Part shown: positions 1 to 64,000 of the stretch, piece after piece | How positions within the stretch are numbered: the first letter of the stretch is position 1 | Layout of the letters: the number at the start of each line of letters is the position of its first letter | NCBI RefSeq assembly: GCF_003334765.1 | Contig: NZ_QOWT01000002.1 | Length of the DNA: 64,000 bases | Direction: 5' to 3' (one strand) | Source of the DNA: Escherichia coli | GTDB lineage: Bacteria; Pseudomonadota; Gammaproteobacteria; Enterobacterales; Enterobacteriaceae | The notes under the pieces: generated by a model | Told to the model about the DNA's origin: nothing | What the model saw: only the letters and a program-made list of their open reading frames with translations | Databases searched by the model: none | Program-made: the position numbers and the translations under genes

Positions 1-11133: not shown

Positions 11134-12504
11134 TTACTCGTTCAGCAACGTCAGCAGAGTTCGCGTTCGCGCTTCCATTAGCGGCACATCACCGCGCGAT
11201 TCCACATTCAACCGCACCACCGGTTCGGTGTTGGAGGAACGCAGGTTAAAGCGCCAGTCGGCAAAGGTCATGCTGATGCCATCGGTGCGATCCACCGCCA
11301 GCGCCTCACGGCTAAAATGCTGTTCCACGCGGTTAATCGCCTCAACGGGTTGCGCCAGTTTGCTGTTGATCTCACCGCTTGCCGGAAACGCCGCCATCCG
11401 GTCGCGTACCAGTTCGCCCAGCGTTTTTCCTTTCAGGCATACCAGTTCGGCGACCAGCAGCCACGGGATCATGCCGCTGTCGCAGTAAGCGAAATCACGG
11501 AAGTAATGGTGGGCGCTCATTTCGCCACCGTAGATGGCGTCTTCCTTGCGCATACGTTCTTTAATAAAGGCGTGTCCGGTTTTCGACATCACCGGAGTGC
11601 CGCCTGCGGCAGTCACCACATCAACGGTGTTCCAGGAGAGACGTGGATCGTGGATGATCTTCGCGCCGGGATTTTTTTCGAGGAATGCTTCTGCCAGCAG
11701 GCCGACAATGTAGTAGCCCTCAATAAACTGCCCTTTTTCGTCAAACAGGAAACAGCGGTCAAAATCGCCATCAAAAGCAATGCCCATATCCGCGCCGTGT
11801 TTGATGACCGCATTGCGGGTGTCGTCGCGGCATTCCGGCAGCAGCGGGTTAGGAATACCGTTGGGGAAATTGCCGTCCGGCGTGTTATGCACTTTGATTA
11901 ACTCCACCGGTGCGCCGAGGGCTTTAAAGCGGGCTTCGATGGCGTCAACTACCGGACCCGCCGCGCCGTTCCCGGAGTTGATCACAAGTTTCAGCGGAGT
12001 AAGGTTTTTGACGTTGATATAACCGAACAGGTGATCAACGTAAGCGTCACGCAGATTGATTTGCTGATAGCGACCGCGTTTGGTTTCATCGACAGGAGGG
12101 AAGTCATTGGCTTCTGCCAGACGCTGGACATCGCGCAGTCCGGTATCACCGCTGATCGGGCGAGCCCCTTCGCGCACCAGTTTCATGCCGTTGTAATCCA
12201 TCGGATTATGGCTGGCAGTAACTTCGATGCCGCCATCCACGCCGAGATGGAACGTGGCGAAATAGATCTCTTCAGTGCCGGACGTGCCAATATCCAGCAC
12301 ATCGACGCCCGCATCCTGTAAACCTTTTGCCAGCGCCAGTTTTAAGGTTTCGCTGGTGAGGCGGACATCACCGCCTAAAACAATGGTTTTCGGTTTAAGA
12401 AATTCGCCATAGGCGCGACCAATACGCCAGGCAATATCTTCATTCAGTTCTTCGCCTAATTTCCCGCGAATATCATAGGCTTTAAAGCAGGTTAATTTTT
12501 TCAT
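11134..12504 (-). CDS. cpsG: phosphomannomutase CpsG (ManB)
   Basis: ORF 11134..12552; start trimmed to ATG at 12504 ([14 protein letters not shown]) preceded by AAGGG; phosphohexomutase active-site region TASHNP present. Confidence 0.92.
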
Positions 12505-12605
12505 GTCGTTACCCTTTTTCAGGCAATAGTTGGCCCTGACCGAAGCGGCCAATTTTGTTTTTGTCGTTATTTACCAGAGAATTAATCCGGTTGATTATTC
12601 AACTA

Positions 12606-14042
12606 CTACACCCGCCCGTAGCGATCCGCGAAGCGCACCACATCATCCTCTTCGAGATAAGAGCCGGAGCGCACTTCAATTAAATCGAGCGGAATTTTCC
12701 CCGGGTTTTCCAGGCAATGTGTCGCCCCCAGCGGAATATAAATGGACTCGTTTTCACCAAGCAGTTTGATATCACCGTCAATAGTGACTTTTGCCGTTCC
12801 TGCGACCACCACCCAGTGTTCCGCGCGGTGATGATGCATCTGTACCGACAAGCCCTCGCCCGGTTTCACGGTGATGCGTTTCACCTGGTAGCGGTCGCCC
12901 GCATCAATAGAGTCATATTTGCCCCACGGACGATACACTTCACGATGCACCCGATGCTCATGGCGACCGTCGGCTTTGATCTGCTCGACCACTTTTTTCA
13001 CATCCTGCACCGCGTTACGGTCGGCAATCAGCACTGCATCTTTGGTCTGCACTACCACCAAATCTTTCACCCCGACGGTGGTGACCAGGCCAGATTCGGC
13101 ATACACATAGCTGTTTTCAGTTTTGTGATTAATCACATCGCCGTGGCAAACGTTGCCCTCGGCGGTGTGGGCGCTGATCTCCCATAATGAAGACCAGGAA
13201 CCGACATCGCTCCAGCCCGCATCCATCGGCACCACAACGGCATCTGCCGTACGTTCCATGACCGCGTAATCCACCGACTCTTCCGGGCAGGCCAGAAAGG
13301 CTTCTTCATCCACGCGAATAAAATCGAGATCCAGATCGACGGCGCTCATCGCTTTTTCGCAGGCATCGAGGATATCCGGGCGATATTTTTTCAGTTCTTC
13401 GAGATAGCGTCCGGCACGGAACAGGAACATACCGCTGTTCCAGTAATATTCGCCGCTTGCTACATAGGCCTGCGCGGTTTCCAGATTCGGTTTTTCGACA
13501 AACTGCGCCACTTCAAAGGCCACCGTATCCTGCTCGCCCGCAGACACTTCACCGCGACGAATATAGCCATAACCGGTTTCTGGTAGATCCGGCACAATGC
13601 CGAAGGTGACCAGCTTGCCCGCTTCGGCATACGGCATGGCATTACGCACGGCGGCGCGGAACGCGTCTTCGTCGGCAATCACATGATCTGCCGCCAGGAC
13701 CAACATTAACGGATCGCTGTCCGGACTATGACGTTTTGCCGCCAGCGCCGCCAACGCAATGGCAGGTGCAGTGTTACGCCCTGCCGGTTCGAGAATAATG
13801 TTCTCGGTGAGTTTGTTCAGTTGACGCAGCTGTTCCGCGACAATAAAGCGGTGCTGCTCATTGCAAATCACCACCGGGCTTTCGCACTCCACGCCGTTCA
13901 GGCGGCAGATGGTGGTTTGCAGCATGGTAAGATCGCCTTTCAGGCATAAAAACTGCTTGGGATAAAGTACGCGGGAAAGCGGCCATAAGCGGCTACCGGA
14001 GCCACCTGCCATCACAACTGGATAGAGTTTCGACTGCGACAT
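12606..14042 (-). CDS. cpsB: mannose-1-phosphate guanylyltransferase CpsB (ManC)
   Basis: 478-aa ORF; [14 protein letters not shown] nucleotidyltransferase motif and C-terminal cupin region. Confidence 0.92.
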
Positions 14043-14044
14043 AA

Positions 14045-15268
14045 TTATCCCCGAATATCATGTATAAATTGACGTAACACGTTCTCTTTATCGAGCGTGC
14101 GTTCAGCATATTCACGTGCCACCGTGTTGTGTTTGGGCAGCAGGAGCGCCTGACGGATCCCCGCCACCAGCGCCTCGACCGATTCTGGTTCTACGCAAAC
14201 CGCAATTCCTGAGAAGGTTTCGCAAAGCTGCCCCAGTTCTGTGTGGGCTTCTGCGGTAATCACCGCGTTACCGCCTACCGCCAGAATATTGGTCAGTTTC
14301 GACGGCAATACGGCATCTGCCGCACCGCGTTTTTGCACCACCAGATGGCAATCGCCCATCTTCAGCAGTGCGGGTAAAGCGTCATACGATTGCAGCGGGA
14401 AAAATTGCATATTGCGCAGTCCGCGCTGCTGCGCCATTTTTTCCAGCCGCGCTTTGCCGCCGCCCTGCCCGACAATGGCAAAAATCAGCGGTTCATCGCG
14501 CAGGCGATCGGCAGCTTCAATAACGTTTTCCAGCCCCTGCTTTTCACCAATATTGCCGGAGTAAAGAATGATTTTTTTGTTATCCGGCAGGCCAAGTTGG
14601 TTACGAAGTGCAGCAACATCGGCGTCTGCGACATGCTGAAAACGGGCGATTTCCGACCAGTTGGGGAAGAAAATGACGTTTTCCGCCGCCACGCCTTTTT
14701 CAACGGCTTTATTCATCATCGAACGCGAAATCGTGGAGACGTTATCGACGTTATGCAGTCCGCTACGTTCGAAGGCTGTCGCCAGCTGTGCCACTTTGCC
14801 GCCTTTACCTTTTCCGGCAAGGCCCAGCCCCAGCATGGCATCTACTTCGTAATCCTGAATATGCAGCACGGTACGCGCACCAGAGAGTTTCGCCAGCAGG
14901 CGCATTCCCGGCGTGCAAAACAGCGTTGGTACTACGCCGATAATGCGATCCGGCTTCCAGCGACGTTGAGCCATCAGGGGAAAAAAACTGCTGGCGGCAA
15001 AGCTGCCGAGATGTAACAGGCGTTTCAGGGTGCTCGGCTGTTTTGGCACATACAGCGGGCAGCGCCACACCGTGGCGGCCCCCTCTTCTCGTTTGTACCG
15101 CCAGGCGGAATAGTTCTCGCCCACCTGCCACTGCGGGTAGTACGGCGGTGCGGTAATGACCCGCACCTCATGACCTTGTGCTGCCAGCCATTCCACCATC
15201 TCGCCGGTGTATTTGCCGATGCCGGTTAACTCCGGCGAGTAGTTAATGCCGTAGACCAGTATTTTCAT
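14045..15268 (-). CDS. wcaI: colanic acid glycosyltransferase WcaI
   Basis: 407-aa ORF; synteny. Confidence 0.9.
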
Positions 15269-15744
15269 AATCCGGGTACTCCGGCACGCTTCTCAGCGAG
15301 AAAATAGGCGCGGCTGTTAGCGTGAACATCGTCACTGGCGAGCAGCGCGTCCGGCGTCAGCCAGCGGTAATCGTCATGCTGCTCATCCGGCAGTAATAGT
15401 TCCTCTTCCGCGACTCTGAAGCGAAAACCGAGCACTACATAGTGCGTGGTGAAATCCGTGCCGGAGAAGTTATCGTCATAAAAGTGCTGCCAGACACCGT
15501 AAAACTGGCCCGCTGTCATCGGCAGACGCAGCCCCAGTTCCGCCATCGTCAGCCGCTCAAATGCGGCTTCCAGCGTTTCGTCCTTCTGCACGCGCCCTCC
15601 CGGCACAAACCAGTAACCCTGTGCCGGGCGGTTGGTTCTTTTGCCAAGCAGAAACTCGCCGCGGCTGTTCTCGACAATAAAGTCGAGAGAGACAAGCGGA
15701 GTGGAGCGCACTACCGTGGCAAAGTCTTCCTGACGTAAAAACAT
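15265..15744 (-). CDS. gmm: GDP-mannose mannosyl hydrolase (Nudix) Gmm/WcaH
   Basis: ORF 15265..15747 (MMFLRQ...); second Met is the likely start. Nudix box region [23 protein letters not shown]. Confidence 0.9.
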
Positions 15745-15746
15745 CA

Positions 15747-16712
15747 TTACCCCCGAAAGCGGTCTTGATTCTCAAGGAACCACTGGTAAGTGCTGGCAAG
15801 CCCCGCTTCCAGTGAGATTTCGTGATACCAGCCAAGCTGATGCAGGCGCGTCACATCCAGCAGTTTGCGCGGTGTGCCATCCGGTTTACTGGCATCGAAA
15901 ACCACCCGGCCTTTGTAACCCACCACTTTGGCGATGGTTTGCGCCAGCTCGCGGATAGTGCAGTCAACACCCGTGCCGACGTTAATGTGCGACAGCATCG
16001 GCTGGGTGTTCTCCAGCCAGACTTCGTGCGCCAGCTCCATGACATGAATGCTTGCCGCCGCCATATCATCGACATGCAGAAATTCGCGCATCGGCGTACC
16101 GCTGCCCCACACCACCACGTCCGGTGCATTCTGTGCTGTCGCCTCGTGGAAGCGGCGCAGCAATGCGGGGATCACATGCGAATTATTCGGATGGAAGTTG
16201 TCGTGCGGCCCGTACAGGTTGGTCGGCATGACAGAGCGATAATCGCATCCATACTGGCGGTTGTAAGATTCGCACAGTTTGATCCCGGCGATTTTGGCAA
16301 TGGCGTATGGCTCGTTGGTCGGCTCCAGCGTGCCCTGTAACAGCTCGCCTTCTGCCATCGGCTGTTTTGCCAGTTTTGGGTAGATGCAGGACGATCCGAG
16401 AAACAGCAGTTTGTTCACGTCGTTCTGATGCGCAGCGTGAATGATGTTGCTCTCAATCATCATGTTCTGGTAGATGAAATCCGCCGGATAGGTGTTGTTG
16501 GCAACAATGCCGCCCACTTTCGCCGCCGCCAGATAGACCTGGTCAATACGTTCGCTGGCAAAGAAATCATGCACGGCGCGGCTGTCCAGCAGGTTCAGCT
16601 CGTCGCGGGTGCGTAATACCAGTTCCACATCACCGCGCTGTTCGAGCTGCCGCCTGATGGCAGAACCGACCATCCCGCGATGGCCAGCGATAAAAATGCG
16701 TTGTTTACTCAT
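15747..16712 (-). CDS. fcl: GDP-L-fucose synthase Fcl (WcaG)
   Basis: 321-aa ORF; [12 protein letters not shown] Rossmann motif; synteny with gmd. Confidence 0.93.
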
Positions 16713-16714
16713 GC

Positions 16715-17836
16715 TTATGACTCCAGCGCGATCGCCACGTCGTAGCCGTGAGATTTCAGCAGAGAGTGTTTTTTCGCCGCCTCGAGGTCATTAGCCACCA
16801 TTTCAGACACCATCTCTCTGAGGGTGATTTCCGGTTTCCAGCCCAGTTTTTCGTGCGCTTTAGTCGGGTCGCCGAGCAGCGTTTCAACTTCAGCCGGACG
16901 GAAGTAACGCGGGTCAACGGCGATAATCACATCCCCCGGTTTAACGCCCGGCGCGTCATGCCCGGTGACGGAAACCACAATGCCCTTCTCTTCAACGCCC
17001 GTGCCTTCAAAGCGCAGTTTGATGCCCAGCTGTGCTGCCGCCATTTCTACGAACTGACGCACGGAGTACTGAACGCCGGTAGCAATAACGAAATCTTCTG
17101 GCTGTTCCTGTTGCAGCATCATCCACTGCATTTTTACGTAGTCTTTGGCGTGGCCCCAGTCACGCAGGGAATCCATATTGCCGAGGTACAGGCACGACTC
17201 CAGCCCCTGGGCGATGTTGGCGATTGCGCGGGTTATTTTGCGGGTAACGAAGGTTTCGCCACGGCGCGGGGATTCATGGTTGAAGAGAATACCGTTGCAG
17301 GCGTACATGCCGTAGGATTCGCGGTAGTTAACGGTGATCCAGTAGGCGTACAGTTTGGCGACCGCATACGGAGATCGCGGGTAGAACGGCGTGGTTTCTT
17401 TCTGCGGAATTTCCTGCACCAGACCATACAGTTCAGAGGTGGAAGCCTGATAGAAACGGGTTTTCTTTTCCAGACCGAGGAAGCGGATCGCCTCGAGCAG
17501 GCGCAGCGTACCCATCGCGTCGACGTCAGCGGTATATTCCGGTGACTCAAAAGAAACCGCAACGTGGCTCATTGCGCCCAGGTTGTACACTTCATCCGGC
17601 TGCACTTCACGCAAAATACGCGTCAGGTTGGAGGTATCACTCAGGTCGCCATAATGCAGATGGAATTTCGGGTTACAGGTATGCGGATCCTGATAAATAT
17701 GATCCACGCGCTCGGTGTTGAATGACGATGCGCGACGCTTAATACCATGCACCTCGTAACCTTTTTCCAGCAGAAACTCTGCCAGGTAAGAACCGTCTTG
17801 TCCGGTTACACCGGTGATGAGAGCGACTTTTGACAT
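16715..17836 (-). CDS. gmd: GDP-mannose 4,6-dehydratase Gmd
   Basis: 373-aa ORF; [17 protein letters not shown] motif typical of Gmd. Confidence 0.95.
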
Positions 17837-17862
17837 GTCTTATTCCTCTGTATTTTTTGAAT

Positions 17863-18411
17863 TTATTCAGTTTCAACGCGTTCGCGTATCACCACTGCGG
17901 GATTCCCCCGGCAAACCACATTTGCCGGAAGCGTTTTAAAAACACTGCTTCGTGCACCCACGACGGTGCCGTCGCCAATCGTGACGCCAGGGGCAACAAA
18001 AACATCGGTTGCCAGCCAGCATTTCTCGCCAATCACAATAGGCGTAGCATTAATGGTGAAATGTTGACTTGCATGGTCGTGGCTACCGGTGCATAAATAA
18101 CTTTTTTGCGATATCACCGAATGTGCGCCAATGGTTATTTCACCGAGGGTATATAAATTGACGTCATCGCCGACCCACGCGTAATCACCTAAGGTTAATT
18201 TCCACGGATAGGTAATTTTTACTGACGGACGAATAACTACGTTTTTTCCTATTTTTGCGCCGAATAAACGTAATAAAAATGCCCGCCAGCGATACAATAC
18301 TTGTGGCGACCAGGCAAATATTGTTGCCTGTACTGCCCACCATAATTGCACTTTAATAGCGTTGCCGCCCCGGAACCCTTTCGGCACCGAGAAACCGCTT
18401 AAATCTTGCAT
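17863..18411 (-). CDS. wcaF: colanic acid acetyltransferase WcaF
   Basis: 182-aa ORF with hexapeptide-repeat character; synteny. Confidence 0.9.
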   Translation of the reverse strand: MQDLSGFSVPKGFRGGNAIKVQLWWAVQATIFAWSPQVLYRWRAFLLRLFGAKIGKNVVIRPSVKITYPWKLTLGDYAWVGDDVNLYTLGEITIGAHSVISQKSYLCTGSHDHASQHFTINATPIVIGEKCWLATDVFVAPGVTIGDGTVVGARSSVFKTLPANVVCRGNPAVVIRERVETE

Positions 18412-18426
18412 TGGTTCTCCTTATAT

Positions 18427-19173
18427 TCAGACTTTGTTATATAAGGCTTTCGTCTTTGAGGTAGTACGTTGGCGTAAATGCCAGGATAATTCAGCCCAAA
18501 AGCCAGGTACATGTAATATTTGTCGTTGGACTTTTTTCGCGTCAGCACACAATTCCATATTATTGGTGGTAGATACCCCACCCATGGAAAATTCAGACAC
18601 CAGGCCATTGAGTTTTTTAAATGCATAACCGGCTTTATACATTTTGGCTGCCAGCGCGTAGTCGGAAGAAACTTTATACTCCAGGTCATAACGCCATTTT
18701 TTCAAGCCGGATACAGGGAAAAATATCGCCTGATGACTGGCGGGCAGGCTGTGATAAATATACCAGCCCGGTTTGGCGCTACGTTTAATTTTATGCCCGT
18801 CGCCAAAATCCAGCAGCGCATCGCCGGTGATCATCATGTTATCTTTTTGCATTTTTAACTTACGGACAAAATTTGCGGCATCCTGATGAAAAATATCGCC
18901 CGAATTGAGAAACAACGCGAACTTGCCTTGTGCCATCGTAATGCCTTTGTTCATGGCGTCGTAGATACCGTTATCTGGCTCGCTGACAAAGCGTAGGTTA
19001 TAGATACCATTGAGATTTTCCAGATACTCACGGGTGCCGTCATTGGAACCGCCATCGACAACAATCCATTCGAAGCTGATATCTTCCGCCAGCGCCAGAT
19101 GCGCCAGCGAGGCATGTGTTTTGACTATCCCTTCGAGGTTACGAAACGCGACAGTGATTATGCTAAGCAACAT
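18427..19173 (-). CDS. wcaE: colanic acid glycosyltransferase WcaE (GT2)
   Basis: 248-aa ORF; GT2 signature region [10 protein letters not shown]; synteny. Confidence 0.9.
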
Positions 19174-19183
19174 GTTCTTATTC

Positions 19184-20401
19184 TTACCTCGTAATATTTA
19201 ACGCTTTTCGCAAAATAAACGGACAGACGATTAAAAATGCATATTCCGGGCTAAATATCGAACCGGTAAAAAACAGCGACACCGGAGTAAAAAGATATAA
19301 TTGCACGCGAAAATTGCGGTTATCACCAAAAGCGTTGATCATCATTTTTATCACTTTCCCCATGTACCACAGCGATAAAAACACTGCGAACCAGGAAAAA
19401 TAAATAATCAGCAGATACAAACCATTGTCTATGGTTTTTCCGACATCCGCACCGTTAAATATTCCGAATGATGCGACATATTCATAAAGTGAGCCAAATC
19501 TGACTACACCGTCAATATGGGTCAAAGAATAACCGACCATTACCAGCGGACCGACAATACGATAATACGATGACGATCCTTCCGTACCTAAATCGCCCAG
19601 ACGGGTGGAAATATAAGGAAACGCGATTACCACACCAACCAGGAATACAGCCAGAGAAATCAATGCTAACGGCAACTTTTTCTTAATCGCCTCTTTATTC
19701 AGATATTGAAATGCCCACTCCAGCAAATAAAACAGGATAAAGGTCATAACCCCTGAAAACGATCCGGATAATATTATCCCTGCGAGAATCATAGCATCGG
19801 TTTTAGGCGTTTTGATACCAAACTGTTTGATGCTGAGCCAAATTGAGATTAATGCCAGAGCGAAAAATGCCGGTTCGAAATAAAGTGCTGTCGTGCGCTT
19901 GCCGCCGAATTTAATGAAATTCAGCACATAGCTGTTGCTGTAAATCAGATATTTCGAAATCGACTCCATAATACTGCTGCCACCGGTGAGGATAATTTGC
20001 GCCATCTCCACTGCCGCCAGCGCCACCACCAGCCCGACCACCAGATAAAAGAAACGTAATATCTTGCGATGGTTGTGTGGCGAAATCGTTTTAAAGCGAA
20101 TACTCCACACCATGCCAATAATGATCACAATATAGACAAACAGCATGGTTGAAGTGACGTATTTACTGGCATCCAACGACTGACCAAACAGATAGTTGAA
20201 CGCCGTGAGTCCCGCACCAATCCCTAAGGCAATCATCAATTTTTTAACGCTGATGCGTTCTAAAAACAGCAGTAACAAGACAGGTAAAAAAGTGACGATA
20301 GTGATGGGGAAACTTTCACCAAGCTGGGCGATTTTGACGTTAACCAGCAGGTAGATCAGCGGCAGCAGCAGGTAGCTACAGATTCTGATAGAAGTTGACA
20401 T
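19184..20401 (-). CDS. wcaD: colanic acid polymerase WcaD
   Basis: ORF 19184..20473; start trimmed to ATG at 20401 ([19 protein letters not shown]) preceded by GGAGGAGT; polytopic membrane protein; start lies 26 nt inside wcaC 3' end. Confidence 0.88.
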
Positions 20402-21593
20402 ACTCCTCCAGCATCTGTTGTCCACTGTAGGCGGCGCGGCTGCGTTGGCTGAACTCAGCCAGCGTGGTACCAAATATCGCCTGCGCGATTTCCGGTTTGC
20501 TTAACTGCACCAGTTGCAGCACCTCTTCTTCACTGACGGTTTTACCACCGGATTTTTGCAGCACTTCCCGCGCCGCATCGCTATGGGTGGCGATCACCGG
20601 CACGCCAATCGATAGCGCCTCACACAAAATCAGCGGGTAGTTATCGACGCGAGAACTGAACACCAGCGCATCCATTTGATTGAGCGCGCTCATCAACTTG
20701 CGCTTGTCAGTTTCAAAGCCGTGATTAACCACGTTGCCAGCGGTGAACGGCGAGAACTTACCAAAGGTATGCAGTTCAATTTTGTCGCCCAGCGCCATCA
20801 TCTCACGCACCAGTTGCTGGTTAGTCTTGCCGTCGTAACGCAGGTCATGCGCCACCACCGCGATTTTCGGCTTGCCCTGGGTTTCGCGCACCGGAGGCAA
20901 GTCCGCCAGAATCGCTTCGGTTGCCATATCAATACCATTATTGATAATCCGGCAACGCCCTGGCCCGTACAGACTATTGAAAGCGTCAGCCACATGCTGG
21001 CTGGGGGAAATAAACTGACAGCCCAGCGCCAGCATCTCGCGGAATAACTGGCGTTTGCCCGCCACCAGCTGGTGCGCCCGATCAATCTTCACCGGCGGAT
21101 AGTTATTTAAGGTCGGGCATTTCTGGCAGCCCGTTTTCCAGCCTTCGCAACCGTCGGTAAAGGCGCAGCGTCCGGTAACGCTCCAGTGATCGTGCAGCGT
21201 CCAGACCAGAGTGGCGTCCGGTTTATGGTTTTTCACCTTTTCGCAAAAGCGCACCACGCTGTTAAGATTCAACCAGTAGCTGTGCAGCACATGAAAATGC
21301 AGGACCACCGGACCCGGTGTGCGAGTAATGGTGCGATATAACTCATTGAAATTGCCGAACAGATCGCGATTAAACAGACGAAACAGGGCAATGTTCGCCA
21401 TCGCGGTCATCCGCGGCGTATGTTTGATGACCTGCGGATAGTTTTGATGGCTGACGCTCTCTTTGCCGCCTTTGCCGTAACCGTAGACAAAATGTGACGC
21501 CAGCCCCTGTTGCAGCGCACGCTGGTGGAGATCTAACGCCACACCTGCTGCCCCGCCTTCCGCCAGTCGCACATTAAATTGCAAAATATTCAT
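20376..21593 (-). CDS. wcaC: colanic acid glycosyltransferase WcaC
   Basis: 405-aa ORF; synteny. Confidence 0.9.
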   Translation of the reverse strand: MNILQFNVRLAEGGAAGVALDLHQRALQQGLASHFVYGYGKGGKESVSHQNYPQVIKHTPRMTAMANIALFRLFNRDLFGNFNELYRTITRTPGPVVLHFHVLHSYWLNLNSVVRFCEKVKNHKPDATLVWTLHDHWSVTGRCAFTDGCEGWKTGCQKCPTLNNYPPVKIDRAHQLVAGKRQLFREMLALGCQFISPSQHVADAFNSLYGPGRCRIINNGIDMATEAILADLPPVRETQGKPKIAVVAHDLRYDGKTNQQLVREMMALGDKIELHTFGKFSPFTAGNVVNHGFETDKRKLMSALNQMDALVFSSRVDNYPLILCEALSIGVPVIATHSDAAREVLQKSGGKTVSEEEVLQLVQLSKPEIAQAIFGTTLAEFSQRSRAAYSGQQMLEEYVNFYQNL

Positions 21594-22078
21594 TTAATTA
21601 CCTTCACTCGCGCTTTTTCTCCCACCACCAGCGCGTTGTCCGGGACAGAGTCGAGCACCACGCTGCCCGCACCCACGGTGACGTTGTTACCAAGCGTGAT
21701 ATCACCAAGAATAATGACGTTGGCACCGAGTTCGACGCCGTTGCCAATGTGTGGACATGCCATGTTATCGGCACCACGATTGCCGATAGTGACGCCGTGG
21801 CGAATGGTGAAATCATCCCCCGCCACCACGTTTTTATTGATCACTACGGCGTAACCGTGATGGATAGTAAAGCGGCGGCCAATGGTCGCGGCGGCCTGGA
21901 TTTCATAACCGAAAAAGCATTCGGTGATAATGCGATACAGCACCAGCAGCGGGGCCGCCCACAGATTGTTGAGGACGTTCTTTTTGCGCCACACCGAACA
22001 AAAATGAGCAACGCGATAGGCAAGAACCATGCAGCACGGGCGTAAACTCCAGCTGTTGGCGCGCAGATCTTCCAGCAT
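21590..22078 (-). CDS. wcaB: colanic acid acetyltransferase WcaB
   Basis: 162-aa ORF with hexapeptide repeats; stop/start overlap with wcaC. Confidence 0.9.
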   Translation of the reverse strand: MLEDLRANSWSLRPCCMVLAYRVAHFCSVWRKKNVLNNLWAAPLLVLYRIITECFFGYEIQAAATIGRRFTIHHGYAVVINKNVVAGDDFTIRHGVTIGNRGADNMACPHIGNGVELGANVIILGDITLGNNVTVGAGSVVLDSVPDNALVVGEKARVKVIK

Positions 22079-22080
22079 CT

Positions 22081-22920
22081 TTAGCGCCCCCGAATACCAT
22101 CAGCCAGACGTTTGCCGTTACGCACCGACAGCAGCGTCAGCAAAGTGCGCCAGGTCATACGTTTATTGCGGATCTGGTAGAGGGTAAACAGCTGATATTT
22201 TTTGCTTGCACGGTCAAATTTATCTTTGTGCTTGCGGTAAAAGTGGAAGTACCCGGAGAATTTTTTCGGTGACGAGGTGATCTGCATTTCACCGTGATTG
22301 ATATGCAGGATCTGCGTCGCCTCTTCCACTTTCCACGGTTCGCCATACTCCACCACCATCCGCAGGAAGATGTCGTAATCCTGTGCTGCTTTCAGTTCGG
22401 TATCGAACAAGCACTCTTTGAAACGCCACGCCCAGGTAAAAACCTGATTGCCAATGATATTGCGTTTATAGAACAGGCGGCGTGAGTACGGCGATTTGGG
22501 ATACAGTGGTAAGCTTGCTGGTTGGGAATAAACTTCTCCCTGGCATACGTAGTCGTTAGCGTACAAAAAGGCGTGAGTGACCAGTTGCTGTTTATGGGCG
22601 AGGAAGACGCTCAGGCGGTTGGGCGTCCATTCATCATCGTCATCGATCCCGGTAATGTATTCCCCTTGCGCCAGCATAATCGCCTGGTTACGTACCGCGC
22701 ACGCCCCGCTGTTAATGTCGTTGTGAATGTAGGTAATACGCGGATCGTTGAGGGCAGTGACGTACTGTTGCAGTTGTTCCCAGGAGGTGGAGCAATCATC
22801 CACGATGATCATCTCCCAGTTGCTGTAGTCCTGGCGCAGGACCGATTTTATCGCCCGAATCGCCAGTTGTTGGCGGTTCCAGGTCGGCATATAGATTGAA
22901 ATCAGCGGATTGTCTTTCAT
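22081..22920 (-). CDS. wcaA: colanic acid glycosyltransferase WcaA (GT2)
   Basis: 279-aa ORF; GT2 motif IIVDDCST; synteny. Confidence 0.9.
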   Translation of the reverse strand: MKDNPLISIYMPTWNRQQLAIRAIKSVLRQDYSNWEMIIVDDCSTSWEQLQQYVTALNDPRITYIHNDINSGACAVRNQAIMLAQGEYITGIDDDDEWTPNRLSVFLAHKQQLVTHAFLYANDYVCQGEVYSQPASLPLYPKSPYSRRLFYKRNIIGNQVFTWAWRFKECLFDTELKAAQDYDIFLRMVVEYGEPWKVEEATQILHINHGEMQITSSPKKFSGYFHFYRKHKDKFDRASKKYQLFTLYQIRNKRMTWRTLLTLLSVRNGKRLADGIRGR

Positions 22921-22983
22921 AGGTTGTTCTCCCGGAGTGTCGAGATGTTCTGCCGGTTTATAAGCTTGTTTACGGGTTCTGTT

Positions 22984-23087
22984 GCCGGATGCGGCGTGAG
23001 CGCCTTATCCGGCCTACGGAGCTGGTTTGCTTGCCGGATGCGGCGTGAAGGTAGGTCGGATAAGATGCGTCAGCATCGCATCCGACA
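22984..23087. repeat. REP/BIME-type palindromic units between wzc and wcaA
   Basis: Two copies of the GCCGGATGCGGCGTGA...CCTTATCCGGCCTAC-type REP motif (22984-23017 and 23033-23087) in the wzc-wcaA intergenic gap. Confidence 0.8.
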
Positions 23088-23097
23088 GCGGATGTCG

Positions 23098-25260
23098 TTA
23101 TTTCGCATCCGACTTATATTCGTATTCGTAATAGCCATAATCCTGATACGCGCTGGCGCGGCGGAAGATGGAGTTCAGAATCACCCCTTTCACCGGAATA
23201 CCGTTTTGCTCAAAGCGGCTCAGACTGGTTTCCACTTCTTTCAAGGTGTTGACCGCATAACGCGCCACCATTAACGTGGTTCCGACATGACGACCAACAA
23301 TTGCCGCATCGGTCACTGCCAGAATCGGCGGCGTATCAATCAACACCAGGTCATAGTTTTTACTCGCCCAGTTCACCAGTTCGGCAAAGCGTTCGCTCAT
23401 CAACAGTTCAGAAGGATTTGGCGGCACCTGACCGCGCGGGATCAGGTCAAATTTGGCAATAGAGGTCGGTTTAGCAGCGGTAGTAATATCGCCCTGACCA
23501 ATCAGAATTTCCGACAGGCCATTAACGTTATTAGTGCCCAGCAGCTCGTGGGTGTAGCCTTTGCGCATATCGCAGTCGATCAACAACACCCGTTTATTGG
23601 TCTGGCTGATCACCGCCGCCAGGTTGGCGCAGACAAAGGTTTTACCGATTGACGGGCTAACCCCGGTCATCATCAACACATTGTTCTGTGCCTGCATCAT
23701 CGCGAAGTGCAGACTGGTACGCAGACTGCGGATGGCTTCAATCGCCAGATCGGTTGGATTCCCCATCGCCAGTAGCTGGCTCTGTTTATAGCGTTTAATC
23801 CCTTTGATGGTTTTGACGCTATCGCGCGCTTTCTGCCATTCCGACAGCGGGATGCTGGCATAGACGCTGATACCGTGTTCTTCCAGCACCTGCGGGCTTT
23901 CGATGCCGCGATTAAACAACGAGCGCAGCAGCACACCCACGATAGAAAGCATCAGGCCAAGGATAATCGCGCCGAGGATAATCAGCCCTTTCTTCGGTTT
24001 CAGCACGCCAGGCTGGGTGATTGCCGGGTCAACAATGCGCACATCGCCGACGGTGCTGGCTTCGGTGATTTTCAGCTCCTGCTCTTTATTCAGCAGTTGC
24101 ATATAGACCTGCTGACCAGACTCGACATCGCGGGTCAGACGGACAATTTCCTGCTGGGTTTTCGGCATCGCCGTTACGCGACCATTAAGTTTGGCTTTTT
24201 CGTCTTCCAGCGCCTGACGTTTCTCCAGCAGCGTGCGGTACGCGGGGTGAACTTTGGTGTACAGCTTGGAGATTTCCGCCTCTTTAAAGGTCAGTTCGTT
24301 CAACTGCGCGTCGATGTTCACCATCGAATCGAGCACCGCTTTCGCTTCCAGCGGCAGATCAACAGAATCTTTATCCTGACGGAAGGCATTCAGTTTGTTT
24401 TCGGCAACATCGAGGCGGCTACGTACTTCCGGTAACTGTTGCGCGAGGAAAGCGAGGCTTTTCGACGCTTCCGCCGATTTGCGCTCAATATTTTGTTCCT
24501 GATAGTTACGGGCGATGCTGTTAAGAATGTCGCGGATCTGTTCGCGATCTTCACCGGTATAAGTCAGGCTCAGTACGCCTGCGTCTTTGCCGTTCTCCGT
24601 TACCGTCAGGCTGTTTTGCAGTTGGTTGATCATCCCCAACGTGGAGTATTTGGTGACGGTAAACTCACTGCCCGGGCGGGCGTGAATGGCTTCAACCATC
24701 AGCGTGACGCCTTCTTTTTTCAGCATCTGGCCCGCTTGCCCACGGGCGCTAAAGCCGCCATCACTGCTCAGAGTGTAGTTTTTGTCATCCAGCACATTAA
24801 GCGTAAACACCTGGTCCGCCATCTCTTTCGGGCGGTTAAAGGTGGTCACTTTCACCGTCTCGTTCTGACGTCCCATCAGGCGATCCCAACCCGCACCGAA
24901 AATCGGGAACGTGTTTTTGCTCACCGCAATATCGAGGTCTAGATCGTCCACCGTTTTACCAAGCACCAGACGCGAACGAATCAACTGGATCTCGGCGTCC
25001 GATGCAGGCGGTTTGTTGGCTAATGCCGAGCCAATGTCCTGCACTAACGAATTGCCGCTGTTTTGTTCGATTTGTACCAGTGCGTCGGCACTATAAATCG
25101 GCGTGGCGAAGAAAGTGTAAACCACAGCACAGAGGGCAAATACAGCGGTGATGCCAATCACCCACCAGCGCGCTTCAATGACGGTGCCGACCAGGCGACC
25201 AATATCGATTTCATCACTGCCCGTTACCGGAGCGGCATGTTGTTTTACTTTTTCTGTCAT
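23098..25260 (-). CDS. wzc: tyrosine autokinase / polysaccharide co-polymerase Wzc
   Basis: ORF 23098..25296; start trimmed to ATG at 25260 (MTEKVKQHAAPVTG). Walker A region GVSPSIGKT and C-terminal tyrosine-rich tail YQDYGYYEYEYKSDAK. Confidence 0.93.
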   Translation of the reverse strand: MTEKVKQHAAPVTGSDEIDIGRLVGTVIEARWWVIGITAVFALCAVVYTFFATPIYSADALVQIEQNSGNSLVQDIGSALANKPPASDAEIQLIRSRLVLGKTVDDLDLDIAVSKNTFPIFGAGWDRLMGRQNETVKVTTFNRPKEMADQVFTLNVLDDKNYTLSSDGGFSARGQAGQMLKKEGVTLMVEAIHARPGSEFTVTKYSTLGMINQLQNSLTVTENGKDAGVLSLTYTGEDREQIRDILNSIARNYQEQNIERKSAEASKSLAFLAQQLPEVRSRLDVAENKLNAFRQDKDSVDLPLEAKAVLDSMVNIDAQLNELTFKEAEISKLYTKVHPAYRTLLEKRQALEDEKAKLNGRVTAMPKTQQEIVRLTRDVESGQQVYMQLLNKEQELKITEASTVGDVRIVDPAITQPGVLKPKKGLIILGAIILGLMLSIVGVLLRSLFNRGIESPQVLEEHGISVYASIPLSEWQKARDSVKTIKGIKRYKQSQLLAMGNPTDLAIEAIRSLRTSLHFAMMQAQNNVLMMTGVSPSIGKTFVCANLAAVISQTNKRVLLIDCDMRKGYTHELLGTNNVNGLSEILIGQGDITTAAKPTSIAKFDLIPRGQVPPNPSELLMSERFAELVNWASKNYDLVLIDTPPILAVTDAAIVGRHVGTTLMVARYAVNTLKEVETSLSRFEQNGIPVKGVILNSIFRRASAYQDYGYYEYEYKSDAK

Positions 25261-25262
25261 TC

Positions 25263-25706
25263 TTATACCTGCTCTGCGTTCAATGCCTGCGCCCACTGGC
25301 GGGCAGACCGTTCAAGTAATGTGTACACCGCTGCAAACGTTTCCCGGCTTTTGCGATACGGATCGGGGATTTCACATTCGTTATCCCAGTGACCAAACAG
25401 CATCACTTTGCCGCGCATCTCAGGTGCCATCTCGCATAAGCGTTCGATATGGCGCTTTTCCATGGTCAAAATCAGGTCATAGTTGCGACACAGGCGGCGG
25501 CTGATTTGCCGTGCACAGTGACCTTCCAGAGACAGTTGATGTTCTGCGGCGACGCTGATAGCGGTAGGATTAGCGCCCTTACCGACCAGCGCGCCGAGTC
25601 CAGCGGACTCCACTTTCAGCTCCGGGTGATAACGTTGCAGTAAGCGTTCCGCCGTCGGGGAACGGCAAATATTGCCGACACAGACAACTAAGATGTTGTT
25701 AAACAT
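25263..25706 (-). CDS. wzb: low-molecular-weight protein-tyrosine phosphatase Wzb
   Basis: 147-aa ORF; active-site motif CVGNICRSP near N-terminus. Confidence 0.95.
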   Translation of the reverse strand: MFNNILVVCVGNICRSPTAERLLQRYHPELKVESAGLGALVGKGANPTAISVAAEHQLSLEGHCARQISRRLCRNYDLILTMEKRHIERLCEMAPEMRGKVMLFGHWDNECEIPDPYRKSRETFAAVYTLLERSARQWAQALNAEQV

Positions 25707-25711
25707 GACGA

Positions 25712-26851
25712 TTACCAGTTATGAATGTCGCTGGCTGTATCCGTCATGTAACGGACACCGCTAATAGTTGGCAGCAACTGATTGATCAGACGGTTCCAGC
25801 GGGAAACCGGGGCGGTGGTGACATACACCACGTCATAAGGTTGCAGGCGGAATTCTGTCGCCATCACCAGCGACGTCGCATCGGACATATCCAGCTGGTA
25901 GATATTGGCAATCTTGCCGTTACGCCCGCCCTCGCCTTTCAGCGGACGAATGACAAAGATGCCGCTGGCGTTGGAGGTGGTCATGTCGATACCTTCGGCA
26001 TTGCCCAGGGCTTCAGTCAGGGTCATGCCGCTAAAGTCCATTTTCAGGGTGCTCTGTTTCTTCACTTCACCCATCACAAACACTTTCAGATCATCATTAC
26101 GCGGCACGTAGAGAATATCGCCGGGGTAAAGCAGTCGGTTCTGATTGAGGTCGCCGTTTTGCATCAGCGCCTGCAAAGAAATGCGTTCTTCACGACCATT
26201 GTGTGTTAGCACCACGTTGCGCCAGTCAGCGGTGTCGGTCAGGCCACCTGCGGCGTTGATGGCGTCGAGAATGGTCAGTGGTACGTTGGTGATCGCCTGT
26301 TGACCGGATTTATTCACCTGACCTGAGATATAGGCCTTTTGCGAGCGGAAGGCGGCGATATTAACATCCACCTGCGGGTCAGCGATGTACGTCGCTAAGC
26401 GCCCGGTAATATCACTGCGGATTTCAGCGAGCGTTTTCCCGACTACGTGGACCTTGCCGATATACGGGTAAAACATAGTGCCGTCAGGCTGTACCCAGTT
26501 GCCGGTGTCGCTGGAGCTGCGGTACTGACCGGCTGGCGTGGTGAGTTCCGGGTGATCCCAGACGGTGACATTCAGAACGTCGCCCGGCCCGACGCGATAC
26601 TGGTAATTCGCGATCTCACTTTCCAGCGTCATATTGGGGCGCGCTACATTCGGGCGTGGGCGTAATTGGTCAATCAGGCGCGGGGTCAGCGGATAAACAT
26701 TCACCATTTTGTCGAGATCGAAATCAGCGTCCTGCTGTTTGATGACGTCTTTGCCCATCGTCGACATATTGCTGCCCGGAAGTACTGTGCAACCGCTTAT
26801 CAAGGTTACTGACACCAATAATGGCATCAATTTCATTTTGGATTTCATCAT
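25712..26851 (-). CDS. wza: outer membrane polysaccharide export lipoprotein Wza
   Basis: 379-aa ORF; signal peptide with lipobox LISGC; first gene of cps operon. Confidence 0.93.
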
Positions 26852-27029
26852 TGTTTATTTATCACTTTGGCAGAGTAATTATCCTGTGCACTATTAATAG
26901 CAATGTCGCCATGCACATTTACCTTGCAGTTAATTGAATACAAATTTAACTGGCATCAGTCCTAAAAAAATTGATTTCATCCGCAGGCTATTGACAGAAT
27001 AATTCAGACTGGTCTTTCAGGCATCCAGA

Positions 27030-27041
27030 CACGCTACCGCC
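27030..27041 (-). promoter_or_regulatory. ops element (GGCGGTAGCGTG) in the cps/wza leader (JUMPstart)
   Basis: Plus strand CACGCTACCGCC; same 12-mer and similar flank (ACACGCTACCGCCCCTGGCTTTTT) as the copy at 1670..1681; about 180 nt upstream of the wza start codon. Confidence 0.75.
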
Positions 27042-27509
27042 CCTGGCTTTTTAGCTACCAATACACTGATTTAGCTTAATTTTTCAAACCCTCTCTGCAT
27101 ACAATCGTTGATGAGAAAGGGTTATTGCGGAAATTAACTTCCGAATATAAGGTGACATTATGGTAATTGAATATTGGCTCTCCAATAATGCAGGAGGAAG
27201 TGTTACAGCTAACGGAATAGCAGGCAAGGTAACAATTCGGCAATTGGCTATTTTTAAGAATTATATTAAGTGTCATTCAATATGGTTTTTAGGAGTTTCT
27301 TTAGGTTGACAATATTTAATATTGCGTCTCCACATGCGATATTTCTTAAATAATGTTTTATTATTACCACTTTTAATTCAGGGATAATGTGAGGTTATTA
27401 CCCTCAAATAATATGAGATAAATAGTGCTGCAACATTGCATTTTTGCCCCGATTTATCCATGATCGAATTGTGACATTTGTCATACAACGAATAGGTTTT
27501 GTACTTACT

Positions 27510-29093
27510 ATGGAATGGATTGCCGATCCGTCTATCTGGGCCGGGTTAATCACGCTGATTGTGATCGAACTGGTCCTCGGCATTGATAACCTGGTCTTTA
27601 TTGCCATCCTCGCCGAAAAACTACCGCCGAAGCAGCGCGACCGCGCACGGGTTACCGGGCTGCTGCTGGCGATGTTAATGCGCCTGTTACTGCTGGCGTC
27701 AATCTCCTGGCTGGTCACCCTGACTCAACCGCTGTTCAGCTTCCGCTCGTTTACCTTTAGCGCCCGCGACTTAATCATGCTGTTTGGTGGTTTCTTCCTG
27801 TTGTTCAAAGCCACGATGGAGCTGAACGAACGGCTGGAAGGGAAAGACAGCAATAATCCCACACAACGCAAAGGTGCGAAGTTCTGGGGCGTGGTGACGC
27901 AAATTGTGGTACTGGACGCCATTTTCTCACTCGACTCAGTGATTACCGCCGTCGGGATGGTCGACCATTTACTGGTCATGATGGCCGCCGTGGTTATCGC
28001 TATCAGCCTGATGTTGATGGCCAGCAAGCCGTTAACGCAATTTGTTAACAGTCACCCGACGATCGTTATTCTCTGCTTAAGCTTCCTGTTGATGATTGGC
28101 TTTAGCCTGGTGGCAGAAGGTTTCGGCTTCGTCATTCCGAAAGGCTACCTGTACGCTGCCATTGGTTTCTCGGTGATGATCGAGGCGCTCAATCAGTTGG
28201 CTATCTTTAACCGGCGACGTTTTCTTTCCGCTAACCAGACGCTGCGCCAGCGGACTACCGAAGCGGTAATGCGCCTGCTTAGCGGGCAAAAAGAAGATGC
28301 GGAACTGGACGCCGAAACCGCGTCCATGCTGGTGGATCATGGTAACCAGCAGATCTTTAATCCGCAGGAACGGCGGATGATTGAGCGGGTACTTAATCTT
28401 AACCAGCGTACCGTCAGCAGCATTATGACGTCGCGCCACGATATTGAGCATATCGATCTCAACGCGCCGGAAGACGAGATCCGCCAGTTACTGGAGCGAA
28501 ATCAGCATACGCGGCTGGTGGTTACCGACGGTGATGATGCAGAAGATTTGCTCGGTGTTGTTCACGTTATCGACCTGCTACAACAGTCACTGCGCGGCGA
28601 ACCGCTCAACCTGCGGGTGTTGATTCGCCAGCCGCTGGTGTTCCCGGAAACCTTGCCGTTGTTACCTGCCCTGGAGCAGTTCCGTAATGCCCGCACGCAC
28701 TTTGCTTTTGTGGTGGATGAGTTTGGCTCGGTGGAAGGGATTGTGACATTAAGTGACGTCACTGAAACCATTGCCGGTAACTTACCGAACGAAGTGGAAG
28801 AGATCGACGCCCGCCATGATATTCAGAAGAATGCGGACGGTTCCTGGACGGCGAATGGTCATATGCCGCTGGAAGATCTGGTGCAATATGTGCCGCTGCC
28901 GCTGGATGAAAAACGTGAATATCACACCATTGCCGGGCTGTTGATGGAGTATTTGCAACGTATTCCAAAACCTGGCGAAGAAGTTCAGGTGGGGGATTAT
29001 TTGCTTAAAACGTTGCAGGTGGAAAGCCATCGCGTGCAGAAGGTGCAGATTATTCCACTGCGTAAGGATGGCGAGATGGAGTACGAGGTGTGA
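27510..29093 (+). CDS. yegH: TerC-family membrane protein with CBS pair and CorC/HlyC C-terminal domain, YegH
   Basis: ORF 27444..29093; start trimmed to ATG at 27510 ([16 protein letters not shown]). Domain order judged from sequence character and family knowledge. Confidence 0.88.
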
Positions 29094-29309
29094 TGGTATC
29101 GGTCATTTTACCCGATAGCCGAAAGGAATAAGATGAGGGAACCGCGCCAGCGGCGATTTACCGCCGGGAGCCCGGGTTGCCAGGGTGGTGGCGATTGAGC
29201 CACCCTGGCACGTTCACCGGCTTGAGCGTTCCATAGTAGTGAGGAACATCAAGTGAACGGAACAGCCTTCGATCTTACATATTCAGAATATAATGGTGCC
29301 GCCGCGAAC

Positions 29310-29346
29310 GCCTGATGCGACGCTTTACGCGTCTTATCAGGCCTAC
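29310..29346. repeat. REP element
   Basis: GCCTGATGCGACGCTTTACGCGTCTTATCAGGCCTAC, canonical REP palindrome between convergent yegH and asmA. Confidence 0.85.
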
Positions 29347-29366
29347 AGGACAGGTCACCTGGTAAC

Positions 29367-31220
29367 CTACATCTTCTCCAGCAACTTCTTCACATCTTTG
29401 CCATTGCGGGAATCTTTATTCCGCTCGGCCCAGTCATTCAGGCGACGTTTCGCTTCGTCCTGTAGATGTTTGCGCAGTAACTGATCCACTTGCAGACTGT
29501 AATTGAGTTGCTGCCAGTTGCCATAAACCCGCAGCGGTACTGGCGTTTCTTTGAGGAAATCAATCAGTTTGCTTTCCCCGTTCCAGCCACCCACGACCCG
29601 AATATCAAACTGGGTGTCGCAGGTTTGATCTGCCAGATTCAACATGCCTTCCCCTGTCAGCGCCAGCACAGGCGATTGACCTTGCATGTCGTTTAACGTC
29701 ACGACGCCATCCTTCAACGTCAAATCGGTGGTAAAGCGGTCAAGCCGCGTCACGTTATCAAAGTTTTCAGCGGCCTTCACATCACCGCCATTACGCTCTA
29801 CCGCTTGCTGAATCATCTGCTGGAAGTTCATCCCTTCCATGCGCGTGTCGGTCATTTTGACATGTGCCTGTCCTTGCCAGTTGTGGCGGAATGCGTCGGC
29901 ATCTATGTCAGCACCGGAGAAATCACCAGCCAGTGACATTTTTCCGGTCAACGAAATCGGATAGTTAAACGCCTTCAGAATGGTACCAATCTCAACGTTT
30001 TCCAGCCGTGGCTGGAAGTTTATCCGCGGATTTATTGATGTCGCGTCCAGCGTGCCCGGCAGTGAAACCTGTCCACCGTTAAGCTTGCCCTGCAGTTGAG
30101 TAATTTCCAGCAAACCCGACTTGTTGGTCATTTGCGTGGCAACATCTGTAAAATTCATTCCGCGCCAGCGCACGTTACTGGCCTGCAACAAAATATCAGC
30201 CGTAAAGCCTTGCAGTCCCTGATATGCCGGTTCATCAATACGCGAAGAAATGACCGGGCGCGGCAATGTTGATTGGCTCTGCCCCTGCTGCGCGGCACCG
30301 TTTTCACCATTCGCTGTTTCATTAAGCGGGATGAGGTTGTCAAGATTCAGTTGCGGGAATTGCAGTCTCAGCTGCCATTCAGGTTTCTCTGTCAGCGTGA
30401 CCTGTGCTTGCCCGCTCAGCGTGCTGTCATTGGCGGTCAAGCTGATTTGGTTAAATGAAAGGCGTTTATGTGACTCCTGCCACTGGGCCTGGAAACTCCC
30501 CTGCCCCTGAATACCTTGTTTTGGTAAATCTGCACCCTGCAACTGCCAGTTAATTTGTTCAATAGCCGCCGTTAAATCATGCGGATAATCAGAAGCATCT
30601 ACCGTACCGTTAAGGGATATCGTGAGATCGCGCTGATCGCGATTAACCCGCCCGGAGAACTCAAATGAGCCACGATGTTGGGGATCTTGTTCCATTTGCA
30701 GGCGGATATTGCGGATTGTCACCTGCTCGTCATCTTCATGCTGGAACACCAGCACGCTGTCCGCCACCTTAAGACTGGATATATCAAACGACCATCCGCG
30801 ATCGTCTGACAGATCCGGCAAGGTATTGTCGCGCGGTGCAACCGGAGCGTCTTCACTGCGCACCGCTTCCGTCTGCGGCGTCAGTTGGATCACTGCCCCT
30901 TTTAGCATCACCTGCTTAACGCTCAGTTGATGACTCAGTAGTGGTAAAAGCGCCACGTCCAGACGCATGTTGTCGGCGCGAACCAGTGGCTGGCTTGCGC
31001 CCTGGGCGGTGAGAGACATTCGCCCGGAGAGGATACTAAGCTGCGGCCAGACGTGCCAACGCAGTGGCCCGTCGAGCTGCAATTGATAACCGCTACGTGC
31101 AGCAACTTGCTTGACCATATAGTCGCGGAAATCATTCGGATTCACCAGCAACACTAACGCAGATAACCCGGCCACCAGCACGACCAGGAGTATCATCAGC
31201 GTCGTCAGAAATCGTCTCAT
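29367..31220 (-). CDS. asmA: AsmA (outer membrane assembly / AsmA-like lipid transport family)
   Basis: 617-aa ORF with N-terminal TM anchor (LMILLVVLVAGLSALVLLV); synteny upstream of dcd. Confidence 0.9.
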   Translation of the reverse strand: MRRFLTTLMILLVVLVAGLSALVLLVNPNDFRDYMVKQVAARSGYQLQLDGPLRWHVWPQLSILSGRMSLTAQGASQPLVRADNMRLDVALLPLLSHQLSVKQVMLKGAVIQLTPQTEAVRSEDAPVAPRDNTLPDLSDDRGWSFDISSLKVADSVLVFQHEDDEQVTIRNIRLQMEQDPQHRGSFEFSGRVNRDQRDLTISLNGTVDASDYPHDLTAAIEQINWQLQGADLPKQGIQGQGSFQAQWQESHKRLSFNQISLTANDSTLSGQAQVTLTEKPEWQLRLQFPQLNLDNLIPLNETANGENGAAQQGQSQSTLPRPVISSRIDEPAYQGLQGFTADILLQASNVRWRGMNFTDVATQMTNKSGLLEITQLQGKLNGGQVSLPGTLDATSINPRINFQPRLENVEIGTILKAFNYPISLTGKMSLAGDFSGADIDADAFRHNWQGQAHVKMTDTRMEGMNFQQMIQQAVERNGGDVKAAENFDNVTRLDRFTTDLTLKDGVVTLNDMQGQSPVLALTGEGMLNLADQTCDTQFDIRVVGGWNGESKLIDFLKETPVPLRVYGNWQQLNYSLQVDQLLRKHLQDEAKRRLNDWAERNKDSRNGKDVKKLLEKM

Positions 31221-31241
31221 GGTATCCTCAATGGGCCTGAA

Positions 31242-31823
31242 TTAGTCTTTATCGATTCGGCTGGCTACCGCGCCCTGCTGGTTGCGATATTTCGCATCTT
31301 CACGGCGGTTGTAAGGTCGCGCCGCCGGGCCGGAAAGCGGCTCAAAGCTCAGCGCACCAATTAACATGCCCGGACGCAGCGCCAGCGGCAGCTTACCGGA
31401 GTTGTAGAACTCCAGCACAATGCAACCAGACCAGCCCGGATCGATACGGTGCGCGGTGACGTGCACCATCAGCCCCAGACGCGCCAAAGAGGAACGCCCG
31501 TCCAGCCAGCCCACCAGATCGGCTGGCAGCGTCACCGACTCCAGCGTCACCGCCAGCGCCAGCTCTCCTGGGTGAAGATAGAACGCCTCGCCCTCGTCGA
31601 GAACGATCTCATCGCTCATCACGCGGTCAAGCGCGGCGCTCACTTCATCTTTGGGACCGCTCAGATCGATAAACGCTGCCGTGTGACCACGGAAGGTACG
31701 AAATTTATTGCCCAGGCGTACATCCACCGTCGCGCCGTTAATACGCTCCACTGGCGGACGTGGGTTGATCGACAAACGGCCCTCATCAAGCCAGGCTTCA
31801 ATATCTCGGTCACACAGACGCAT
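31242..31823 (-). CDS. dcd: dCTP deaminase
   Basis: 193-aa [20 protein letters not shown]...; Dcd/dUTPase-like fold family. Confidence 0.95.
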
Positions 31824-31914
31824 GGCATTTTCTCCTTTCGCGCATCACTCCCTTAACGCCAATTACGTCAAGGGCATACCAGGTTATCACTGAACGGTAC
31901 ACAATTTATCAAGC

Positions 31915-32556
31915 TTATTCAAAGAACTGACTTATTTTCGCTTTCAATATATCGATCGCGATGCGGTTTTTCCCGCCGCGCGGCACGATAATGTCCGCAT
32001 ATTGTTTAGAAGGCTCAATGAATTGCAGGAACATCGGGCGCACGGTTTTTTGATATTGCGCCATCACTGAATCCATTGAACGCCCACGCTCGTTAACGTC
32101 ACGCTTGATGCGGCGCATCAGGCAGATATCCAGCGGGGTATCAACGAAAATGGAGAAGTTAAGTTCGTCACGCAAACGCGCATCCGTCAGCAACAAAATG
32201 CCTTCGAGAATGATGACCTTCTTCGGCTCAACCGTCACCGTTTCTTTCATACGCGTATGTTCAACATAGCTGTAAACCGGCAGGTCAATTGCCGAGCCGC
32301 GTTTCAACGCTTGTAAATGCTCAAGCAACAGGCTGTGATCCATCGCGCTGGGATGGTCGTAGTTGGTCTTAACGCGTTCTTCCATCGACAGATGGCTTTG
32401 ATCTTTGTAATAGCAGTCTTCGGGAATTACGCCGATGTGTTCATCACCGACTTGCTCACGTAATTCACGATAAAGGGTACTGGCAATAAGACTCTTGCCG
32501 GAAGCCGATGCGCCAGCGATACCGATAATGACGCACTGATGAGACTGATCAGTCAT
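31915..32556 (-). CDS. udk: uridine/cytidine kinase
   Basis: ORF 31915..32619; start trimmed to ATG at 32556 ([23 protein letters not shown]-loop). Confidence 0.95.
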
Positions 32557-32873
32557 ATATTTAGCGACCTGATTAACCTGGATGTTAGGAAGGGGGCGAC
32601 GAAGCGCCAAACGCGGCAATTATAGGGATTTCATCCGCCTGATACCAGTCGAATAGCGCTGCCGCGCGCTCAGAGTTAATTGTTGACGAAGAATTCCCGG
32701 TGGCAAATTACGTTGATCAGTTTTATACAAGGTAAAAAATGTTATACGCAGTTGCGCAAATTATCCGCCTTTACGTCACTTTATGAGCAATTCGCATATA
32801 AAATGTAAAACTTTTGTACTAGCATAAACACAGAAACGAATACTGGCGACCTGGTCTTGCGGATAAAGCGGTA

Positions 32874-64000: not shown

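Follow-up and report, generated by a model that had tools for sequence, protein, structure and literature searches.

In the colanic acid operon of Escherichia coli, the wcaD start codon is annotated inside the 3′ end of wcaC, and this locus raises the question of whether one stretch of DNA truly encodes both the end of a glycosyltransferase and the beginning of a polymerase and, if it does, whether the two proteins are made independently of each other. Here, we analyse this junction together with 25 other gene junctions in a 64,000-nt stretch of E. coli DNA (NCBI RefSeq contig NZ_QOWT01000002.1; hereafter the window). We find that positions 20376–20401 genuinely code for both proteins at once. 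The wcaC and wcaD coordinates and their overlap are already in the RefSeq/PGAP annotation; new here are the invariance of the junction across genera, the synonymous sites that are frozen where wcaC covers the wcaD Shine-Dalgarno sequence, and a predicted hairpin that is plausible but unverifiable.

The window is a segment of a non-K-12 E. coli chromosome that carries the colanic acid (wca) cluster, yegL–pphC(yegK)–yegI and mdtABCD–baeSR. From the end of an O-antigen cluster, it passes galF and gne and enters the colanic acid cluster, which occupies the minus strand from wza at 26851 down to wcaM at 4231 in the canonical order (wza-wzb-wzc-wcaABCDEF-gmd-fcl-gmm-wcaI-cpsBG-wcaJ-wzxC-wcaKLM) and is preceded by an upstream JUMPstart element (27030–27068, minus strand). 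After the cluster come yegH, asmA, dcd, udk, dgcE, alkA, yegD and the minus-strand genes yegI–pphC(yegK)–yegL, followed farther along the window by the ibs/sib region, mdtABCD–baeSR on the plus strand, yegPQRS and the gat operon. In a megablast search of complete E. coli genomes, no record was 100% identical over the full window: strains H3 and HSP425 agree with the right half at 99.9% identity, and the closest match to the left half reaches 98.7%. Each of the 31 genes examined is intact and keeps its annotated start and stop. The two genes at the focus of this work are wcaC (20376–21593, minus strand), which encodes a 405-residue colanic acid GT4 glycosyltransferase as identified by its RefSeq neighbours and NCBIfam model TIGR04015 (897 bits against a cut-off of 785, aligned over 1–405 of 405 positions), and wcaD (19184–20401, minus strand), which encodes the Wzy-type colanic acid polymerase, also of 405 residues, as identified by TIGR04010 (873 bits against a cut-off of 590, aligned over 1–404 of 404). 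A comparison of yegL–pphC–yegI with the PADLOC defence families returned weak kinase-domain matches and nothing else.

Tight packing is the rule at the 26 gene pairs that make up the wca, yegL–pphC–yegI and mdt–bae operons of the window: nine junctions overlap (seven by 4 nt, one by 1 nt and one, wcaC>wcaD, by 26 nt) and 17 have a spacing at or below +2. The 4-nt overlaps are ATGA at wcaB/wcaC (21590–21593), gmm/wcaI (15265–15268), wcaK/wcaL (6853–6856) and pphC/yegI (40511–40514), and GTGA, which provides a GTG start, at yegL/pphC(yegK) (41269–41272), all on the minus strand, together with ATGA at mdtD/baeS (52004–52007) and baeS/baeR (53404–53407) on the plus strand. In K-12, yegJ is inserted at the pphC/yegI junction. 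The 1-nt overlap is the TGATG of mdtA/mdtB (44389–44393, plus strand). Two junctions abut at spacing 0 and stay in the same reading frame, namely mdtB/mdtC (TAAGTG, with a GTG start; 47511–47516) and mdtC/mdtD (TAAATG; 50589–50594), both on the plus strand; wcaJ>wzxC is spaced by +1. A +2 spacing is found at wzb/wzc (TAAGAATG; 25258–25265, minus strand), wcaA>wcaB, gmd>fcl, fcl/gmm and wcaI>cpsB. At fcl/gmm, the sequence TAATGATG (15742–15749, minus strand) holds tandem ATGs, and the spacing is +2 with the RefSeq/NCBIfam start and -1 only if the first of the tandem ATGs is used. The remaining junctions are spaced by +5 to +26 (five junctions) or by 54–177 nt (four junctions).

The first-pass annotation of this DNA had proposed a 26-nt wcaC/wcaD overlap, which we find to be exact at 20376–20401 and to be annotated in the same way by RefSeq in the closest genomes. 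Its accompanying list of neighbours with shared or overlapping stop and start codons was mostly right. The list stands for wcaK/wcaL, wcaB/wcaC, yegL/pphC, pphC/yegI, mdtD/baeS and baeS/baeR (-4 in each case) and for mdtA/mdtB (-1); it fails for wzb/wzc (+2), for fcl/gmm (+2 under the RefSeq start) and for mdtB/mdtC and mdtC/mdtD, which abut at 0; and it left out gmm/wcaI (-4). The description of these junctions as expected operon architecture was correct, spacings of -4, -1, 0, +1 and +2 being standard tight packing. Co-directional overlaps account for roughly 15% of gene pairs in most prokaryotic groups (PMC6728339), and the enriched spacing classes are -4, -1 and -8, with the remaining overlap lengths disfavoured (PMC12548453). 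Touching and overlapping neighbours of this kind are routine and already annotated.

We also agree with the earlier claim that start-codon calls matter at such junctions. The three starts that had been queried, the GTG of yegK, the GTG of mdtC and the ATG of yegI, are well supported by homology. The GTG of pphC (yegK) is the first possible start in its open reading frame, and the N terminus that follows from it, M(S/T)WRLVY..VGTSH with an invariant W3, is conserved in 253-residue homologues from Serratia, Klebsiella, Piscinibacter and Magnetococcus. All three distant cassettes compared (Serratia, Piscinibacter and Magnetococcus) carry an identical GTGA where pphC meets the upstream vWA gene. 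The yegI ATG aligns with the initiator methionine of distant homologues (M..TLYT..G), and the pphC/yegI junction in the distant cassettes is a spacer of +6 to +8, in contrast to the -4 overlap in E. coli. The mdtC GTG directly follows the in-frame mdtB TAA and is the only start that keeps the RND N terminus; the protein matches its equivalog model from the first position and the generic RND permease model from the second. MdtB, MdtD, BaeS, Wzc and Gmm all align from profile position 1, Wzc over 1–720 of the 720 positions of NF008568 and Gmm over 1–159 of the 159 positions of NF011963.

At the wcaC/wcaD junction, the wcaD ATG occupies 20401–20399 and the wcaC TAG occupies 20378–20376 on the minus strand, and the two open reading frames therefore share the 26 nt from 20376 to 20401. 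Read in the wcaC frame, the overlap comprises the last eight sense codons and the stop (...V N F Y Q N L *); read in the wcaD frame, which is +1 relative to wcaC and thus one base out of register, it comprises codons 1–9 (M S T S I R I C S). The wcaD Shine-Dalgarno sequence, GGAGG (20405–20409, minus strand; -8 to -4 from the ATG), also lies inside wcaC, so that the start codon is placed 26 nt and the GGAGG 30–34 nt before the wcaC end. The spacing between GGAGG and AUG is short (3 nt), and the predicted duplex with the anti-Shine-Dalgarno sequence (-9.3 kcal/mol) is that of a strong Shine-Dalgarno sequence. The wcaC and wcaD genes are adjacent, point the same way and belong to one transcription unit, as judged from the RefSeq annotation of the closest genomes and from the lack of an intervening promoter-like or terminator-like site; no such site was found within 500 nt on either side of the junction, and no opposite-strand open reading frame crosses the overlap. 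An 81-nt stretch spanning the junction is present at 95% identity or more in 4,737 of 5,426 complete E. coli genomes, and the annotation assigns it to both genes.

An overlap of this length could be an annotation artefact, with the true wcaD start elsewhere, either at an upstream TTG (20473) or at a downstream codon. The longest wcaD open reading frame does begin at TTG 20473, and some long overlaps in prokaryotic annotations are mispredictions, but the remaining evidence makes this explanation very improbable. WcaD homologues from many genera are 405–407 residues long, and their residues 1–11 are nearly invariant, with M1, S2, S4, I5, C8, S9, Y10 and L11 strictly so. The start codon is ATG in 81 of 81 aligned sequences and is preceded by the conserved Shine-Dalgarno sequence. 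Downstream, wcaD codons 2–41 of the window contain no in-frame ATG, GTG or TTG, and upstream the in-frame starts and stops vary by species, two species having no upstream start at all and one of these carrying a stop at -42. As candidates, then, TTG 20473 and the other alternative starts were rejected, the upstream ones not being conserved and none existing downstream before codon 42. Alignments of WcaC and of WcaD to the curated NCBIfam models run from end to end. Together, the invariant N terminus, the identical geometry across species described below, the lack of an alternative start and the full-length NCBIfam alignments essentially exclude a misannotated wcaD start.

To follow the junction across the family, one genome per species was scanned, which gave 80 loci from 23 other named Enterobacteriaceae genera; the 80 loci assessed are the window and 79 of those fetched, one fetched contig being too short upstream. 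The -26 overlap, the wcaD ATG and the wcaC TAG are identical in 80 of 80 assessed loci, as compared with 75 of 76 for the -4 overlap of wcaB>wcaC. Spacer junctions drift by species: wcaA>wcaB is -1, 0 or +2, the commonest values for wcaD>wcaE range from -1 to +16, and wcaE>wcaF ranges from +9 to +53. A junction is immovable once its two genes share bases. The genes of the nearest WcaD outgroups (46% and 31% identity) follow different upstream genes, which they overlap by 14 nt and 4 nt, and the -26 arrangement is thus specific to the canonical colanic acid cluster. These distant relatives could not be aligned at the junction and were set aside as a source of covariation.

The nucleotide sequence of the junction forms a sharp island of conservation. 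Across the 81 sequences, mean entropy is 0.07, 0.06 and 0.23 bits at offsets -15 to -1, 0 to 14 and 15 to 29 from the wcaD ATG, as against 0.4–1.1 bits outside the junction. Inside the overlap, the third codon positions of one gene are first or second positions of the other and nearly all are fixed; wcaD third positions vary again right after the wcaC stop, at +26, +29, +32 and onward. The codons of WcaD that contain the wcaC stop are similarly restricted, Cys8 being always TGT and never TGC (81 of 81) and Ser9 always AGY, a choice by which the wcaC TAG is created and kept in place. Upstream of the overlap, all five bases of GGAGG are invariant in 81 of 81 sequences, including two wcaC third-codon positions. 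We compared columns with an invariant amino acid and degenerate codons: within the 18 nt upstream of the wcaD ATG, three of three such columns use a single codon in all 81 sequences (CAG, CTG and GAG), as against none of 14 in the wcaC flank and 5 of 91 in the wcaD flank, rates at which three frozen codons in succession would be very unlikely by chance (about 1e-4). Two of the frozen synonymous sites fall within GGAGG, and the third, at -14, pairs with +20 in a predicted stem. Just beyond the Shine-Dalgarno core, the wcaC third position at -2 is free to be A or G.

This stem belongs to a predicted 15-bp hairpin (20378–20418, minus strand) in which offsets -17 to -1 pair with +7 to +23, so that the stem would contain the Shine-Dalgarno sequence, the loop would hold the AUG and the 3′ arm would end on the U of the wcaC UAG. 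For the window, the predicted energy is -16.7 kcal/mol (z = -3.8 relative to shuffled sequences), and folding of the junction from five further species gave the hairpin each time (-12 to -15 kcal/mol). The translation initiation region of wcaD (-35 to +35; -22.1 kcal/mol) is predicted to be among the most stable of the 29 in the window. Over the 81 sequences, pairing is kept in 98.6% of cells, and the commonest polymorphisms, G/A at -2 and A/G at +18, both preserve pairing with U. However, the stability of the hairpin reaches only the top 3.7% of 45-nt windows in the 22.6-kb wca mRNA, in which 78 sites are at least as stable, and we therefore rejected stability alone as evidence for the hairpin. 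No compensatory change occurs in the stem among the 81 sequences, so that covariation neither confirms nor refutes the structure, and its invariance is largely explained by double coding and the Shine-Dalgarno sequence. Given the zero covariation, the ordinary stability and the double-coding constraint, the hairpin is a reasonable hypothesis, not a finding.

How might this arrangement affect translation of wcaD? Termination on wcaC takes place 23 nt downstream of the wcaD AUG, and ribosomes elongating on wcaC have to travel over the Shine-Dalgarno sequence and AUG of wcaD, blocking both as they pass, which makes some interaction between the two translation events unavoidable. On the basis of the geometry, starts, conservation, Shine-Dalgarno sequence and frozen sites observed here, we infer that WcaD synthesis is probably coupled to wcaC translation across the dual-coding overlap, and with it any role that the hairpin may have. 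In the mechanism that we propose, ribosomes finishing wcaC would unwind the hairpin that otherwise hides the wcaD Shine-Dalgarno sequence. The terminating ribosome could then return to the Shine-Dalgarno sequence and AUG, a backward step of about 23 nt, or else a free 30S subunit could bind while the wcaD site is open; unfolding of the binding site and back-movement of the ribosome may both operate. There are established examples, from phage and E. coli, of coupling at overlaps of -38 and -50 nt and of coupling that works through RNA unfolding (PMC12548453). RRF-depletion data, which speak against scanning models in general (reviewed in PMC12548453), count against the proposal, as does the short spacing between GGAGG and AUG. 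Termination–reinitiation coupling has been demonstrated for tight packing in other E. coli gene pairs. A literature search found no experiment on the coupling of the genes studied here and no usable start-site data (retapamulin/Onc112 profiling or N-terminal proteomics) for them; the wca genes are barely expressed in standard laboratory conditions.

The main rival to coupling is that wcaD is translated independently from its own strong Shine-Dalgarno sequence and that the overlap is an accident of history that has been frozen in place, since a change at any position would harm both proteins. We consider this less likely than coupling, although several observations agree with it. A Shine-Dalgarno duplex as strong as the one given above could serve independent initiation just as well; near-invariance of the 26 nt is what double coding by itself would produce; the hairpin lacks covariation and is unexceptional in stability; and the distant WcaD relatives overlap other upstream genes by 14 nt and 4 nt. 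Set against independent initiation are the frozen synonymous sites that lie in neither the overlap nor the Shine-Dalgarno core (-14 and, partly, -17), the unavoidable passage of wcaC ribosomes over the wcaD initiation site and the predicted base pairing of the Shine-Dalgarno sequence in free mRNA. The frozen sites bear as well on a more elaborate form of coupling, in which the 41-nt junction (20378–20418) would be a dedicated, family-wide RNA element, its hairpin hiding the Shine-Dalgarno sequence over the dual-coding segment such that WcaD is made only by, or just after, ribosomes completing WcaC. This proposal is offered tentatively, as a possibility that we do not favour. If true, it would account for the lack of synonymous variation beyond the overlap and the Shine-Dalgarno core in about 24 genera, and it would mean that a low polymerase-to-glycosyltransferase ratio is fixed by the junction.

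A different use of the overlap would be a programmed +1 frameshift that yields a WcaC–WcaD fusion protein. The +1 frame of wcaD relative to wcaC and the wcaC stop, a rare UAG followed by C, would fit such an event, but the site offers no slippery codon: in CUG UAG C, the tRNA-Leu cannot re-pair on the +1 codon UGU. In prfB, about 3 nt separate the Shine-Dalgarno sequence from the shift site that follows it, as opposed to about 26–27 nt between GGAGG and the UAG here, and the WcaD ATG and first eight codons are conserved as an independent N terminus. A prfB-like fusion is accordingly excluded by the sequence, with no codon for re-pairing and a Shine-Dalgarno sequence that is too distant, and we regard frameshifting at this junction as extremely unlikely.

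Comparison with known coupled systems places the overlapping junctions of the three operons in two groups. The eight short overlaps (seven -4 and one -1) resemble the ATGA and TGATG pairs for which coupling was studied (Huber et al. 2019, PMC6728339; Huber et al. 2023, PMC10666635), 13 of 14 tested -4/-1 pairs having proved strictly coupled (PMC6728339). Like those pairs, they are co-directional and lie within operons, and wcaL, baeS and mdtB have intragenic Shine-Dalgarno sequences; unlike them, yegI, baeR and pphC have weak or absent Shine-Dalgarno sequences. Coupling at the junctions of these operons is thus plausible as read from their geometry and agrees with the published -4/-1 pairs. 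The wcaC/wcaD overlap, by contrast, is far longer than the tested ATGA/TGATG class, and its closer parallels are the coat–lysis junctions of the RNA phages fr (-38 nt) and MS2 (-50 nt), in which the downstream start also lies tens of nucleotides before the upstream stop (PMC12548453). RNA structure surrounds the downstream ribosome-binding site in those phages, and either back-movement or a window of unfolding is invoked, as in our proposal for wcaD; wcaC/wcaD differs from them in being part of a chromosomal biosynthetic operon, in the length of its overlap (26 nt) and in the strong wcaD Shine-Dalgarno sequence. The E. coli rpmI–rplT pair, in which a structure that sequesters the Shine-Dalgarno sequence is melted by upstream translation (PMC12548453), is a further parallel to the predicted wcaD hairpin. 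The rpmI and rplT genes are, however, 52 nt apart (+52), and their structure is experimentally validated, whereas that of wcaC/wcaD is predicted only.

These results have practical consequences for work on the three operons. For wcaD, pphC, yegI and mdtC, the start codons as called are reliable. Deletions or insertions in wcaC must spare at least its last ~45 nt (up to 20418), since their loss would remove the wcaD start codon, its Shine-Dalgarno sequence and the possible coupling structure; the same caution applies at the ATGA and GTGA junctions when non-polar mutants are made or the operons are refactored. The wcaC/wcaD junction is otherwise ordinary and opens no new question, but it is a clean textbook case of a dual-coding segment that has been frozen throughout the history of the colanic acid cluster, and it may offer a clue to how the amount of a Wzy-type polymerase is linked to the glycosyltransferase encoded upstream.

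At window positions 20394–20396, within the 26-nt wcaC/wcaD overlap, E. coli differs from its relatives by three adjacent changes, reading TCAACT in contrast to the TCTCGT found in most of 80 other species. The changes substitute N for S in WcaC and T for R in WcaD, and extend the predicted stem at the junction by 3 bp, with a predicted folding energy of −16.7 versus −12.4 kcal/mol. In the closest outgroups of WcaD, at 46% and 31% identity, the gene likewise overlaps the one upstream, by 14 nt and 4 nt, respectively (L088 2770–5203 and L089 1–2354), but the overlapped partners are different genes that do not encode WcaC. The contig L026 (CACSKA010000001.1) is labelled 'Chryseobacterium sp. 18061', yet its wca locus is Citrobacter-like. 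Of the 58 nt surrounding the junction, only one, a C for T at −23, distinguishes it from L023, a Citrobacter isolate from the same project, and the L026 assembly is probably mislabelled or contaminated.

The minus strand carries two JUMPstart elements, one preceding the O-antigen cluster (1670–1708) and one preceding wza, with which the colanic acid operon opens (27030–27068), and the 101-nt cpsB–cpsG spacer contains an Rfam algC RNA motif (12509–12558, minus strand, 77 bits) immediately 5′ of the phosphomannomutase gene. The 177-nt wzc–wcaA spacer (22921–23097) contains REP/BIME-type palindromes, has a local folding energy of −22.2 kcal/mol and is roughly 50 nt longer than in the genome that best matches the left half of the window. 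Elsewhere, three tandem Sib antitoxin RNAs, antisense to ibs toxin ORFs and with a period of roughly 328 nt, occupy 42075–42880, compared with two (sibA and sibB) in K-12, and the small RNA CyaR/RyeE lies between yegQ and yegR (56240–56325, plus strand). Between galF and wcaM lies a gne-type 4-epimerase gene (3078–4073, minus strand), whose product the closest genome's annotation names N-acetyl-alpha-D-glucosaminyl-diphospho-ditrans,octacis-undecaprenol 4-epimerase. This gene is not known to occur in K-12, which would mark the region as a non-K-12 O-antigen region.

The dgcE (yegE) gene (32874–36180) is interrupted and reads as two ORFs, one of 759 and one of 374 amino acids, whereas strain H3 has an intact gene encoding 1,105 amino acids. 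The sole difference between the two is an 11-bp deletion (GCGCCGGGCAT) in the window after about position 35061, flanked by short direct repeats. The deletion falls within the GGDEF domain and makes dgcE in the window a frameshifted pseudogene. Strain HSP425 carries a different dgcE frameshift, of +2 bp.

The yegL–pphC–yegI genes (38574–41928) encode a vWA protein, a PP2C phosphatase and a Ser/Thr kinase. In K-12 MG1655 (L087 5040–8473), an insertion of roughly 785 nt bearing the divergent gene yegJ separates pphC from yegI, altering the last two residues of PphC and the first 15 or so of YegI, which in K-12 has 648 amino acids. The window lacks yegJ and has an ATGA overlap in its place (40511–40514); the pphC/yegI junction therefore varies among strains. 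The three-gene cassette also occurs, at roughly 60–65% identity, in Serratia, Piscinibacter and Magnetococcus (L084, L085 and L086, respectively; 3501–4262 in each), adjoining an integrase and IS66 in Serratia and BrxR/WYL and McrA-like genes in Piscinibacter. This distribution suggests that yegL–pphC–yegI is a mobile module that may have links to defence islands; the cassette is absent from PADLOC v2.

Further along the window, mdtB, mdtC and mdtD share one reading frame, with a single TAA between each pair of neighbours (TAAGTG at 47511–47516 and TAAATG at 50589–50594), such that readthrough of these codons would join MdtB, MdtC and MdtD as a fusion.

Follow-up and report, generated by a model that had tools for sequence, protein, structure and literature searches.

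Control elements upstream of the colanic-acid operon of Escherichia coli: JUMPstart/ops, a predicted core promoter and candidate RcsAB-type boxes

Transcription of the colanic-acid (cps) genes is reported to use "a JUMPStart-RfaH antitermination mechanism", activated by RcsA and RcsB (PMC9976346), and in its passage on cps control that paper cites Stout 1996, Hobbs and Reeves 1994, and Wehland and Bernhard 2000. The DNA upstream of wza raises the question of which of these control elements it carries, how they are arranged, and whether it holds any further ones. We addressed this question by computational analysis of the window, a 64,000-nt stretch of E. coli contig NZ_QOWT01000002.1, in which the minus strand is the sense strand of both wza and the O-antigen genes, that is, the non-template strand. 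Conservation was analysed in a sample of 80 wza loci from different Enterobacteriaceae species.

The wza–yegH region and its gene setting

The region under study lies between two divergent genes:

25712–26851, minus strand: wza, first gene of the colanic-acid (cps/wca) operon (ORF list, and RefSeq annotation of a 100%-identical region)
27510–29093, plus strand: yegH (TerC family), divergent from wza and bounding the intergenic region

The wza ORF encodes 379 aa from an ATG at 26851 on the minus strand. It is followed by wzb, wzc and the wca genes, then by galF and the start of the O-antigen cluster, whose first genes encode GalE and a family 4 glycosyltransferase. The intergenic region between wza and yegH measures 658 bp (26852–27509) and, as the original prediction had noted, is AT-rich, with a GC content of 35% against 51% for the whole window. 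The wza control region is core E. coli DNA. A 761-nt query over this region was 100% identical to E. coli O145 RM9872 and was covered to at least 80% in 4819 of 5426 complete E. coli genomes, the identity being at least 95% in nearly all of the matching complete genomes (n=4839). Collinearity with RM9872 at high identity extends over only about 12–28 kb of the window; the O-antigen end represents a different serogroup from RM9872 and matches other strains. The same divergent arrangement of wza and yegH, with a JUMPstart in the untranslated leader, characterizes the orthologous cps (wza) promoter of E. coli K-12, and no material difference from the K-12 cps region was found, as far as that region is represented in the papers that cite its description (Stout 1996 and Hobbs and Reeves 1994, cited in PMC9976346 and PMC8117528).

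A "hypothetical protein" annotated by PGAP at 27160–27309 on the plus strand, overlying the wza promoter, was rejected as a gene; it lacks conservation, is truncated even in another E. coli, and is probably spurious.

Duplicated JUMPstart and ops elements

The following elements were identified in the leaders of the two polysaccharide operons:

27030–27041, minus strand: ops 12-mer GGCGGTAGCGTG of the cps leader, RfaH recruitment site, identical to the wza ops of strain CFT073
27030–27068, minus strand: 39-nt JUMPstart of the cps leader, full-length match to Rfam RF01707 (57.3 bits)
1670–1708, minus strand: JUMPstart of the O-antigen leader, with its ops at 1670–1681, full-length match to Rfam RF01707 (52.5 bits)

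The 12-mer GGCGGTAGCGTG occurs exactly twice in the 64 kb, at 27030–27041 and 1670–1681, with no other match at one mismatch or fewer, and on the sense strand it satisfies the ops consensus GGCGGTAGnnTG at both loci. In the cps leader, its first nucleotide lies 190 nt before the wza ATG (27041 − 26851 = 190) and its last 178 nt before, in agreement with the distance of about 180 nt originally predicted; at the O-antigen locus, 49 nt separate the start of ops from the ATG of the first O-antigen gene (1632). Both copies sit at the 3′ end of a 39-nt JUMPstart, a membership observed directly in Rfam searches (E-values of 1.6e-10 for cps and 3.8e-9 for the O-antigen copy; gathering score, 35). The recurrence of the 12-mer with a similar flank, which had been noticed from the sequence, was thereby borne out over the full element: the two JUMPstarts are identical at 32 of 39 positions, and ops is free of mismatches, all seven of which lie in the upstream 27 nt. 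Among the 80 Enterobacteriaceae loci, nearly all carry ops about 190 nt before wza, and in alignment the O-antigen JUMPstart is kept in five divergent O-antigen leaders, including those of K-12 rfb and O145.

The duplication is real and far beyond chance, since both 12-mers lie within JUMPstarts that score above the threshold. The view that the repeated 12-mer is a coincidence, or a recombination scar without a regulatory role, might draw on the shorter 8-mer GGCGGTAG, which is found nine times in the window, mostly within genes, compared with 1.4 times in shuffled sequences. This excess was rejected as a signal: 2.5% of the 8-mers in the window are as frequent or more so, which is ordinary coding-sequence k-mer bias, and seven of the nine copies lack the 12-mer and JUMPstart context. 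The full 12-mer with its 39-nt JUMPstart (E ~1e-9 to 1e-10) is confined to the two leader copies, and both of these are conserved across species and O-antigen types, so that the reading as chance or scar is effectively refuted.

JUMPstart is classed in Rfam as a cis-regulatory RNA with a 5-bp stem. Both copies fit this stem (hairpin UGGUA...GCCA upstream of ops), and among the cps, O-antigen and K-12 rfb copies the pair 8–25 takes the forms U-G, U-A and C-G, which would suit an element that acts mainly as structured RNA and not via DNA ops. We regard this as improbable. The hairpin half is far less conserved than ops between the two copies, as the location of all seven mismatches shows. Recruitment of RfaH by exposed non-template DNA is established, as was reportedly found by Artsimovitch and Landick in 2002. 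In addition, in CFT073 the RfaH ChIP signal is linked to the non-template-strand ops 12-mer (PMC9765446).

For RfaH occupancy at these ops sites, we rely on the catalogue of CFT073 ops sites by Hustmyer et al. 2022 (PMC9765446, text and Dataset S2), which at one point also cites Navasa et al. 2014 for colanic acid in K92. In CFT073, GGCGGTAGCGTG is located at −190 from wza, in the untranslated region. The wza gene is silenced by H-NS in the wild type, H-NS covering its promoter, and in an hns stpA double mutant an RfaH ChIP signal appears at the wza ops, with sigma-70 peaks upstream (PMC9765446). The O-antigen (wzx) unit of that strain carries the same 12-mer 67 nt after the transcription-unit start and is bound by RfaH in the wild type, while intragenic ops-like sites show no RfaH binding (PMC9765446). 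The geometry differs in one respect: the CFT073 O-antigen ops lies 71 nt before the first gene, compared with 49 nt here, the strain and the O-antigen type being different. Since the cps locus analysed here has the same 12-mer at the same −190 position as the RfaH-bound ops of CFT073, the RfaH dependence of this locus is already published, for other strains. The original proposal that both operons depend on RfaH is thus supported by the canonical JUMPstart/ops elements and by ChIP data from other strains, namely those of CFT073 at identical 12-mers. Taken together, JUMPstart/ops at both operons, RfaH binding at the wza ops and Rcs activation of wza are already known.

Predicted promoters, the wza leader and translation start

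Promoter and leader elements were placed as follows:

27222–27227, minus strand: predicted −35 element, TTGCCT, within the invariant CTTGCCTG (conservation and alignment)
27199–27207, minus strand: predicted extended −10 element, TGT AACACT (family consensus TGc AACAAT), a conserved block at a fixed 17-nt spacer
26852–27029, minus strand: post-ops part of the 5′ leader, conserved in sequence across genera (conservation profile and alignment)
1757–1785, minus strand: predicted O-antigen promoter (TTGTAT, 17 nt, GACAAT), in invariant blocks (alignments)

Downstream of the RcsAB-like site named in the original prediction (box I, described below), the alignment shows the invariant CTTGCCTG and then the conserved TTAGCTG(T/C)AACA(C/A)T. 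The modal spacing between the −35 and −10 elements is 17 nt, whereas the distance from −10 to ops varies among species, from 142 to 180 nt. Fixed spacing from box to −35 and −10, together with a variable distance from −10 to ops, is the pattern expected of a promoter followed by a leader. The predicted wza start is at about 27192, from which JUMPstart would span approximately +125 to +163 and ops approximately +152 to +163. This core promoter scores 7 of 12 here and 8 of 12 as the family consensus, compared with a scanner threshold of 9, and the scanner flags only an E. coli-specific site at 27184–27157, also upstream of ops. No mapped wza start was found in the literature searched, which reached the primary K-12 mapping (Stout 1996) through citing papers.

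A wza start upstream of ops, at about 27192, implies a leader of about 341 nt and not of 590. The upstream or leader region of about 590 bp in the original prediction therefore agrees neither with the measured intergenic distance of 658 bp nor with the predicted transcribed leader. The figure lumps the transcribed leader with the promoter/operator region and the divergent yegH upstream region.

If the main cps transcript started downstream of ops, ops would be untranscribed and RfaH irrelevant to colanic acid. The approximately 180 nt that separate ops from the wza ATG show striking conservation across genera, unlike the 120 nt preceding JUMPstart, and this part of the leader could in principle hide a promoter. 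Such a start is nevertheless very improbable, given that the scanner detected no promoter-like site between ops and wza, that the predicted core promoter, conserved and at a fixed distance from the Rcs boxes, is located upstream of ops, and that the RfaH ChIP signal at the CFT073 wza ops requires transcription through ops. The position of ops upstream of wza is certain, and the promoter upstream of ops is predicted from its conserved core, with which the sigma-70 ChIP in CFT073 agrees. The start downstream of ops that the original prediction had named as evidence against itself was not found, the conserved core promoter lying upstream. No intrinsic terminator was detected by the scanner in 26700–27600.

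The conserved post-ops leader was also analysed for RNA structure and coding capacity. A structured cis-regulatory RNA was rejected for this leader: it yielded no consensus fold, RNAalifold giving just a 4-bp stem that spans ops, and two hand-picked hairpins were without covariation support and no better than shuffles, 115 of 500 of which reach their covariation score. A 16-codon ORF, MKSIFLGLMPVKFVFN (26930–26980), was rejected as a leader peptide; its frame is interrupted or shifted in Citrobacter and Salmonella, and the conservation of its DNA extends to third-codon positions.

The wza gene is essentially without a Shine-Dalgarno sequence, its anti-Shine-Dalgarno duplex of −1.6 kcal/mol being the weakest in the operon; the value for the first O-antigen gene is −12.3 kcal/mol. 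RfaH helps to recruit ribosomes to genes that lack a Shine-Dalgarno sequence. The weak wza Shine-Dalgarno is in keeping with RfaH-aided ribosome recruitment, a fit and not a proof.

For the O-antigen operon, the conserved promoter elements suggest a start near 1750, and this position agrees with the 67-nt spacing between transcription-unit start and ops in CFT073.

RcsAB-type boxes and a model of wza activation

Upstream of the predicted wza promoter, three RcsAB-type boxes and one further conserved block were located:

27255–27268, minus strand: box I, TAATATAATTCTTA in the sense orientation (TAAGAATTATATTA on the plus strand), the site of the original prediction; centre about −69.5 from the predicted start
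27290–27303, minus strand: box II, TAAAGAAACTCCTA, the RcsAB box published for E. coli wza (PMC4381331 Table S1); centre about −104.5
27305–27311, minus strand: TGTCAAC, invariant (family consensus TGTCAAt), abutting box II (conservation profile and alignment)
27335–27348, minus strand: box III, TAAGAAATATCGCA, conserved, a predicted box; centre about −149.5

The identity of box II is taken from the literature, in which the E. coli wza box is given as TAAAGAAACTCCTA (Table S1 of PMC4381331; Wehland and Bernhard 2000); this exact 14-mer is present here at 27290–27303 on the minus strand. The literature compilation in PMC4381331 gives only this middle box for wza. Because the published box is at 27290–27303, the site at 27255–27268 is not the known operator, although the original description of it as RcsAB-like stands in other respects: box I matches the consensus at 10 of 14 positions, has the top matrix score and is conserved. 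It lies 35 nt closer to the promoter than the published box. We conclude that it is an additional conserved RcsAB-type box and a candidate binding site.

Compared with the RcsAB consensus TaAGaatatTCctA quoted in PMC4325325, TAAGAATTATATTA matches at 10 of 14 positions on either strand and at five of the six positions in capitals. Within a single AT-rich sequence, such matches are not significant: three sites matched TaAGaatatTCctA with four mismatches or fewer, compared with 1.4 +/- 1.3 in shuffles (P ~0.2), and the box matrix score gave P ~0.1, so that any significance comes only from conservation across species. A weight matrix was built from 13 published RcsAB sites, wza being left out, and used to scan 127,974 window positions. 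Box I ranked first in the sense orientation (14.3 bits) and third in the plus-strand orientation (13.8 bits), and box III and box II ranked 6 and 12, respectively, the latter with 10.9 bits.

In the alignment of 77 upstream regions, box I is among the most conserved blocks, with the family consensus TAATATTAATCTTAAAA (sense), and it is near-invariant across about 74 Enterobacteriaceae species; its modal gap to the −35 element is 27 nt (43 of 71 species). The modal spacing from box II to box I is 34–35 nt across species, and the right half of box II, TCCTA, is near-invariant. Box III has the family consensus TAGGAAATATCGCA, and its form in Atlantibacter, TGAGGATATTCCTA, is close to the RcsAB consensus. 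We then scanned the species individually (n=74), counting matches of at least 7 bits, a cut-off reached by 0.58% of positions as background. Relative to the −35 element, a match was detected at −41/−40 (box I) in 64 of 74 species, at −74 to −76 (box II, sense-only) in 47 of 74 and at −119 to −122 (box III) in 44 of 74; the species are homologous and not independent trials, so these counts indicate constraint at matrix-positive positions and not RcsAB binding.

The orientation and position of box I were also considered. In an RcsAB box, the right half belongs to RcsB and is usually turned towards the promoter, and RcsB heteromer sites at other promoters are centred 65–68 bases upstream of the start (PMC3950696). 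On the comparative data, we prefer the wza-sense reading of box I, in which orientation an RcsB-type half, TCTTA, would face the promoter, and its centre at about −69.5 from the predicted start fits the geometry of RcsB heteromers. Boxes I and II have a TCYTAAAA ending in common and lie in the same orientation. The RcsB homodimer pattern TN(G/A)GAN4TC(T/C)NA had no match anywhere in the window. A full-text literature search for the box sequences on either strand returned nothing relevant, and RcsA or RcsB binding data for box I were not found in the literature searched.

An alternative is that RcsAB acts through box II alone, with boxes I and III conserved on other grounds, for instance as an A/T-rich UP-like element, as a tract that bends DNA, as a nucleation site for H-NS or as an operator for some other regulator. 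Box II is the sole wza box in the literature compilation, boxes I and III are AT-rich, a matrix match in DNA of 35% GC is only marginally unusual, the left half of box I (TAATAT) has no match to the RcsA half, and neither box I nor box III fits the homodimer pattern. We consider this reading possible but rather doubtful, in view of the finding that a matrix derived from RcsAB sites unrelated to these singles out precisely the three conserved blocks, with box I as the best site in 64 kb. The ending and orientation common to boxes I and II, the near-perfect RcsAB consensus at the position of box III in some genera, and the agreement of the box I centre with the positions of RcsB heteromer activation likewise argue against it.

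A more novel reading is one of three functional boxes, held tentatively and with a little less than even confidence. Colanic-acid activation in Enterobacteriaceae may proceed via three RcsAB-type boxes in the same orientation at about −70, −105 and −150 (spacings of about 35 and 45 bp), of which the proximal box would be a true RcsAB or RcsB site in contact with RNA polymerase and the distal boxes would form a cooperative complex that displaces H-NS. This conserved three-box Rcs architecture may be the only new part of the locus. A weaker extension of the proposal is an Rcs link to the O-antigen operon. An RcsAB-like core, GAATGTTCCTG, is conserved at 1850–1863, about 105 bp upstream of the predicted O-antigen promoter, and the interval from galF to JUMPstart contains only a weak RcsAB-like site (8.7 bits).

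Known systems offer two comparisons. The rcsA promoter of E. coli uses two RcsAB boxes (PMC11879457) and resembles wza in having several such boxes upstream of an AT-rich, H-NS-silenced promoter; the rcsA boxes precede the start by about 170 bp, while the three predicted at wza lie at the distances given above, one of them tested experimentally. In Klebsiella and in E. coli group 1 capsules (PMC3438125, PMC6128206), JUMPstart/ops is located just downstream of galF and precedes a long polysaccharide operon that receives input from both RfaH and Rcs. In Klebsiella, the promoter that holds the RcsAB box lies upstream of galF, and the post-galF operon in the present window is the O-antigen cluster.

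The sequences and positions reported here, and the cross-species conservation of the boxes, core promoter and spacings, are direct observations; the dependence of wza on Rcs is drawn from published work. On this basis, the region is with high probability the orthologous E. coli cps (wza) control region, working as described for K-12 and CFT073. The intergenic DNA, of 35% GC and silenced by H-NS, would hold a weak sigma-70 promoter, TTGCCT-17-TGT-AACACT, for which we infer a start near 27192. This promoter would require phosphorylated RcsB and RcsA bound upstream, with box II as the published operator. Boxes I and III would be further RcsAB-type sites in the same orientation, with an RcsB-type half (TCYTA or TCGCA) on the promoter side, and probably add cooperative binding or help to displace H-NS. 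RNA polymerase would then transcribe the leader of about 341 nt, and at about +152 to +163 the non-template strand would expose ops, which would pause the enzyme and recruit RfaH. RfaH would replace NusG and suppress Rho- and H-NS-dependent termination across the operon of approximately 25 kb, and probably also helps ribosome loading onto wza, a gene without a Shine-Dalgarno sequence. The O-antigen cluster downstream of galF would operate in the same mode from its own promoter and the second JUMPstart/ops.

The discovery value of these results is small, as they concern established biology whose elements had been correctly recognized, and the published RcsAB box, the predicted promoter and ops are now placed precisely in this sequence. 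Should boxes I and III prove to bind RcsAB, they would sharpen the picture of the activation of a capsule promoter silenced by H-NS and would offer useful targets for the engineering of colanic-acid production.

The wza leader and ribosome-binding sites

We analysed the leader of the colanic-acid (cps) operon between the ops element and the wza ATG (26852-27029, minus strand), which is conserved at the nucleotide level across genera. The conserved blocks within this leader are ATTATTCTGTCAATAG, TTTTTAGGACTGATGCCAGTTA, TTAACTGC and GCACAGGATAATTACTCTGCCAAAGTGATAAATAA. Cross-genus comparison gave support for no RNA fold and detected no conserved ORF in it. For wza (26827-26851 region, minus strand), no Shine-Dalgarno sequence could be recognized, and its anti-SD duplex of -1.6 kcal/mol was the weakest of the cps genes, compared with -12.3 kcal/mol for the first O-antigen gene, which carries AAGGAGG.

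Elements around the cps promoter

The following were noted in or near the cps promoter:

27305-27311, minus strand: heptamer TGTCAA(C/T), unvarying, directly upstream of box II (the published wza RcsAB box, 27290-27303)
26990-26996, minus strand: recurrence of the heptamer as TGTCAAT, inside the conserved wza leader
27160-27309, plus strand: 49-aa 'hypothetical protein' of the RefSeq annotation

The heptamer may be a site for some factor, or a coincidence. The annotated ORF lies antisense to the cps promoter and overlaps both box II and box I (the RcsAB-like sequence at 27255-27268). It is probably a spurious call rather than a real gene, because another E. coli has only a shortened version of the ORF and other genera lack it.

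Intragenic 8-mer copies, other Rfam matches and mosaicism of the window

The 8-mer GGCGGTAG has seven more copies in the window, all within genes:

14275-14282, minus strand: sense strand of wcaI, in the cps operon
27621, 38428, 45818, 46328, 51628 and 59369: other intragenic 8-mer matches

None of these seven intragenic copies was accompanied by the 12-mer or JUMPstart, and the count of the 8-mer in the window was inside normal k-mer variation. Other Rfam matches were three tandem SIB antitoxin RNAs, i.e. ibs/sib type I toxin-antitoxin repeats (42075-42880, plus strand), the CyaR sRNA (56240-56325, plus strand) and, between cpsB and cpsG within the colanic-acid operon, a motif of the 'algC RNA' type (12509-12558, minus strand).

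Compared with the O145 strain RM9872, the window is a mosaic (1-12000 and 28000-64000), although the two are identical at the wza upstream region. Their coordinates move out of register past approximately 28-32 kb, indicating indels. At the O-antigen end, BE2-5, XH990, JE86-ST05 and others were 100% identical to the window, and an O127:H6 strain showed 99.4% identity in the leader.

Predicted promoter and RcsAB-like site ahead of the O-antigen cluster

1754-1793, minus strand: putative O-antigen promoter blocks, GATTTTCCTTGT and GT(T/A)AGACAATT
1850-1863, minus strand: candidate RcsAB-like site TAAGAATGTTCCTG, by consensus match

The blocks at 1754-1793 are constant across O-antigen types. They have the appearance of a promoter for the O-antigen genes (TTGTAT / 17 nt / GACAAT) and are similar to the cps core (CCTTG...TTAG...ACAAT). 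The start predicted near 1750 is consistent with the spacing from transcription-unit start to ops in CFT073.

Downstream of the RcsAB-like site, the predicted O-antigen start follows after approximately 105 nt and the O-antigen JUMPstart after approximately 140 nt. With two mismatches, it is the closest match to the RcsAB consensus in the window; its score was just 8.7 bits (rank 30 in the whole window) with a weight matrix from 13 published RcsAB sites, wza left out. Its core GAATGTTCCTG did not vary across four divergent galF-to-O-antigen leaders; the K-12 rfb version is GAATCTTCCTG, and the core is degenerate in O145. This sequence may represent an Rcs site ahead of the O-antigen genes, or simply part of the promoter region.

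Follow-up and report, generated by a model that had tools for sequence, protein, structure and literature searches.

The window analyzed here, a 64,000-nucleotide stretch of Escherichia coli DNA, contains the genes wzc, wzb, and wza on the minus strand (positions 23098 to 26851), a 658-bp intergenic region, yegH on the plus strand, and then asmA. YegH, a conserved protein of the inner membrane, belongs to the TerC/CorC group; its relatives there handle Mg2+ and other cations, and its TerC-CBS-CorC domain make-up has been described (PMC12421838). Window coordinates are converted to those of NC_000913.3 by adding 2110392, so that the yegH ATG (27510) is located at 2137902. The wza-yegH intergenic region and the yegH start were 100% identical to those of E. 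coli O145 RM9872, and the yegH promoter and leader were identical to those of K-12 MG1655 in a by-eye comparison of that stretch. The 86-bp segment comprising the promoter and the leader was at least 99% identical in 4,546 of the 4,826 E. coli genomes that possess it. The intergenic region (26852 to 27560) had no megablast match in 587 of 5,426 complete E. coli genomes; one guess at the cause is replacement of the locus in strains with other capsule clusters. The Rfam match in the wza leader is the expected ops/JUMPstart antitermination element. In addition, a 49-amino-acid "hypothetical protein" is called by RefSeq/PGAP at 27160 to 27309 (plus strand) in many E. coli genomes but not in K-12. 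As an ORF that extends over part of the wza regulatory region, it is probably a spurious call. The features of the locus are listed in Table 1.

Table 1. Features of the wza-yegH intergenic region and yegH (window coordinates)
Feature	Position	Strand	Description and basis
JUMPstart RNA element, wza (colanic acid operon) leader	27030-27068	-	Rfam RF01707, 57.3 bits
Putative -35 hexamer TTGCAT, yegH promoter	27436-27441	+	Conservation; 17 bp to the -10 hexamer
Putative -10 hexamer CATGAT, yegH promoter	27459-27464	+	Conserved; ends 5 to 6 nt before the transcription start site (TSS)
Pho box TGTCACAATTCGATCATG	27459-27476	-	TGTCACA-ATTC-GATCATG; overlaps the -10 hexamer, the TSS, and the left arm of the palindrome
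yegH TSS	27470 (+/-1 nt)	+	SMRT-Cappable-seq, 2137862; first T of the palindrome
CRP-like near-palindrome TGTGACATTTGTCATA	27470-27485	. (read on +)	+1 to +16 of the transcript
Alternative Pho box register TTGTATGACAAATGTCAC	27471-27488	-	Motif of Yang et al. 2012 (ChIP-chip); EMSA positive
Putative Shine-Dalgarno sequence AGGT	27494-27497	+	GGT columns 94% to 99% conserved
yegH coding sequence	27510-29093	+	527 amino acids; TerC-CBS-CorC inner-membrane protein; ORF list, RefSeq annotation of K-12 and RM9872

The yegH reading frame is open upstream as far as a TTG codon at 27444, and an in-frame GTG is present at 27471. We take the TTG to be the former annotated start of yegH, which is consistent with version 4 of the protein record. 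Mendoza-Vargas et al. (2009) reported a yegH 5' end at "+26 inside the coding region," and SMRT-Cappable-seq, in which starts no more than 5 bp apart were clustered, detected a single operon for b2063 with a forward TSS at 2137862 in the NC_000913.3 mapping (PMC6131387, Supplementary Data 2). Counted from the TTG start of the longest ORF, the 2009 5' end would be 27469/27470, in agreement with the SMRT-Cappable-seq TSS, and this way of counting would be the reason why it was placed inside the coding region. A start at 27470 excludes translation from the TTG, supports the current ATG, and gives a leader of 40 nt. On the basis of hexamer conservation and the TSS data, we infer that TTGCAT and CATGAT, separated by 17 bp, form the sigma-70 promoter of yegH, which is weak in consensus but strongly conserved. 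A generic promoter scan found no plus-strand promoter, as the hexamers match at only 8 of 12 positions. A perfect 7-bp inverted repeat (GATAAAT...ATTTATC, 27417 to 27423 and 27452 to 27458, plus strand), with the copies 28 bp apart, flanks the -35 hexamer. Conservation across genera is seen for the TTTATC of the right copy (0.80 to 1.00 per column) and for a (G/T)AAATC block located upstream.

The palindrome reads TGTGA-CATTTG-TCATA and agrees with the CRP consensus TGTGA-N6-TCACA, i.e., two inverted pentamers separated by 6 bp, in 9 of 10 core positions. Its center (27477.5) lies 32.5 nt upstream of the yegH ATG. The original prediction, which had been made from the sequence and had described a 5+6+5 CRP-like palindrome centered about 30 nt before the ATG, was thus accurate in both respects, and a published in vitro CRP footprint (see below) confirms the motif. 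Two checks that it had proposed, scoring with a CRP matrix and mapping of the yegH start, could also be completed: the score falls within the range of bound sites, and the published TSS coincides with the first base of the palindrome. A symmetrized 20-bp CRP matrix derived from 39 other high-affinity sites of one published table gave TGTGACATTTGTCATA 12.5 bits, which is the second highest score among 63,981 window positions and corresponds to the 10th percentile of the training sites (range, 9.6 to 22.5 bits). Neither the score nor the motif counts alone beat chance. A first-order Markov sequence of 64 kb contains on average 1.47 matrix hits as good as this one, and a search of the 64-kb window for TGTGA-N6-TCACA yielded 2 matches with at most one mismatch (1.87 expected) and 22 with at most two (25.8 expected), so that about 1.5 to 1.9 equally good matches are expected in a stretch of this length. 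What raises TGTGACATTTGTCATA above chance is its conservation in place in many Enterobacteriaceae and the published binding of the exact sequence. The second one-mismatch match in the window, TGTGAGGGGGATGACA (57447 to 57462, plus strand), is the top matrix hit (12.9 bits). By eye it lies inside a coding sequence, probably that of the yegS lipid kinase, and is probably a chance or nonregulatory match.

Binding of CRP to this sequence was reported by Wang, Stringer and Wade (bioRxiv 2026, PMC12871828), who used Footprint-seq, in which purified CRP protects naked genomic DNA from tagmentation. Their Table 1 includes tgTATGAcaaatgTCACAatt at 2137873, between wza and yegH, among the new CRP sites and gives it an inferred Kd of 7.0 nM; the published sequence is the reverse complement of the window site. 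Of 1,217 regions, it belongs to the 77 that were bound most tightly, and it is more than 500 bp from every CRP site described or predicted earlier, with RegulonDB as the reference set, and protection by CRP reaches from -19 to +20 around the motif center (PMC12871828). The site is absent from the roughly 300 CRP sites of RegulonDB, neither yegH nor wza is present in the supplement of a Crp ChIP-exo study, and our literature search found no paper linking yegH expression to CRP or cAMP and no report of in vivo CRP occupancy.

The same bases are a documented target of PhoB, which the original prediction had overlooked, although the CRP resemblance and the positional argument that it contained both hold. 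Yang et al. (2012) found a PhoB ChIP-chip peak and assigned it a Pho box, TTGTATGACAAATGTCAC, centered at -30.5 from yegH, and PhoB-His shifted a yegH fragment at micromolar concentrations in an EMSA (PMC3465305). Fitzgerald et al. (2023) found a PhoB ChIP-seq peak centered at 2137862 (window position 27470), with a score of 5 and the motif TGTCACAATTCGATCATG, in a region that is bound by H-NS in vivo (PMC10294691). RegulonDB also lists yegH as a PhoB target. When scored with a PhoB matrix made from 58 other ChIP-seq sites, TGTCACAATTCGATCATG reached 14.8 bits, the third highest score in the window and a value at the 45th percentile of the ChIP-seq sites, whereas the register 27470 to 27487, one base off the 2012 call, had only 8.4 bits. 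The minus-strand box consists of two direct TGTCAYA-like heptamers with an 11-bp periodicity. It is opposite in strand to yegH and covers the region from the -10 hexamer to +7, which differs from the canonical placement, where a Pho box replaces the -35 hexamer in the same orientation as the gene. Classical activation by PhoB is therefore excluded. The reported effects of PhoB on expression are absent or in conflict. RNA-seq showed no significant change of yegH in the comparison with a phoB deletion (2,257 versus 2,498), and wza RNA was likewise unchanged (PMC10294691). In a microarray, yegH was lower when PhoB was present (log2, -0.92), whereas a plasmid-borne luciferase fusion differed between the wild type and the phoB mutant in the direction of positive control by PhoB (PMC3465305).

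Conservation was assessed in the yegH upstream regions of 80 Enterobacteriaceae species, from which 69 distinct sequences retaining the block were aligned together with the window (n = 70). The majority-base frequency was 1.00 for the TTG of the -35 hexamer (invariant) and 0.96 to 0.97 for the adjacent C and A, and it was 0.96 to 1.00 over the -10 hexamer; the promoter spacer has a fixed length of 17 bp, and its mid-spacer columns reached 0.31 to 0.53. The arms of the palindrome had mean frequencies of 0.81 (left, TGTGAC) and 0.87 (right, GTCATA), with the highest values at A27476 and T27481 (0.97 each) and 0.89 at C27475, and the second and fourth of the central four bases had 0.51 and 0.73, respectively. 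The element keeps a constant distance from the -10 hexamer and from the ATG across species. At the homologous position, -31/-32 from the ATG, the CRP matrix reached 10 bits or more in 38 of the 80 species, and the PhoB matrix did so at -41 in 48. The palindrome is absent or degraded in Klebsiella, Kluyvera, Atlantibacter, Phytobacter/Kosakonia, and Escherichia albertii, and the hexamers persist in all of these except E. albertii. As the arms are conserved and yet have been lost from lineages in which the promoter survives, the palindrome is under purifying selection but accessory to the promoter.

Among the loci lacking the palindrome about 30 to 45 nt before the yegH ATG are those of E. albertii (L002), Klebsiella (L019, L024, and L029), and Kluyvera (L063, L067, L068, L073, and L080), in which the ATG is at locus position 1501 (198 in L068). 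In Kluyvera the left arm is cleanly deleted, and in E. albertii the upstream sequence is wholly different. Most of the lineages without the palindrome retain the TTGCA...CCATGATC promoter and provide natural "operator-minus" variants for comparison.

With moderate confidence, we interpret the 16-mer as an operator that lies on the core promoter and start site of yegH, acts by occlusion, and has CRP as a genuine ligand. This interpretation is built on the sequence itself, the mapped TSS, the CRP binding in vitro, the PhoB binding in vivo and in vitro, and the conservation. RNA polymerase would initiate at 27470 from the putative TTGCAT-17-CATGAT promoter and produce the 40-nt leader. CRP-cAMP, which binds TGTGA-N6-TCATA tightly on naked DNA, would cover 19 to 20 bp on each side of the motif center, i.e., approximately 27458 to 27497, a region that takes in the putative -10 hexamer and the start site and runs through the first 28 bases of the transcript. 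As the palindrome begins at the TSS, the CRP center is at about +8.5, which is an occlusion geometry and not an activating position. The original prediction had judged a site so near the gene, if bound, more likely to be repressive or part of a leader element than classically activating, and the TSS bears this out by placing the center in the leader. Since the footprint spans the -10 hexamer and the start, exclusion of polymerase is the sole mechanistically coherent role for bound CRP, and occupancy in vivo would result in less yegH transcription at high cAMP. Phosphorylated PhoB on the overlapping opposite-strand box could likewise repress in low phosphate, weakly at best, and the weak or absent PhoB effects reported for yegH are consistent with repression from an inverted box. 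The H-NS bound to this region in vivo may limit access to the site. The microarray, with its lower yegH signal in the presence of PhoB, speaks for the model. Against the model stand the unchanged yegH RNA in the phoB deletion and the plasmid reporter, which suggests positive control by PhoB, as well as the negative outcome of our search for in vivo CRP binding or a crp/cAMP effect, the matrix score that chance would also give, and the conserved bases that CRP does not require (see below).

The occlusion model differs in its choice of principal ligand from the reading in which the element is primarily an operator for PhoB, or another member of the OmpR/PhoB family, and resembles a CRP site only by coincidence; we consider this rather unlikely. 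The conserved units would in that case be two inverted TGTCAYA heptamers, of which the minus-strand one, together with GATCATG, makes up the Pho box over the -10 hexamer and TSS. PhoB was bound in two independent in vivo studies and in an EMSA, the score of the minus-strand box is near the median of real sites, and more species exceed 10 bits with the PhoB matrix than with the CRP matrix. Furthermore, the best-conserved columns (A27476, T27481, and C27475) suit TGTCA cores, two of them lying outside the pentamers read by CRP, and TGTCA is kept on both strands in species with TATGAC, CATGAC, or CTGAC as the left arm. Part of the conservation exceeds what the CRP-only reading of the original prediction needs: the conserved C27475 and A27476 after TGTGA, G27480 before TCATA, and the near-universal TCATA instead of TCACA are not demanded by CRP, and these features fit inverted TGTCAYA heptamers or a stem. 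We know of no other transcription factor with a fitting TGACA-NN-TGTCA palindrome. However, RNA-seq revealed no effect of PhoB on yegH, the reporter and microarray results contradict each other, and the box is inverted relative to yegH and is located over the -10 hexamer, not the -35. Conservation of the second Pho repeat is uninformative, as this repeat falls on the -10 hexamer and the two cannot be told apart in the alignment. In addition, the right arm of the palindrome lies outside the best Pho box and is yet the better-conserved arm, and the affinity of CRP is nanomolar, whereas the EMSA with PhoB was done with micromolar protein.

A more ambitious version of the operator proposal would have the single 16-bp element integrate carbon (CRP-cAMP) and phosphate (PhoB) signals, with its transcribed copy forming a 5' hairpin, as a conserved enterobacterial nutrient switch on yegH. 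We regard this version as quite doubtful. If true, such a dual-signal switch would tie yegH, a paralogue of the gene for the Mg2+-stress protein MgpA, to the nutrient state.

The palindrome could also act as RNA, with DNA binding being secondary, and a hairpin at the 5' end could shield the transcript from RppH- and RNase E-dependent decay or tune translation; this we find improbable. Because transcription begins at the first base of the palindrome, the palindrome is transcribed and the mRNA opens with UGUGAC-AUUU-GUCAUA, which can form a 6-bp stem with a 4-nt loop. The hairpin is present in the minimum-free-energy and centroid folds, and the stem alone has about -5 kcal/mol in the E. coli, Citrobacter, Enterobacter, and Lelliottia versions. 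Two of the four central bases vary, in contrast to the conserved arms; the lone asymmetric position would form a G-U pair, and 88.6% of the cells were paired when stem pairs were counted across the alignment. There are also a few double changes that preserve pairing, namely, CATGAC/GUCAUG in one locus (L051) and a G-C pair instead of A-U in another (L058). However, covariation did not exceed that of shuffled alignments: two pairs with double changes were observed, 143 of 500 shuffles reached this number, and the score for covariation was below the shuffle mean. RNAalifold gave no consensus structure for 31 leaders, the fold of the whole leader had a z score of -1.0, and Rfam at a permissive threshold matched nothing at the palindrome, the JUMPstart of the wza leader being the only match. 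Moreover, it is the sequence of the stem that is conserved and not pairing alone, as is predicted for a protein site.

We consider it very unlikely that the site is competent for binding but functionally inert and has persisted through its overlap with the start region of an A/T-rich, H-NS-bound tract. The chance expectation for such a match is in keeping with this possibility, as is the fact that our searches of the literature and RegulonDB returned no in vivo CRP evidence for the yegH site. Many PhoB sites reportedly have no effect on transcription, the yegH site being among those without an RNA change (PMC10294691), and Klebsiella, Kluyvera, Atlantibacter, and E. albertii have lost the element, with the promoter surviving in the first three. 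The conservation argues otherwise: the arms are 81% to 87% conserved over many genera, among them Escherichia, Citrobacter, Salmonella, Enterobacter, and Lelliottia, compared with 31% to 53% for nearby spacer columns, and the distances of the element from the -10 hexamer and the ATG are fixed.

It is extremely unlikely that the palindrome activates yegH or the divergent wza promoter as a classical class I or II CRP site. The CRP motif itself favors activation, and a -10-like TACTAT at 27506 to 27511 would suit class II with a start near 27519, but the center at +8.5 is not near -41.5 or -61.5 or at a helically phased position further upstream. Moreover, initiation at 27519 would take place within the yegH coding sequence and none has been reported there, the wza JUMPstart and a promoter-like site near 27157 to 27184 are more than 290 bp away, and with the nearest minus-strand -10-like sequence, AAAAAT (27445 to 27440), CRP would be off register, near -44.5. 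No TSS was found near 27519, or on the minus strand about 41.5 bp away, in the TSS data searched. The spacing, together with the lack of a mapped TSS, ruled out class II activation by CRP or PhoB, whether of a divergent transcript or of a start within yegH.

The palindrome is a valid but modest finding. As binding of both CRP and PhoB to the sequence has been published, it is largely already known, and the present analysis adds three points: the sequence lies at the mapped start of a conserved promoter, it is conserved across genera, and it could alternatively act as an RNA hairpin. It is otherwise an ordinary site, one CRP site among more than 1,000. The site could serve only as a brake or a leader element, and its regulatory effect is a proposal. 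Two table entries are nevertheless turned into a testable model, occlusion-type repression under carbon or phosphate limitation, and the conditions of repression could hint at when the YegH protein is needed. The locus is also useful as a calibration case, in which the position relative to the TSS and the cross-genus conservation were informative and the matrix score and the motif counts were not.

Several known systems resemble the yegH element in part. The yegH locus is included in Table 1 of Fitzgerald et al. (2023) and in this respect is similar to the bound-but-inert PhoB sites of that study (PMC10294691), but it stands apart from them in having a box that exceeds the 10-bit threshold in most of the species compared and is superimposed on the -10 hexamer and start site of a promoter that has been mapped. 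As for the RNA, the predicted yegH hairpin would begin no more than 1 nt from the 5' end and has a moderate stability of -5 kcal/mol, and both properties are reminiscent of the 5'-terminal stem-loops that stabilize enterobacterial mRNAs, of which the ompA leader is an example. Unlike ompA-type stem-loops, the yegH hairpin is a prediction with covariation not above that of shuffles.

The occlusion model has its closest counterpart in CRP-repressed promoters such as cyaA P2, where a CRP site overlaps the -10 hexamer or the start. The yegH site is likewise of the TGTGA-N6-TCACA type, lies across the core promoter and TSS, where bound CRP-cAMP would compete with polymerase, and is bound at nanomolar concentrations in vitro. 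It differs from cyaA P2-type promoters in that repression is proposed and in having a Pho box on the same bases. A contrasting case is found in the same window, where the CyaR/RyeE small RNA gene (56240 to 56325, plus strand; Rfam, 100.7 bits) is preceded by the CRP-like sequence TTAGAAACCGATCACA (56192 to 56207, plus strand), centered at -40.5 from the CyaR 5' end, i.e., in class II geometry. With the same CRP matrix, TTAGAAACCGATCACA scored only 3.8 bits (rank 99). Both the cyaR and the yegH sites are intergenic pairs of half-sites with 6-bp spacing, but only the cyaR site has an activating geometry. As the site of this known activator target scores far below that of yegH, it is position, not matrix score, that separates the two.

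Follow-up and report, generated by a model that had tools for sequence, protein, structure and literature searches.

The spacer between yegH and asmA of Escherichia coli contains a strong hairpin next to a REP element, which raises the question of whether this hairpin serves the genes that flank it or has another origin. In the window, that is, the whole 64,000-nt stretch of E. coli DNA analyzed here, yegH for a TerC-family membrane protein lies at 27510–29093 on the plus strand (1584 nt, stop codon TGA at 29091–29093), as indicated by the open reading frame list and the RefSeq annotation of a 99%-identical stretch. The convergent gene asmA lies downstream at 29367–31220 on the minus strand according to the same kinds of evidence, and 273 nt separate the two genes. 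The preliminary description of this locus placed a perfect 10-bp stem about 90 nt past the yegH stop codon, and both points were borne out, as GCCAGGGTGG at 29179–29188, an 11-nt loop TGGCGATTGAG at 29189–29199, and CCACCCTGGC at 29200–29209 form a hairpin starting 86 nt after the stop codon. An additional T29178–A29210 pair lengthens the stem to 11 bp, and the hairpin (hereafter named hp3) spans 29178–29210 on the plus strand. The comparisons described below indicate that it is very probably one helix of a structured repeat dispersed among intergenic regions, of which this spacer retains a decayed copy.

The palindrome by itself is not compelling, since hairpins with a perfect stem of 10 bp or more (loop 3–15 nt) occur at three places in the window with 5 overlapping matches, and 30 first-order Markov simulations gave a mean of 1.2 and a maximum of 5. 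The 273-nt spacer as a whole was more stably folded than its shuffled versions, with z values of −4.6 for the plus strand and −5.5 for the minus strand. The hairpin is taken as real because the same helix with a GGCG-type loop recurs, in 32 stem sequences, across many genera. No mention of the sequences of hp3 or of hp1, a hairpin of the intact repeat, was found in the literature searched. The hairpins had been called nested; in fact, CCGGGAGCCCGG (29164–29175) and hp3 stand side by side. The palindrome CCGGGAGCCCGG ahead of the stem is an inverted repeat as had been claimed but not a stand-alone hairpin, because two 5-nt arms with only 2 nt between them cannot fold alone, and it belongs instead to the orphaned 3′ strand of a long stem, P1.

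The separation of hp3 from the adjacent REP was upheld. The canonical REP palindrome, located by an Rfam naRNA4 match, occupies 29306–29343 beside the asmA stop codon, and hp3 shares no similarity with it and lacks the REP consensus of the GCCTGATGCGACGC...GCGTCTTATCAGGCC type. The repeat family described here resembles REP/BIME elements in consisting of GC-rich palindromic intergenic repeats that lie at gene 3′ ends and vary among strains, whereas a REP is a single palindrome of about 35–40 nt, the family unit is a multi-helix structure of about 265 nt, and the sequences are not similar. The proposed scan against Rfam gave no match for 29110–29265, and the only hit in this region of the window was of the REP type, namely the REP-derived naRNA4 at 29271–29343 with 33.1 bits, under its gathering score. 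The statement that hp3 is not a classical intrinsic terminator also proved correct, as the sequence 3′ of the stem reads ACGTTCACC instead of a T-run, and no stem-plus-T-run was found on either strand between 28800 and 29700. In addition, a sigma-70-like scan found no promoter-like site near the window hairpin.

The distribution of related sequences provided the first indication of a repeat. A blastn search of 5426 complete E. coli genomes with 29094–29300 recovered the orthologous site in most of them together with weaker matches elsewhere, which in E. coli sit downstream of proX and of alx. With a full-length allele as query, all 5426 genomes were matched, at a median of 3 and a maximum of 10 places, and 5383 of the 5426 carried a near-full-length copy (at least 80% of the K-12 lysO-aqpZ query). 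Paralogous E. coli copies are located in proX-ygaY, alx-sstT, lysO-aqpZ, and yohP-dusC, and K-12 possesses 3 blastn-detectable copies, two of which are intact. In K-12 coordinates, the intact lysO-aqpZ copy spans about 915,019–915,299 on the plus strand and the intact yohP-dusC copy 2,229,066–2,229,437 on the minus strand, and the yegH-asmA spacer corresponds to 2,139,486–2,139,758. One chromosome-sized K. pneumoniae record, filed under plasmids, was matched at 13 places, and matches were also obtained in K. aerogenes, K. variicola, and Citrobacter. The hairpin is therefore not particular to the 3′ UTR of yegH, where the preliminary description had considered a stability element, as the same module occurs downstream of proX, alx, and yohP and between aqpZ and lysO as well as at dozens of unrelated loci in other genera.

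Scanning one genome per species with a degenerate pattern retrieved at least 120 stretches, and the matches listed include copies from at least 10 enterobacterial genera, such as Enterobacter, Klebsiella, Kluyvera, Pluralibacter, Pseudescherichia, Lelliottia, Silvania, and Pseudocitrobacter, and also from E. albertii. E. hormaechei DSM 14563 accounts for at least 15 copies among the matches listed, and up to a dozen or more copies are present in Klebsiella, Enterobacter, Kluyvera, Silvania, Pluralibacter, and others. Pattern matches in Desulfobacter, Alkalilacustris, Phycisphaerales, Acidobacteria, and other non-enterobacterial sources were judged by eye to be chance, and copies resembling those of Klebsiella in metagenome-assembled genomes of Desulfacinum and Sporobacter to be probable contamination. 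A phage origin of the family was rejected, as none of 50,697 phage records gave a match. The RefSeq records examined, including those of MG1655 and W3110, contain no RNA or repeat annotation at the family loci.

The intact units share a core of about 265 nt that folds on the strand corresponding to the window plus strand, in the order P1 5′ strand, P2 5′ strand, hp1, hp2, P2 3′ strand, GGATAAG, hpX, P1 3′ strand, hp3, hp4, and AAC. P1, a long closing stem (5′ strand such as CCGGTGTTGGTGGCG-TC-AAAATCGCC), and the inner stem P2 (5′ strand GGCCGGGG, 3′ strand CCCG..AGCC) enclose hp1 and hp2, two hairpins whose loops read CANGGANG; more precisely, the hp1 loop is CA[U/G]GGAUG and the hp2 loop is CANGGANG. 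Downstream of P1, hp3 forms a perfect stem of 10–13 bp with a GGCG-type loop and is followed by the long hairpin hp4. This multi-helix architecture of the intact unit is established by covariation in an alignment of 62 copies sharing less than 94% identity (MAFFT and RNAalifold), for which the RNAalifold consensus comprised 52 pairs. The pair cells were paired in 97.9% of cases versus 87.6% after column shuffling (none of 500 shuffles reached the observed value) and 38–46% in slid controls with partners moved by 1–3 columns, and 25 pairs changed on both sides versus 6–10 in the slid controls, cell counts that overstate independent events because the copies are paralogues from a limited genome set. 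G.U cells (about 107) far outnumbered A.C cells (about 17, with 11 in one misaligned column), indicating that the structure is read on the window plus strand.

The individual helices displayed a consistent pattern. P1 helices 1–3 were 95–99.7% paired with 7 pairs changed on both sides, and across helices 1–5 (21 pairs) of the intact copies the values were 92–99.7% and 12 pairs. The P2 pairs GGCCGGGG/CCCG..GCC (helix 6) were 100% paired, with GGCCGGGG fixed by the fetch pattern, which likewise imposed the invariant hp1 loop and GAGGG. The small hairpin hpX (helix 11) was 99.6% paired with 2 pairs changed on both sides, for example, to CCAC/GTGG in Klebsiella aerogenes. The base of hp4 (helix 13) was 99.5% paired and both conserved and covarying, as seen for pairs 245–291 (UA:38, CG:24) and 248–288 (AU:38, CG:17, UA:7), and its interior was variable.

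The hairpin hp3 was analyzed separately because MAFFT misaligns it between subfamilies. A helix of at least 10 bp was formed in 84 of the 89 unique copies, with 32 distinct stems and with most loops beginning with GGCG. The window stem GCCAGGGTGG/CCACCCTGGC has its counterparts in TGCAGGGGGCGGC/GCCGCCCCCTGCG and GTCAGGGAGGC/GCCTCCCTGAC, and further stems such as CAAAAGGAGGC/GCCTCCTTTTG and GTAAAGGGGGC/GCCCCCTTTAC are unrelated in sequence. The search for compensatory changes across Enterobacteriaceae, which the preliminary description had recommended, was therefore strongly positive, with these 32 stem sequences. An alternative pairing of the hp3 loop (GGCGAUU) with the P1 5′ strand (AAUCGCC) was rejected, as the Klebsiella GGCGACUG and the GGCGGUGA-loop copies do not covary with that strand.

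Against this background, the copy at yegH can be read as a remnant. Comparison of 63 family members with the window by blastn matched a single locus, a 5′-deleted copy at 29109–29283 on the plus strand, which is 99.4% identical to positions 118–292 of the trimmed full-length yegH-type copy L006. The full-length yegH allele was found in strain U15A, and the spacer of ST131-like strains is 178 nt longer. Relative to the full-length form, the window allele has a 178-nt internal deletion at a TACCC(A/G)AT microhomology, where L006 reads TTTTACCCAAT...178 nt...CCGTACCCGAT and the junction falls within TACCCGAT at 29109–29116. The long form is ancestral and the window form a relic, because full-length units are known in many genera. 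The comparison of alleles thus shows a truncated window copy, in whose lineage a 178-nt deletion between two TACCC(A/G)AT motifs took place.

Through the deletion, P1 and P2 lost their 5′ strands and the copy lost hp1 and hp2, its two GGA hairpins, which leaves the P2 3′ strand, GGAATAAG, hpX, the P1 3′ strand, hp3, and hp4. According to the family alignments, the orphaned P2 3′ strand CCCGATAGCC and the conserved junction GGAATAAG cover 29111–29132 on the plus strand, with the P2 remnant at 29111–29120 and GGAATAAG at 29125–29132. On the same strand, hpX (CCGC-GCCA-GCGG) follows at 29142–29153, and the orphaned P1 3′ strand CGATTT-ACCGCCGGGAGCCCGGG follows at 29154–29176; the partner of the latter in full-length copies, ..GGGTCCGGCTGTAAATCG.., is absent from the window. 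Directly after hp3, hp4 extends over 29211–29259 with the base CGTTCAC/GTGAACG, as supported by both the fold and covariation. The minimum-free-energy fold also contains a plus-strand hairpin, GGTATCGG/CCGATAGCC at 29095–29120, that spans the deletion junction.

The yegH-asmA spacer exists in at least five alleles among strains. Besides the window type and the full-length type, the L009 allele carries a second, different internal deletion that keeps hp3 and hp4 as the window type does. The spacer of ATCC 25922 has the REP only, and that of O157:H7 has a RelE/ParE plus HTH toxin-antitoxin module with both the relic and the REP absent.

Transcription through the spacer was described by Adams et al., who used DirectRNA-seq with and without bicyclomycin and reported a region of Rho-dependent termination for the minus strand (asmA) with a peak at K-12 position 2139476 (Rho score 7.7, p = 1e-18). 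This peak lies 9 nt inside the yegH 3′ end, at about 29084 of the window, which implies that transcription of asmA passes through the entire spacer, in antisense orientation to the relic, and that its termination is factor-dependent. Termination at the yegH/asmA spacer would then be Rho-dependent rather than intrinsic. The recommended look for transcript ends came out negative, as no 3′ end of yegH or asmA falls at the hairpin in those parts of the 3′-end tables that the search covered. In regions of this kind, the final 3′ ends are commonly set by stable stems that block exonucleases, an activity well established for REP elements, which can act as 3′ exonuclease barriers. By this analogy, hp3 in the window is most likely a passive, stable stem-loop in the convergent 3′ region of yegH and asmA. 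It would retain no unit-level function and could at most stop 3′ exonucleases as a passive stem in the overlapping 3′ regions of the two genes, as REP elements do.

A more specific role at this locus would mean that selection has recruited the hairpin, along with hp4 and the REP, as a 3′ element of yegH and/or asmA, acting as an mRNA stabilizer or as a non-canonical termination or processing signal. Such co-option would suit the position of hp3, 86 nt after the yegH stop codon in a convergent spacer without an intrinsic terminator, as well as the asmA-strand Rho termination region at the spacer edge. Moreover, two independent internal deletions, those of the window type and the L009 type, both retain hp3 and hp4, and the truncated allele is common in E. 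coli, with 3937 of the 5426 complete genomes covering at least 80% of 29094–29300 by blastn and about 1425 of these full-length. However, the spacer is dispensable and interchangeable, as the ATCC 25922 and O157:H7 alleles illustrate, truncations elsewhere (L121, L051, and L086) lose hp3 just as readily, and in other genera the hairpin is not tied to yegH. Co-option is accordingly regarded as quite improbable, and a passive remnant of the repeat remains the preferred reading of the window copy.

The strain-to-strain differences also bear on how the family spreads. Dispersed copies and MITE-like presence/absence polymorphism at orthologous sites were both found, with 1–10 copies per E. coli genome. 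The proX slot holds a REP/BIME in K-12 and the alx-sstT slot a BoxC-like repeat, where other strains carry the family element; the copy at yohP-dusC has opposite orientations in K-12 and another strain, and two copies lie head to head on one contig. The gene-end slots of E. coli are thus filled interchangeably by family elements, REP/BIME, BoxC-like repeats, and toxin-antitoxin modules. Crude ORF calls gave 23 convergent contexts, 12 sense and 8 antisense tandem contexts, and 2 divergent ones, with 27 further elements placed "inside" ORFs that are probably spurious. At the resolution of these crude calls, the family prefers gene ends and has no clear orientation bias. A strand-specific RNA acting in cis would be expected to show such a bias.

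Copies of the Enterobacter type measure about 470 bp and, in 26 of them, terminal inverted repeats of about 45 bp are present, with CCCTCTCCC..GGGCTGAGGGATCCCCAGTAATT at the left end and TTTGTGGGGAACCCTCAGCCC..GGGAGAGGG at the right end. These frames are BoxC-like inverted repeats (CCCTCTCCC...GGGAGAGGG, GGGTGAGGG) and liken the family to BoxC-like/MITE elements, whereas hp3 lies outside the termini and the E. coli copies have none; neither the E. coli nor the Klebsiella copies examined carry the 45-bp repeats. No target-site duplications were found, and at yegH no clean empty/filled pair was available, as the junction abuts the REP. Among known repeats of K-12, the unexplained intergenic RSA of the original GenBank record was also compared, by length and copy number only. 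RSA has 150/151 bp and 6 copies (PMC5172473, Table 1), and the relic of about 152–175 nt is similar to it in length, whereas the family has 3 copies in K-12 and a core of about 265 nt. An identity of RSA with this family therefore fits poorly in both copy number and length.

On the basis of these properties, the family might be a purely DNA-level MITE-type element, whose helices serve transposition or recombination as single-stranded or cruciform DNA and for which RNA would be irrelevant. This is what the Enterobacter copies with their terminal inverted repeats, the multiple copies with strain-dependent occupancy of gene-end slots, the convergent or 3′ intergenic preference without orientation bias, and the inversion at yohP-dusC would favor. 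It is nevertheless considered unlikely, as the E. coli and Klebsiella copies are devoid of the inverted repeats and target-site duplications were not found. In addition, the multi-helix junction core with its invariant loops and its excess of G.U over A.C is typical of RNA, and the only library match is an RNA motif. Mobility and RNA function of the family are not mutually exclusive.

This library match is TwoAYGGAY (RF01731), the only meaningful Rfam hit of the intact copies, which was obtained on the folding strand over the whole model (1–168) with 31.5 bits for L006, 28.2 for L001, 30.6 for the K-12 lysO-aqpZ copy, and 30.6 for the Silvania copy L139, against a gathering score of 43. The Rfam scan gave no TwoAYGGAY match at all for the window copy. 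TwoAYGGAY was described by Weinberg et al. (2010, PMC2864571) as two AYGGAY-loop hairpins closed by an often very long P1, from gut metagenomes, gamma-proteobacteria, and Clostridia; its function was not known, and the authors rated it as "probably" an RNA and as not cis-regulatory. The long closing stem P1 of RF01731 is present in the intact copies, and the window keeps only its 3′ strand (29154–29176). The intact members have two adjacent A(Y/G)GGAY-loop hairpins inside the long P1, with AUGGAU or AGGGAU in the hp1 loop, mostly AGGGAU or AGGGAC in hp2, and AUGGAU in both in a minority.

Further likeness is provided by the Psychromonas sequences. In the part of the TwoAYGGAY alignment that was covered, several copies per Psychromonas genome are listed (PMC2864571), and none of the enterobacterial accessions searched for was found. 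Three Psychromonas seeds from this part were folded, and each formed a perfect hairpin of 13–14 bp and a second hairpin directly after P1. Within these seeds, a module analogous to hp3/hp4 thus also accompanies TwoAYGGAY, and the multi-copy occurrence and the strong hairpin straight after P1 are shared with the enterobacterial family. The differences are that one loop of the family is usually AGGGAY instead of AYGGAY, that the enterobacterial units add the conserved hpX, hp3, and hp4, and that the window copy is missing both defining hairpins. Because of the sub-gathering scores and the similar 3′ module, the family is treated as a divergent, extended relative of TwoAYGGAY and as a non-member by the Rfam criterion.

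Of the functional roles initially proposed for the hairpin, the structured RNA comes close to the truth, and a 3′-UTR element of yegH as such does not. In the intact copies, hp3 and hp4 would probably serve an RNA as a 3′ module with a protective or structural role. No promoter or terminator that would mark a separate small-RNA gene was detected. Such an explanation would posit a small RNA gene that stands by itself under its own promoter, with hp3 as a terminator-like 3′ end; the strong predicted structure speaks for it, as does the kinship to TwoAYGGAY, which is presumed to be a small RNA. Neither a sigma-70-like promoter nor a stem-plus-T-run was found here, scans for promoter and terminator consensus at the two intact K-12 copies were likewise empty, and the window copy has lost its 5′ half, so that a self-standing gene appears extremely improbable. 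Candidate sigma-54 or sigma-70 promoters in hp4 and upstream of the intact copies were also rejected, as their spacing was wrong by eye and the scans were empty.

A candidate partner for such an RNA is suggested by the loops of hp1 and hp2. The recognition sequence of RsmE/CsrA is (A/U)CANGGANG(U/A). The second CANGGANG, not required by the fetch pattern, is present in 89 of 89 unique copies, and the GGA-GGA spacing of the two CANGGANG loops is 27–29 nt throughout these copies. Mercante et al. are said to have determined, in 2009, the range of site spacings that a CsrA dimer can bridge. The CsrA SELEX consensus is ruACArGGAugu with the GGA in a hairpin loop (quoted in PMC5694010), and the intact copies alone carry GGA hairpin loops that match it, two of them at bridging distance; the window copy has none. 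CsrA binding by the GGA loops of the intact copies is therefore predicted from their sequence and spacing, and the business end of an intact copy would be this loop pair, 27–29 nt apart, whose geometry and sequence are those expected of a high-affinity site for a CsrA dimer. In the part of the CsrA CLIP-seq gene table that was covered, dusC and ybjE (lysO) are listed as non-targets, which speaks against binding at these two genes.

The resemblance to CsrB/CsrC/Rsm-type RNAs lies in the GGA placed in hairpin loops and in the match to CANGGANG and ruACArGGAugu, whereas a family unit has only two sites and is without a promoter or terminator of its own. A tentative and so far rather doubtful proposal is that the intact members are dispersed, possibly mobile CsrA-docking RNA modules, in which P1 and P2 act as a clamp and hp3 and hp4 protect the 3′ side. 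If this were true, read-through from neighboring genes would tether or titrate CsrA, and the 3′ ends of genes would come under Csr control or, in Klebsiella and Enterobacter with a dozen or more copies, the family would act as a distributed sponge. Other lineages would then carry this device as TwoAYGGAY, and the copy in the window would be its dead relic.

These results explain the window hairpin as repeat debris, which accounts for both the missing T-run and the missing gene-specific logic. The finding is modest for the yegH-asmA locus, and the family behind it is of moderate interest. It reveals a structured repeat family with very strong covariation that is without annotation in the RefSeq records examined and sub-threshold in Rfam, and it adds to the orphan motif TwoAYGGAY a large branch from enterobacteria, in a host amenable to genetics. 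The proposed role in CsrA binding may be addressed directly in K-12, where the lysO-aqpZ and yohP-dusC copies each present two GGA loops.

In Escherichia coli O157:H7 H2495 (locus L007, 601-1345) and others, the entire yegH-asmA spacer, including its REP, is replaced by a module consisting of a RelE/ParE toxin and an HTH antitoxin. The HS-02 locus (L008, 601-1312) carries a relic of the repeat followed by a decayed remnant of the RelE/ParE-HTH module. As to termination at this locus, supplementary file 2 of Adams et al. 2021 lists a Rho termination region at K-12 position 2139476 on the minus strand, in antisense orientation to the 3' end of yegH. This position is equivalent to about 29084 in the window, and the transcript of asmA, the convergent minus-strand gene, therefore crosses the whole spacer.

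Aside from the flagged hairpin, which is hp3 of the relic (29178-29210), the only hairpins in the window with a perfect stem of 10 bp or more lie at 56393-56430 and 56868-56896. Two further groups of repeats were observed in the window. Three direct repeats of about 328 nt each are arranged in tandem at 42096-43024 with identities of 72-92% (families D1, D2, D4, D6, and D9), and they resemble type I toxin-antitoxin repeats of the sib/ibs ("QUAD") kind. The paralogous coding-sequence repeats at 46600-50550, with a spacing of 3081 nt and identities of 72-76% (D3, D5, D8, and D11), probably represent a pair of neighbouring mdtB/mdtC-like transporter genes.

The yohP-dusC copies of the repeat in K-12 (L016, 3103-3394, minus strand) and MS10711 (L013, 1472-1763, plus strand) lie on opposite strands and are not identical in sequence. 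A head-to-head pair of copies was also observed on a single contig (L048, 60-93 on the minus strand and 467-500 on the plus strand). In the yohP-dusC spacer of E. coli CFIAFB20120266 (L014, locus 200-1500), an IS110-family insertion sequence resides inside the copy of the repeat, and its insertion point falls exactly within the GGA loop of hp2 (ACAAGGA / IS / CGTTACC).

Enterobacter copies (L026-L029, L056, L078-L092, and L121-L130) extend to about 470 bp. They are framed at their ends by BoxC-like inverted repeats, each about 45 bp long, and contain a BoxC-like palindrome 3' of hp4. The copies from Pseudescherichia vulneris (L038) and Silvania hatchlandensis (L142) contain an insertion between the GGATAAG junction and hpX, which gives rise to a third GGA hairpin (CCCCAGGGATGGGG or CCCCATGGATGGGG). 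Klebsiella- or Enterobacter-type copies were also encountered in metagenome-assembled genomes that are assigned to unrelated phyla, namely Desulfacinum (L036), Sporobacter termitidis (L138), and a member of Bacillota (L059), and these are most simply explained by contig contamination.

Some gene-end slots are identical in place but are filled with different repeat classes according to the strain. The slot between proX and ygaY holds either REP/BIME or the repeat (K-12 locus L017, 3126-3316, versus the L010 locus), and that between alx and sstT holds either a BoxC-like repeat or the repeat (K-12 locus L018, 3547-3944, versus the L011 locus).
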